Positions 1-64,000 of a stretch of 64,000 nt of DNA are shown here, piece by piece. Both the position numbers and the translations under genes were made by a program. The notes under the pieces were generated by a model. The model ran no database searches and was not told where the DNA came from. It was given only the letters and a program-made list of their open reading frames with translations. Numbering within the stretch: the first letter of the stretch is position 1; every line of letters begins with the position of its first letter. The stretch comes from Podarcis liolepis (lineage: Eukaryota): assembly GCA_965112155.1 (NCBI GenBank), contig OZ218102.1, one strand, 5' to 3'.

Positions 1-1295
1 CAACCGCTCTCTCAATCACCTTACCCAGGAACGGAAGATTCGAAACCGGGCGGTAATTGGATAGATCTAAGGGATCTAATGATGTTTTCTTTAAGAGCGG
101 GAGCACCACTGCCTCCTTCAGTTCCCCTGGAAATATCCCGGTGCCAAGGGACAAATTGATGATATCCCCGGGGGGGGGGGGCGCACCTCGTCTGGACACG
201 CTCTAATCAGCCAAGACGGGCACGGGTCAAGAGGACAGGTGGTGGGCTTTCCAGCTCGGAGGAGTCTGTCCACATCGGCTGGGGATATCCGGTCAAAGTG
301 GTCCAATACTGGACCCGAGGACAGTCGAGGGGCCTCCAGTTCCTTTATTGTATCCAAATTGGCAGGGAGGTCATGTCGGAGCAACAGGACCTTCTCCGCA
401 AAAAAGCTCGCAAATGCCTCACAGCTGTGTGTCAGATTGTTATTTAAATTTGGCTGTCCTTCAAGGGACGTTAAAGACCTAATTATACTAAATATTTGCG
501 CCGGGCAAGAGCTAGCGGATGCAATGGAGGCCGAGAAGTAAGACTTCTTAGCGGCCTTCACTGCCATCTCATAGGTTTTCATAAAAACCCTATAAGATGT
601 TCTTGAGGCTCCATCATGGGCACCCCGCCATACTCTCTCTAGCCGTTTGAGGTCCCGCTTCATTTTCCGAAGCTCCTCGGTAAACCAGGGAGCCCGGTTT
701 CTGCGGGGTCGCAGAGGGTGCTTAGGTGCGATCTCATCGATGGCTGCCAGGAGCTGGATATTCCAGCCCTCAACAAGCTCAGTCAATGAGTCGCCAGAGG
801 GAGCAAGGTCCCACAAGGCTTGACGGAATCTATCAGGGTCCATCAGCCTCTGCGGGCGAGCCCAAATCAGCTCGCCACCTAAGCAGGGTGGGGGTGGAAA
901 GTCAATCCTGGCTTTCAGAGCATAGTGATCAGACCATGGCACCTTCATCGAAGGAGACATGATCACATCTATACTGGCGCCAAAGATCAAATCCAGCGTG
1001 TGGCCTGCTTGATGTGTGGGGCCCGAAACAAACTGGGAGAGCCCTAATGTCACCATGGAAGACACCAGGTTCAGAGCCTGTAAGGAGGGAGTGGCATCAG
1101 CATGGATGTTGAAGTCCCCCAATACCAATAGGTTAGGGAACTCCAAGGCTCAGCCGGCCACCGCCTCCAGCAGGCCTGACAGGGTGGCTGCTGGTGCGCT
1201 AGGTGGCCGGTACACCAGCCAGACAGCCAAGCTCACCTCAGAGCCCCACACTAGGCCAACACATTCAATGCCCGGGATCAATGGCAATGGTAGAG
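1..1295 (-). mobile_element. L2-clade LINE, 5'-truncated ORF2 (APE endonuclease and start of RT), running off the window start
   Basis: ORF 118-1146 has APE motifs LVLGDFNIH, PTHQAGHTLDLIF and SDH, plus the L2-type TTCPLDPCPSWL. After a frameshift at the G run 170-181 it continues [34 protein letters not shown]. The upstream frame reads LVYRPP, followed by an in-frame stop. Confidence 0.9.
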
Positions 1296-1851
1296 CATAA
1301 TTACAGCCCTGCTAGAGCTTGAGCTGCTTTCAGAAGCATAAACCCTCCCCAGTTCTCACTGACACTACCTTATCACCATCCTGACCTCTTCTCTAGGTGT
1401 CTCCCGCATTTCGTTCTCTGGGATAACCAGCTGGCATATTTCATATGTTAACAAAACATTATGCACTGCAACTATTTAGGAGGTTTATTATAACGATTTC
1501 CAGATATACAGCACCTCCTACGCCCATTATTAATTCATTACTTGCTAGCAGTATGAATGCTACCACACAGGAAGCGGTGAACAGCAAAACAAGCATAAAT
1601 ATAAGCATGTTTAGTTATGACACTCTTTTTCTGCCCCTACACCATGAATAAATGTGAATGCTTGGATTACCATAGTTTTAGCTGCATATCTTTTGACAGT
1701 TGGTAAGGTGCAGAATAGCAGTCTTGTTAGCCCACACTTTAATATTAATCATTAAGGTTGCTTACAGCAAAAGTATTAAGATTCTACAGAGCTAATTATT
1801 TTTTCTAGATGATCTCTTTTCCTTAAAGGAAGAATGGGTTGAACTGGCTCA

Positions 1852-1853
<2 letters not shown>

Positions 1854-1924
<71 letters not shown>
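1854..1924. repeat. Compound (CT)n(CA)n microsatellite
   Basis: Directly visible. Confidence 0.95.
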
Positions 1925-1926
<2 letters not shown>

Positions 1927-2934
1927 AACCTTTGCCTTGAGTAATGGCTATATTAGTCCATTTCCAAGTGAATTTCAGAAGAACACACAGTAGCTGTAAA
2001 TAATGGCACAAATTGTGTCATCGGCACTCTCTTTATTCACTGATTTGGCTCCTCTGTCTGATCTAGCAAGCCCAGAGCTAAGCAACTTGGTGGCAAGCCA
2101 CAGAGCAATTTGCTCCTGCAAATCCTTTAATTCACTGCCTTACGTTATGCCTTCGGCAATATAGCTATAGCAAGGGACACTGTTGAGTTGCCAGAATGGA
2201 TAACTGTCCATTTACCCTGTGAAAGACACACTGCAGCCATCCTTGAACCAGTATTTATGAGGTTCTTATCTGGTCTTTTTCACGTTAAAGTAGTCAGAAA
2301 ACATCTGCCACAGGAGGATGAATATATGCAACGGGACACACAGCATCACGTCATGGTGATGTGTTTTAGATTTTTCTTACACGGGCTCTCTCAGGACATC
2401 TTTAAACTACAAATATAAACAATTTAAGTGTCATGCCTTCCTATGAAAGGGAAAACAGTTCTGTGACAGGGGATATGTGTGCTTCCGGTGTTTTCTTTAC
2501 CATTTTTGTATCTGTGCAGGGAAATAACAAATATATCTGTTGGTCTTACGGCCTACACAGCCTGGAGGCATACAATACTACAGACTTGCCAAAGTCCAAC
2601 ACAAAACCCTTGTCTGAAGCATTTGTCCTGCCTGTATTGACTGGCCTCAAGGTTGAGTTGGAAAGCATGGGGAAGTTTAGAGGAATTTGAATTCTGCTGT
2701 CTTTGGGGAAGAGAATTGTTTTTGATAGAACAGGGCAGGCTATCAAACTAAAGAAACAAGAGACCCTAGTAGATAAGCCAAACCAGCCCCATCTAGCACA
2801 GCAAAGGCCAGGAATGATGCAAGTTGTAGTTCAATAATACCTGGAGGTCCACATGTTCCTCAGGTCTGCCTTCATTTATTTATTAGGGACTTTTTTCATA
2901 AAGGTTAACTCAAAATGACTTACCCAAAACAGTA

Positions 2935-3301
2935 AAGTAAAGGTAAAGGTACCCCTGCCCGTATGGGCCAGTCGTGACCGACTCTAGGGTTGTGCGCTCA
3001 TCTCACTTAAGAGGCCGGGAGCCAGCGCCGTCCGAGGACACTTCCGGGTCATGTGGCCAGCATGACAAAGCTGCACTGGTGAGCCAGCACCAGCACCGCA
3101 CACGGAAACGCCGTTTACCTTCCCACTATAAAGCGGTACCTATTTATCTACTTGCACTTAGGGGCGCTTTCGAACTGCTAGGTGGGCAGGAGCTGGGACC
3201 GAACGACGGGAGCTTACCCCGCTGCGGGGATTCGAACCGCCGACCATACGATCAGCAAGTCCTAGGCACTGAGGTTTTAACCACAGCGTCACCCGCGTCC
3301 C
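2935..3301 (-). mobile_element. Sauria SINE, full length
   Basis: Reverse complement starts GGGACGCGGGTGACGCTGTGGTTAAAACC with a tRNA-like B box (GGTTCGAATCC) and ends in (ACCTTT)n. 13-bp TSD acccaaaacagta at 2922-2934 and 3304-3316. Confidence 0.93.
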
Positions 3302-4149
3302 ACACCCAAAACAGTAGCACACTTATAAATATAATTGTCAATTTTAAGGGAATCTAAAAAGAAAAATTCCTGGCATGCTACTCACAGTGATTCTGATAAT
3401 TCTACCCTTACTTTCCTAATGCTAAATTGAATGATGAAATTGTAGGTGGTTATGCCTAATTAATTCTTATTTTTGTCAGCGTACAATATTATTTCACCTC
3501 TGATTGGCCTAAGAAGAGCAGCATATCCCATCAAACAGATGCAGCAAATGTTAAATTGAGTGTTTATTAATCTGAGGGTTGTTTTTTTTAAAAAAGATAT
3601 GAATTGATTTCTCCTAGCTAGGTTTAACGGTGTTAATCTTTCTGGTCCCCCGCCCCCATTAAGCAGCTTGTCTCATTAAATTATCAATCACAGCATGGTA
3701 TGAGTAAAGACTAAATGCAAGCTTTCTAGTGAGCCCAAGATAAGGAAAGAGGCAGACACCTCTAGCTTCCAGACCAGAAACAGCCTGATCAAAAATTAAT
3801 TGAAACATATTACACAGCCATAACATTGTGGAATCATGCCTCTGTGAAAGATATACAGAATGAAGAAGATACTATCCAAAATATTAAGCTTATGCAAGGT
3901 CAACATGAGCTTTGGCATAATACATTGAAGAGAACTGGATGGATGCTGCAAAGGCACGCACACTTACCCTTGAGTAAGTCTCTTTAGTCTGTATAGAACT
4001 TACTTCTGAATAAGCTTGCCTCAGCCAAGGATACACAACACATAATTAATAGGGATTAGGCTCTGTTTACCTGACACTGAACAGGTGAAATGACCCAAGG
4101 ACAAAGATTATTGAATACAGCTCAGTATGTATTGCTTCTTTACTTAGCC

Positions 4150-4298
4150 CTATGCCCTGGGTAGTCAACATGATGCTCTCCAAATGTTGGTTGGACTACA
4201 ATGCCCATCATTTCTGATCATTGGCTATGCTGGATGGGGTTGATGGGAACTGGAATCTAATAGCTTCTGAAGGGCTCCACATTGGCTTCCATCCCTGC
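4150..4298. mobile_element. Short squamate non-autonomous DNA transposon (hAT-like, 'ggactacaactcccatca' family)
   Basis: Internal inverted motif ggactaca-atgcccatca...tgatgggaactgg. Related degenerate copies at about 2775-2870, 13745-13835, 14270-14395, 21390-21500 and 32935-33070. Confidence 0.6.
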
Positions 4299-5564
4299 CT
4301 TGCTACTATCCCATGGATGGCTCTTGGACAAGGAAATCATGCAATTTATAGAAATCAGCTTGTATAATTTGTTTATTGTCTATAAGGAGATGAAATGAAA
4401 TGGATTTGTTCAAAGGAATATAGAAAAAAGTAGAATTAAATGGTTCGATCCAGCTAATGTTAGTTATAAAAAAGACTTAAAACTAAGCAAACTTACTAAG
4501 GAGTACTTGTCCCACTAAATGCAGAGTAAGACTGGGGCGTGAGTAAACTTGAGAAGGCTACCTTTTCCTTTGAATATAAAGGATGGTATTCAATGAAGTT
4601 TGAGTAAGTTTGAGTAGACCAATTTAAATGAAGGAACATCACTAAGTTAGGTCCATTAATTTAAACAGTTCTACTCTGAATAAAACGTAATTGAATGCCA
4701 CCCAATGTGGCTTAAGTTAGTTTTCACTAACTAGCTAAATGGCAGTTTGAACCCTGGCCTCCCAGGTCCTATTCCAAAACTCTTAACCACTATGCCATGC
4801 TGGTTATCCACACTGTACTGCCTCTATTTGTTAGTGACTCTTCCATGAGATACATTTAAGCATGCCTTTTACATTTTGCATACGCAGCACTGTCTCCATT
4901 CTAGTTTTCTCTGAAGAGTTTTTTTTAGAAGAACATGCTCCCAAATTACAAGAGCCATCCCGCTCCTTTGCTTGTTGCAATAAATTCAACCATAGTCTCC
5001 ATTCAGAATGTATGAATACTAATATTTTGCACTAATAAAAATTCTTTGGCAACTATCATAATGGGAATTACATTTAAAAATAAATATACTGCAGTTATTT
5101 TTCAGCTGAATACCTGCCATGAACAGGGCAACCATCTATTTTTCTTTTATTTCTATTTCCTTTATTTTTATATGAATTGATACTTAGCAAAAGAATTTAA
5201 ACAAAGCCATTCTCAAAGAATGGTGCACATTATTCACAAATCAGTGAGGCTATCAGTAAACCTACTCTACATCGCTACATTAACATTCAGCATTCACTAT
5301 GCAGGAGAATAGAAAGCCTTTAAAAGCCTTTTTGCCATTCACTTCATATTTTTTTTAATGCTATTAAAAATTCATTGCAGGGCCATGTCCAGAGGTTTTT
5401 TTAATTGACTACGAAGACATGTGTAGTTAGTTGTACATGCCCAGGAAAACTTTGGATTCTTGTTTTCTTAACAACCTTCCACTATCCTGCAAACCAAAAA
5501 TGTTTTCAACCCCAGATATTATTAATAAAAATTTTATTTACCTTGCCCATCTGACTGTGATATG

Positions 5565-6112
5565 TGTGGGAAATTGCAGTCAAACATATGCATGAGTGCC
5601 AGCTAGTGCATGAAGGGGTTAAGGCAACGAGGTTGTCATCCTAGACTCAGCTAGGTCATGCCCCCTCTTCTCCAGCGAAGGAGGAAGTGAAGCCTTCACT
5701 TCCAGTTCCCCCTCTCTCTGCGCCATGTAACTGACCAAGAAAGACATGCCTAAGCAAACTCCAAGCTTAGAGCACATGTCTGAAGCTATCTTTCTGTATT
5801 TTCTCTCCTAGTATTCTGCCTGTGTTCTCCTTGCTGCTATATGAATTAATCCGTAAGTAAGGCATTTTTAACTGACTTCACCGTGTGTGGTCTGTTCATT
5901 GCAAGAGGGGTAGAAAGAGAGGAGCACTGTTTATAAGCAGACTAAATGGGATAAAAGGGTCTACTAACACTATACTGCTGCTTGATTTTTTGAGTTTGCA
6001 CTCTGCTACTGGGGGCTCTCTCTTTCAGGACAGTTAGTTTTGAATCCAGGCACGTAGCCTATCCTTTACCCCACACACATGGGTCACAGGGATTCATATT
6101 TTACCTCCCACA
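5565..6112. mobile_element. Probable solo LTR
   Basis: Begins TGTGGGA and ends TCCCACA (TG...CA inverted termini). Flanks atatg/gtatg are a possible 5-bp TSD with one mismatch. Confidence 0.5.
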
Positions 6113-6239
6113 GTATGATGTGAAGAAATTTTGCTATTCAAAGGTGGGTGTGGGTGTCAGATTGCTGCTGAGCATACCTAAATCCATCAGCACACCCAAA
6201 GTAGTTATGTGGATCAGCTATTGATTTCCACTAAAGGAA

Positions 6240-6249
6240 CACACACACA

Positions 6250-6304
<55 letters not shown>
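6240..6304. repeat. (CA)n(GA)n microsatellite
   Basis: Directly visible. Confidence 0.95.
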
Positions 6305-6306
<2 letters not shown>

Positions 6307-6699
6307 TAGGGGAACAACTTCATTCCCACGTATTCATAGTCAACAAACTCTACAAGACCACAGATGGAACTCAAAGCAGTGCCAATGAGATTGTTCCATC
6401 AAGCAGAACTTCCGCACTCACAGAGCTATTTCCTTTCTCCTCCCCCACATGCTGTTCTGGGAGTTCTGATCTGCCTAGAGCCAAATTTGGGGTGGGGCAG
6501 AAGACAGGGAGAAAGATCCATTGCACTAGTGGGACCTGTTGCTTCGGCTCTTGCTAACACAACTATTTCCAGAAAAGAGAGGCCAGCAGGTGAAGACCAC
6601 CACAAGATCTACAACAGTTTGTATTGTCCCTACCTCCTTCCCTCCACAGGACGATGGCATCCGGTGTCCTTTGGGAAGGATCCCAGAGAGTTTTAAACA

Positions 6700-7123
6700 A
6701 GTTTCTGGGTAATGACCCCTAAGTATGGGTCATTAAATTAACGAAGAAGGTGGCTCTGTGCCAGATGACAAGTGGGTGGGCCCCACCCCTCTGGGTGGGC
6801 CCTGCCCCTCAACTGTTTGTCAGTTAGAAGGACAAAAGCAAGAGTTGAGGTGTGCAAGCTAGGAGGAGGCTGGAGAGCTGGGAGACAGAGCCATGCCTGA
6901 TTTCTGCTGTGATCCAAGGCTGTATGGGAGAAACAAGACCCCCTTCGGGTGTTAATGCTGTGAGCACCTCCATCATAGGCTCGGGTTATACAGTATGTAT
7001 GTGTAAACAAGCCATGTATCTTAAAGACACTATAGTCTCCACTGTCCCTCATTCTGAGGAACTCAAACCCTGGGTAAGTGCCTAGAAGCTCACACCACTC
7101 AGAGATTGGGGTGGCATGCAACA
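6700..7123 (+). mobile_element. Old solo-LTR-like repeat, several related copies in the window
   Basis: Shares the block tgtaaa(t)aa..ccat...aaagacac(t/c)a(t/c)agtctcc...gagattgg.gtggc...caaca with about 17300-17527 and 53435-53899, and more weakly with 43375-43680. Ends in AACA. Confidence 0.5.
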
Positions 7124-9707
7124 AAATGTTAAATATTGCTTTTATTGTTTTATTAAAATATGTAATTTAATGTAGCTTGTAAGCCACCTTGGAATGGTTT
7201 ATACCTGGGAGGTGGGATAATAAACAATTGTCACGAGTAAATAAATATGACCACACCCCTCACTTGCAATCTGAAGCAGGGAAGACTAGAAGCCTACCAC
7301 CTCTTTCTGCACAAAGGGAGCTAAACTCATAGCTCACACCAAACAAATATTCAATCAGCTCACATAACTGGAGCACCGCTGACTTGAGGTATTGACGCAA
7401 GCAAAGGGTGACTGGCTGGGTTGAGCCGGCACATGCACATGTCTTCCTTTCCTGAGATCTTGAGCAATATACCAGGATTTGCCCCACTGCTGCTGCTGCT
7501 GCTGTTGCTGCTAGCAAGTCAAAAGGCACATGCCATATAAATGAAGAAAAAACACCAAAGGAGAATACCTCTATGCCTCTATTACTCTTCAGTTGGAGCC
7601 TCCACGTACTGGGCCTCCACACTAGCTCTGTGCCCACCTGTCAGCAGGCCTGTCAATCAAATTCTAAATAGAAGTCATTACACCACACAGTTACAGTCAG
7701 TACCTGAGTAAAAAGGCTGACAGGAACAGCTTGCTCATGGCTGAGCAACTCCTCCCAAACCTGATGGAGCACTGTGGGGAATGAAAATACCATTTTTAAA
7801 GAAGTATGAACAAGTATGTGAGCTAAAGGAATATTTTTCCACACTTCCCAGCCTGAAATGACGAATGGCTCTTCTGGCTGGTGCCTTGATGGTGAAAAGG
7901 TGTTAGGAAATATTATTTGCATTCTTCAACAAAACTATGGTATGATCGAATGAAATAAGACATTCAAAACCAACAAGAATGATTCCAGGGGAGGTTTCTT
8001 TTTTTAAAAAAAAAAATTACTCTAACACAAGGCCAACTATCTATAATTAAGGTATTTAAAATCTCTGAAAAATATTGCCTTGAGGAGGAGCTACACAAAG
8101 GAAATTCTTTTTGACTATTAACTAAGCTTAGAAATTTGGTCCAGATTGTACATTTGCCTCTTGATGTGGCACCTTCTGAATAGCACATCCTGTACTGGAC
8201 TCCAGAAAAAAAAAATAGGAAAGTCCCTTTCTACACTGCCCAAAATACACAACTGTAACTGCAAATGCACCTCCCATTTGCTTATTCATTTCCCCATGCG
8301 TTTCTGGACAAGAAAGAACTGCCTTCGCTGCTGCACATGGCCTTGACACCAAGGAGCCCTGGAAATGGCCCCTCTCCCCACAGTCTTCAGATGCAGTAAA
8401 GTGCAGTGCCATTGCTGCAACTTTCCAATCCTTTCACACCTCCCTGCTCTCCCCACATTGCTGACACACCTTGAAGCCACCATCTTCTTGTGATGACATA
8501 TTGTGTTTGTGTCAACTTACTGGTTTATGGTGTATGCACATCAGGGATACTGGGATGGGGGGATGCAAATTAACAAACGCGACTCAAGGACACACAAGCT
8601 GCAGGCTCACAATTTTCCTGGGTGAACCATAATCATGAAGTTTGGGGAGGGTTCCATTTACAGATTCCTCAAGTATCCTGGATGTCACTGACCAGAGCGA
8701 ACGGATGTGGTGGAAGTTTGTGTAGTCAGGAAAACAAAAGGCAGGTTGTGCACAGGGCACTGGGTACAAAATACATGCATTGTACACAAACCTACCATTT
8801 TAACTATTAATTAAAAGTGTGTTTTTTAACAGAACAGGTTGAACCAACATCAAGGAGCAAGATGGGAAATAGAAAATAATCTGCAGATTAGACTGATATC
8901 ACTTTTTTCAGAATGATTCGTCCCTAGGCAATGCCCCAGGAGTTTTGTTTAAAGCACCCTTAACTTAAACATTTTGAAAAAATAAACATTTTGTGTTGCA
9001 TGTAGAGAAACATTTGTCCCTGCAATAACTATTTTCATCAGCCTCGACTCCTGAAAAATTATCGGGATATACAGCAGTATTGGTGAATATTCCTTTTCTA
9101 TATGAACCCTGCTTTAAATTAAGAAGATCTTCCTGAATTAAGTGGATATTTTGTCTTGAATAGGCCTTTCCTTGTACTACAGGAATATTCTGAAGATAAC
9201 CAGCTACTTAATTTTGGTGTGAACTTCTAAGGTGCTATAAAACATAATCTCAAGATTACTGTAATGTTACTTCATTACTTGAGATAAGTGGCCTAGAAAA
9301 TGGGTAGCACACCGGTATGAGAAATACATAGTCAGATCAAAGTTCCCTGGTTGCTTTCAATTAAAGGTGACCTATAAAGGAAAGAAACATTCACTACTTT
9401 AAAGGTCTTTTATAATATACATGGTTTATAACTTACAAAACAAAAATCTACTATTCTCTCATACTTTTGACATCTGTAATAGACAGCCTAATGAAAAAGA
9501 CTAGAGTCCCAACCCCAGCTGTTACCCAGCAGGGTTGAAAAGAGCAGTGAGGCCTCTGCTGCCTCCTCAGCCCTGCCACACAGGGCATCCTACACTCTAT
9601 ACAAATTTGCATAAAAGTGGACACAAATTTGCATAAAAGTGGCATATGGCTATTTATATTAGATTTCATTTCATTTATGAATCACTTGCTATGAAGCATC
9701 TTGAAGT

Positions 9708-10100
9708 CAGCGGCGTAGCGTGGGTTGTCAGCACCCGGGGCAAGGCAAGTAATTTGCGCCCCCTAACCCCTAACCTGCCGCCGCTGCCAGCTTCTTCTTC
9801 CTGCTGCCTGGTCTGGTCTGGTGTGGTTCTCTCCCGCGCTCAGCGCTGCGCTGGGTGGCCGCTGCACTGTCCCTCCCCCAGATAGTCCCTCGCTCTCTCT
9901 CCGCACCGCACGCCTGGCACCCACCCCCTCCATAGTGGGCGGCGACCCAGCGGCTCGGATCGGATTCGCACAGCCAGCACTGCAGTGAGAGAGAGTGAGT
10001 GAGCCAGGTAGGGGCAGAGAGCTGCGAGTGCGAGCACGCCCCCCCCCGATGTTGCGCCCGGTGCGGCCGGCCCCCCTGCACCCCCCACGCTACGCCACTG
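9708..10100. mobile_element. Non-autonomous hAT DNA transposon (393 bp)
   Basis: Terminal inverted repeats (TIRs) CAGCGGCGTAGCGTGGG / CCCACGCTACGCCACTG. Perfect 8-bp TSD cttgaagt at 9700-9707 and 10101-10108. CpG-rich interior. Confidence 0.92.
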
Positions 10101-10231
10101 CTTGAAGTGATCCACAAGCACAAATAAAAGCCCATAAAACACAATCGCCTCTTTAAGCAGCTTAAAGAGCACATATACAAAAACAATGTATGCGTTTAGA
10201 TGCAAACTTTGAAGCAATTACTACAAACAAC

Positions 10232-10550
10232 TAGAGCCAGGGCTTTCTCGGCTGCGGCTCCAATCTGGTGGAACGCTCTGTCACAAGAGACTAGGGCCCT
10301 GCGGGACCTGACATCTTTCCGCAAGGCCTGCAAGACAGAGTTGTTCCACCAGGCCTTTGGTCAGGACGCAGCCTGACTCCCTCCTCTGGCAACCTGCACA
10401 GAATTTTGCTCAATGGTTGCCATTAATTTGATTTTAATTTTTTATAATGAAATGTTTTTAGAATGTTGGATTATTTGATTGTTTGATTATTTGATTGTTG
10501 TTAGCCGCCCTGAGCCTGGCTTCTGCTGGGGAGGGCGGGATATAAATAAA

Positions 10551-10597
<47 letters not shown>
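10232..10597 (+). mobile_element. L2 LINE 3' end with (TTA)n tail
   Basis: Encodes the RT C-terminus RARAFSAAAPIWWNALSQETR..., then a 3' UTR ending gccgccctgag...gggcgggatataaataa and (tta)n. Confidence 0.85.
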
Positions 10598-10599
<2 letters not shown>

Positions 10600-10671
10600 A
10601 GATATATTATGGATTTCACCAGAGAGGGGAAGGCACCAGGTGGCTTGTCTGCCTGTTCCGTCTGCTGATGA

Positions 10672-10838
10672 AAGGAAGTAGCTCAGAGGTAGAGGATCTG
10701 CTGTGCCTGCAGAAAGTCCCAGTTCAATTCTCAGCATTTCCAGGTTGGGCAAGGAATGTCCCTTGTCTGAAACCTTGAGGAGTCGCTGCCAGTCAGCTAG
10801 ATGGACCAATGGTCAGTGTAAGGCAGCTTCCTATATTG
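10672..10838 (+). mobile_element. Old tRNA-derived SINE
   Basis: tRNA-like head (gtagctcagaggtagag...gttcaatt) and body gctgccagtcag..agatggaccaatggtc..taaggcagcttcctat. Related copies at about 18605-18720(-), 33505-33560(-), 40670-40815(+) and 44940-45085(-). Confidence 0.6.
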
Positions 10839-11988
10839 CTCCAGGTATCAAAATACACTGACCCAGTGAATTTATCTAGGAACACCTGGTGCAAAAGATT
10901 GTGGAAGCTAGTGGTATGGATCTGATCAGGGTGTGCCAAAAAAAGAATCTCTAGAACAGATTAACATAGTAAGGTTGTGGGTTTTTTTCCTTTTGGGGGA
11001 GATGAGACATTTGCCTCAAAACTCTTGCATAGTCAACCTCTCTTCCAGGATTCACAATGCATTATCCAAAATGAATGTCAATATTTGTAGCATTTCTTCT
11101 CCGGTAAGGGTGATACAGCAACAATAACTTGTCTTATATTGGTAACTGCTAGTGAATTGTGCTCCTGCTTACTCTAGTTTCATTTGGAGCTTTTTCAAAC
11201 AGCAGGACAGAAAGTGTTCCTTATAAGTGCTATCTCTCTCCACAGTCTTTTTGCAGGAAGCAATTAGATTTTTCTTTTTTTCCCTTTTTTGTTTCCAATT
11301 GTACAATATTTGCTCAATTCTTGTTTCAGTAGGGATTTAAAATGTCAAATACCACAGTAGGGCCATGATAAAAATGTATGTCATACTGTGACTTCTGACA
11401 CTGTTCTCTAACCTATGCAGTTTTCTCATTCATTTTAACAGTTTTTCTCTGTATTTTTACACCAGTTGAAATTTTCCTTGTAGAGGTTACAAGGCTATTT
11501 GCTTGCATGTTTTAAAGTTAAAAAATACAATATTGAATAGAACATTGGAAGGGGGAAGAGCCTTTCTATGAAATGCCACTGCAACTGTGGTAATTTAAAA
11601 ATATCACACCATTACTCCCTGGAGTAAGTGAACTTCTCTGTTGGTGAGGGAAAGAAGTTGTGCTGCAACCACGATCCTATATAGTCAGGCTAGGACAAAT
11701 ATCCCCCCCCCCCTTCCTGGGCCATTCCTTGACTACAAAAAGGAAGTATATTCTATTACTGTTGAGATGGGGGTGTCACTTTACCTGCAGTTACAAATTT
11801 TCTATGGCAGTAATCTTTCTCACACCCAAACCATGTATTAAAACACAATGCTTCTTCCAAATAATCCTGGGTACTGATTTCTTTAAGGGTGCTGGAAATT
11901 GTAGCTCTGGGAAGGCTACACTACAGTTCTCAAGCTGCTTTGGGAAAGCCATGTAGTTTAAATTTGTGTTAAATGTGCTTTAGAAGTA

Positions 11989-12230
11989 CAGTGGTACCTC
12001 TGGTTAAGAACTTAATTCGTTCCAGAGGTCCGTTCTCAACCTGAAACTGTTCTTCACCTGAGGTACCACTTTAGCTAATGGGGCCTCCCACTGCCACCGC
12101 ACCACCAGCACATGATTTCTGTTCTCATCCTGAGGTAAAGTTCTTAACCTGAGGTACTACTTCCGGGTTAGCAGAGTCTGTAACCTGAAGCGTTTGTAAC
12201 CCAAAGCATTTGTAAATCGAGGTACCACTG
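11989..12230. mobile_element. Tc1/mariner (Tigger/pogo-like) MITE
   Basis: TIR CAGTGGTACCTC...GAGGTACCACTG with TA on both sides. Inserted near the end of an older MITE (about 11820-12238). Confidence 0.92.
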
Positions 12231-12539
12231 TATGGTGTTGTTGTGACCCTTCTGTCTTTTAACTATGTCAGTGGAGGCTTCTCCCTCTCCCTCTCCCTCC
12301 AAAAGGCATTGCAACCATTTCAGGCAGCAGCTTGGATGTTCTCAGCAGTCTGTGTGGCTGGGCCAGGATGCTCCTGGAAACAACACTATGCCATAATTCA
12401 GCCTTTTCCCAAAAGGATTCACATGGGGGGGGGGGGGAGATGGCTGCCTCAGTTAGCCACCTTGAACTGAAAGCAGCAAAATCACCTCCCGATGAGACAG
12501 CAAGGTATTTATTTTATTTTTTTGGTAAAAGAAAAATGT

Positions 12540-13255
12540 GTTGGGCCTTCTGCCAGTATCAGAAATGCATTTCTCCAAGAGGAAACATTTCTGAAAGGAA
12601 ATATGTTCCATGCGTCCCAAAGCTATCAAAGAACAAGGTCACATCATGCCCACTGACTGCATGAAACATATTTGATGCGTTTGCTCTCCTAGCATTCCAG
12701 GTAGTTGTAATTTCATGTGCTTTGTTGTAACAGCTGTGTTTGTCCATACCTCAGTCCCTGGAATGTGCTGCAAGCCAGACACAATGATCACATCCACATC
12801 TGTGCCTGCTGTCCCGACAACCATCTTTTCCTGCCTGCTATGTGCTGCATCTGATACTCAACATCAGACATGTGTCAGCTTCCTCATGCAAACGTGGCTC
12901 AATGCAACCTTTGCTTTCTCTGCCTGGGAAGCATAGTACTTGGACCTCAGAGATACTGTACAGTTGTTAGCCTTCTGTTTTAATCGAAGTAACATGTTCC
13001 ACCAGCAGCTGAAACAGATCAGTTTTATTTTCATTGACCTGAAGAAAGTGGGGCCAGTTACTTGGCATCTTTGATGCAGGACAAACTCTCCATCTCAGAC
13101 CTTTGCTTCTTTTCTTTCTGGCTGCTTTAAAGCTACCTTTGATACAGCTATCCCACATATGTCTAGCCTGTCTTCTAGGTTTGTAAAATACTTTGGAGAA
13201 AAAACTGTTAATGTTCAAAAGGTTCCTGCTAGGAAGGCACCATCCAGATATCTCC
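12540..13255 (-). pseudogene. Degenerate XPG/FEN1-type PIN nuclease domain, probably a fossil Academ (AcademX) DNA-transposon fragment
   Basis: Joining frames across frameshifts gives LDGA ... RLDI-WD..KGSFKAARKKRSKGLRWRV.PASKMPSNWPHFLQVNENKTDLFQLL ... PRLHEEADT.LML ... VVGTAGTDVDVI ... AHEI ... MFHAVSGHD ... WDAWNIFP ... AFLILAEGP. This is the ordered acidic-motif series of XPG-like domains. Confidence 0.72.
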
Positions 13256-13438
13256 ATGTTAACTACAAATACACATTTGTCTCTCTCATGCTCCCCTACC
13301 CTTACTGGGAAAATAAAATGTATAAGTGTCCCAAGTTTCATATGAGTCCAAAGTGCTTAATTCTAGTTCCACTCAAAATAGAGATTGCTGCACCAGCCTT
13401 GCAGCCAGACCTCTCCACATCTGCTTCTTAAGCAAATA

Positions 13439-13664
13439 CAGTGGTACCTCTGGTTATGAACTTAATTCATTCCAGAGGACCATTCTTAACCTGAAACCGT
13501 TCTTAACCTGAGGCACCACTTTAGTTAATGGGGCCTCCCACTGCCACCGTGCTGCCGGCACACAATTTCTGTTCTCATCCTGAGGTAAAGTTCTTAACCC
13601 GAGGTACTACTTCCGGGTTAGGGGAGTCTGTAACCCGAAGTGTTTGTAACCCGAGGTACCACTG
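13439..13664. mobile_element. Tc1/mariner MITE, same family and orientation as 11989-12230
   Basis: Same TIR and TA TSD, homologous interior. Confidence 0.92.
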
Positions 13665-14588
13665 TAAGCTTATTTCAGAGGAGTTGGCAGAGGGCCCTCT
13701 AAGAAAGGAGAGGTATTGCTCTCCTCCCCTTAACTCAGACTTCACCAACCTAGTGACCTCCAGATATTGGTGGACCACATCACCCATCATCTCTGACTAC
13801 TGGCCATGCTGGTTGGAGGTTATGGAAGCCACCATGTGGTGTCTTATATTTTCTCTCTACAGTTTCACATAGAAGCACAAACTACATTATGGCTGCAACA
13901 GCCTTGAGAGACTGATGGAGCTGTCCATTTTTTCCTGTTATGAGAAAGAGAATTCTGCAATCATATCAATATTATTTTGTGTGCAGTTGTAACCAATCAG
14001 TGAGGGGAAGGATAAAAAGACACACAATGAAGACTCAATGAACTGTGCATGTGCCAATTCTAAAATCAATTTCAGAAACTTTCAGAGATTAACCAGATTA
14101 ACTAGAACACTGGTAGAGTCAATATGTACAACTTTAACAAAACAATGTGGGGAAACTACTCAGATCTACTCATACTAGTTGGCTTGTATTCTATCTGCAA
14201 CCTCTCATCCTGTTCCACCTTCCCCAGGCCTAAGTTAGGGAGCAAAGTGTCTAGTGATGGATTGTACAGAGCACAGGTAGCCAATGCAGTGGCCTCTAGC
14301 TGTTGTTAAGACCGCAACTCCCATCATGTCTGGGCATTTTTCATGCTCGCTGGGGTTGAGGGAAGTTGCAGTCCAACAATATATGGAGGGCACCTGGTAT
14401 GGAGTGCTTTCGCTTTTATAATCAAGTTGTGCTTTCCTCACTCTTACTTCTTCCTAGATCCTCACTCACTGCTCCCCCTTCACTTTGAAACTTTGCTGGT
14501 TTGGTTCAGATATGCTTCCTTTAATTGCATACATTTCATTTCCGGAAACAGAAGTTTCTGTTGTGTGGCTGGTATTTGCCCTTAAGGT

Positions 14589-15045
14589 TCAATTGTAACC
14601 CTTCTAACCTCCTTTGGGGTAGGTTTGTGGGTATGGCAGAAGGAGATAGGATCTGCCCATGTGACGCCCACCTGGTGGAAACTCTAGCTCTCATGGCCCT
14701 TCATTGTAAAATATATGATGATCTCCGCCAACAACTCTTAGACCACCTATGTATCCCAACATGGAAACCAGAGACAGAGGTTATACGCTTCTTATTACAG
14801 GGGAGAGACCAAGAGCTCACCAAGACAGTAGCCAAGTTCCTCTGTTTGATTTTCTGCCGCCGAAGTACGCCACAGGACCCTGCCCTTGCTGGAGTCCCAC
14901 AGAGGTGAAATAGATTGCTCGCCTCTTCTTCCCTTTGGCAAATGACTGTACTGTTGAAATGGCAATGAGATCGCATTGGCCTATTTATTCTGAATGTTTG
15001 TAAGTGATGCCAATAAAGGCTTGTTGATGATGATGATGATGATGA
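14589..15045 (+). mobile_element. RTEX-like LINE 3' fragment
   Basis: Encodes RFNCNPSNLLWGRF...RICPCD..VETL.L.ALHC..Y.DLR (C-terminal zinc-knuckle region), then AATAAA and a (GAT)n tail. 16-bp TSD tatttgcccttaaggt at 14573-14588 and 15046-15061. Confidence 0.8.
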
Positions 15046-15534
15046 TATTTGCCCTTAAGGTGGAATTTAGCTTTTTACTAATTATGGGGCATGTTTTGCC
15101 CAAATTCGTATTTTGCTGCATGTCTGCACAGTATGCAATTTAATTTAAAACCTGAACCAAGTCTGAGTAACTTTAGAAAATTCCTTACCTTCAGATCCAC
15201 ACACTACCTGGCAAATTTATCATTATGTATGTGATTCACTCTTACAGCATTCCCTCGAGTGTTATAAAGAGACAATAAAGTGGGAATCTATGGTCTTGCT
15301 ACAGTGCTCATATAATAGAAGGGGAGTTCAGGCTGGGTGCTCAATTCTTGTATCGAGTGTAGGAATAAATCGAATGTAGGAATAAAGCAATATAATATCT
15401 AGCAATCTGGCTCACTGCTCTAGTATAAGGTACAATACACTCACACCGTATACTGTGATCTTCTTAAAACTCATAGTTCTCCACATATTAAAAAGTATAG
15501 AAGCTATGCTGTTCCAACAGAGAAAAAGTCCAAA

Positions 15535-15630
15535 ATCCACGGTGAGGCAATACATTTATTAGAACCAACCAAAAACTCATAAAATACTGAGCAAGGTTTT
15601 GGGTTCTTCATAGCTCTTCATCAGCTGCAT
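15535..15630 (-). mobile_element. Decayed Penelope-like terminal repeat with an eroded hammerhead core
   Basis: Minus strand reads CTGATGA-agagc...aaaaccttg...ttggttctaataaatgtattgcctcacc, resembling old amniote Penelope 3' ends. Confidence 0.45.
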
Positions 15631-18600
15631 GTTAAACAAAGCAGCAGGGAAGGGAGAGAAAAAAAGTTGGCAGATGTTAAAGCCATGGAATTTGCAGCTG
15701 GCATTCCTAGGTGCAACCTGAAAACTAGTAGAGCCTCACTCCTCCAACACTCAATTTTAAGAATGAATTTAGTCAGACTCCAGCTTCCCACCAATCCTTT
15801 TTCTAGAGAACTTAAAAGCGCAGAGATCTTCACACTATCACTTGCACATAAAAATATAAGAGCGGCCCTGCTGAATCAACCCAAAAGCTCATCTAGTCTA
15901 GCATTCTGTTCTCAAATGACCAACCAGATGCCCATGGGAAAGCTACAAACAGAACCTGCTTATTTCCAGCAACTGACACAGTGAGGCATTTTTGAAAAGC
16001 AATTTGCAGTGGGGGAGGCCATGTTAAAGGAGGAGACAAAAAGGCATGTTAAGGGCAAGCCTGATTCAGAAAATACTGCCCTCACTCATATTTTGATAGG
16101 CCATGCAATATAATACCATCTTCACGCTCACTACACAATCCCTGTGGCTGGAGCAGAACACCATTACCATGAAGAAAACCATCTAATTATGTGTGTGTGT
16201 GTACACACATGCACGCACGCGCGCACACGCACACACACACACAATGCTAAAGCATCAGCTGTTGAGGTGGATAAAGGCAGCTAACAAACTGAGTGCGGGG
16301 AAAGTTCGAGAACATTTTGATATCCTTGGAAGCTCTACTTTTATCCACAACATTGAAACAAGTGGATATTTGGTGCAGCTCCAAAATACTGTCAAGGCGA
16401 GAAATTAAATCAACAGAGACAGTTTGTGCCATTGTTAAGTGGTCAGTGAATTGCTTCAAATGAACATTCAGCCCAGTCCTATGAGATCAGGGAGAAGCAA
16501 TATTTCAAAGAGCTGATTATCTCTTGAGATTAGGAAAAGAAATGTTGGCCAGAAGTAAACACACAATCCCATCTATTTGATCTCATGACAGTGATCAGTT
16601 TATATCTATTTTAATTCTGCAGAGTAGCCACAAATCCCAACAAGAGCATTGGAGCAAACATAATGCAGACAGTTCAAGGAGAACCAGAAAAAAGCATTCA
16701 TTATGTAGCCTGGTTTCACTTGCAAAACTATGTGCTGGTGAATGTACACAATGGACAAAACAATGTGCCATTTTAGCTGAAACAATGAGTCTTCCACTTA
16801 ACAGTTGATTTTTAATTTTTTAAGCAGTGGGAATCAAGGAGTGCTGTTCTTAGATAGCTCCCTTGGCTGTGTCAGTTGGATACATAGATATCAAATAAGC
16901 AAGAAGAGGAGTTCATTTCATATCTGGTGCATCTCTCAGCTGCAGATGTTCTGGCTTGCTCCTCTGCCTTCTCGCTTCTGGCACCGAGTCCTCCTGTCTT
17001 CCAGTCTCCACTGTTCTCCATCACACCATTTCCTCAAAGTCCAGCTTTATTCTCCACTGCCACGAAAAGGCAGAAGTAGTAGGAAGTAGGAGCACAGGCA
17101 CCCACGACACCAGGGTCCAGCCCAGCAATGTTTACCTTTGGCTGTGCAAGCACTGTAGTCATGAGAGCGCTACTATCAGCATGGTTCCCAACAACAGTAT
17201 AAAAAGCATTAAAGAATAGTTGTTGTGCTGTCCTCTAAATCAAGGACATGGAGCACTAACATGCTATAGTATCTCAGAATATTGTGCGTATGCCTGGGCT
17301 TTTTTTAGGGGAAAGACCCCCAGGTGAGTTACATGTGCATGTGCATATATGTATGTAAAAAGATTGTGAGTCCTTACATCCTATGCTCAAGGTTGTATAT
17401 ATGCGTAAATAAAACCATAGATATTAAAGACACCATAGTCTCCACTGACCTTCCTTCCAAGGAAACCAAGGGTAAGCACTTGAAATCCCTGGAGTCTCTC
17501 ACTGCTTGGAGATTGGAGTGGCAAGCATTGTTTAGATGTGCATATATTAAGAGAATATATATTTTTGAACATGTTTTTAAATTACAATGTTTGTGTGGAC
17601 ATCAGATAAAAATAAATAGCATATTAATGCAGATACAGGCCTTAATTGACCAAGTAAACACATGCAAAAGAGGAGTAGAAACAGATTGATTCATTCATTA
17701 CACATGACTTGCTTACAAGCACTTTCATTTGCAGTGTCCACACTGGAGAACAGATAACAGAAATCCACTGCCATCAATATGTAGACTGTTTGTTGAGCTG
17801 TGGAACAATTTGAAGAGTATGTGAGTTTTCAGACTTGCCTGAACTAAGCTTCCCTTCGCTTGAAGACTCTACGGCTTTCTTTTAAGGTCTATAAGGCATT
17901 TATAAGTAAGTTGTGCAAGATAGCCAATGAACAAAATGAAACGTTGTGGACTGACCATGACAACAAAAAAGCAGCCCATGAAACCTTCAATTATCACTAC
18001 TGAGGACAGAAAAATAAAAGTCTTTCCCGTGCCCAAAGATGCAACCTTCGTAACCTTAACCTCTGACTCCAGTGGCGTAATTATAATCAGAGAATGAAAA
18101 CCATCTCTTGTTCTGAATACAAAGCCACAAAAATAGAGATGGCAGCAAACTGAATAGGCTCAAAAAGACTTGCAAAGAAGAAGGGCAGGGATCAACACAG
18201 CAGCAGAGCAACATTTCAGGACCAGAGAGGGCTGGAGACAAAAGGACTGCACTTTTGTTCACACTCAAAGGAGGAAGGGGGAAAAACATCAAAAGAATAC
18301 CAGCTTAAGCCACCAAAGCAATGTATGGGGTCAGGCCTAGCACAAGGAGGCAACCTCACAGTCCGTGGAACTTACAAGTGAAGGGAAAGAGCTAAAGTAG
18401 TCTTATCCAGTTATTAGCATGGCTGAACTCATGCCCCAATTCCAAAACCGCAATGCACAAGCATTGTTACGAATAGTGGGTGAAACACCCCCCTCGTTTT
18501 CATTTTATTTTTTAAAACAAGATTCTAGCTTTGTTAAGCAAAGTCTGTAGCTGTATAAGCAATGACCAGTGAAATATCAAGGTGAGTTATAGGTCTTCTC

Positions 18601-18752
18601 CTCATAGTAAGCTGCTTTATACCAGGGCAAACTAACTATCCATCTAGTGCAGCATTAACTCCCCTTCGCTGGCAGCAGCTCTCCAGGGTCTTTCTATGAT
18701 GGACATGCCAGGAATTGAAACAAGGGTCACATCCACACTATGGCTTAGATAG

Positions 18753-18816
18753 CTCTGGTCCATGGGGTCACGAAGAGTCGGAAACGACTAAACGACTAAA
18801 CAACAACAACAACAAA
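18753..18816 (+). mobile_element. BovB/RTE LINE 3' tail fragment
   Basis: gtccatggggtcacgaagagtcggaaacgactaaacgactaaa(caa)n is the BovB-type terminus. Nested in an older MITE. Confidence 0.8.
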
Positions 18817-19426
18817 GAACCCTGGGAACTGCAATTTATTAAGGCTGCTAGGAACTGCAGCTCTGTGAGAGGTAAACTACAGGTACCAGGATTCTTGGGG
18901 GGAAGCCACATGCTTTAAGTGAATGGTGTAGATCTGGAGCTTTCTATGTAAGAAATGTATGCTCTACTGCTGGCAGCTATGATTCCCTCCCTATAAACAG
19001 CAGTAGAAAAATCACACGAGATAAGCAAGCATGTGAGAATGTACTTAATTTGTACAATTACAATTTGTATAATGTATGAACATTTCAGAATTCAGCTTTC
19101 ATTTGTGAAGGAAGAAGGGAGAGGTTTAGCAGAAATGACACAAAGTCCTGGTGACGTGATCATATTTTATCGGCCTAGCCCTCAGGAACTTGGCAAGAAC
19201 AAGATCTACTAAAACAAACAATGATATCGCTATTAGAATACCTTGAAAACTGAGTGAAGTTATGATGGAAGAGCTGGTCAGTGGCTCACTAGTCCAGAAT
19301 TCCATTGATATATCCTAAAACAGACTATTATAACTCTCAATAGAAACCTGGAAGTTAAAACTCTATTGTGATTGAAACTAAAATTTATGCAGAAGATTTC
19401 ATAGCTCTTTACCATGAAGCAATTAC

Positions 19427-19579
19427 TGTATTTACTTGAATCTAATGCTCACCTTTTTTGGCCAAATTACGTTGCAAAAATTAAGGTGTGCTTTGATTCA
19501 ATGACACATTTACAAATACTTTTTTTTTTGTTTCAACTTTCTGAAAATTGAAGTGCACATTTGACTCGAGTAAATATGG
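19427..19579. mobile_element. Old Tigger-like MITE
   Basis: Degenerate TIRs ctgtatttacttgaatc / gactcgagtaaatatgg, preceded by TA. Confidence 0.55.
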
Positions 19580-21263
19580 CATCTTTTCTGGCTGGGAAAT
19601 TGAAGCACACACAGAAGTCAAGTGCTCACAGGAGCTGCCACATTTATTTCAATGGAAGAGGATGGTTCTATGTTTTCCCACCTTTATGTGCACAGAAACA
19701 TTTCAAACATTTAAATTAATAAGGATTAAATTCAAAATGTTGCATTCTGATGATTAGGGGGCAGAGAAGCTTTGTGTGCTCTGATTCATGACTGCTGCTG
19801 AATTTACAGTTTGATATTGTTCAAACAACTGCCTGTGGTGAGTTGTTATGATTTCTAGTCATTTTTGCTCTGTGTAGCTTTTTCATTTCCATGCAGAGCC
19901 CCAGACGGTGACCCCATGTCACTTTTACAGGTATTCAAAGAGTATCATGTTTGAGGCTCCAGTACTCGGCTGGCATCAAATAATATGCAGCATAGACAGC
20001 TGCCTAGATACCACTCAGCCACCCCACATAAACAGTGCTATGAACCAGAACTCCGCTTTCCCAACCTTTTAGTCCTCAGTTGCTGCTTTAAAAAGGCCAT
20101 CCAGACTGCCATAGAATTACAGGTGCAAGCAATACAATGCCAAATCCATATGCTCCTTACATATATATTTCCCAATAAAATGGTAAATACATATGTAACT
20201 AATTTACAAACAGGCTTCACTTTATCACTGATTCCCTACTAATATAGTGTAATGTTCAAATCACTTATAGCTAGATCTGGTCTGCAGTCTGATTGATGTG
20301 TTGAAATGAACACAAAATGGTACATTTCTGAACCAGTCATCAGGTTTAGGTCTAATTTGCCCTAATTCATCAAATCTCCTAGCAGAGCAATAATAGAGTC
20401 TGTAGTAGGGCAAAGTACCTGCCTTTGATCTCCCCCCAATGCTTCCTAACATCTTACACATTTGAGAGGTTGCTTAAACTTTGAACTATACCACTGACAA
20501 TCTAAGCTAATAATTACTTTTGGCAGACTGGTTGTTTTTAGCAGGTTTTTTAATTAAAAAAAAATACCCCACAGTCATTTCATGGTTGAAATAGTTGCCA
20601 TGCTGTTCCCACTGAGAGATTCTCCTTTTCCTTTCTTGTTGAAAGGAACCCCATGAATTTGTGTCCTTGTTCATTTACATCTCCCAGTTATATTTTGATC
20701 AAGAATTTTGTTGCTCGCATCAGTACTCAGATCCTTGTGTAATCAGAAGCCCAGAGTGTTTGGCAGGGAGTCAATGTGTCCCAGCAGTTGGCTGTAAAGC
20801 ATGTTACTTCCCTCACCTTGGCTGCTGCAGACAGTGCTTATGCCTAAATAGCATTTAGAGATACTGAAGTGCCTTATAGGCAGGTATTAGTTCTGTTTTT
20901 TACAACTAATTGGATGGTATCTAATTAGGAATATGAATGCACCTCCTTTCAAAATGCATGGAATTCTTTATTTCGACTCATTTTGTGAGGCACTGTTCTG
21001 AACCAGATCTCTGGTTCAAGGGTAAGGGGAAGTGTGCCCTCTGTTATTAAAGCAAACCTCAGAAACACTTCAGGTGTCAAGCTCTTGTAACAAAGTCAAT
21101 GAAACAGAAATGTCCAGATGGCGTATTGGACTATTTAACTTCTTCTGACTTTTCCTTGAGTTGCCAATGTTAAGCATATTCTAATGCAGATAAGGTAACA
21201 GCTGGCACCAGTATCTGGGAAACATGGGCACCTGCCTAGGACTAATTTGCTGTGATTCCTACT

Positions 21264-21322
21264 TAGAATCATAGAATCATAGAGTTGGAAGAGACCACAA
21301 GGGCCATCGAGTCCAACCCCCC
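21264..21322 (-). mobile_element. CR1 3' terminal fragment
   Basis: Reverse complement ends tcttccaactctatgattctatgattcta, the CR1 (ATTCTATG)n tail. Confidence 0.8.
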
Positions 21323-23774
21323 ATACTTTCCCATTCATTCTCCTTAGCACCTGCTAGCCCATCCGCAAGGAACCTGCAGCCATCCATACATTATTTGACC
21401 CCCAACTTCCATTAGCCCCAGCCAGAAAGGACAATGGTCAGTGATGATGGGACTTGCAGTCCAACAACATTCGAAGATCCACATGTTTCCCATCCCTGCT
21501 GTAAGCCCTTGAGTAGGGTGAATTAAAAATAGCAGAAATGAACAAGCTGTGTAACAGCTGTCTTTTGGGTATGGGGGAAGAATGAAGAGTTTCTACTGAG
21601 GGGTGTTTTTAAAAATAAATACTAGCAGCATTACAAACCGCAGGAACTGTTCCTGGACAAGACCATTTACAGCCTGATAAAGCATTATGTTCAAAATTAA
21701 AAGGCAAGGCATAAGTACTATTAACAAATAATTAAATGTATTATATGTTATGCATTATACTTATATTAATCTGCTGGTTGGTTGTTGTGTTTTTTTTACA
21801 AAAGAAGCCTCAGAGTGACTCACACAATAAGGAAGGGAATCCTGACACAATTCAAACAACTATAACTATAGAAAACCAAATGCAAATATTACTAGAATAA
21901 GAGAACTACCCTCTCCCCACTTCCAACATAAGATGATCACTCAAATGAATGACAGAAAATAGTGACTTCTATTTTTGATAGGAACACATGTTGTGAAGTC
22001 TAGCGGTACAAATTCTATTGGTTCAGATCAGCATTGCTCCTCCAAACCTATCTTGCCCATAGCCTTCCAAATATGGACACAGAAGAGACTAGCCCACAAA
22101 AATATTTTCTAGTCTGCCTTCCCATATGTGCCTATGTTAGCAATTGGTGGCCTTAAAGAAAAGGAGCGCTGAAAGTGTCCTTTCCTCATCGTGAGGTGAC
22201 TCTCACTTGATACAGGCGAACAGGCAAGGGCTGCTTGAAAACCTGCCATAACGTTAAGCCTATTTTCATGTGGCACAGAAAAACTAGATTTCGATAATCA
22301 TAGGACTAAACACCTCTGCTGGAATGTCCTGTTCCATAATAGTCTAGCAAGAGTTTTCAGTTATCCTGTCTAGGAGAGAATGAGGGAGCAAGAAAGAGAG
22401 CGAGAAAAAGTGCAACTGTTCCTGTGCTATCAAGCACTAAGCTGTTATTTCAGGACTCTGATGGATGTCGAAAGCAGAGCTGCAACCAATTTTGCCTAAA
22501 GCAAAATTTGAGTAGAATTTGGAGGTTTGGTCTCTGATGGAATGTCCAAGGAATCTCAAGGGGAGAAAAAGAATAAAAATAAGAGTTTCAATAAAACTAG
22601 AGGATTTCTGGAGCGGAGAAAGCTCTGCTCAGTGTTTACTAAAGTGTTCACTTCTTCCTACATCCTCTGCAAAAAGTCACCTCCATTCCCCCTGTCACAT
22701 TCGCAACAGATCTTTTTCTGACCTCATCACACTGTACAAGCACAGCAAGAAGACAGGGACATATTTTAATGGTTATTTTACTGGGTATTACCAAGGTGAG
22801 TGCTCTAAATGGCGAGTGCATTTCATACATGATTTTAACATCCATACTAGGTGTAGCACCATTAACAACACTGTGAATGAGCTAATTTGGGATTTTCAGT
22901 TCATTTGCTAATTTAGATGCAAGCCCAATCCTGAACACCCCCATGTCTCACAGTCTCCATGCAGTAATCTGCTACCAGTATTTTAGAAGTATATCTCCTA
23001 CAGAAAAGTCCCCATATTTCATTATACCAAAGCACATGAAAATGCATGTTTGGGAAATAAAATTGATCTTCCTCTTCAGATATAAGGCAGTAAACATCCC
23101 TTGAAAACTTTTATCCTGTGTATATTTATACTTTGTTCTTAGAAAAAATGAACATATTGATAATGTAGCAAAAGTGTTTGCTCTGCATAATTTGCATGTA
23201 ATGTGTGTGGAATGTGAAAGAAGCTTGCCATTTAACACAATCTTATTCATTTTGGCAGGATGAGGAATCTACATTTCTTTAGGATTTTCATAAGCACAAA
23301 AGCACATGGGACATGTATTCTCTCAAACCCAAGAGCACACAATCATTCACAGCCGGGTTCAGCAGAATGTCAGGAGAGCACACCTGTTTTCCAGGAAGGA
23401 ATCTATGAGCCATGGAATCAAGCGTAATAGCTGCTAAATCCCAACATCCAAGACTTGGTGGTGAAACAGAATAGAACAGAAATCTAGAATTACAAATTAG
23501 TTCATTGGTTTTGCCATCTTAAAATATACCATGATTTAGAATATTCTGTGACTTGAAGGGCATTTGTAACATAAGGAGAGCATTCACAGCTATTCACTTT
23601 CAAGCCATGTCTCTCATGGAGCTGGAGGCTGAGAAACCAAAGTTGCTTCTGCTCTCTTCAAATACCCTGTGTTCATGCAGTTCCAGTACAGAAATTAAAT
23701 GTCTATTTAATTTTAATCCCAGCCAAAGTTACTGCCTTGCGTTGTCAATAGGGTTACTTTATGTTGTTACATCA

Positions 23775-23901
23775 CCAGTCAGTACAGAACGAGACTCTTA
23801 ATCTCAGGGCCATGGTTTGGGCCCCACATTGGGCCAAAGATTCCTGCATTGCAGGGGGTTGAACTAGAGAATCCTCATGGTCCCTTCCAATTCTATAATC
23901 C
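23775..23901 (+). mobile_element. tRNA-Lys-derived SINE with CR1-type 3' end
   Basis: Head gagactcttaatctcaggg...gccccacattgggc resembles tRNA-Lys(CTT). Tail gcattgcagggggttg...gtcccttccaattcta matches the CR1 3' ends at 46595-46660 and 59185-59255. Confidence 0.8.
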
Positions 23902-24390
23902 AAAATTAGCCTTCAATCAAGTAGCAATAATAGCTTTGTCAAATAGCTGCTAAATTTCAAAACAATTTCTGTATAGCTAATAGGATACACTGTCAAAAAA
24001 CTCTTCTTCATATGCTACACAAACATTCTATGCAATAACTCTTGCTTATTTTATTTTGCTAATGTGTTTTATTTGTTATATTATTTGGCTTGGACAAAGA
24101 ATACACATAAAGCATACATATTTGTGTCTACAAAGAGGATATGTGTGAGCAGTACAGATTCTTCCTAAGTAGGAGAAACCACACACTGCACACCTTCTCT
24201 CTCCAGTGGCTGGTTCTGAATGTTACAGTGCAGTTTCTCGAAACAAAATGCAAACTATTTTTTGAAAGAATTTGTCTTTCACACTTGCTTAGTCACTTGG
24301 CTTTAGCTCTCATTCATATGAATGCTGCACAGCAATGTGGCTGACTAATTTGTGTTAATTGGCGATGCATGAAAGAATGAAGACACTTAC

Positions 24391-24542
24391 CCGAATCATC
24401 ATAACTGAACATCTAATGTCATGAATGGTGTCATAGACCTTCTTGGAGATGTCAACAAACTGATTGTCATCAAACAGATGAATTGTATTCCTGCTTATCT
24501 TTTCCAATGCAGTGTTGACTTGACCAATAAACTCTGGAATCA
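24391..24542 (-). CDS. CTNNA3: Internal coding exon (152 bp) of catenin alpha-3 / alpha-T-catenin (vinculin family, M-domain region)
   Basis: Translates (V)IPEFIGQVNTALEKISRNTIHLFDDNQFVDISKKVYDTIHDIRCSVMMIR, matching the alpha-T-catenin motif DDNQFVDISKKIYDTIHDIRCSVMMIR. On the minus strand the acceptor is ...ttgatttaacAG (AG at 24544-24543) after a pyrimidine-rich stretch, and the donor is GTAAGT at 24390-24385. Phase 1 start, phase 0 end. Confidence 0.95.
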
Positions 24543-27524
24543 CTGTTAAATCAAGTTAAAAAGAGAGAGAATTTTTAAGGCAATTGTAGAATGTCTTCTT
24601 AGCCATTATCTTTCAGTTTTGAGAAATCCCATGTATTTGTTTTTTGTTTTTGTTTTTAAAAGCTTTTGGGGACCATAGTGGAAAGGAAAAAGAAAATGGA
24701 AGGTAGACACCTAGGTTAATAATAATGCAACGCATTCAAATTCTATTTGCCGACCAGTAAAGACTTTTAAAGGGGTGGGGATTAAGTCTTGATTCACATG
24801 ATTGCTCCATGCATCATACGCAGTGGAAATCTCCCAGAACTTGCTGTACTTCGGCTCCCTGCTCATGTTTTTTATTAGTCCAGGACATAGCAGAGAAAGG
24901 AAATGGTTAGGCAGAAGGGAGAGAAAGTGAATAAATGGTCGGTAACAATACAACAATCAGTTCCTGCATTTCCCATCTTGTTTATTTTCTTTCACTTACT
25001 CCCCCCCCCCCCCAAGTTGGGTCCACATGGAGAATTGTTTTGTTTGTGTCATATTTCCAAGGACTGGCTTTGTCTGGCAACCTCTCTTTGTCCTGCTCTG
25101 GAGGAAGGGCACAAGAGCTCAGAATACTTTGCCAGGTTTGATGCCTGAGCTCAGTTTCAGGGAGATTGCTCTATCAATTTAGTCCGAGGCACACAAGCAC
25201 TAAGGGGTTGTATAATAAGAACCAGGAACCAAAGTACACATTATTATGAAGGGAAGGGTCAGGAATACATCTACATGTACATTTGATTATCTGATTATGC
25301 ATATAAACTTTCTCTAACCGAGCTCTAACCTGCATTTTGCAACCTGCTTTTGTAGATACCTTATGAATGTACAAACTGCACGCATGCAAGGACCAGATAG
25401 ACAATCAGATGAACATATGAAGATTAAAAAAAGGACAGTGTGCACAATCCTGGCATTATCCTTCACGTGTTCACTTGGTCACTTGAAAAGGGCTAATGTG
25501 CGCTGCCTTTCCCATTGTGTACCTCTCAAAAGCATGAAGGAGGCAAAATTCATCCCGCATCCTACTAAGTAATTTCCATGCTGACTAAAATAAAAGGGTG
25601 TGAACCATAACAAAATTAACTGCATTTTTCTCCAATGATCGATTTTGTATTCAAATAATTTATGACGGCTAAGCAATGCTATAAGTGCAATAGTCCACAT
25701 TGCTAAGACGTTGGCACTGCTACCACTAGCTAAAGTTATAATGACCTTTTTATCCCATAGGGCTTCCCCATAGAAAGTCTCAGAATGGAGTCGTATTTTA
25801 AGACTTATTAAAAATAAAATGTAAAGAAACTTTCTGTGTAAAAGCTCAGCCAAGAGCTCTTTTTTTGAGTTTTATTTCCACGAGTTTTAAGTACCCATGA
25901 GTTAGGAGGTGCTCTGCCAAAAGCATAGAAGGTTTTTAGCATGAATTGTGAGGCAATCTTTGATTTGTAAAAGGTCATATGAGCATCCCTATCCAAAGCT
26001 GGTTCTAACGGAATAGCATTTGACCTTCTGGTGACCTCAATGGAAAACACTTTAATGTTCTCTGTATGTCTTAAGAGGGATCTTACTAAAAGATTAGACA
26101 GGCTATTTAGCTAGCATAAGTTTAACTGTGCTTGCTATTATAATTATAACCATCACTGTGGTTCTTCATTTTATTGTACCTTTTCCTGACGAGCTGGTGT
26201 ATAGGCACTATAGCCCAGTAAAAAAAATTAACTTAAACGTATATATTGATTGAATGATACCACAGATCAGTTACCACCTATCCACTACAAAAACAATCCT
26301 GACATTAATAAGATACAAGGAGAAAAAGAACTATTACTTTCCATCAAAACTCAGTAAAGGAAATTGTCACTGCAAAGAAGCCTTTTTTCAACTCCTAAAT
26401 GATATGCAAGTTCTTATGGTAGTTTTGAACAATTCACAAGCAGAAACAACTATTTGGTTAAGAAATCTGGTGTGTCAACACGAAAAAGTCTGCAGTCCTA
26501 TCCACATCAACTAAATTGCATCATCTCTGCAGGATGTCTGAGAAAACATGTTTGGGTTTGGGCTGCAGGAATATGAACTGGGTCTCAGTTCTTCCTCCCT
26601 TCTTTTCCTGCTTTGTCCCTTTATATCCAAGCCTCATTTACAAAAAAAATTCTGGTGAAAGAATGGGACTTCAGATGTGCTTGTGCAACATGCGAACATT
26701 CCAACATCCCTAAAGCATCATCTCTTTTTTAAAGAGATTCAAGGAACATAAGGAACCTTGATACTAGGAACCTAAGGCCCAAGAGGCATACCATTCAAAA
26801 AATAATACTGTATGCTACCAAGTATACGAAAGAGGAAAAAGATAAATGGATATAGTTCAATATTCCAGATATTAAACAGAATCTTTAACCCAGAATATAT
26901 AAAGTACTTAACTTGACAAGACATTTGCACCCTCAGATCTCAGATCACACCAGTTGGTCCTAATACATTTTAACGCTTGGCACATAAACTGATCATATAT
27001 TAAGCATGCCAAGGAGCCCAAGGCAAATTTCCATTTCAAATACAGGTGAACTGAGTTTCTTATCTTAAGCTTTCACGTTCCGATTTTCAATGCTATCTAT
27101 AATTGAAGGAGTCACATGTTGAGTTTTGATTGTTGGCTTTGATTTGTTACGTATTTTGAAAACCTATGCTTTCTGCATGCAGGCCAGGCAGATCAGACAC
27201 TAGTGTTTCTGTTGCCAGCCACATTGTTTGCAATGGGGAATTCAGATTGATTTAACTGTTCTGATTATGAAAATGGATTCCTATCAGAAGTACTATAAGT
27301 CTGCTAACAGTGATAGACAAAGGGTAAACATTTTGTGCACGCACAAATCTTAGGAGCAGGCAAATTTTTCAATTGAGATGAAAGCACAAGTAACAGGACT
27401 GCTTGGAACTTGCTCTTCTTAGTATATTCTATTTTTTGCCACAGCCTACCCCACTGCCATTCTTTTAGGCAATGATTAGTTAAGAAGTTCCCGGACTCAA
27501 GGAACATGGAAATAACTTTAAAAG

Positions 27525-27635
27525 TCCTCCAAGGAAGTTTTTAATATTTAATGCTGTACTGTTTTTAACACTTGATTGGGAGCAGCCCAGGGTGGCTGGG
27601 GAAGCTCAGCCAGATGGGTGGGGTATAAATAATAA

Positions 27636-27686
<51 letters not shown>
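27525..27686 (+). mobile_element. L2-type 3' tail with (TAT)n
   Basis: gcagcccagggtggctgggg..cagccagatgggtggggtataaataataaat followed by a long (tat)n. Confidence 0.7.
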
Positions 27687-28600
27687 AACTGTATACCAGT
27701 TTACACTAGTGCACAGTTTAAAATAAATTGAAGTGTTGGTAAATTCTTATTACTGCACAAACAACACTTTTGGAAATTAGACTTAAATGTGTCTCCAATT
27801 TCTAGTTGAGAAAAAAGTGTAACTCCAAATGTCAGAATCTTGGAAAGCACTGATGTATCTGCTATAGTATATAAATAATTCTAATAGACTAGATAAGATA
27901 ACCTTCTAATGTAAGAGAACGGAATTAGCCAAGGGGTGGGTGGGTGGGTGTACACACACACATACATAAATGTATTGGCCAAAATGTTTTAAGTGCCGTT
28001 GGGTCATCATTCATAATATGCACAAATAATTCCAGGGCAAGTTATTAACAGTACAGCAGAATCCATAATGAGTAGTTGAGAAATGATCTGTTCAAATATA
28101 GATGAAAATGAAACAACAAAGAAGAGAAAAAGAATGATTGTATTAATGCAGTAGAAAACTATTTTGGCTCTTTAAAGAAGCTTGAACTGTATGACACAGG
28201 CAATCTCTGGATATCACAGAAATCTAAGCTTCTTTGCAATTAGTTTTTGCAATGCAGTACAGGAAAGGGAAAGATTAAGTTGTTTCTAAATTTTGTTATA
28301 TGGTGGCATAGACATTCTGTAATGTTTCTGTAATTAAATGTCATTGGTTTCAATTTTGTACAATATCACGAGAGACAGCTCATAAGGACATCTGTAAGTG
28401 GGGGGCTAACCAGATCTGCCACAACATGCTTTTTATATCTGCTCTACATCTTAGGCCTTGATTGTTCATATTTAATCATAAATTATATAATAGCAAGCTT
28501 GAAGGCTAAAGTCAGAAAGGCTGATTAAAATATGATTCCAGGCACAGTGGGAAGGAGGGTGCAGAACGTGCAATAACGTATTTCCCTTTTGGTAATTTTT

Positions 28601-28799
28601 TTAAAAAAATATTCTTTTATTAATTTTCAAAAAACAAAAAATTAAAGCAACAATACATATTCAAACATAGAAAAAAGTAGAGTTGACTTCCCCCTATTCC
28701 CTTCCCTGGTTCCATTGTTTATCATCATACCGCATGTCCATTTTAAATTATAAAATCATTAAAATTACTTATTGTCCAATCACAATGTGATTTTTTAAT
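28601..28799 (-). mobile_element. L1 3' UTR fragment
   Basis: 16-bp TSD ccttttggtaattttt at 28585-28600 and 28800-28815. The minus strand has a purine-rich ggggaagtc motif, AATAAA and an A-rich tail. Confidence 0.75.
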
Positions 28800-29911
28800 C
28801 CTTTTGGTAATTTTTACGTAACAGGAAAATATCTGGTTAAATGCCACCTCAGCCACAAATTCATCCAGTGGCTTTAGCCAAGGCTCTGTTGTCTCAGCTG
28901 CACCACTCTCTACCTGCAAAATGGGGATAGCAACACTGACCTGTTTTATGAGGGGCTTTTTGAACATTTATAATGTGCTACATATATGCTAAATATCCTG
29001 TGGGATTTGCAGGCCAATTCTAAACATGTTTGCTCTGCAGTCCCACCCTGCAACCATGTGTTTCTCGCATCTTGGCAAGAATGCCTAGGACTATAGCCTT
29101 AATTTAAGCATCTTGTTAGAAAGTGTCAGCATCCTTCGGGGTTCGGGAAGCCAGCTGCCTAGCCCCCAGCTGAATCATGCCCTTCCAGCAGTGACGATCC
29201 CCCGATCTCTGGTGTGATGTAAATCAGCAACTCAGACTTTAAAGCCTGAGCACACTATATCAGCAGAGCATACTGTGCAAACAGAAGTGGCGTGAGGCTT
29301 GTGGAAGCATATTAACAAGCTACAGATTTATTAAGCATAAATCAGGACAAGGAAAACATGTTGTCTCTCTTTCGTCTCATCAGAGAGTGTCAAGAGCAAC
29401 AGAAGTTCCCAGCAAACCGTGCTGGAATGTAAACAGATATGAGACACGCAACAGTTCCATGTCTGCAACTAAAGGTGGAATGGAAATTCCCAACAGAAAG
29501 CACCCCCACCCTAAGGAGTTGATTTACACAACTTCTGACACATTACCTGCAGCAGTGGATGGCAGGGTGGGGCTACAGCATTCACCTGATCTCTCTTGAT
29601 TGTTACAGCAAACCAGGATGGAGAGGAGGAGAAAGAACACAGTGGTGACAAGGTCATTTTGGTGTAAAGACACTGGTAGGAGTGCTGCATTGGTTCCACT
29701 TTGCACCTTCCTGGAGATCAGGTAAGTGTCACAGTCACACCATGCTATCTTATGCAGTTTCTCTGGCCTTCATCCCACCCTATGTTCAGAGTAAGCAATG
29801 GACAGCAAGGAGACACCTCTCCGAGAGTTGTTATTTATTCCCTACTACAGAACATTCCAGGCCAGAAGAAATTGCTTTGCCCAACTCCTCAGACTTAGAA
29901 AACACTCTCTC

Positions 29912-31063
29912 GGGGGCCACCAGGTGGCGCATTGGAAGATGGCTGTCAATAACATCTCTCCGACCCACACGAGGTAATTAAGAGGCTGCTATGGGAAGTA
30001 TGCAGCCTTCCCGACCCCCCAAGGAGATGGGGGGGACTGCCTTGCCAGCGGCGTCCATAATGCACCCCCGGATTGAAAGAAGGGGGTGCCCGGTCACTTG
30101 GCACGAGCCCTCGGTGAAGTCGGCTCTTCCTGATTCTTTCTCCAATCAGCGCACTGGTTCGCTTCAGCTCGAAAATATAATTGGAAATATATAATTGGAA
30201 AGAAGCTGAAGCACATACATCAAGCGAGGTTCGGGAGTTAAGACTGCTGATTAATGGATCTCTGGGACCGGAGCGACAGGCGGGACAAATAAATCAAATG
30301 ATGAATCACCATTAAGAGACTGGTATGTTTGGAGTGAAATGGAAGGGGGGTGGAGGAAAAAACTTTTCTTTTCTTTGCCTTATGTGAGTATTAATAACCC
30401 TCCACCTCAGAAAGAAGAATCGTTGCATTTTATTAATCACAAGCAGGATTTTAAGAACTGTGTGGAGAGAATTATGGATCAAAGAGATGATTGGTAAACA
30501 CCGGAGAACGGAGGAAAATTTTATGACTCAGTTTTAAATGGCGTCTCGCTAAGACAGGCTTGTCTAAGAAAGACGGGGGGAGGAGGACCAGGATCAATGG
30601 AATGTGAATGATGACTGGAATGTGATCTAAACCTGGCAGAGCCCTCGGATATACTTGGAAAGCCTGGGAAAATTATTGGACAGACCAAGGATAAATTCTT
30701 TACGGAGGTGTGGAATGGCGGCTGTCCCTGATATGATTTTTGGAGACTGTAAAACCCACACAGAGGATGTTTGCTCTCAACCCACTTGTGAAGTTTATCA
30801 GAGATCACAAAGAAAGGAATATACGATAACAACAAGAAGATGAAGAAAGTAATAAAGAGACTATCTGGATAGAACTGGATAGAACTGTCTAATTAAAGCA
30901 GCAATAAAAGTGATGCTTGGACCCCCGTTTGGAGCTTGAAGTATGGGTACCCTTAACAAAATTTAAAAAATTTGGCTGTATAATTTGGAACTAATGTGAT
31001 TTGGAAATAATGTGATTTGATTGGCCTGTTAATAAAAATTATATTTAGAAGAAAAAAAAGAAA
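29912..31063 (+). mobile_element. 1.15-kb non-coding L1-mobilised retroelement (non-autonomous L1 derivative or retrocopy)
   Basis: 15-bp TSD agaaaacactctctc at 29897-29911 and 31064-31078, at a TT|AGAAAA site. Starts GGGGG with a CpG-rich 5' part and ends AATAAA plus an A-rich tail. No long ORF. Confidence 0.8.
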
Positions 31064-31844
31064 AGAAAACACTCTCTCAATGCAATCCCTATCACCTCCA
31101 TGTCACGGGAGCGAACAGCTGCAGAATTGGGCAATAAACCCATAAACGCTTACTGGATTTTTGTAAAATAAAAGTTCAGGTTATACAACATAAACAATAG
31201 AAAATGGCTTTAGAACATCTCCTGAGGCTTAAAACTGAGATTGATTCAGCAAAAATTAATGTTTCAAGTATTATCTAATACAGATAGATGCTGAAGGTGT
31301 AATGCTGGAAATGGCTCATTGAGACATGTGATTTAGAAGGGAATTCAGGGAAGTAAAGGTTCTCAAGGGCTACTAGCCTTGATGGCTATGTTCTGCCTCC
31401 ATAGTTGGGGGCAGTATTCTTCCAAATACCAGTTAACAGAAGTCACAGGAGAAGAAAGTGCTCTTACATTTGGGTCCTGCTTGCGGGATTCCCACAGGCA
31501 TCTAGATGGCTACTGAGAAAACAAGATGCTAGACTAGATGCCCCCCCCCCCCGACCTGATCCAGCAGCTGTTCTTATGTTCCAATGATATGGGTATGTCC
31601 AATGATACAAACAACAACTTCAGACCAAAATGAATGTCTCAATTTTGTACTGCTGAAACCCTCGATATTTGTAGACTATCGTGCACCTTTGAATTGCTAC
31701 TTTCTGTTTAAGTGTATGAGACAGGGAGTTGTGGCCATCCTGCCCACGTAATGCTTTTGCCCACCCTAAAAAGAGAATGACAGGCTGAGGCCACACCCAC
31801 CTGCATACACTCTCCTCAGCGAGGAAGAGATGGTGCCCAAGTGT

Positions 31845-31980
31845 TCATGTTGCTGATGCTGCCTGCCTGAAGGAGAGTGGGCCATTTTAACCTCATGCTG
31901 ACACTGTCTTCTTGAAGAAGAGAGACATGCCATTGTGACCTCAGGCTGATGCTGTCTGCCTGAAGACAACATTGGCCTCT
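31845..31980. repeat. Degenerate ~48-bp minisatellite (about 3 units)
   Basis: Units gctgatgctg.ctgcctgaag...gccatt.t.acctca, visible as a 16-aa periodicity in ORF 31766-32038. Confidence 0.6.
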
Positions 31981-34308
31981 GACTACACACTGCTGTCCAT
32001 TTGCAAGACAAATATACCCTTTGTACCCAGGACCACATAGGAATTAATTATTTTTTTAGTCCCATCCTGTCGTGTGCATGCTTTTCTTCCCAGGGGTTAC
32101 CAAAGCTTTCTAGGACATGGGTGAATGCTGGCAAACCTGTGTGATGTTTGCCCGCTGTGCTATGTTCTCATACTGCCTGCCAGTCATCTCTCAAATCAAT
32201 GAGAGCTACTGAAGAGTGAGCAGTCAACCTGTGGGGATGAGAAAACATCAGAAAACCAGCTCAAGAAGGTCTGTTGTGATTCCTACAGGGAAGAGAGCTC
32301 TGAAACTAAATGGACAATGGAAACTAATTTTTATTAAAAAAGAAGAAGCCTAAACTGGAACTTTAATACCTCCTACAGACCCTAGTCCACATGATGTGTA
32401 TTCCATATTGAATTTATAGATAATGTGGCTGTTCATAATTGAGAAGAATATTTTTGCATAGCGTTGGATTACTTCATTTTAAAAAGATATAATGGGAATT
32501 GTTTTCAAAGGAAAAAATTGCATTAAGGTAAATGGAACTGAGAAGCTATGTTAAGAACATTTTTGCCTTTCATTATCTCAGCAGAATTAATCTGGAGGTC
32601 AGTAATAAAGGTAGGAAAATATTTAACCAGAATGGAAAAATGTTACAAATAACGATATTTCAGTATAAAGGCTGTGAGCTAGATTTAGTCTGCACGTCTA
32701 GAACAAAGAGAATAATGTAGCTTTATTGAAAAGAACATTTACAGAATCTAGACTTAATAGCACAATAATATTAATTTTTTAGATGTGTATCCCACCCACT
32801 CAGAAGCAGGTCCCTTTATGTCCAGTGAGTCTTATTCTCCACTAAGCATGTATACAATTGCGCCCTAAATAACCATTACTATAGTAAACCTTTGGCATAC
32901 CATCTATGCTTAGAGGTCTTACCCCTGCCTCATAGATGGAGAACCTGTGATCCTGCAGGCATTGTTGGACTCCAACCTCCATCAGTCTCAGCCAGCATGG
33001 CCAATGGTAAGGATGATGGGAATCAGAGTCCAGCAATATCTGGAGGGCTGCAGGTTCCCCAGGTTCTGCCTTACATAATGTCATTACTGTATTGCCCCAA
33101 GAACAGGAGGAAAGACAAGGATGAAGCAGCTACAGTGAATGATTACCACAGCTATCTTAAGGGATCAAACACTTATGGGGTAATGGCTATAGTGTCACAT
33201 TTTTTGGCAGTACCTGCCCTGGCTTTGAGCCCCATAACTACTAGTATCTTGTCAAGCAGAAAGCACCTCCAGTACTGAACAGCCAATCCTACAGGTTAGC
33301 AAAATTAATTCTGCCCAAAGGGACTCTAAAACCACCCAGGTGGCACATGCATTTCTGGAGTACACTAGGAAATGGAGAGAGACTTGTGGGTACTTTTAAT
33401 TTCTCCCCGGGCACTCCTGTCATCCAGGGTTGGCAAGCCCAGGGTTCATCGTGGGACAAAGTCTGGACTGGAGTGACCAAGGAAACAGTAAAAGGACTTG
33501 TAGTAACATAGAAAGCTGCCTTACACGGAGGCAGACCATTAGTCCATCTACACCAAGACTGCATACCCTTCAACATTTCTCCAGTGAAAATAGGGATGTC
33601 CTATTCAAATAAATAAATACATAAATAAAGCAAGCCCCACCCATCTCACTGGGTTGCTCCAGCTACTCCCAACACTATAAAAACCTAAAACATTAAACAC
33701 TTAAAATCTTCCCTATACAGGGTAACCTCCAGATGTCTTCTAAAGGTTGCATAGTTTCCTATCTCCTTGGCTTGACATGCCCTCCAACATTTCTCCAATG
33801 AAAATAGGGACATCCTAAGGAAAAGTGGGACATTCCAGGATCAAATCAGAAACTGAGACAGCTTCTGTAAATCTGGGACTGTCCCTGAAAAATAGGGACA
33901 CTTGGAGGGGCTGGAATTGGGGACCAGTTTGCCCCCAGCAGGCCACATCTTCTCCCTCCACTCCTGCAGATCAACTTTGACAGATGGGCAGAGCCACCCA
34001 CTTGGTGTCAGATGATTGGTAAGTGTGTGTTTCCACACAACGGTCTAAGCTGGGCTGCAGGGTATGGGGGGAGGGGTCCGCTTCAGCAGTACATCCTCTG
34101 CAGGGAACATGCTGGCAAAGCAGCATCCAGCACAATTGAACTCAGAGTGGAAAGTGCAATCCTGCTGGCTGCAAGGGTCTGTTTTGCCAGCTTGTTCTCT
34201 GGCAGCGATAGGACTGGCAGCATAGCACCCAGCAGAATTGAACCACACCCCCAATCATCAGCTGACATCACCCCGTAACATCAGCTGGTGGTCAGGTGGC
34301 TGTGGTTT

Positions 34309-35291
34309 TTGTGTTTTTTTCAAAAAAATTTATTGGTTTTCACAAAATTAAAAAACACACTAACAAATAAACAGACAAACATAAATCATAACCTTATTAA
34401 ACCTAATCTTCTTGTTAAATTACTTCCTTGTATCCTCCTAGTTGAATTTCAATGAATATCATTTTAACAGTTTTCCAAATCAAAGTTCTTAAAATCTTAA
34501 CTTAATCACTTAACATCAGTCTTTCTTCCCAATTTAGCATTAAATATAGTAATTCTTCGCATTACTTATTTAATTCCTAGGCCTAGCTGGTAATTGCAAG
34601 CTTTTTCCAATTAATTTAACTTGATATATTTAGCTAAACAGTCATTAAATTTATTCCATTCTTCCTGATACTCCTCCTCATTCTGGTCACGGACTCTGCC
34701 GGTCAGGTTGGCTAGCTCCGAAAAGTCCATCATCTTCATCTGCCATTCTTCCACAGTTGGTAGTTCTTGCGTTTTCCACTTCTTAGCTAGTAATATTTGA
34801 GCAGCAGTTGTGGCATACAAAAATAATTTAACATCTTTCTTGGGCAATTCCAAGCCTGTTATTCCAAGAAGAAAGGCCTCTGGTTTCTTTATAAATGTAT
34901 ATTTCAACATTTTTTTCAATTCGTTATAAATCTTTTCCCAGAAGTCTTTCACCTTGGGGCAGGTCCACCACATGTGATAAAAAGTTCCTTCTTTTTCTTT
35001 ACATTCCCAACATAAGTTGTCACAGTTATGATAAATCTTTGCTAATTTAACAGGGGTCAAGTACCATCTATACATCATTTTCATTATATTCTCTTTTAAC
35101 ATTGTATATGCAGTGAACTTAACCCCTTTCTTCCACAATCTTTCCCAATCCTCAAACATTATCTTATGTCCTACATCTCTTGCCCAATCTATCATTACTG
35201 ATTTAACTTGTTCATCCTTTGTATGCCACTCCAACAGTAACTTATACATTTCAGACAGATTTTTAACTTTAGAATCCAACAACTCCGTCTC
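34309..35291 (-). mobile_element. L1 LINE 3' fragment (ORF2 C-terminus and 3' UTR)
   Basis: ORF 34611-35324 has WYLTPVKL...CWECKEKEGTFYHMWWTC (L1 C-terminal Cys/His knuckle). AATAAA and A tail near 34310-34335. Candidate TSD ctgtggttt at 34300-34308 and 35292-35300. Confidence 0.9.
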
Positions 35292-37419
35292 CTGTGGTTT
35301 GGGGTAAATCGCTTTGTGGGCCAATCTTGGCCTGTAGGCAAGAGGTTCTGCAGCCCTGGCCTATACTGGATGGAAGCAAGCTCCCTACGGTTTCAAAGAG
35401 AGAACAGCCCTACCTGAAGATGCCAGCGACATGAGTGCTCTTTGTATATGGATTGAGCCACCTCAGCATGATTGGACCTCACACTGCAGGGGTGAATCTG
35501 TAAATGATCTATGGAATTGGCCCTGTCCATGTTGTTACCCAGTTGAAATGTGGATTAGTTTCACACCACCATGACGTACCGTAATCATGACTTTTCTAAC
35601 TTTACAGCAGTGTGAATGGATTCAGTATTGATTATGTATTTTGACTGGCTTCTCAGCATTAATCTACGTCCATGTGAATCCAGTCAAGGAACAGTGCTTC
35701 TGTAGAAGCACTGAAAAACACATGCTTTAAAGACATTCCTTATTTTATCATAAAAAGGAAGCCATATATGTTATCCCCATAGGATTAAAAAAAAACCCCT
35801 GCTTGTTCTGTTTACAGAAGCCGAGATATTTTGCCAATTTCCATTTGCTTACATGTTTGTCTTTATGAAGCTCATAAAATAACAATGGGAATTGAATTCA
35901 ATACCAAATAAAAAATAAAAAAATAAGCCCAGTATTCATTTCTACTTGAATGACAGTGAGTGGATTTTTTAGCTCTTGCCTGGAGCATGCCTTTTGCAAA
36001 TGCAAAACAAAGCAGTTTCCTAATAAGGTTTCCTCACTGAAGCTGAACTTCCTTTACCCAAACGTGGGGGCTGCGGTTCAGACACATCCATCAATGGAAA
36101 TGTGCTCTCCTAAGCAATGACCAAACAGCACACTGGAGCAAGTACCTTAAAAGAGAAGACAGCTTTTTGTTTTGTTGTGTAGTTGCTCCTAAAGTGGCAT
36201 CACACTTGGTAAGAATTATGCATAGTGATAAAATGTATTTTCGCTGATCAGACAAATCCCAGAGTCCACACCTTATTAAAAACAGATTGTTGCTTATGAA
36301 CTCATAGAAAAGGAGGGGTAGATGAATATAAAAAACACCCCCACAGCAACAGTATTCATTGAGTCAGAGATTTGAATATAAATAGCCACTTACAGGGAAT
36401 CAGGGTGTGAAACTACAAAGCAGAAATGTTTGTATGCTGAGGATTTTTTTTTTTATTTCTGGGAACAGTATTTCTTGCTCTCTACTGGAAACAAAGGTTA
36501 CCAACTCTCCCTTCCCAGGAGAGTGATATCAAAAGCTCCACTGAAAGGAGAAGTTTATTCACACTTAACTTCCCCACTGCTACCGTTCACTCAGCTGTTG
36601 TGGGATGCAGTATTCCACCTCTGGTGCTGATTTGCCACAAAGATGGCATGACTGACAAGCACAATCTATCCAGTGTTTCTCAATGACCAACAGAAAAAGA
36701 AAAAACCCCACACATTTTGGCCTGCTGATACAAATTCACACTAAGACAAGGATCCTAGCTGCAATTGGGAGACAGAAACTATAGCTGGAAAGAGGTTTTT
36801 TTTACCCCTCTGCCAAAGAATCCACATATATGCTTTATATTGTATTTTCTAACTATGTTCTGAAACAGATGAAATAATTTCCACAAGCCAACTTAGATGT
36901 GCCAGGCCAACACATCTAAAGCTTCCATTGCCTTTTTTGCACCTGCATCACATGATAACACAGCAAAGTTGAATTCAGCAAAATAAAGATTTCCTCTATT
37001 GGTTCTAGCTAATAAGTTCTCAGACAGCTCAAATGTTTTAAGTATCTTGTTATTTTGTGGGATAAACATTAACATAATCCTTTAAGTAGTGTATAAGATG
37101 CTGTAATGAAGTATTTCACTAAAGTGCTCCGTTGTTGCGTATACTGAACCTATACCTGGCGATGATACTGAATGGCAGAGGACAATTTATAACCTACATT
37201 TTAAATCATGTCTTGAATTTTTGAGTTCATTCCCCGATTTATATTCAGTATGTTGTGCACAGATAATCCATTGTTATTAATGGATTTTATTATCCCGATG
37301 CAGCTTGCAAACAGAATGAAATCCCTGGCTTAGAACTCCAGGTAGAATTTCAAGGGTTCTATATTTGTCTTTTGAAAGAAGTCTGAAATACAAGAAATAG
37401 CTGAATTGATCTAAGAATA

Positions 37420-37770
37420 TGAGGACATAGAAAGAGCCCTGCCGTATCAGACCAAAGACCCACCTAATCCAGCCGCCTATTCTCACAGTGGCCAACCATA
37501 TGCTTATGGGAAGCTCATAGGAAAGACACCAGCATGACAGAACTCTCTCCACTTGCGCTCCCCATCAGCTGGTATTCAGGGGCACTCTGTGTTTGATACT
37601 GGAGGTAGTAAACAGCCATCACATTTAGTAGCCATGAAGACTCTCATACTCCATGAATTTGTCTAACCTACTTTTAAAACCATCCAAGTTGGTGGTCATC
37701 AACTCCATCTTGTGGCAGCAAATTCCATACCTTAACTAAGCACTGTGTGAAGAAGTAACTCCTTTTATCT
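37420..37770 (-). mobile_element. Old CR1 3' region
   Basis: Homologous to plus-strand copies at about 51610-51965 and 31375-31585 (ggccactgtgagaa..ggatg..ctagatgg...cagcagg.tcttcttatg). Confidence 0.65.
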
Positions 37771-40700
37771 GGCATGGGTAGCCAGTTGCTTCTGCTCTGC
37801 AATTCATGGATTGAATTCCAGGGCTCATGTTTTTTGATGGAAGGGGAGCTAGTTGTGACAGAGGGAGATTTTCTAGCAGAGGAAGGTTACTGAAGGGGAG
37901 CCTTGAGACCTAACTCCTTGCTTGTAATCCTCAAGAGCAAGAAGATAGAGGATTCCTATGCTCCCTCAAAGAGAGAGGGGGGAAATGTTCCACATCCATG
38001 GTTTCCCCTTTCCATAGGCTTTTCTTTCTTACTTTCTCTTTCTCTCTCTTTTTCTTTTGCTTACAGTTTTTGGACTTGTAAATCAAGGCTTGAAAACCTA
38101 TTGATATTTTGTTTGCAAAACTCAATACGCCATGTTGTTCAGTCTCCTTTGTAGTTTGGGGTTTAGACAATTAATTGTTCAGCTTGGGGATAAGGCAAAT
38201 AATTTGTTCAGTTTGCTGCGTCTTTGATGCTAGATGCTAGAGGTGAGCGGCCTCTATGGCACATTATAAAATCTGCAATTATTAGGGCAGAAGTGTACAT
38301 TATTGCAGACATGGGACTGTAGCTAAAACTGACTTTTCACATGTCACATTCCTCTGCCTGTCCCCATTAAATGTAGTTTCACATCCCATGGTATGACACA
38401 TCACTGTGCTTTTCCTTGTATGTGACAGCCCATGTAGTTGAGTGGCAACAGAGACATGCAGAACTTGACAACATTACATCATGAGCTATGGGGAGGGAAT
38501 ACAATAGATACATTTCCCCTCTAAACACAATCCCATGTCTGTTGCAGTATGCAGTTCAGCCTTTAGGCTATATGCAATCCTACCAAAGGAATTCCTCTCA
38601 TAAGATGCCATTTGTGTTTAATTCACAAATGGCATTTTCTCTCTGACCAAGCCCTGTGACCTGCAGTTCACCAGTCACATAATGCTCTCTCTGAAATGTC
38701 TGTACTATGGCAAATTATCCTCCTCAATATTCTGTATTTTTTGATTACATCTGCTTGCTGAGCCCCACGATCTGCACTTTTTTCTAATTTAATGGAGATA
38801 CATTTTGGCAGTTGAAAGCTGTAACTTGAGCTATTTATAGCCTTTAATGCTGAGTGAGATCTTGGAAATGACACCAATGTCCAAACAAGCTCAATATTTA
38901 AATGCAGAGGTGGGATTTCCCAAGCCAAATAAGTACTGCTCAGACATGATGCTTATTTTTTGTCCAAGACAAATTGTCCATGACCAATTGTATCACTTTG
39001 ACAAAACTATATTTACCACCAGACACGGGTGAAGCTGTGTACAGTTTCACTGATTTATTTCACAATAAACATTAAAACTGTAGCCCACACATGCATAACC
39101 CAGGTCAGATAATCGATGATGACATTTATTGACTGTTCAGTGGAAGAAAGGACAGGACAGGTAAATCCAGTGATTTGCTCCCAATGTCCCTTCCAGCAAC
39201 TTAACAGACAAGTGTATTTCTATCACATTTCAATTTAGCATGTTTTTTTATATCCTATTTCTGCATTAATTTGCAATTTATAGAAAATCTGTCTAAATTC
39301 ATAAATACACATAGTTCAATGTATTTTCTCCCAATTCTAAATATGCAGTGCTACATGCATTTTTGTACACATTTTGAGCAAAGATCAGCACTGCAAAGCT
39401 TGAAGAAGTGTGAAATCTGAAGGATAACAGTGTTCTAAGCTGCACATTTGTATGGGAGATGTGGAGCAGGTCAGTTTGTATCAGAATTCCTCAAGCATCC
39501 CTTGTGCTATCACTGATTTTCTAATTGAAGCTTTATGTACACAGCTCCACACATAGATCAGGAAAGGAACCACATATGAAGCATCCATTTGCATGTGCTA
39601 TTCCACATCTACCTAGGGATGCCCAGGTGGAATGAAGCCTACTTCTACTGGCACATGTCCACCAGCAGAACTGGGGCATCTGTAATTATTGCTTAACACT
39701 TCCATGCATGTTCTATTATAATTTCCTGGGAAATGCATATGCCACATCTACAATGTTTAATTAGATCACATTTTCAAAGACAGCATGTTCAAAGAGTAAT
39801 CCAGTTCTAAATATTCTACTTTTGATTCAAGTTAAACTGTATTGGAATTCAAGTCAAACCTGGGAGGCTTTAGTTTACATTTTATACACATTTTCAGTTT
39901 GACAACTTTTATATCACTTAATGATACACATGTAAAAAAAGAAGACAGACCAAGTCAATATAGGAAACATGCAGCATTATTTGGATCAGAAAGCATAATT
40001 GCTCAATAAGGCTAAAAATAAAAGCCAAGTAAGAGCATTGAGATTTTGGCTGCAGTGCTGCACACATTCAGCTGCTTTAATACCCAGTGAAGTTAGCGGA
40101 ATTTACGCAGCCTGATTGTACACAGGGCTGCAGCCCTTTCCAATTAAATTTAGCCAATATGAAGCAAAGGCCAGTTAACCAAGAAAACCCAATCACAGGC
40201 AACTGGCATTTTGTAATAGTGTATTCCAAAAAGTGCAAATAGTTTGGTTTGGGTTTTTTTAAAAAAGATTAAAGAGAATGTGGCAGAGAGAGAGAGAGCG
40301 CACTAAAGATCAGACAGCTTTCCAGCTTTTGCATCTGGCTCAATTAAAATTCCTGGCAATTCAGAACATGGTGACAGCTCACTGTGAGCAGTAGCCATGG
40401 CCCCACCTGCAAGGAAATGTGAAGTACCAATAGCCAGTCTAAAATCAGGAGAGAAAATAAACATAGTCTCTTTATTTTGTGTATGGTGAGAGTGCCAGTA
40501 CCTCTCCGTGTAAATGCTCTATTGGACATGAACAGAGATGGGTTTTGTACAGGTATCCGATATGATCTGACTAATCCATCCCTGGCTGTTGACTTTCTAC
40601 TGTGCTTCCAGGCAGTGAGAAGTATTGCCCATTCATATGCTGAGCTTAGAGCTTTCTATCTTCCCCATGGCGAGGGACCATGGCTCAAGCTTTGCATTCT

Positions 40701-40858
40701 TAAGGTCTTAGGTATCCCTTGGTATCTCCAGTAGATTTAGAAGTCCTCTTTCTTCCTGAGACCCTGAAGGAGGCTACCATTCAAGAGTAGAATATACTGT
40801 TCTAGATAAACAAATACAGCCCCCCCCCAATTGCACACCATGGGTGCACAACGGCGTA

Positions 40859-41070
40859 CAGTGGTACCTCGGGTTACATACGCTTCAGGTTACAGACTCC
40901 GCTAACCCAGAAATAGTACCTTGGGTTAAGAATTTTGCTTCAGGATGAGAACAGAAATCGTGCGGCGGCAGGAGGCCCCATTAGCTAAAGTGGTGCTTCA
41001 GGTTAAGAACAGTTTCAGGTTAAGAACGGACCTCCAGAACAAATTAAGTTCTTAACCCGAGGTACCACTG
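40859..41070. mobile_element. Tc1/mariner MITE, third copy, opposite orientation
   Basis: TIR CAGTGGTACCTCGGGTTA / TAACCCGAGGTACCACTG, TA flanks. Confidence 0.92.
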
Positions 41071-44000
41071 TATACATGTGGCACCGGGAAATAAATAATT
41101 CAAATCAAATCTGGAAATGGTGAGGAGAGGAGACCCTCCCCAGAGCCCCCAGACTCCAGTGAGGGCAAAGGAAGCCCCAAAGAGACCTGAGGCACTCTGG
41201 GGCTTTGTTTACACTGCTCCGCCTCCCCCGCCTAACAGTTGGTGTCCAGGTTAGTGCAGCAGCCACTTTCCTGTGCATCCTCCAGGCTCCAACCAGCCCC
41301 AGAGCTTCAATTCTTGTTTTGGATACAGTATTTTTGGTCTGGATTGAAGAGAGAATGGCAGGAAGGATGTTGAGAGGCTGTGTAAAGGGTGCTCCCCACT
41401 TTACGTGATTTCACTCATGTGCATGGGCCTAGAACGTAAGTAAGTGGGAGTTGCCTGCACTCCGACCTGGTATAAGGCTGCCTTCTTTCCATTGCTTTAT
41501 GATTGTTACACACAGCACATAATGCAGAATTCAACTGAAGTTTTAAAGAACATTTTTTTAATCCTCATGTGCCCAGTTCCTTGACAGCATGTTCTCAGCT
41601 TTTCAGGGCTCAACTGTGGCCTGAAAAGACATTATTCCAATTCAGAATATGCCCATGATGGCTTTCGTTTTCTCTGTTTTAATAAAACCACAATAAAGCT
41701 GTGTTTGCTCTTAAAAACACTTAAATGAAGTACTAGATAAAAGAAAACCAGGCCAGTAAAAGCCACTTTCTCATTCAGGTTCTCTTGCATACCATACAAA
41801 CAGCATTAATTTGAAAATGTTAGATGTTCCACAGGTTATATAGATGAAACGCTACATGAGCTCCTCGTCCTTCTTTTGCAGACAAAATATGGTGCTTTTA
41901 AAATTTGTCACCTTTTCTGTCACGCTGCACAGCAACAAAAAAGGCAACAGATCCACAAACTGCAGAATTTTGGCAGTTCAATCTGGAATACAGGATAGGG
42001 CATGAACTTTAAGTGATGTTATAATATCAGTGACTGACAGGTGGGCAACCCAACCCACCTTTTGAAGTGATAATCACTGGATCCAGAGGGATCCAACTTC
42101 CCATGCCATAATCAATTTGTCAGCCTTTAAAGTGTGGCAGATTAACACAGCTGTTCCTTGGGGAGTAGCCTACGCACCACATATTAACATACCTCCCGAC
42201 ATTTCCACTTTTAACAGAATTGTTTGACAGTGATAATTTGTCATCCCTTTGGAAGGGCTTTCTCACAATAGTTTCTCTCATTCCACACATGTGCTGATGT
42301 AAGGAATACATCCCACCCCCTCACATAAAAATCTAGCAATTCTTCTAGAAACATTGGTTTATTTCATTCCTGTCACAGCCCTCATTTTCTCAATGACACC
42401 TTGCTTCTCAGAGGTGGGAAACTCAAGTGTGGTCAGATTGTACCTGGTATTAACTGAAATTATCACTAGCATTTTGACTAAAGTGAAGTTAGAACTGGAT
42501 TTGGGTGAACAACCTTAGTTGAAGCACCTGAGAAATCTTTAGGAGAGAAAAAGGAAAATATACCCTCTTCAGCTACATCTGCAGGGGACATCATGGGTGT
42601 GGCCAGAACTCAGACTATACCTGAACTGGTAGCTTAGCAATTAAAATTTTCCTTGAAATCTGATTAAAATATCTGAACTTTTAATTGGAAACAGAAAAAC
42701 AGATATTTCCCCCCCATGGGAAATATGTTAGCAAAAATCAACCATGTTAAGCCAGGTTGAACAGCCTGGGGTAAATCTAATCTGTGAAAAAGCTTGTTCT
42801 AGGTGGTTGTGGTTGTGGTTGTTGTTTTTTAAATACTGTAGTCATTACAGTAAATAACTTGGAATAACTGAAATAATAATTTAATCATGGCAAGGTACCT
42901 TTCCTGGCAGACTGCTGACATTTAACAGTAAGTGTGGAGGGGGGGAGGGACTCAAAATAAAACTCCAAGGTTCTTAATTAAACTGAAAACCAGTGAATAT
43001 GCATCATTGCCAGTTGCCAAGGAAATTTTCATCTGACTGGCACCAGGAAGATATTAAACTGAGTATAAATTTAAGATTAATAACCAGTCTCCAGAATGAG
43101 CTCAGACACACTAAAAGATAACACTCTATTTGTCAGTTTCCTGTCCTTTGCAGTGTCATCTCTATTATTGCACATTGTCGTCTCCAAATGTTTTATGCCA
43201 TTACATATATTTTCAAGTCAAACATAATAGCTGTAGCAGACCCAAATCTTTTCTGATCTAAGTAGTTCAGTATGAACACTCAACTCAAGCCATTGACTTT
43301 AGTGCTATGGCCCTTAAATAAGGAGATTACCTTTTCTCTAGGCTTCTGGTAACTTAATAGCTCAATGGGTATTGAATGCTGCAAGATATCTGATTAAAAG
43401 AGCAAAGGTGGTTGGTGGATACTAGCTACTAAACATATCCCACTTATCTGGGTGGGGACTAGTCAGATATCTGGGTTTTTAGATTACTCTCAAGAAGAAG
43501 CCTTCAAGGGCTCAAAGGACAAGATTGTCCGGGGGGGGGGGGCGCTGGCTGGCTAGTGCAATCTGTCAACTTCCTCTTGTTCAGCATGTACATTTGTAAA
43601 TAAAGAGACACCATAAAACACTCAGTCTCTGGTACATTCTCTTCACACAGTAACTGATAGTAATAGGTAGCCTCTGAAATCTCCTACTGCTTAAGTTAAT
43701 GGGAAGGGTAAAACAACAGTAATTATCTCTAATTAGAGGTCTATACCAGGTACTGTAATTTAAGAATCACATGAAATTAAGTCATTAAAATGTAACTTCT
43801 CCCAGCTTTTAATATGGAAATATATGACTTATATAAACTGCCTGAAACTATACATTGAGTTGTTTTTCCCATTTTCATTATTTAGAACTTCCAGGTTAAA
43901 ACAACAACAACATTCTATTTCCTTAATTGAAAACATCTTGACAACATTGAAGTTGTTTCACTATAAATAAAGGATTAATTAAAATTAAAATTAAATTAAT

Positions 44001-44118
44001 CAAAATCTAAATCCATGCTCTCTCTTGTCCAGATGCTTTAATTGAATCCCACCCAATATATGTATATAACAATAAGGCTAGGCATATAAAGCTGATGTAC
44101 TGATGTTATGCTTAAGAC

Positions 44119-44229
44119 CAGTGTTATTTTTCTAGAAAATGAGGTGCTGGAACTCACTATGAACTTATAATAGCAATGGCAACCACCTGAGATGTGCTGG
44201 AACTGAGTTCTGGCTTTAAAAAAGCCCTG
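44119..44229. mobile_element. Short hAT MITE
   Basis: CAG...CTG termini, 8-bp TSD cttaagac/ctaaagac, internal repeated gtgctggaact. Confidence 0.7.
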
Positions 44230-45538
44230 CTAAAGACTTGTCAAAAGTAAATGTGGATCTTACTTTAAGTGATATTCAACTTAGGTTAGACCCTTTGAAA
44301 ATAATGGACTTTAGTTACTTGTCCATTGCTTTTAACATGTCTCTTGATTATGGCTAACATTGGCTATCACCCCTTATCTAGAAGAAATATATGTGTCTCT
44401 TTGCTTAGCTTAACATCATAAGAAACTTTAGGGAGGATAAATTAGTTAAAATATACAAATTAACTAATAAAATATACTATTAAGTGCTTAGGATTTTCAA
44501 GAAACATTATAATAGTTTGATTGTATTCTGAATTGAGCTGAGTTATTTTCTTCATGTGATAGGATTATCAGAGACTGTAACTATGATGTGGGGTTTGAAC
44601 ATACATGCTTTCTACCATCTGAAGCTCTCTTGCTTGTACCTACTAACTGGCAGGATCTTAGACAGGGAACCTAGACAATGCTCTCCTATTTGAAGTATTG
44701 AAATTTAAAATCTAAGCTTTGATTTGTTTATTTGAGATGTTTATTAATAAAAATAGGAAAAGAACTCAATACTTTGTACTTTAATTACCCAAACAAAAAA
44801 TGAACCCACTAAATTAATAGGTGTACTCTGTGCTGAAGTGTAGTAATCAGGTTTGTTGGTTGCCCAAATCTTTCTAAAGGCTAACTCTATAAACTGATAA
44901 CACTACAAAAGTTTAAATTCACAACAATAGTTTCAGACAGGAGCACATTCGACTGACTGGCAGTGGCTCTCCAGGGTTGCAGACAGAAGTCTCTCCCAAT
45001 CCTGGCTAGAGATGCCAAGCTATTGAACTTTAGGCACTTTGCATGCAAAACGTGTGCTCTAGCACTGAGCTACAGTCCTTTCCCAGCCATTCAAACTAAG
45101 TCACAGAATCCATGGAAATGTTTTAGATGTTAGATTTGCATCCTGGCCTAACCCTAAATCTGACATTTGAAAAGCAGAATTGAAAGGAAAAGAGAGTGTG
45201 TTATCTGAATAATTAAAAAACAAAAACAAAACTGCATTCCCAAAACCAGATTCTGTACATTCACCCACAGATGCTGTGGCCAGACTGGCTTTGCTCTTGC
45301 TGAGATGGCACACAGGCTCAAAACACCTATGGGCCTTCTGGTTGAGGGATGTGGCTAAAGCCTTCTTACCTGTGACCCTTGGAGGCCCTGATACAGAGAG
45401 GGGAAGGAGCAGGGCCACTTACAACTTTCCCTTTGACTCTCAGGGTCACCATACAAGCAGAATCAAGGCGATACTGAAGGCAAAACTTCCTGGACTGCAC
45501 CATGTCAGATAGTAGTCATGATGAGTTTCATATCTGAA

Positions 45539-45706
45539 CAGTGGCGTAGCGTGGGGGGTGCAGGGGGTGCCGGCCGCACCAGGCGCAACATCTGGGGGTT
45601 AGGGTTAGGGGGCACAAATCCACGGGTTAGGGGGCGCAAATCCACGGGTTAGGGGGCGCAAATCCACGGGTTAGGGGGCGCAAATTATTTGCCTTGCCCT
45701 GGGTGC
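45539..45706. mobile_element. Truncated hAT element related to 9708-10100, with an internal 22-bp tandem array
   Basis: Starts CAGTGGCGTAGCGTGGG, the reverse complement of the 10084-10100 end. Contains about 3.8 copies of GGGTTAGGGGGCGCAAATCCAC at 45602-45685. The other TIR is missing. Confidence 0.8.
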
Positions 45707-46084
45707 AAAATAAAAACAGGCCATGACAGCACAAGGCATAGTCTGCACCCTGAGAGGAAAGGCAAGCAAACCACCTAAACCAGCCTCCACTTAATGGCTG
45801 ATGGATGTGGCTAAGCAGTTCTACTGCCAATCCTTAGAGGCCCAGAGAGACTGAAATTGGAAAAGGCATAGTTAGTTGGCTGGAACACTAAAGAAGAACC
45901 TTCCAACGCTGCAACATTTTGTTGAAGGTCCCACTTGTTTCTTGGAAGTCCCACTGGGAAATGTGGCAGCTTCATCTGGTGAGGAAGGCTGTCTATGACG
46001 CTATTGATACAATACCACTACATCCTCTTTGTAAAAGCAGGAAAAAGTGTAGGTCATAGAAATAGTATCTCATGGAAATACTAT

Positions 46085-46658
46085 ATCTAGGCTGCGTCAA
46101 CAAAAGTATAGTGTCCAGATCAAGGGAAGTAATAATACCACTATTCTGCCTTGGTCAGACCACACCTGGAATACTGTGTCCAATTCTGGGCACCACAATT
46201 TCAGAAAGCTGTTGACAAACTGGAACACGTGCAGAGGAAGGCAGCCCAGATGATTAAGGGTCTGGAAATAGCCTTATGAGGAATACTTGAAGGAGCTGAG
46301 TATATTTAGCCTGGAAAAGAGGAGAGTGAGAGGAGATGTGATAGCCATCTTCAAATATCCTAAGGGCTGTCACATGGAAGAGGGAGCATGCTTGTTTTTT
46401 CCTGCTCTGGAGGGTACGGCTCAAATCAATGGCTTCAAGTTACAAGAAAGGAGATTCCAACTAAACATTTGGAAAAAGCTTTCTGACAGTAAGACAGCAG
46501 CGGAACAGACTCCCACAAGAGGTGGTGGACTCTCCTTCCTTGGAGATTTTTAAACAGAGGTTGGATGGCCATCTGTCATGGATGATTTGAGTTTCCTGCT
46601 TTGCAGGGGGTTGGATGAGATGATCCTTGGGGTCTTCTTCCAGCTCTGTGATTCTATA
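46085..46658 (+). mobile_element. CR1 LINE 3' fragment
   Basis: RT C-terminus ([16 protein letters not shown]; FSLEKRR.RGD.IA.FKY) and tail ttccagctctgtgattcta. Confidence 0.9.
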
Positions 46659-46748
46659 ACCAACCCGTACTCTCAGCTGAACTGAGCTCTCTATGAAGTA
46701 TCCACCCCCAAATTAGGAAGCTATAAATTCTTATCAGGAGGCTTCCTT

Positions 46749-47283
46749 CTGATAATCAGACATCAAGAATCACAAAACAGAGAAACCAGTAGGAGAACAC
46801 TTCAATCTCCCAGGACATTCTATACAAGATCTCAAAGTAGCTGTTTTACTACAAAGGAGTTTCAGAAATAGACTGGAAAGAGAAGCTGCTGAATTGCAAC
46901 TCATTACCAAACTTAAAACCATGGAGAGACCTGGTCTCAACAGAGACATTGGATTCTTATCTCATTATACATGACTAGCTATTTTTCACCTTCTCACCCC
47001 TTGCCTTTTCCTGTAAGACCTATTGCAGTCGTTAAGAGTCGTCAACAGGCTCATCTCAGCTACCTGCCAATCACCCATTCCCACCACCCTTCTGAGTAAT
47101 ACCCCTCCCCACCTTCTCACTATATAGAAGGATCTGGCAACTTCTGTTTCAGTGTATCTGAAGAAGTGTGCATGCACACGAAAGCTCATACCAAGAACTA
47201 ACTTAGTTGGTCTTTAAGGTGCTACTGGAAGGAATTTTTTTATTTTGACTATGGCAGACCAACACGGCTACCTATCTGTAACT
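46749..47283 (+). mobile_element. Penelope-like element (Neptune-type GIY-YIG C-terminus plus pLTR)
   Basis: Translates SDIKNHKTEKPVGEHFNLPGHSIQDLKVAVLLQRSFRNRLEREAAELQLITKLKTMERPGLNRD...* followed by a hammerhead and ttggtctttaaggtgctac. gcttcctt flanks both ends (46741-46748 and 47284-47291). Confidence 0.88.
47154..47191 (+). ncRNA. Minimal type I hammerhead ribozyme (Penelope-associated)
   Basis: GUAU-CUGAAGA-A-GUGUG(CAUG)CACAC-GAAA-GC-UC-AUAC: intact core, stem I GUAU/AUAC, stem II of 5 bp, stem III reduced to a palindromic AGCU. Confidence 0.8.
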
Positions 47284-47338
47284 GCTTCCTTGCAGTGTTT
47301 ACCTTAAGTTCATCCTAGCTTAAGATTTCACACTTGGA

Positions 47339-47480
47339 GAATCATAGAATTGTGGAATTGGAAGGGACCATGAGGATCCTCTACTCCAACCTCCTGCAAT
47401 ACAGAAATATTTTGCCCAATGTGGGGCTCAAACCCACACCCCTGAGATTAAGAGTCTCATGCTCTACCAACTGAGCTATC
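47339..47480 (-). mobile_element. tRNA-Lys/CR1-tail SINE
   Basis: Reverse complement gatagctcagttggtagagcatgagactcttaatctcaggg...ccccacattgggc followed by a CR1 tail. Confidence 0.85.
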
Positions 47481-48987
47481 AAACTTCAGCTCCCTAGTAT
47501 AGCATGTGGGTGAAAAGGATTCAGGGCATTTTCTTGCTCATTGATTATTTTGGCTTTGTATTTGTAAAAATTAAAATTAAAATACTCTCATTTGATATGC
47601 TGGCAATATTTCTTCCTAGTAATTTCTCCAAAGGCTCACGATAACCCTGGCCTCACTAAATCACAGCTGGCAAGATTACTACAAGAACAATTTACAGAAG
47701 GTAGAATTATATAACATTCTTGAAAGCAATTGCCTTATAACAATTTATTTGCTAGGAAAGAGGAAACAAAGGACTCACAAAGTGAATACTTTCCAACAAC
47801 TAATAAGTATTAAATATATACATACACTTACTTTAATCAAGGAGTTAAGCACCTAATTAAGCAGAAAATGCAATTGCATTTTTAAATAGACTATCCCAAA
47901 CTTCAGGCTCACACATTGTCCTCTCACTGCTCTTACCTTCTAAAAGCCATTATAATTTTTTTAAACACACAAACTATGAACTCTGATTCAGAGAAAGCAA
48001 TTCCTTATGAATTATGCATCAGGGATACATATGGAAGTTTCCATGGTCAGGTGGTAGGAGAAGGCTGTTAAAGAAAGATAAAACAAGAAAAAAAAATGTA
48101 TTCTGGGCCACTTCTCTTTCAGAAAGGGATAGAAAGACGGACAGTTTCTGGATCAGTATGGTTTGATTGTGGAATTTATGTGAATAAGGAAACTAACGAT
48201 GTAATGCTGCCATCTCAATATGCTACCCTGTGGAACTCATAATTCTTTATGCTCTAGTAACAGTAAGGAAGCTCATTATATTTATACTGTTCTTTGTAGA
48301 GGCTAAATCCTGTGTGATTCTTGCAGTGCCTATTAGTCTCTGGACCTGAATTTTATTTATGTTTTAAGTTATGTTCTTTGCATAGCAAGATGAATAACCC
48401 AGATCTTAGTGGAAGCTAAACTATAGCAGAATGGAAACAGCACTGATTGCAGTGAATACAGGATGGGATGGAAATCGCTGCCTCTCAGCCACATCCTCAT
48501 TCATTACACATGGAAGATGAACATTCATAGGTGATGGTGCCAATCAGGTGATGAGTGTGGGGAGGTCTACAGGAAGGAAACTGACGTGTGACACATACAC
48601 CCCAACTGCTGCTGCCTAAGTCACTATGGTAGGAGTAAAAAGCCAGGGAGGTCTCTGTCCTCCAGGGCTGGTTGTACCATTAGGAAGAGTGAAGTGACCT
48701 CCACAGGGAGCTGATTTTTCATATCATAAAAGGGAAACAAATTATTAGTTGTTTGATTGTTACTGCAGGTTACAAAATATTTTAACAGATGCATCTTAGT
48801 TAGATGAAAACATCAACCCGGAGCAGCACAATGACTTCGGCCAGCCCTAGAATTCTTAAATTCTAGTTAGAGCAATCAAAATGATTCAAAGCAGTGATTG
48901 ATAATACCTTGCACATACTCAAGGCATAACGTTCTAAAGGAGGCTATTACTGTCAGCAGAAATGCCTATACAATTGTGGTGAAAGCC

Positions 48988-49062
48988 ACTATGTACTACT
49001 AAAGACTTTTCTTCCTAGAATTTGTACTATGTACTACTAAAGACTTTTCTTCCTAGAATTTG
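48988..49062. repeat. Perfect tandem duplication (38-bp period)
   Basis: actatgtactactaaagacttttcttcctagaatttg at 48988-49024 and 49026-49062. Confidence 0.9.
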
Positions 49063-50974
49063 CCTTTGTTATTGTATTTGCAGCTATAGTAGGTGTGGCA
49101 ATGATGCTATTCTTCCTTGTTACTTTCCTTCTGGGCACCATCCTAATTTCCCAAAGATCACAACAACTAACCTTTCTGAAGACTTGAAGAACCTTTAGTG
49201 CCATGGCAAGGTGGCTGCTTTGCATTGAATGGTATTTATTTCTGTGATGCCCTTTTAAAAATGAGGTACAGCTTATCAAATGTGAGCTTCCTTCAGCCTT
49301 CAAAAGGTGATTAAATAACTTCTCCTGTCTTGCCTTTTATATCATGCACCAGTTTATATATCCACATGGGATTTTGTTTATAATTTTATTACAAAGAAAT
49401 GTCACCAATTTGACAGCTTCCCAAGCTCTGGCAATTGAAACCCAGGCTTCATTCCCCCTTTCTGTTCAGTTCTTAGAACGGATTCTTTACAATTGTCTAA
49501 GTATGGCGAGATGCTAGACGATTGTTCATATAACTAATTCATTTCAAATTGTTCTAAATTGCAGTGCAGTTTTCATTAATGCTGCTCCCAGTTTTAGAAG
49601 AGAAATAAAGGATTTATTGCCCTCTGTCATATTTCTCATTCCAATAAAAGTGACACAGTGGGGAAGAAAACAAATAACTGCTGATTCAGAACAGGAAAGT
49701 CCAGCCTCTGCGAGGCTGCCATTACCATCTGCCCTGATCACTGGCGGGGGGGGGGGTGGAGTTGCTATAAAGCGAAGTGGATTTTGTATGTTCTTGATGG
49801 GTTTGTGGAAGCCAGACATATGGGTCTGTGTCCAATGTTCTCTGGCAGGCTAAGGACTCTTGTGGTAGAAGACATGTGCTTAAATGTTCAGCAACAGAGC
49901 AGTCCAATGCAGCAGTTGATCTCATTGTGCAACAAAGTTACCAGAAATCTGCTTATGTATTCTCTTGTGCAACAATGCTCCACTGGCATAAAACAGTTCA
50001 CCAGTGGGATGAGTATATCGTTAAGTGACTTAAGTGTAGCACTACATTGGGTGCAACCCTTGATGCTGTTTCAAGACCATGCAAAATGTACACTTGGAGA
50101 TAATTTAGAGGACCTCTCCACAAAAGCAAGCATCACTTCCTCTGTTGCCTTCTTCAGTACATTTTTGGGCTTTTCCTTATGTTATATGGTATATAGAGTA
50201 GGTAGATTGTACAATGATTCTCACCTTCATCTGTGTTATTTGTATGATGCTCACAGAGTGCATTATAGAAATTGAACTCAAGGGAGAGAAATAACTCTTC
50301 AGAGAAATTATTCATTTGTTAAATCAGCGCAAAGTTGCATTTTCTTCTAGCACTCCAGTTTGTTTTCTAAAAACCTGCCCTACTTCCCCAATTAAACATC
50401 ATATTCTGATTTCTATTCCCCAGTCAGTCTCAACAGTCAACAGTCTCAATCTATATAGCACTAGCTATTTCCTAACAACTGCTACTATTAGGCTAGTGCC
50501 CAGGCTTGACTCAACTGGGATGAATTTAAAACACTACAGGGAAGCAATTCAGAATCAAGAAAACTACTGGGGAAAGATTGTGTTGCTGCTGACCTAATTT
50601 AGCTGACTTTATTTCAGAATGGGTAAGGAAAAACAGTCTTACAGCTGAATCCTATGCTATCCTAAGAGCAAGTCTCACTCTTCTCAATGCGCTTAGGCTC
50701 AAGTTAGTATAATGCAGCATTACCAACAGTGCAAGCCTAATAACATCCTAAGTGGTAGATGTATTAGACAATACAGCCAACCTAAAATCTTGTGGCATCT
50801 TACAAATTAACATTATCATGTAAATTGAATGACTGGGATTATTCAATTAAAGCTTCAATGTACGTAAAGCAAGCATATTGACTAGAACAGAAGTAACTGT
50901 TAAAATAGACCTCTAAGCATGTTTACTCAGAAGTAAGTCCAATGGAATTTATTCCCTAGTAAGGTTGATTACTA

Positions 50975-51303
50975 GGGATGCGGGTGGCGCTGTGGGTTAA
51001 ACCACAGAGCCTAGGACTTGCCGATCAGAAGGTCAGCGGTTCGAATCCCCGTGACGGGGTGAACTCCCGTTGCTCGGGCCCTGCTCCTGCCAACCTAGCA
51101 GTTTGAAAGCACGTCAAAGTGAAAGTAGATAAATAGGTACCGCTCTGGCGGGAAGGTAAATGGCGTTTCTGTATGCTGCTCTGGTTCACGGCTTAGTCAT
51201 GACCCGGAAGCTGTACGCCGGCTCCCTCGGCCAATAAAGCGAGATGTGTCCCGCAACCCCAGAGTCGGCCATAACTGGACCTAATGGTCAGGGGTCCCCT
51301 TTA
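50975..51303 (+). mobile_element. Sauria SINE
   Basis: GGGATGCGGGTGGCGCTGTGGGTTAAACCACAGAGCCTAGG...GGTTCGAATCCCC head. 11-bp TSD aaggttgatta at 50961-50971 and 51307-51317. Confidence 0.92.
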
Positions 51304-53915
51304 GAGAAGGTTGATTATAATTGCAGCTAGGGGTAGAATTCAGTTTGCATTTAAAGGCAAAGTTCCCTACTACACACTTTCCAAAATGGTACAAGAACAG
51401 AAACACAAGCATCCTTCAAAATTCACACTTCTACACATTTTTGAAATGCAGTTCCCCAGCCAAGTAATGAGTACAAAAAATGCACATTTGGAGAAATATG
51501 AACTAAAATGTTCATTAATTTTCATGAGAATTTATTACTTATTAATTTACATACCACTTAAAACCCTTTCTTTACACACCTGTGTACCCCCCCCCCACAT
51601 AATTTGTGGACATCCAAAGAAACTGAATGTTGGAAGATTCAGGACAGATAAAACAAAGTACTTCTTTATGCAGTGCATAAACGACGGAACTTGCTCCGAT
51701 AGGAGAGTGTGATGCTCACCTTGGATGGCTTTAAAAGAGGAATAGAAAAATGGACGGAGGAGAGGGCTACTGGCCCTGATGACTACACTCTGCTTCCACA
51801 GTTGAGGCAGCAATGCTTCTGAATACTAGTTGCTGGAAGCCACAGTTGCAGAGAGTGCTCTTGTGCTTCAATCCTGCTTGATGGTTTCCCATAGGTTGGC
51901 CACTGTGAGAACAGGATGCTAGACTAAATAGCCCACTGGAATGAACCAGCAGGCTCTTCTTATGGTTAACTAAATTTATGTGGGATACATAATCAATTTT
52001 GAATATAAAGCATCTCTTCTGGAGTGCAAAATGTCAAGTAAGCTCACCCATCGGTCCACCTTTGCAAACAACCAAGAGGCTTCACCTTCACTGTCTGGTG
52101 CCTTGTATTCTTTGACTGCTTAAAAGTTACTTAGAGAACAGTTGAGGGCATATGCATTTAATCCACTTAAAAGGTCTGCAATTGAAATTAGTGGGGATGG
52201 GGAAAATGAACATTTCCCATCCTTTCTGCTACATGGTCCGGATGTAAATAAAGTTATATAATCCTCCCCGAGTCCCAGGAACAGGAACACATCCAATTAG
52301 ATAAAATACATTAAAAAGAAGTACAACCATCAGTTCTGGCACAGACTAGGTCTCTGCACAACAGAGGTAAAAGACTGTATAGATTAGGGAGTGAATCTTT
52401 GCCCACTGATTCTACAATCATTTAAAACTAATGGACTCAGCATGACCTTTGCTGTAGAATATAATATGCAATAAAATTATGGGGCCTGTGTTGGCGTCTG
52501 GAAATAGAAATTTGATAGATAGGCACTATTGTGAAAATATGAGAAGGAAGAACTATGATACATAATTATAATATGACTGGGTCCCCAAATATAATTATAG
52601 CAGGAAACCCATCTCACGCACCCCAAATATATACATGTATGTAGGTGTGCTTTGAAAATGTAGCTTACAATTTAGGATAGAGGATGAAATAGGGACTAAG
52701 TATTATGAAGCTTCAGCTATAAATACTCCCTTCCATCTTAAAGGGAAAATGTTCGGCTTATAAAGGAAAAGTGGCATACCAAGGTCTGGATGAATAACAC
52801 AGGGAAACATTTGGTCAAATTTTTCTCTAGAAAATAATACCTCTTTAATGATGTAATACGACATCATAATGCTCTTTAGTACCTCTTTAATGATGTAATG
52901 CGGAGTCATAATGCTATTTGCTAGTAATATATGGGAAGGTGAAACTTCTCTTTTCTTGTACCCATTTCTGCCATGTTTCTGTGTGACCTTTCAGAGTTGC
53001 AAGCTCTAAAGGATCCAGAGTAGTAGATGTGATACAAGGATGGCCTGCTACTCTGAAGTGTGAATATAAATTCCTGGTGTACTGAAGATCCCAGGTACTT
53101 GCTGTATTTGAATTCAAATTTGGAGCTCTATGCAAATATGACTGAATGGACAATGAAATGTTTTTACATTCTTATAGCAGCTAGTGCAGCAGGTAGAAGG
53201 GTGTGTGTGAAAGGGTTAATCAAATGAACACTTTGGAGTATTCACTCACTTAATCATTCCAAAAGCAGATTATCTCTTCACTTGCTCTAACCTGGTCATC
53301 TCCTAACACTGTATTTGTATTGTTGTGTTTGTTGGTGCCAGACTCACTTAAACTTCCGAGTCCAGTAAGTGTTATAATTTAATTAAGGCTTGGGGTGTTG
53401 AAACTGGGTGCTAGACCCATGTGTATTAAGTTGTGTGCTAGACACATCTAATCCCCTGGAATATACAAGTGTTAAAAGCTAGGCTAAGATTCCTGGGTTA
53501 AGGTAATAGCTTGGGGAATGGGCCATTAAGACAATCAAAGGAACTCAGTGTGAGATGCCAAAAGAGTGGGGCCCCTTTCCCTCAGCAGATAGAGCCAGAA
53601 CTTAGAGTAATATGACCTAGAAGTAAAGCAGGAAGTAGGAGGGACAGAGCAACATTTTGAGAGTACATTTGATGTCTGTTTGGATCCAAGACTGCAGCTA
53701 TGGGAGAAGCAATACCCTCTTTGGGTGACTGTGCTTTGAACTTCTCAATCGTAGGCTCAGGTTGCAGATATGTATAAATAAACCATATATCACAAAGACA
53801 CTACAGTCTCCCCTATGCATCATTCCCAAAAGAAAGCACAGAAGCACATCTGGAACCCTTGGAATCTCACATACTCAGAGATTGTAGTGGCATTCAACAG
53901 TATAATTGAATATAT

Positions 53916-54431
53916 TATTTATAATGAGTTAAAAAAAATGTTTAGATATACTTTCCCCCCAAAAATGGAAGCATTCCTGTTGGGGATGACAGGAGCAGAA
54001 ATATTAAAAGTTGACCAGAAATTGTTTATGTATGCCACTATGGCAGCTAGAATTTTATTAGCCCCAAAGTGGAAGCAACAAGAATTACCAATGGTAGGCA
54101 AATGGCAGAAAAGATGATGGACTATGTGGAATTGGCTTCTTTGCCAATTCGGGGAGAATCCGAAACCAGAGTGACCAAGTTTCCCAGGGAGAATGGAATA
54201 AATTTGTTCAATACATAGACAATCATTGTAAACATATAAAGGCACTAGCTGGACTGCGATAAAGCTTGCAATGTTTAAAAGAAGAAACTTTCTACTTGTG
54301 CTTTAAGTTTTAAATAACTTAAAATAAATGTATAATTTAGATGGTCCAAATGAAATGGAGGGAAGTCAAAAGCTCGGCAGAGCTAAAATTTGTAAAAGGT
54401 GATATGATTTTATAATATTGTTAAAAATGGA
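53916..54431 (+). mobile_element. L1 3' fragment whose tail region is a (TA)n tract hosting the Penelope palindrome
   Basis: Encodes IYNELKKMFRYTFPPKMEAFLLG...LFMYATMAARILLAPKWK, homologous to 34611-35324. 20-bp TSD aacagtataatYgaatatat at 53896-53915 and 56937-56956. Confidence 0.85.
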
Positions 54432-54453
54432 ATATATATATATATATATATAT
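54432..54453. repeat. (TA)n flanking the left arm
   Basis: Directly visible. Confidence 0.95.
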
Positions 54454-55650
54454 ATGCAGGTTTTGGTGTCCTCGGGTGTCTTCCCGTGTAAAAGTTGGGG
54501 TGTCTAGGCGACGTTTCGACGAGGTCTCACTCGTCATCTTCAGGCTGGTGCTTTCGGCTTCTTGTTACTGGAACAGAGCGGGATCTCAGTGTTTGAGTTC
54601 CTATAAATACTGTAGAGGGGTGTGGTGTATTGCCTCAAAAGTTCTGGGCAGAGGGGAAGTTCCCAGGCTAGTGTTCTTTTCTTCTTTTGTTCCTTAATTA
54701 CTTGAGGGATATCTTGAGTGATTTCTTGAGTGATATTCTGAGTACCACTTAGGTGGGTCATTAGGTGTGGATTAGTTGCTAAAGCCTTCGTGTCTTGACC
54801 TCTTGAATTTGTGAAGAGTTTTTCTGGGAAGATGGCTGTACTGCACTTAGTTGTGCTTTGGCTTGGCTTCGTGTATAGGGGCGAGCTGTGGTTTTGTGCC
54901 CTGTGCCAGCCAGATCTGTGTAGGGATTGCAGGGGGGTGCAGCATCCGGAGTTGCCACTATGGTTTGGTTACTGGATGGTGTCTGTAATTTATCTGTGGA
55001 GAGGGTCTGGGTTTGGGTCTGGTGTGGTTGATTGGTGGTGGCGTTCTGTGTGCCTCTGGATCTGGTGTCGGTTTTTGTGGGGAGGGCTAATTTCCAGATG
55101 TCTGGCAGGCGGGACGTGTCGTCACGCTTGTTCATGTTGTGAGGGTGTTTCTCTATCTCGATGGCTTCCATGATTATTCTCTTGTGGTGATGTTCCATGT
55201 TAAAGAGCAATTTGGAATCTGCAAAATTAATTTCGTGTCCTGTTTCTTTCATGTGTTGGAAAAGAGAGGAAGATTTTTCTTCTTTTTTGACGGCATTCTT
55301 GTGTTCTGCGATACGTGCATTTATTCGTCTGTTTGTTTGTCCAATGTACGTGGCTGGGCAGACTTTGCAGGGTATTTCATAGACCCCTTGGTTTTCCAAC
55401 TGGATTTTATCTTTGGGGTTTCTGAGGATATTGGCTATTTTTTGGTTGGTGCAAAAGGCTGTTTTGATATTGTGTTTATGGAGGATTTTGCTAATTTTAT
55501 CTGTAGTGCCCTTGATATAAGGAAGGAGGGCCATGCCATTGTTTTCTTCCGTGTCTTGGTTTTTGGGGGGTGTTTCTTTTTGGATTAGCTTCTTAACCCT
55601 GTTTTGCTGGTATCCATTGGCGATTAACACATTTGAGAGATTCTGTAACT
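54454..55650 (-). mobile_element. Penelope-like element, left (inverted) arm: GIY-YIG endonuclease region plus pLTR
   Basis: ORF 54779-55696 contains LPYIKGTTDKI, GVYEIPC..CPATYIGQTNR.I..RIAEH and EAIEI...NMNKRD. Confidence 0.93.
54508..54545 (-). ncRNA. Mirror copy of the hammerhead core, sense to CTNNA3 pre-mRNA
   Basis: Exact reverse complement of 56755-56792. Confidence 0.7.
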
Positions 55651-55679
55651 CAATGGATACCAATGGATACCAATGGATA

Positions 55680-56876
55680 CCAATGGATACCAGCAAAACA
55701 GGGTTAAGAAGCTAATCCAAAAAGAAACACCCCCCAAAAACCAAGACACGGAAGAAAACAATGGCATGGCCCTCCTTCCTTATATCAAGGGCACTACAGA
55801 TAAAATTAGCAAAATCCTCCATAAACACAATATCAAAACAGCCTTTTGCACCAACCAAAAAATAGCCAATATCCTCAGAAACCCCAAAGATAAAATCCAG
55901 TTGGAAAACCAAGGGGTCTATGAAATACCCTGCAAAGTCTGCCCAGCCACGTACATTGGACAAACAAACAGACGAATAAATGCACGTATCGCAGAACACA
56001 AGAATGCCGTCAAAAAAGAAGAAAAATCTTCCTCTCTTTTCCAACACATGAAAGAAACAGGACACGAAATTAATTTTGCAGATTCCAAATTGCTCTTTAA
56101 CATGGAACATCACCACAAGAGAATAATCATGGAAGCCATCGAGATAGAGAAACACCCTCACAACATGAACAAGCGTGACGACACGTCCCGCCTGCCAGAC
56201 ATCTGGAAATTAGCCCTCCCCACAAAAACCGACACCAGATCCAGAGGCACACAGAACGCCACCACCAATCAACCACACCAGACCCAAACCCAGACCCTCT
56301 CCACAGATAAATTACAGACACCATCCAGTAACCAAACCATAGTGGCAACTCCGGATGCTGCACCCCCCTGCAATCCCTACACAGATCTGGCTGGCACAGG
56401 GCACAAAACCACAGCTCGCCCCTATACACGAAGCCAAGCCAAAGCACAACTAAGTGCAGTACAGCCATCTTCCCAGAAAAACTCTTCACAAATTCAAGAG
56501 GTCAAGACACGAAGGCTTTAGCAACTAATCCACACCTAATGACCCACCTAAGTGGTACTCAGAATATCACTCAAGAAATCACTCAAGATATCCCTCAAGT
56601 AATTAAGGAACAAAAGAAGAAAAGAACACTAGCCTGGGAACTTCCCCTCTGCCCAGAACTTTTGAGGCAATACACCACACCCCTCTACAGTATTTATAGG
56701 AACTCAAACACTGAGATCCCGCTCTGTTCCAGTAACAAGAAGCCGAAAGCACCAGCCTGAAGATGACGAGTGAGACCTCGTCGAAACGTCGCCTAGACAC
56801 CCCAACTTTTACACGGGAAGACACCCGAGGACACCAAAACCTGCATTCCTATACCCGTGAAAATCTACGAAAACAA
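55680..56876 (+). mobile_element. Penelope-like element, right arm with complete 3' end
   Basis: ORF 55673-56521 is identical in translation to the left arm from NGYQQ onward. The arm extends about 30 nt further (tcctatacccgtgaaaatctacgaaaacaa) before (TA)n. Confidence 0.93.
56755..56792 (+). ncRNA. Hammerhead ribozyme core in the Penelope pLTR
   Basis: CUGAAGA(56757-63)-U-GACGAG(UGAGAC)CUCGUC-GAAA-CG-UC. Stem II has 6 bp, stem III is a palindromic ACGU, and stem I shows only about 2 bp. Confidence 0.7.
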
Positions 56877-56934
56877 ATATATATATATATATATATAGAT
56901 ATATATATAGATATATATATATATATATATATAT
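56877..56934. repeat. (TA)n flanking the right arm
   Basis: Directly visible, with two GA interruptions. Confidence 0.95.
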
Positions 56935-57084
56935 AAAACAGTATAATCGAATATATAATGCCTTACCTGGTCAGGGAAACAAAGTATCCTAGGCCATCTC
57001 TTGACCATAACCAGTTTATGTTATGTTTTATGCCATGTTTTAAATCAGTGCCTGGGTGCAGTAGCGCGCTGGACGAGGGCCAGC

Positions 57085-57735
57085 AATCATCAACTTAGGT
57101 TGCCAACTATGCCCTTTCCTGGACAGGGATAGCTTAGCTACAGTGATTCATGCATTGGTAGCTTCACAATTGGACTACTGTAATGTACTCTATGTGAGGT
57201 TTTACTTAGGATTGATCTGGAAACTGCAGTTGGTGCAGAATGTTGCAGTCAGGTTGTTGAGTGGAGCACCTGGATGCACACCTATTATACCTACATGGAG
57301 AGAATTGCATTAGCTGCTGATCAGCTACCAGGCTATGCCAAAGGTCATTTTGTTAATATATTATGCCCGGAACAACTTGGGATCAAGGTTGCCTGAAGGA
57401 CCACCTGTCCTTGGTAAGGTCACATATATCACTTGGAGAAATTCTATTAATGGCATTGCATCCTATAGAGTATCACAGGGCAGTGACCTGAAAACGGTCA
57501 TTTTCTGCTGTTGATCCTGTACTGCCATATGTGAAACAGCAACAATCAGTTGCCTCAGATATCTTGTGAAGACATATCATTTTCTCCTCCCAGGCTTTCC
57601 CTGACCCGTAAGGTTGGACCTGGCTTTATGTCACTAAATCCTCAGAATTTTTGTTTTATTCACTTTTATATACTTTTCTATATTTTTATATTGCTGTTTA
57701 CTGGTTTTTACGTTGTGTTTTCATTTTAATGATAT
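57085..57735 (+). mobile_element. Old L2 LINE 3' region
   Basis: Encodes LATVIHALVASQLDYCNVLY...KLQLVQNVAVRLL (L2 RT C-terminus), followed by a T-rich 3' UTR interrupted by CR1. Confidence 0.75.
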
Positions 57736-58207
57736 AGTGAGAACCCAAAGAGTGCTCACTACTGGTTCTTCATCACCCTGCAAAAAAGTAGCAAATGGAG
57801 TTCTGCAGGGTTCTGTCCTGGGCCCACTGTTATTCAATGTATTTATAAATGACTTGGACAAAGGAATTGAGGGGATGTGCATCAACTTTGCAGATGACAC
57901 CAACCTGGGAGGGGTAGGTAATGCTGTGAAAGACAGAATCAGGATTAAGATGGCCTTAACAGATTGGAGAACTGGACCCAAACTAACAAAATGAATTTCA
58001 GTAAGGGCAAATGTAAGGCTCTACACTTAGGCAGGAAGAACCAGATGCACAAATAGAAGTGATTGCCAGTAGTACATGTGAAAAGGATCTAGGGGTCATG
58101 GTAGGCCACAAGCTTAACATGAGTCAACAGTGGGATGTAGGATCAAAAAGAACTTATGTTACTCTAGGCTGCATCAGCAGAAGTATAGTGTCCTGATCAA
58201 GGGAATA

Positions 58208-58566
58208 AAAAGGTAAAGGTACCCCTGCCCGTACGGGCCAGTCTTGACAGACTCTAGGGTTGTGCGCTCATCTCACTCTAGAGGCCGGGAGCCAGTGCTA
58301 TCCGCAGACACTTCCGGGTCACGTGGCCAGTATGACGAAGCTACTCTGGCGAGCCAGAGCCGCACACGGAAACACCGTTTACCTTCCCGCTAGTAAGCGG
58401 TCCCTATTTATCTACTTGCACCCGGGGGTGCTTTCGAACTGCTAGGTTGGCAGGCACTGGGACCGAGCAATGGGAGCGCACCCCGCCGCAGGGATTCAAA
58501 CCGCCGACCATGCGACCGGCAAGTCCTAGGCGCTGAGGTTTTTACCCACTGAGCCACCCGCGTCCC
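58208..58566 (-). mobile_element. Sauria SINE nested in CR1
   Basis: Homologous to 2935-3301. 13-bp TSD gatcaagggaata at 58195-58207 and 58567-58579. Confidence 0.93.
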
Positions 58567-58784
58567 GATCAAGGGAATAGTCCCGCTCTATTCTGCCTTG
58601 GTCAGACCACAGATGGAGTTCTGTGTCCAGTACTGGGTACCACCATTTAAGAAGAGTATTGACAAGCTAGAATGTGTGTAGTGAAGAGCAACCAAGATAA
58701 CCAAGGGCCTGGAATCTAAGCCTTAAGATAAATGGTTGAGGGAGCTGGGTATGTTTGTCTGGATAAATGGGGACTAAGAGGAGA

Positions 58785-58909
58785 TAGAATTGTAGAATTG
58801 GAAGGAACCACATGGGTCATGTAGTTTAACCCCCTGCAATGCTTAAGGTGGGGCTCAAATCCACAACCCTAAGATTAAAAGTCTCATGTTCTACTGACTG
58901 AGCTAGCCC
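58785..58909 (-). mobile_element. tRNA-Lys/CR1-tail SINE nested in CR1
   Basis: Reverse complement gggctagctcagtcagtagaacatgagacttttaatcttaggg... followed by a CR1 tail. Confidence 0.8.
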
Positions 58910-60051
58910 TGAAATAAGATAGCCACCTGCAAATACCTAAAGGGCTGTCAATATGGAGGATAGAGCAAGCTTGTTTTCTCCTACTATGGAGGTTAGGACC
59001 CAAAACAAGGGCTTCAAGATACAAGAAAGGAGATTCCGACTAAACATCAGAAAGACCTTTCTGATGATAAAAGCTGTTCAACAGTGGAATGGAATCCCTT
59101 AGAAGGTGGTGGACTCTCCTTCCTTGGAGATGTTTTAAAGCAGAGATTGGACAGCCATATGTCATGGATACTTTAGTTGAGATTCTTGCATTGTGGGGGG
59201 TTGAACGAGATGGCCCTTGGGGTCCCTTCTAACTCTACAATTCTATGATTCTATGTTTGTTTTTAGACTGTACATTAGATTTTTGAAATATAAAGCAGTA
59301 TATCAATGCTTTCAATTAAAGAAATAAATAGCTACTACTCTGGATTCCATGTAGCACACAAACCTGAAAGCTCATACAAAAGATTTTTCTACCTGAGATG
59401 GAATAGCTAATGGCACACACACATACCCCAATTCAAGGTGCACAGATTCCAAGGCCAGTCTGGCACTTGAGGCAGAAAATCCCCACAAGTGCATCTCCTC
59501 CACCCCCATGGCAGTAAAAAATGCAAAAACCATACATTAAATAGACATATGCTACTGTTTCATTACTCCCCAATTCAGTTACCAGAGACAGCTCCCCCAA
59601 CTATGCCAAATAGCAGGGCTTATGCACTGTTGACATTCCTTGTGATCCTGAGGAGCGAGGTGAACCCTGAAGAATGACAACTCTCACATTTACAAAATTT
59701 AAACATTCTTCCAAAAGGGGAACATAAGGAGAAACTAGAGACAGTAGTTTACTAAGAATAGGGAACAGGAAATATAATATACGGGACAGCTGTATGCATC
59801 AGGAACAGAAAATTGTAACCACCATATGTGGAATAGAAACAGATTTCACCAAACTCCCAAACATAATTCCTGGGATTCTTTGGAGAATCCCCAATAACTT
59901 TGCAATGTAAATATGCCCTAAATTAATGACAAACCTATTTCTAAGTAATCTCTCATCTTGACTAGAAATTTCCTCTGATGCACATAAGGGGATTAGGTTG
60001 CTCTATGAAAATGCTTGTTATTGATGCAGGGCCTACAATCTGTCCTCCATT

Positions 60052-60271
60052 GAATGAATGAATGAATAAATTTATTACGGTCATAGACCAGAAGAGAAGA
60101 AAAAAACATAAAAGGCAGCAATAATTTACAAGGGAATGATGGTGTCAATTAAAAGTTGTAAAATTATACATAAAAACAATACACATATACACACACACCC
60201 ACACACACACACATATACACATACTCATATATGCACTACAGTATATGTATGGGCTTAAAAAAGGGGGGGGC
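60052..60271 (-). mobile_element. Non-LTR retrotransposon 3' UTR fragment with (ATTC)n tail (RTEX-like)
   Basis: 14-bp TSD atctgtcctccatt at 60038-60051 and 60272-60285. The minus strand ends ggtctatgaccgtaataaattt(attc)n. Confidence 0.7.
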
Positions 60272-61264
60272 ATCTGTCCTCCATTAGTGATGGACAAAAG
60301 TGTTTTCAACAGTGAACAAACCAATAAAAATTATGTCAGAAAAAGTGATCAACTAATTAATATATTGCAGATTTAATAATATGTTAGGCATGAATGCCAC
60401 AGAATACTACTGTGTATTAAAAAATTGAAATGACTACATGCTCAGTAAAACTTTTTTTTCAGAGGTAGGCAAGCTTTATGGAGGCAATGGAAAAGGCAGA
60501 CATGCTTTCTTAAGGCAGGTAATTTAATTCCATTTATTGTCATGGAGCTTTCCTTGCCCTAGCCGACAAATAATTTTCAGCACAAGGAAAAAAACAAAAT
60601 TGACTATGCTTTGCAGTGCAATCCTATACATTCCTACTCAAAGGTAAGCCCCATTTAGCTCCATGAATCATCACAGCGTCAACAGGCTGTAATCCTGTTT
60701 ACCCTCACTTGGGAGTTAAGTCCAATGATCACAAAGGGCCTTACTTCTGAGGAAACATGCACAAGATTGGGCAGAATGACTGTCAAATTCAGAAACTGAG
60801 AACATAGAAAATATTTTCTTCTCTAAACTCGGCAGGATTAAGGGACAAATATATACAGGATTTATCTATAAACCTATTAAATCACCACTCAGCCCTGTAG
60901 GTGAAACCTCTGCCCTGCCTCTGAGGACACATCTTTTCTTATCCACAGTCATTCACTTGAGCCTTTCTCTAACTTTAATGGGGAGCTGTATTTTACAGCA
61001 AATTTGTGACTCTTCAGATCAATGGTTATGGATGATTTGCAATTCAAGGGCTATTAAAGTAAGCTTTTCTTTTAAAATAAATCAGTGTGCTTCGACTCAG
61101 ATGTTGAGCCTACAAATATAAGCATGAAGTTTGCGCTAAGTATTTATACATCTAAAGATACTCAGCAATTTGAATCTTCTGTGTAGAACACAGCACAATG
61201 GACCAAAATCAAACCAGAAGTTAGCAATACAAACTATGATAAGTAAGCAACACCAAATGGTGGC

Positions 61265-61460
61265 TCATTTATTTATTTCATACACCGCTTGACTGTTAAA
61301 AAGAAAACCCTCAAACTGGTTTGCAAAAGATAAAACAGTAAAATCAAACACCTAATGACCACTTCCAATGGGTTCATGTAGATATTAAAGAGCAGTGGAG
61401 ATAAACAGTCCCCAGCAGCATCCCTGGCCTGAACCCCTGGCCTACCTGGCAGCAAGTCAG
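61265..61460 (-). mobile_element. L2 fragment
   Basis: LSPLLFNIYMNPL..VIR RT motif and an L2-like tail aagcggtgtatgaaataaataaat. Confidence 0.6.
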
Positions 61461-62439
61461 TATGCCAAGTTCCCAGTCCAGGGCCAATCCACATGTCCAG
61501 AGTCAAAAACCAAAGAACAGTCCCACAGAGATCCTGCAGGATCCGAGCCATGGCCCAACCACAGGCAGCTGAGCAGGCACAGCCCCTCAGCTCTGCTTCC
61601 CTTTTGTATTTTGCCTGCTGATTGCAGCATCTGGGCTTGACGAGGCAGATGACCCTCACCTGCTCCAAGCCTACTCCAGTTGAGGAATCACAACCCAGAG
61701 CTAATGAGTCCCACCTGGCCACCCAGGGAGCTGGGCTGTGGGCCCTTGCCTGCCTCTGCCTCCTGGAGTTGCTCCCTGTGTCTCAGAGCCCACCGTGTTC
61801 ATGGAGACAGGGACTCCTCTGGCTCTGGGTCCTGTGCTCTGACCCCCATCCCCTCGTCATCCTCCGTCCCCCTATGAGTACTTCCTACACCAACCTCTCC
61901 TTCCCCATCCCCAGCTTGCTCCAGTGTGTCCCAGTCCTGGCTACACCCCTTCCCGGGATCCTCTTCCTCCTCCTCCTCCTCCTAGATCTGCCCATGACAA
62001 TCCTATAACAGGCAGGGGTGTGTTGTCCAATGGTTACAGTTGTAGTTCAAGTCAGTTCTCCCTTTATAGCTAACTTGCTCTGCTGATCTCATTATGTTCC
62101 CTGAATAAAAGTGGCCCAGTTCAACCCCAGCCTGTGTGTTTGTCTCTTTATTCAGTCATCAGAGCGCAAATTGTTCCCTAATCTTTAACTGCTGTATTTT
62201 CTGACAGGCAGTAAAATTTAAAAAGGGCTTTCTAACAGTAGATTATATTACGTTTTCAGATACTGCACAGTTGAAGAATGCCCTTCCTTTCCCATGTTGT
62301 TGCTCTTCTCTCAAAATAAATGATAGTGCCAGACATGACAAATGCCATGTAGTGGAAGGCTGAGAATGGTCAATGAGTTCATATATACGCTCCCACATTT
62401 CAGCTTCAGTGGATGACACTGAGATCTAGTTACTGGAAT

Positions 62440-62475
62440 GGGAGAAAAAGTATTTCTATCCACTTTGTCCACACC

Positions 62476-62506
<31 letters not shown>

Positions 62507-62800
62507 ATCACATATCTCTTAAGTATAGCCCCCTCACCTTTTTTTTCTAAACTAAGAACCCAAACCCTTTCTTCATAAGGGAGTTGCCCCAGTCTTGTGA
62601 ACATTTGGTTATACATTTTTTTTTTGCAGAATTACAATATCCTTTTTGAGATGTGGGGACCAGAACTTTACACAGAATATATAGCTGTATAATAGCATTA
62701 CAATATTGGCAGTTTTATTTTCACTGCCATATGTAATGATCCCCCAACATCGAATTTGGTGTTCAGTTGCTGTCTTTGCGCTATTGTATTTCACGATATG
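62440..62800 (-). mobile_element. Old CR1 fragment containing a (CTAT)n microsatellite
   Basis: ENKTANIVMLLY...FCVKFWSPHLKKDI motif; (ctat)n at about 62477-62506. Confidence 0.65.
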
Positions 62801-64000
62801 GAAAGGGACAGGAAAATAAAACTGCCAATATTGGGCTGCTATTATGCAACTCTATGGTGCAATGAAACTTGGAGTACCAGGCACTATTCTTGATTAGTAA
62901 AAACCATTACTGGGGCCCTCAACCCAGATAGGCGCCATGTACTCAGGGAGCTCTTATTAAAACCTTTCATTCTACAGCTTTTCCCAGTGCTACTATTTGC
63001 CCCTAAGGGACAATTTTCAGAGTGGTTGCAATAAGGCAATGATCTCTGGCTGAAGAGGGTAACCACCTCTGAGGCAGAAGCTGCTGATGTAACAGCAAAA
63101 TGTAGGCCCTCTTGGAAAAGAAATGGATTCAGTGATGCACATTTGGGCAAGCTGCTTCTAAATATTTGATTAGTTTCTGCATGGAAAAACTAGCTGTATC
63201 ATTGCTTGCTGGATCTAGCTTTTTAGAGCCAGTTGTATTTTGCTTTCAGTATGCTTTTCCTTATCTTTTAGGATTTCATATTTATTTACAACATATGGTC
63301 CAAAAGCCATGAACCATTTATAATAATGTTTCTTATGAATTTTGGTTGAATAATTTAAGGGTGCTGGATTCAGATGTTAAAAACTCAGTGTGTAACACAT
63401 TAGTGAAGTGTGCCATTTTTTTTGCAACCAAAAGCCTCTTATTTATGGCTGCCTTTTGCTATATATGGATTTAGACTCTGGTACATTACTGTCATAGATG
63501 TGCAATGGAACAGCAGTCAGTGCCAATTCAAAGTGACTTTGAACCAAGTTACAATGAGGAAGGGTTGAAGTTTACACAAAAGCCGAGCTTTTTCTATCAT
63601 TTCCAGTCATTCCATTCAAGAAATAATGAGAAAACTGTGTTGTGCCACAAGATTTCTCACCTATTCCTTCCTGAGGAGTGTCACAGAAGAATGAATAGGG
63701 GGAGGAATGGGGAGAAAGAGAAGCAACTGGGGATGCTTCAGAAATTAGTTTTTTTGTTAATTCTGATATGAGCTGTTTGGATCCACACCTCCCAAACTAA
63801 TGTCTGGACTGGAATATAGTCATGCTTTGGATTTCACACTTTCCCAAATCTAAGCATTTCTTTGCACAAAAGGTATTCAATTTGAATATTTCTTTAAAAA
63901 AACACACATTTAGGAATGTGTGTTTCGGGAGAATATGCATATTTGAATACAAAATCCATGCAGTAGGATTCGTGCTCCCTTGCCCTATGTGACCCAAACA

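Follow-up and report, generated by a model that had tools for sequence, protein, structure and literature searches.

A decayed, probably AcademX-type nuclease fragment in the lizard Podarcis liolepis and its relatives in the same genome

Introduction

Academ is a superfamily of DNA transposons, one lineage of which, AcademX, was reportedly set out by Kapitonov and Jurka in 2010 and by Kojima in 2020. AcademX elements have one large open reading frame (ORF) in which a DDE-type core is followed by an XPG/FEN-type nuclease and a Cys tail, the latter being a C-terminal Cys-rich (Cys8) finger. As set out in the relevant sections of one study, AcademX elements encode a nuclease and generate target-site duplications (TSDs) of 3-4 bp, AcademH elements encode a helicase and generate TSDs of 9-10 bp, and a link between the type of enzyme and the length of the TSD is suggested (PMC10045372).

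An Academ fossil of amniote age is described on human chromosome 4 near NDST4, and also in turtle, in the part of a report that concerns it (Frith, 2022; PMC9004415), and Academ occurs at a very low level in a caecilian according to PMC8498967. No report of Academ in squamates was found in the literature searched; it may well be listed in de novo repeat annotations. In the squamate repeat papers searched, the word Academ is missing from the main text of PMC4350176, the supplements of PMC11303007 and 12 of the 13 supplements of PMC6050309.

Here a stretch of 64,000 nucleotides of lizard DNA, termed the window, is analyzed together with the 1.57-Gb genome from which it comes, whose SINE and MITE repeats look squamate. 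With a probability of about 0.9, the window holds a broken nuclease-coding piece of the gene of an AcademX cut-and-paste transposon whose copies multiplied in a single old burst and have since decayed, free of selection. As in AcademX, the homologs of this fragment have one large ORF encoding a nuclease and a Cys tail, with a putative DDE-type core, and a sister family (family B) has terminal inverted repeats (TIRs) and a 3-bp TSD. It differs from AcademX as described in its reptile host, in that every copy seen is either broken or non-coding, and in that the window copy is nuclease-only and lacks ends. The human fossil likewise derives from an Academ protein and lies in the genome of an amniote, but according to the sections on it (PMC9004415) it is a single conserved relic of 152 bp, whereas here there are multi-copy families with TIRs and TSDs. 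The Academ name used here is a putative assignment based on protein architecture and TSD rather than on a match to a named Academ sequence. The novelty is modest and lies in the squamate host and the several separate families, the superfamily being known and an amniote fossil already published.

Results and Discussion

The nuclease fragment in the window

The original prediction had read nine motifs from the minus strand, and all of them were located there in the order claimed, spread over three frames between 13247 and 12596 (Table 1). They lie in a decayed coding fragment whose DNA likeness to sister copies extends to ~12529. When aligned in a frameshift-aware manner to a profile built from 49 homologs of full length, the fragment scored 143.6 bits, compared with 15.5-20.6 bits for 12 random stretches of the window. 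Among intact proteins the closest is P0213 (1518 aa), which is identical to positions 13208-12542 at 113 of 218 codons (52%), and the alignment to it reveals frameshifts near 13156, 12852, 12739 and 12620 and a stop at 12967. The Asp equivalent to that of LDGA is present in all 81 full-length homologs, as is the first Asp of the DTD motif, the residue that is Gly in the window copy (GTDV). The five breaks together with this lost acidic residue rule out a protein function, and the window copy cannot encode a working enzyme.

The window copy is a passive, inert remnant. TIRs, TSD, transposase, Cys tail and termini are all absent from it, no inverted ends surround the fragment, and no other pieces of the element were detected elsewhere in the 64-kb window by tblastn and a profile scan. 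No obvious host exon was seen among the window ORFs of at least 110 aa, which by appearance are mostly retrotransposon pieces or chance frames.

Table 1. Features of the fragment and its immediate neighbors (window coordinates; minus-strand motifs start at the higher number)
Feature	Position	Strand	Remark
Decayed coding fragment, probably AcademX, FEN/XPG-type nuclease domain only	12530..13260	-	~residues 1120-1371 of 1518-aa protein
LDGA, first acidic motif of nuclease	13236..13247	-	matched by eye, upstream of scored alignment
RLDI	starts at 13169	-	
KGLR	starts at 13104	-	
PSNW	starts at 13065	-	
ENKTDLF	starts at 13032	-	
HEEADT, central acidic motif	12871..12888	-	E-E-x-D kept
GTDV, remnant of DTD motif	12795..12806	-	profile alignment to homologs
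FHAVSGHD, remnant of FHAxTGCD motif	12643..12666	-	last Asp kept
WDAWN	starts at 12619	-	
Unrelated high-copy MITE, CAGTGGTACCTC ends, own TA duplication	11989..12230		downstream of fossil
Second copy of same MITE family, own TA duplication	13439..13664		upstream of fossil

Homologs and their domain architecture

A search of 1.84 billion representative proteins with the first ORF piece (P0001) gave 403 matches at E<=0.001 (best 3.8e-11), and four of the ten that were looked up carried an organism name, which was mussel or sea anemone. When one homolog, P0140, was used to search for longer proteins, 459 matches were obtained, and among the 120 listed there were 49 of at least 1400 aa, many of them single ORFs on contigs of 5-7 kb. 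Named sources of the longer homologs are coral, hagfish, Ciona and the annelid Capitella, to which a second search added hake, limpet and moth, and their database names are 'hypothetical' or 'Tesmin/TSO1-like CXC'. The range of Academ extends beyond the invertebrates and fish with which the original prediction mainly associated AcademX, an amniote-age fossil in human being listed by Frith (2022; PMC9004415).

The full-length homologs are single ORFs of ~1520 aa with acidic DDE-type positions, a FEN-fold nuclease and a C-terminal Cys cluster. Three acidic positions, in motifs DNIDH, DQP and HEQ, are kept in 81, 80 and 81 of the 81 full-length proteins, respectively, and are taken here to be the DDE triad; the eight acidic positions of the nuclease are kept in all 81, and the C-terminal tail has six invariant Cys among 121 aligned homologs. 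Pfam contained no family for four ORF pieces from the window, nothing relevant and no XPG/PIN for the first 16 homolog matches, and for 14 long homologs DUF6589 only (in 5 of 14), with no XPG/PIN, DDE or helicase. A word-index search among longer proteins with a 108-aa read-through gave no match, and the ESM Atlas gave no usable match.

The parent element would have encoded one protein of ~1520 aa consisting of an N-terminal region, a DDE-type core, a 5' nuclease of the FEN/EXO1/XPG fold and a Cys-rich tail, its gene being enclosed by long inverted repeats ending TAG...CTA. Judging from the family, the DDE core would excise and join the TIR-bounded DNA ends, and the fused 5' nuclease may trim or process the strand-transfer junctions, leaving the 3-bp duplication. 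The window fragment is of no help in defining the role of the fused nuclease, for which intact elements are better suited.

Nuclease fold and comparison with host nucleases

The fold of the nuclease was read from an AlphaFold model of P0140 (pLDDT 90.6), and the window fossil was aligned to that domain by sequence. Compared using VIA, the model matched EXO1 (Z 14.1, rmsd 3.6, 247 aligned), XRN1 (Z 13.7) and XPG (Z 11.2), and in a wide VIA search the top 17 rows were all FEN-like 5' nucleases, the next row being at 7.3. Foldseek ranked XRN1/2, bacterial FEN and EXO1 first. A 935-aa model, which does not include the region of the first catalytic Asp, also matched nucleases only in Foldseek, with no RNase H match. 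According to the P0140 model, the term 'XPG-like' is apt only loosely, in the sense of a FEN-like fold, as XPG is predicted to be no closer than EXO1 or XRN1. The XPG/PIN-like domain that had been proposed from the DNA is in this way borne out as a FEN-type fold in the homolog model, but it has no special tie to XPG and no Pfam XPG/PIN match.

The FEN-like 5' nucleases (EXO1, XRN1/2, FEN1, XPG/Rad2, GEN1 and T5 FEN) and the homolog model have the same fold and the same layout of acidic active-site residues, as might be expected if the fragment had come from a host 5' nuclease gene (FEN1, XPG, EXO1, GEN1 or XRN) by processing or decay, but only the fold is common to them, with identities of 8-16% in structural alignments, and in the homologs the nuclease is fused to a putative transposase. 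When a family profile of 121 homologs was run against PDB sequences, no host nuclease was matched at E<=10 (there was one chance match, E 0.49), and because there is no real PDB sequence match a host retrocopy is excluded. The window copy is also 52% identical to the putative transposase-fusion protein P0213, and it has dispersed sister copies with a common 3' non-coding tail. The original prediction had already dismissed a FEN1, XPG or EXO1 retrocopy, and the probability of such an origin is here considered to be close to nil.

Copies in the genome and family A

The original prediction had left the copies to be counted; DNA and protein searches, in which the best candidates were scored, revealed coding fragments at no fewer than 38 distinct loci. 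These loci jointly cover profile positions ~136-1526, and identities at the three codon positions sort the copies into several families. Family A consists of the window copy and ~15 loci, with membership defined by DNA likeness or by a best match to P0213/P0218. At one locus on C4 the transposase-E region and the nuclease occur in order, and the transposase-E region is also seen in a family-A-like locus on C4.

Copies of family A are 65-72% alike in the longer blastn matches. Identity at codon positions 1/2/3 is 0.60/0.70/0.64 between the window copy and the C2 copy and 0.59/0.64/0.60 between the window copy and the C15 copy, and in other families position 3 is saturated (0.24-0.37). The equal decay of the three positions in family A fits copies of one master that were dead on insertion. 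From a leave-one-out family A majority, the window copy is separated by a K2P distance of 0.28 and ten other pieces by 0.21-0.48, values that are inflated by alignment noise (one misaligned piece gave 0.88, and pieces of less than 25 codons were excluded). Family A is likely old and likely decayed in a star-like manner from one master, with no selection.

The copies of family A have in common a 3' non-coding tail of ~600 bp, with ...CCACTA at two of four aligned ends, and a decayed Cys tail is present in those on C15, C8, C1 and C2. No 5' end or TIR and no TSD was found for this family, and a search for the 5' TIR gave one further 3'-type match only. A repeat just upstream of the C15 copy was considered as a TIR and rejected, as by appearance it is the 3' end of a LINE. 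When searched against the genome, the N-terminal 404 residues of P0157 gave no match, and P0213 gave two N-terminal pieces. The presence on C4 and C3 of transposase pieces resembling family A weakens the proposal that this is a deletion family with the nuclease alone.

Termini and target-site duplications of family B

Copies of family B are 79-87% alike, and the median K2P distance of their TIRs is 0.116 (29 arms, with five duplicate or mis-cut rows excluded). The coding copies contain transposase pieces (on C20, C21, C12 and C8) and nuclease-side pieces (on C8 and C21), and they have inverted repeats of more than 200 bp with ends TAG...CTA. The 19-base terminus of this family has 114 exact matches in the genome, compared with none for the reversed control. 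The first 30 loci represent 29 distinct elements, with a recognizable second end within 1.5 kb in seven and none in 22. An exact 3-bp TSD is present in six of the seven two-ended copies, and the mean identity at this length is 0.95 versus 0.44 when shuffled, with none of 2000 shuffles as high, while lengths of 2 and 4-10 bp are at chance level only. The seven two-ended copies are non-coding MITEs that are tied to the coding fossils by their shared TIR, and squamate AcademX is better described from them than from the window copy. A first look gave 909 candidate MITEs of this family, 136-1322 bp in length (L132-L191, on many contigs).

The 3-bp TSD of family B falls within the 3-4 bp given for AcademX in the part of PMC10045372 that deals with it, and family B is therefore in agreement with AcademX. 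Together with the architecture of the ~1520-aa homologs, the TIRs and TSDs of this sister family uphold the Academ/AcademX reading of the original prediction, and its expectation of TIRs and a 3-4-bp TSD holds for family B in both respects but for the window copy in neither, and family A yielded no 5' end or TSD. AcademH belongs to the same superfamily but differs in that here a nuclease is present, the 14 long homologs have no Pfam helicase match, and TSDs of 9 or 10 bp are at chance.

Two further kinds of copy were noted. A third family (L052, G000:C7:34.88 Mb, and L063, G000:C6:18.29 Mb) has inverted repeats that enclose only the C-terminus of the nuclease and the Cys tail. A very divergent Academ-like copy with the longest branch (L047, G000:C4:1.168-1.170 Mb) has no stop in 162 and one stop in 207 aligned codons, with no frameshift called, and may represent a distant lineage or a copy that was once under constraint.

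Phylogeny, age and mode of entry

A tree was built from nine of the lizard fossils together with a selection of 30 intact homologs using profile positions 1010-1526, the rows being gappy and long-branched. Family A is a clade (100/96) that is nested in a clade with the intact proteins P0213 and P0218 (100/100). The C7 copy (L052) is placed next to a hake protein (99/99), within a larger clade (100/99) to which limpet and hagfish proteins belong as well, and the family B copy is placed elsewhere, without starred support. A single clade for the nine lizard fossils is rejected (p-AU 0.0012, a result tempered by the gappy, long-branched rows), from which it follows that several lineages would have entered separately, and, judged from these sequences, repeated horizontal entry of AcademX into this lineage is likely. 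No donor was identified; a metagenome scan gave 19 relatives, mostly partial, and did not point to a donor. The ancient or horizontally acquired lineage of the original prediction survives in that the family of the window is old, but there are several lineages of at least two ages and not one.

The measured ratio of the ages of families A and B is ~2.5. If neutral change is assumed to run at 1.5-2.5 per thousand sites per million years, the ages would come to roughly 110-190 million years for family A and 45-80 million years for family B, where only the ratio is measured. The fuller scenario, held tentatively and at somewhat below even odds, is that AcademX invaded the squamate lineage several times by horizontal transfer from aquatic animals, giving the old family A and a ~2.5 times younger family B, from which hundreds of MITEs with TIRs and 3-bp TSDs remain. 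Horizontal transfer would be unnecessary if Academ had been inherited vertically from early amniotes and had been active in squamates as several lineages, and this is consistent with the amniote-age fossil in human and turtle, with the argument in PMC9004415 that patchy distributions of transposable elements often turn out to be vertical once fossils are found, and with the failure to identify a donor. Vertical inheritance is nevertheless considered the less likely course. It is at odds with the rejection of a single clade in the nine-row analysis, with the fossil that lies beside the hake protein in a clade with limpet and hagfish, with the star-like decay of family A from one master, and with a protein cluster (P0166, 90% identity) that combines fish (Muraenolepis) and crab (Chionoecetes) proteins and is itself a candidate for a recent horizontal transfer. 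In addition, the per-copy transfer rate of Academ is the highest among those quoted in the section of PMC12400950 that gives such rates.

The host range of AcademX is widened by these families to squamates, with at least two datable bursts, and termini and a TSD are now given for a family that may go without a class in repeat libraries. They also offer a case in which to test whether a superfamily that is transferred at a high rate per copy has a horizontal or a vertical origin. If repeated transfer were true, the squamate mobilome would contain an unrecorded, repeatedly acquired superfamily, and insertions of family A or B would be usable as dated markers of lizard phylogeny.

The locus in relatives and its neighbors

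In data from four other organism labels (B-E; two studies), contigs span the locus at single-copy depth. The fossil differs by ~0.9-2.5% in these four related organisms and its flanks by ~1.5-2.6%, and the most distant relative has three indels in the fossil, none of which is a multiple of three. From these comparisons there appears to be no clear sign of constraint on the window copy. A former transposon fragment that is now retained for a regulatory role or as a non-coding transcript would also occupy the same locus in organisms B-E, and in three of the four runs the fossil does have slightly fewer differences than the flanks (~0.9-1.2% versus 1.5-1.6%), but in the most distant run the two are similar (~2.5% versus ~2.6%), the indels there are those described above, and the K2P distance of the window copy to the family majority does not fall outside the values of its sister copies. 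In three runs that are labeled RNA by guesswork only, short contigs cover 12707-13167 at a depth of 2-4, and such low-depth contigs are no evidence either way. An exapted protein is ruled out by the five breaks and the lost acidic residue, and domestication in any form is regarded as very improbable, the unselected decay of an AcademX fragment being the preferred reading.

The two flanking MITEs with CAGTGGTACCTC ends (Table 1) are presumably of the Tc1/mariner type. Movement of the fossil between them as a composite element was considered and rejected because each has its own TA duplication. Elsewhere in the window there are long open frames at 118-1149 (-), 34611-35360 (-) and 53782-54117 (+), the first two of which have no Pfam match; all three are assumed to be pieces of LINE ORF2, of the L2/CR1 and L1/Tx1 types. 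At 54447-56853 a GIY-YIG-bearing, Penelope-like 3' segment forms a perfect inverted repeat of 1174 bp (100%, 59-bp spacer) with (AT)n flanks, which has the look of either an insertion of very recent date or a fold-back of the assembly.

What the first reader, a model, noticed from the sequence alone, without database searches (positions are those of the whole stretch)
54454..56876. 2.4-kb near-perfect Penelope palindrome carrying two hammerhead cores inside a CTNNA3 intron
Seen: arms 54454-55620 and 55680-56846 (1167 bp each) are mirror images about 55650, every overlapping ORF translates identically, and only 59 bp separate them. Each arm is a 5'-truncated Penelope 3' end (GIY-YIG ORF, low-complexity tail, pLTR, hammerhead core). 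Known: Penelope-like elements often insert with an inverted partial copy and encode minimal hammerheads. Inference: the arm identity implies a very recent, possibly polymorphic insertion. CTNNA3 transcription would make a ~1.17-kb perfect dsRNA hairpin, a substrate for ADAR or Dicer and a possible source of endo-siRNA against this whole Penelope family. The DNA could extrude a cruciform or act as a breakage hotspot in a gene whose human orthologue is a known common fragile site.
Basis: partly seen in the sequence, partly recalled or inferred. Interest (0 to 1): 0.85.

Follow-up and report, generated by a model that had tools for sequence, protein, structure and literature searches.

The report
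Head-to-head Penelope retrotransposon insertion
Two mirror-image, front-truncated copies of a very abundant Penelope-type jumping gene sit head to head in an (AT)n repeat inside an intron of a lizard alpha-catenin gene; the layout is real but already described for these elements, so the locus is ordinary.

Summary
Arms 54454-55620 and 55680-56846 are perfect reverse complements (0 mismatches in 1167 bp) with a 59-bp spacer.

Each arm is the 3' part of a Penelope/Poseidon-type element: an intact GIY-YIG endonuclease C-terminus, a pseudo-LTR, a minimal hammerhead motif and the first codons of the next ORF.

The palindrome has two asymmetries.
- The left copy runs 32 nt further 5', so half the spacer is element sequence. 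The rest of the spacer is three extra copies of a 10-nt unit, joined at 2-nt "CA" microhomologies.
- Only the right copy carries the 30-nt "tail".

The two outer ends lie about 84 and 114 nt into the next ORF. The second falls inside the 111-118 nt RT start site measured for the anole element PAc. Both flanks are (AT)n.

I read this as one integration event primed on both cut target strands. That rules out simple snap-back and makes an assembly fold-back unlikely.

An alpha-catenin exon at 24391-24542 (- strand) supports the intron claim; that the gene is CTNNA3 is inferred.

The family has roughly thousands of near-identical copies. No dsRNA, siRNA, RNA-editing or DNA-fragility evidence was found.

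This scan has already noted at least eight similar Penelope palindromes elsewhere in the same genome.

The parts
54432..54453 (.). (AT)n on the left flank: one half of the target microsatellite
   Evidence: Sequence. AT-rich and microsatellite targets are the known preference of these elements (PMC8557442, PMC11167929).
54454..55652 (-). Left Penelope-like copy, 5'-truncated, without tail (1199 nt). Its outer end lies about 84 nt into the next ORF.
   Evidence: Perfect mirror of the right arm up to 55620. Family contigs and RNA reads continue past 55652 with other sequence (loose end '55652 behind'). Homologues align from residue E16, which is encoded at 55649-55651.
54782..55652 (-). C-terminal part of the element ORF (linker plus GIY-YIG endonuclease plus low-complexity tail), left copy. 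The stop codon is at 54779-54781.
54510..54543 (-). Minimal hammerhead motif of the left copy. It is in the sense orientation relative to a - strand host transcript.
   Evidence: Descriptor scan.
55653..55679 (.). Junction scar. With the CA at 55651-55652 and the C at 55680, these bases form three extra tandem copies of the 10-nt unit CAATGGATAC; the fourth, canonical copy is 55681-55690.
   Evidence: Sequence. The unit ends and restarts on the dinucleotide CA, and the left copy also ends in CA (loose end).
55680..56876 (+). Right Penelope-like copy, 5'-truncated, with tail (1197 nt). Its outer end lies about 114 nt into the next ORF.
55680..56521 (+). C-terminal part of the element ORF with the GIY-YIG endonuclease, right copy, stop codon included.
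   Evidence: Pfam GIY-YIG E=4e-4, below the curated cut-off. There are 10006 homologues; the full-length ones of about 800 aa carry RVT_1, and the query aligns to their last ~200 residues with the GVY...YIG, Cys/His and catalytic R/E columns invariant.
56522..56762 (+). Non-coding part of the pseudo-LTR, between the stop codon and the next ATG.
   Evidence: ORF map. The layout is as described for PAc (PMC11167929).
56757..56790 (+). Minimal hammerhead motif: CUGAAGA core, one bulged U, a 6-bp helix II, then GAAA-CG-UC. The ORF's ATG (56763) lies at the start of helix II.
   Evidence: chance 0.015 per window. Helix II forms in the MFE fold. The architecture is as in PMC4209133 and PMC11167929.
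56847..56876 (+). 30-nt 'tail', present on the right copy only.
   Evidence: Sequence. Family copies that end at 56846 and continue directly into (AT)n are seen in three runs. A one-sided 30-40 nt tail is a hallmark of these elements (PMC8557442, PMC3846280, PMC11167929).
56877..56936 (.). (AT)n with two AG interruptions on the right flank: the other half of the target microsatellite.
24391..24542 (-). Alpha-catenin exon (152 nt) of the host gene, with an AG acceptor and a GTAAGT donor.
   Evidence: Pfam Vinculin family E=4.1e-5 among 142 stop-free pieces. PDB phmmer matches alpha-catenin 2 at E=3.5e-10 and alpha-catenin 1 at its residues 581-634.

Best explanation
This is a genuine, young insertion of a very high-copy Penelope/Poseidon-type retroelement into an (AT)n microsatellite. 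It lies in an intron of an alpha-catenin gene (probably CTNNA3, - strand).

I infer it was made in one integration event in which the element's GIY-YIG endonuclease cut both target strands and each 3'-OH primed its own reverse transcription.
- The + strand of the left flank primed at the inner RT start site, about 84 nt into the next ORF, giving no tail.
- The - strand of the right flank primed at the outer start site, about 114 nt in, giving a tail.

Both cDNAs ran towards the 5' end of the RNA. The left cDNA stopped at 55652. Its 3' CA then annealed to a TG in the other cDNA, slipped three times over a 10-nt unit, and copied the other cDNA out to the right flank. The result is two 5'-truncated copies head to head with their 3' ends outward.

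Shown: the anatomy, the family membership, the two different outer ends, the two different inner ends, the microhomologies, and the (AT)n flanks.

Inferred: the order of events and the use of both strands.

The hammerhead motifs are passengers of the pLTR. In a host read-through transcript the sense motif would be base-paired to its antisense twin, so it is not expected to cleave. No host function is indicated.
For: - Perfect 1167-bp arms.
- The ORF aligns to the C-terminal ~200 residues of ~800-aa RT-bearing proteins, with the GIY-YIG and Cys/His columns conserved.
- The min-HHR has the published PLE traits: a bulged base 5' of a long helix II, and a palindromic ACGU in place of helix III (PMC4209133).
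- As in PAc, the ATG lies at the start of helix II and the cut site is about 25 nt after the start codon. The tailed end lies 114 +/- 1 nt into the ORF, inside PAc's 111-118 nt RT start site. The tail equals the stretch between the two start sites (PMC11167929).
- PAc protein cleaves and extends both target strands in vitro (PMC11167929).
- Each copy has a part the other lacks. The left copy has 32 nt of element coding sequence (loose end at 55652). The right copy has the tail. So neither copy can have been templated wholly from the other.
- The arms agree at sites where the family in the source species is split roughly half and half, for example 54827, 54858, 55273, 55550 and 55593. That points to one source RNA or one event.
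- Both flanks are (AT)n, and family copies that end at 56846 and continue into (AT)n occur in three runs.
- Unique flanks are present at single-copy depth in the source species and two sister species.
- Head-to-head inverted copies with a one-sided tail are the described PLE architecture (PMC8557442, PMC3846280).
Against: - No read or contig was shown to span a flank-arm joint or the centre. Logan contigs break at (AT)n and inside the high-copy arms.
So the structure rests on the assembly plus internal logic.
- Use of both strands is known only in vitro, and for the anole element, not this family.
- The inner RT start site (about 84 nt) could not be checked against PAc's figure.
- That the tail is canonical element sequence rests on the open reading frame, a weak N-terminal alignment and the literature, not on other copies seen here.
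Confidence: 0.75

Rival explanations
1. Snap-back (self-priming). A single cDNA primed on one strand folded back on itself at a microhomology and copied itself. This makes the second arm, as proposed in general terms for PLE inverted junctions (PMC3846280).
For: Perfect arm identity. A short loop-like spacer with CA/TG microhomology 33 nt upstream on the same strand. The literature favours self-priming to explain palindromes at PLE inverted junctions.
Against: In a snap-back the second copy is a subset of the first at both ends. Here the copy that owns the unique inner 32 nt (left) lacks the tail, and the other copy (right) has it. A fold-back copy of the left cDNA cannot contain 30 nt that its template lacks. 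The two outer ends match the two canonical RT start sites.
Confidence: 0.15
2. Assembly artefact: a fold-back chimeric long read, or a mis-join of two family copies, created a palindrome that does not exist in the animal.
For: No spanning read was seen. The family has thousands of near-identical copies, and PLE tandem/inverted structures are known to trouble assemblers (PMC8557442). Perfect arm identity is also what a fold-back read would give.
Against: The palindrome stops exactly at element termini, not in flanking DNA. It has different, biologically meaningful ends on the two sides (tail or no tail) and an asymmetric centre with microhomology and slippage. It is followed on both sides by different unique flanks that exist at single-copy depth in three species, and both flanks border the same kind of (AT)n tract. 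Earlier notes of this scan list many such palindromes in this genome down to 89 bp; these are leads only.
Confidence: 0.06
3. Two independent insertions of the same family into the same (AT)n tract, in opposite orientations, that happen to abut.
For: (AT)n tracts are hot spots and the family is very abundant.
Against: There is no target DNA and no (AT)n between the two 5' ends. The arms are identical at all sites where the family is polymorphic. The joint shows a template-switch signature.
Confidence: 0.03
4. One reading: the host pre-mRNA folds the 1.17-kb arms into dsRNA that is edited or diced into endo-siRNAs against the family, and the DNA is a cruciform or breakage hot spot.
For: Perfect complementarity guarantees that a read-through transcript could form the hairpin. 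The host gene runs through it on the - strand. Human CTNNA3 is listed among common-fragile-site genes (FRA10D; PMC4311028).
Against: There are no RNA reads on the unique flanks and no A>G excess in the one RNA run laid, which is from a sister species. Sense and antisense family RNA already exists at about 4:1 from thousands of copies, so this locus would add little. The 59-bp spacer is far beyond the length at which palindrome fragility collapses in yeast (PMC8053094). The arms show no sign of the deletions that unstable palindromes acquire.
Confidence: 0.07

Closest known systems
Penelope/Poseidon-clade EN+ Penelope-like elements, especially PAc (Poseidon of Anolis carolinensis; PMC11167929)
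   Same: C-terminal GIY-YIG endonuclease after an RT. A pLTR with a minimal hammerhead whose helix II starts at the ORF's ATG. An RT start about 114 nt into the ORF, an optional 30-nt tail, AT-rich or microsatellite targets, heavy 5' truncation, and sense transcription of the family.
   Different: This is a different squamate family; the best library hits are 51-85% identical fragments. Only the 3' 1.2 kb is present here, so the RT itself is absent from the locus.
[quoted passage not shown]
   Same: Head-to-head arrangement with 3' ends outward, a tail at one end only, and a junction formed by microhomology.
   Different: The textbook form has a full or longer copy plus a short inverted pLTR. 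Here both copies are truncated at nearly the same point, which gives a near-symmetrical 2.4-kb palindrome.
Twin priming of LINE-1 (L1 inversion/truncation insertions)
   Same: Both target strands prime reverse transcription, and the cDNAs are joined by microhomology.
   Different: L1 twin priming uses one RNA, so the two segments are non-overlapping parts of the element and no palindrome results. Here both cDNAs copy the same 3' region, so the product is an inverted duplication.
Minimal dimeric hammerhead ribozymes of metazoan PLEs (PMC4209133)
   Same: CUGANGA...GAAA core, a bulged base 5' of a long helix II, no hairpin helix III but a palindromic tetranucleotide (ACGU) that could pair between two copies, and a UC cleavage site.
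   Different: Helix I next to the core is only 2 bp here. The two copies are on opposite strands, so one transcript carries one sense and one antisense motif, which cannot form the active dimer.
Hairpin-RNA (hpRNA) endo-siRNA loci of flies and mouse oocytes
   Same: A long inverted repeat that could be transcribed as a single hairpin.
   Different: There is no evidence of transcription through the locus or of small RNAs. This is a resemblance of form only.

Membership tests
Penelope-like element (EN+ Penelope/Poseidon type) | C-terminal GIY-YIG endonuclease with the PLE-typical Cys/His motif | tested here: met
   Pfam GIY-YIG E=4e-4, 21.1 bits against a cut-off of 22.6. In the alignment with 12 homologues the G104, Y106, C110, C113, Y117, G119, R128, H132, H148, H154, R173 and E177 columns are invariant.
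Penelope-like element (EN+ Penelope/Poseidon type) | Reverse transcriptase upstream of the endonuclease in the same ORF | tested here: inconclusive
   The RT is absent from the locus because both copies are 5'-truncated in the RT-EN linker. Seven full-length homologues (767-841 aa) carry RVT_1, and the query matches their C-terminal region.
Penelope-like element (EN+ Penelope/Poseidon type) | pLTR carrying a hammerhead motif, with the ORF start inside or next to it | tested here: met
   Motif at 56757-56790, ATG at 56763. Same layout as PAc (PMC11167929).
Penelope-like element (EN+ Penelope/Poseidon type) | [quoted passage not shown] | tested here: met
   30 nt (56847-56876) on the right copy only. 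Tail-less ends at 56846 are common in the family.
Penelope-like element (EN+ Penelope/Poseidon type) | Insertion into AT-rich or microsatellite DNA, 5' truncation, inverted adjacent copy | tested here: met
   (AT)n on both sides and two 5'-truncated inverted copies. Read depth rises towards the 3' end.
Hammerhead ribozyme (minimal, dimer-type of PLEs) | Conserved core C3-U4-G5-A6-N7-G8-A9 ... G12-A13-A14 ... U16.1-H17 | tested here: met
   CUGAAGA ... GAAA ... UC are present on each arm. The chance expectation is 0.015 per 64 kb, both strands.
Hammerhead ribozyme (minimal, dimer-type of PLEs) | Helix II hairpin; helix III replaced by a short palindrome that pairs in a dimer | tested here: met
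   A 6-bp GACGAG/CUCGUC helix with a 6-nt loop forms in the MFE fold. ACGU is self-complementary.
Hammerhead ribozyme (minimal, dimer-type of PLEs) | Helix I of about 4-6 bp flanking the core and the cleavage site | tested here: inconclusive
   Only 2 adjacent base pairs (GC/GC) by inspection. The fold z-score is -0.73. A 2-bp helix I is reported for D. virilis (PMC4209133).
Hammerhead ribozyme (minimal, dimer-type of PLEs) | Match to a curated hammerhead covariance model | tested here: not met
   No Rfam hammerhead family at E<=1. The only hits, MIR7996 and MIR827, are driven by the palindrome centre. This is expected, because Rfam models require a hairpin helix III.
Hammerhead ribozyme (minimal, dimer-type of PLEs) | Self-cleavage | not testable with these tools
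   PAc's motif cleaves only when the protein is present (PMC11167929). PLE min-HHRs have low activity in vitro (PMC4209133).
CTNNA3 (alpha-T-catenin) intron | Alpha-catenin exons flanking the locus on one strand | tested here: inconclusive
   One exon was found downstream at 24391-24542 (-). No Vinculin-family piece of 45 aa or more was found in 30-64 kb on the - strand. The upstream exon must lie outside the window. The + strand was not scanned.
CTNNA3 (alpha-T-catenin) intron | Orthology to CTNNA3 rather than CTNNA1 or CTNNA2 | tested here: inconclusive
   About 47% identity to alpha-catenin 2 over 53 residues, counted, and about as distant from alpha-catenin 1. That is too low for those conserved paralogues and fits alpha-T-catenin, but no alpha-T sequence was available. 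The Atlas search gave nothing.
hpRNA / endo-siRNA source locus | Transcription through the hairpin and 21-23-nt small RNAs from it | not tested
   No small-RNA data. The one RNA run, from a sister species, has zero depth on the unique flanks.

The most novel reading that the evidence does not exclude
The host pre-mRNA (- strand) reads through both arms and folds into a 1.17-kb perfect hairpin. Dicer then cuts it into endo-siRNAs that help restrain this very active Penelope family in a lizard, making it a vertebrate counterpart of fly hpRNA loci. My evidence neither shows nor excludes this. It is made less likely because thousands of family copies already give sense and antisense RNA, and because no reads were seen on the flanks.
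Probability: 0.06. Interest if true: 0.6.

Novelty: new member of a known kind. Interest (0 to 1): 0.22.

Why it matters
As a locus it matters little. It is one more insertion of a family with roughly thousands of copies, in an architecture described since 2005.

Its modest value is mechanistic. The two copies each carry a private piece: 32 nt at the inner end of one, and the tail at the outer end of the other. The two outer ends fit the two RT start sites that define the tail, one of which falls in the range measured in vitro for the anole element.

That makes the locus a clean natural trace of reverse transcription primed on both cut target strands. It argues against simple snap-back as the origin of head-to-head Penelope copies.

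A census of such palindromes in this genome could test that model. The scan has already flagged at least eight.

Tried and rejected
- **Rfam.** At E<=1 over 53.5-57.8 kb and at gathering score over the whole window, no hammerhead hit appeared. The MIR7996 and MIR827 hits at 55552-55746 only reflect the palindrome centre.
- **Read evidence.** I could not obtain spanning reads or an empty site. Logan contigs stop at the (AT)n tracts, which the tool masks, and inside the arms.
- **Exact look-up of centre-specific ORFs.** None of the four is in the protein collection. This is uninformative.
- **PAc supplements** held as text contain none of this element's motifs.
- **ESM Atlas** on the alpha-catenin exon gave no usable hit.
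- **Exon scan limits.** The + strand stop-free pieces were prepared but not scanned against Pfam, and exons shorter than 45 codons would be missed.
- **A-to-I editing.** Differences in the RNA run are spread over all substitution types (A>G 10, C>T 12, G>A 11, T>C 8). They match variants present in DNA contigs of the same species, so they are family or species variants, not editing.
- **Tail alignment.** Aligning the 38-codon ORF start, which includes the tail, to N-termini of full-length homologues gave only a weak, ambiguous match.
Full report
**1. Observation**

The repeat finder reports one large inverted repeat in 53000-58500, with 59 nt between the arms. Walking outward from the symmetry centre (i + j = 111300), every base from 55620 to 54454 pairs with its partner from 55680 to 56846. 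That is 1167 bp with zero mismatches.

blastn and tblastn of the arm against the whole window find only these two copies, both at 100%. All ORFs come in identical pairs.

**2. What each arm is**

The 282-aa ORF (55673-56521, +) scores weakly on Pfam GIY-YIG: E=4e-4, just below the cut-off.

An exhaustive HMMER search with the 305-aa - strand version finds 10006 relatives, 51 of them at E<=1e-30. Ten of the 150 listed are 700 aa or longer, and the query matches their C-terminal ~200 residues. Seven of them carry Pfam RVT_1, and one also reaches GIY-YIG at 4e-10.

In the alignment the GVY...YIG motif, two Cys, several His and the catalytic Arg/Glu columns are invariant. So each arm is the 3' part of an RT plus GIY-YIG retroelement, that is, a Penelope-like element.

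Downstream of the stop codon (56519-56521) the right arm contains, in order:
- a 241-nt non-coding stretch;
- an ATG at 56763 that opens a 38-codon frame running to the end of the element.

Around that ATG lies CUGAAGA-U-GACGAG-(6-nt loop)-CUCGUC-GAAA-CG-UC (56757-56790). It has:
- the hammerhead core;
- one bulged base 5' of a long helix II;
- a self-complementary ACGU in place of a hairpin helix III.

These are the traits published for minimal, dimer-type hammerheads of metazoan PLEs (PMC4209133). A descriptor scan finds this motif once on each arm. It expects 0.015 hits per window by chance. Helix II forms in the MFE fold, but the fold as a whole is not unusually stable (z = -0.73). Helix I next to the core is only 2 bp. 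Rfam has no hit, which is expected for motifs that lack helix III.

**3. Match to the biochemically studied anole element**

For PAc (Poseidon of Anolis carolinensis), PMC11167929 reports that:
- the ORF starts at helix II of the hammerhead, with the cut site 26 nt downstream;
- reverse transcription starts internally at two adjacent sites, the main one 111-118 nt into the ORF in an AC-rich stretch;
- the optional 30-40 nt genomic "tail" is the sequence between those sites;
- the protein prefers AT-rich DNA;
- it cleaves and extends both target strands.

Here:
- the cut site is about 25 nt after the start codon;
- the right copy ends 114 +/- 1 nt into the ORF (...CGAAAACAA, then (AT)n);
- the left copy ends 82-84 nt in;
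- the difference between the two ends is a 30-nt tail (56847-56876);
- both flanks are (AT)n.

Contigs and reads of the family that end at 56846 and run straight into (AT)n occur in three runs. So the tail-less end in an (AT)n tract is a family habit.

**4. The centre**

In runs of two sister species and in RNA reads, family sequences that follow the left arm continue past 55652 with other sequence (loose end "55652 behind", up to 22 reads). Protein homologues align from Glu16 of the - strand ORF, encoded at 55649-55651.

Hence the first 32 nt of the "spacer" (55621-55652) are element coding sequence that belongs to the left copy.

The remaining 27 nt, together with the CA at 55651-55652 and the C at 55680, are three extra tandem copies of CAATGGATAC. 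The element has this unit once, at 55681-55690. The left copy ends in CA, and the unit ends and restarts on CA. So every joint has a 2-nt microhomology.

**5. How it arose**

The left copy has private inner sequence, and the right copy has the private tail. A fold-back copy can only contain what its template contains, so neither copy can have been templated wholly from the other. This argues against simple snap-back, the idea favoured in general terms for PLE inverted junctions in PMC3846280.

Two abutting independent insertions are unlikely for three reasons:
- no target DNA lies between them;
- the joint has a template-switch signature;
- the arms agree at sites where the family in the source species is split about half and half, for example 54827, 54858, 55273, 55550 and 55593.

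The simplest account is one event with priming on both cut strands. One strand primed at each of the two start sites, and the two cDNAs were joined by a CA/TG template switch with three slips. This order of events is inference.

**6. Is it an assembly artefact?**

I could not get a spanning read. Logan contigs end at the masked (AT)n tracts and inside the high-copy arms.

Against an artefact:
- the palindrome ends exactly at element termini;
- it has two different, canonical outer ends and an asymmetric centre;
- it is flanked by two different unique sequences that are present at single-copy depth in the source species (0-2 differences per contig) and in two sister species (about 2-3% different).

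I put the artefact at about 6%.

**7. Family and age**

Summed word depth over the arms is 10^5-10^6, against about 50 on the flanks, in three species, and it rises towards the 3' end. The tool warns that this is not a copy number. [quoted passage not shown] is a fair reading.

With flanks 2-3% diverged between species, about 29 differences would be expected between arms of that age. None is seen, which bounds arm divergence below about 0.26%. The insertion is therefore young, unless gene conversion between the arms erases differences. The endonuclease frame is intact in both arms.

**8. Host gene**

I scanned 284 stop-free pieces of 45 aa or more on the - strand against Pfam.
- One piece in 1-30 kb matches the Vinculin family (E=4.1e-5).
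- No piece in 30-64 kb matches it.

The piece is 24358-24555. It holds a 152-nt exon (24391-24542) with an AG acceptor and a GTAAGT donor.

The exon matches alpha-catenin 2 at E=3.5e-10 and alpha-catenin 1 at its residues 581-634. Identity is only about 47%, by my count from the alpha-catenin 2 alignment. That fits the divergent paralogue alpha-T-catenin (CTNNA3), which from general knowledge is under 60% identical to alpha-E-catenin. Orthology was not shown directly.

The gene is on the - strand, so the palindrome lies about 30 kb upstream of this exon in the preceding intron. The hammerhead of the left arm is the one in sense to the pre-mRNA.

**9.

A read-through transcript could certainly form a 1.17-kb duplex. 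That would bury the sense hammerhead, which in any case needs a second sense copy and, for PAc, the protein.

Evidence is lacking, however.
- The one RNA run laid (a sister species, about 12% of the run read) has zero reads on the unique flanks.
- Reads on the arms flip strand between the arms, so they are family transcripts, about 4:1 sense to antisense.
- Their differences from the window are spread over all substitution types and coincide with DNA variants of that species.

With thousands of copies already giving both strands, this locus would add little dsRNA.

Human CTNNA3 is indeed listed among common-fragile-site genes (FRA10D; PMC4311028). But in yeast, breakage at inverted repeats falls by about 80% once the spacer reaches 9 bp (PMC8053094). 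The spacer here is 59 bp.

**10. Comparison and verdict**

Head-to-head inverted 5'-truncated copies, a one-sided tail, microsatellite targets and hammerheads in pLTRs are all described features of PLEs (PMC8557442; PMC3846280).

This scan has already noted at least eight other Penelope palindromes in this wall-lizard genome, and a follow-up of one (s1-843438) called it ordinary.

Its only added value is that its two asymmetries fit priming on both strands better than snap-back.

Noticed in passing
window 47158-47187 (+): A third minimal-hammerhead-like motif with a different sequence: CTGAAGA, one bulged A, a 5-bp GTGTG/CACAC helix, then GAAA-GC-TC, so a palindromic AGCT. It probably belongs to another, older Penelope-like or retrozyme-like family. 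The chance expectation for such a motif is 0.015 per window.
   Followed up: partly
window 47413-47484 (-) and 58840-58907 (-): Two tRNA-like matches reach the Rfam gathering score (47.4 and 30.2 bits). In an intron full of repeats these are most likely tRNA-derived SINE heads rather than tRNA genes.
   Followed up: no
window 24391-24542 (-): A clean 152-nt alpha-catenin exon with an AG acceptor and a GTAAGT donor. It corresponds to residues ~581-634 of alpha-catenin 1 and is about 47% identical to alpha-catenin 2. It is the only coding exon of the host gene found in the window.
   Followed up: yes
window 53702-53852: A short repeat just left of the insertion. Its read depth is about 50-100 times that of its neighbours in three species, and a few RNA reads run on into unrelated sequence. 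It is another dispersed repeat, not part of the palindrome.
   Followed up: no
window 121-1149 (-): A 343-aa open frame whose sequence looks like the endonuclease and linker part of a LINE. One - strand piece in 1-30 kb gave a weak Exo_endo_phos hit (E=0.006), but I did not establish which piece.
   Followed up: no
window 55552-55746: Rfam microRNA-precursor models (MIR7996 at E=1e-11, MIR827) match the palindrome centre, below their gathering scores. This shows how any long perfect hairpin can mimic a plant miRNA precursor model.
   Followed up: yes
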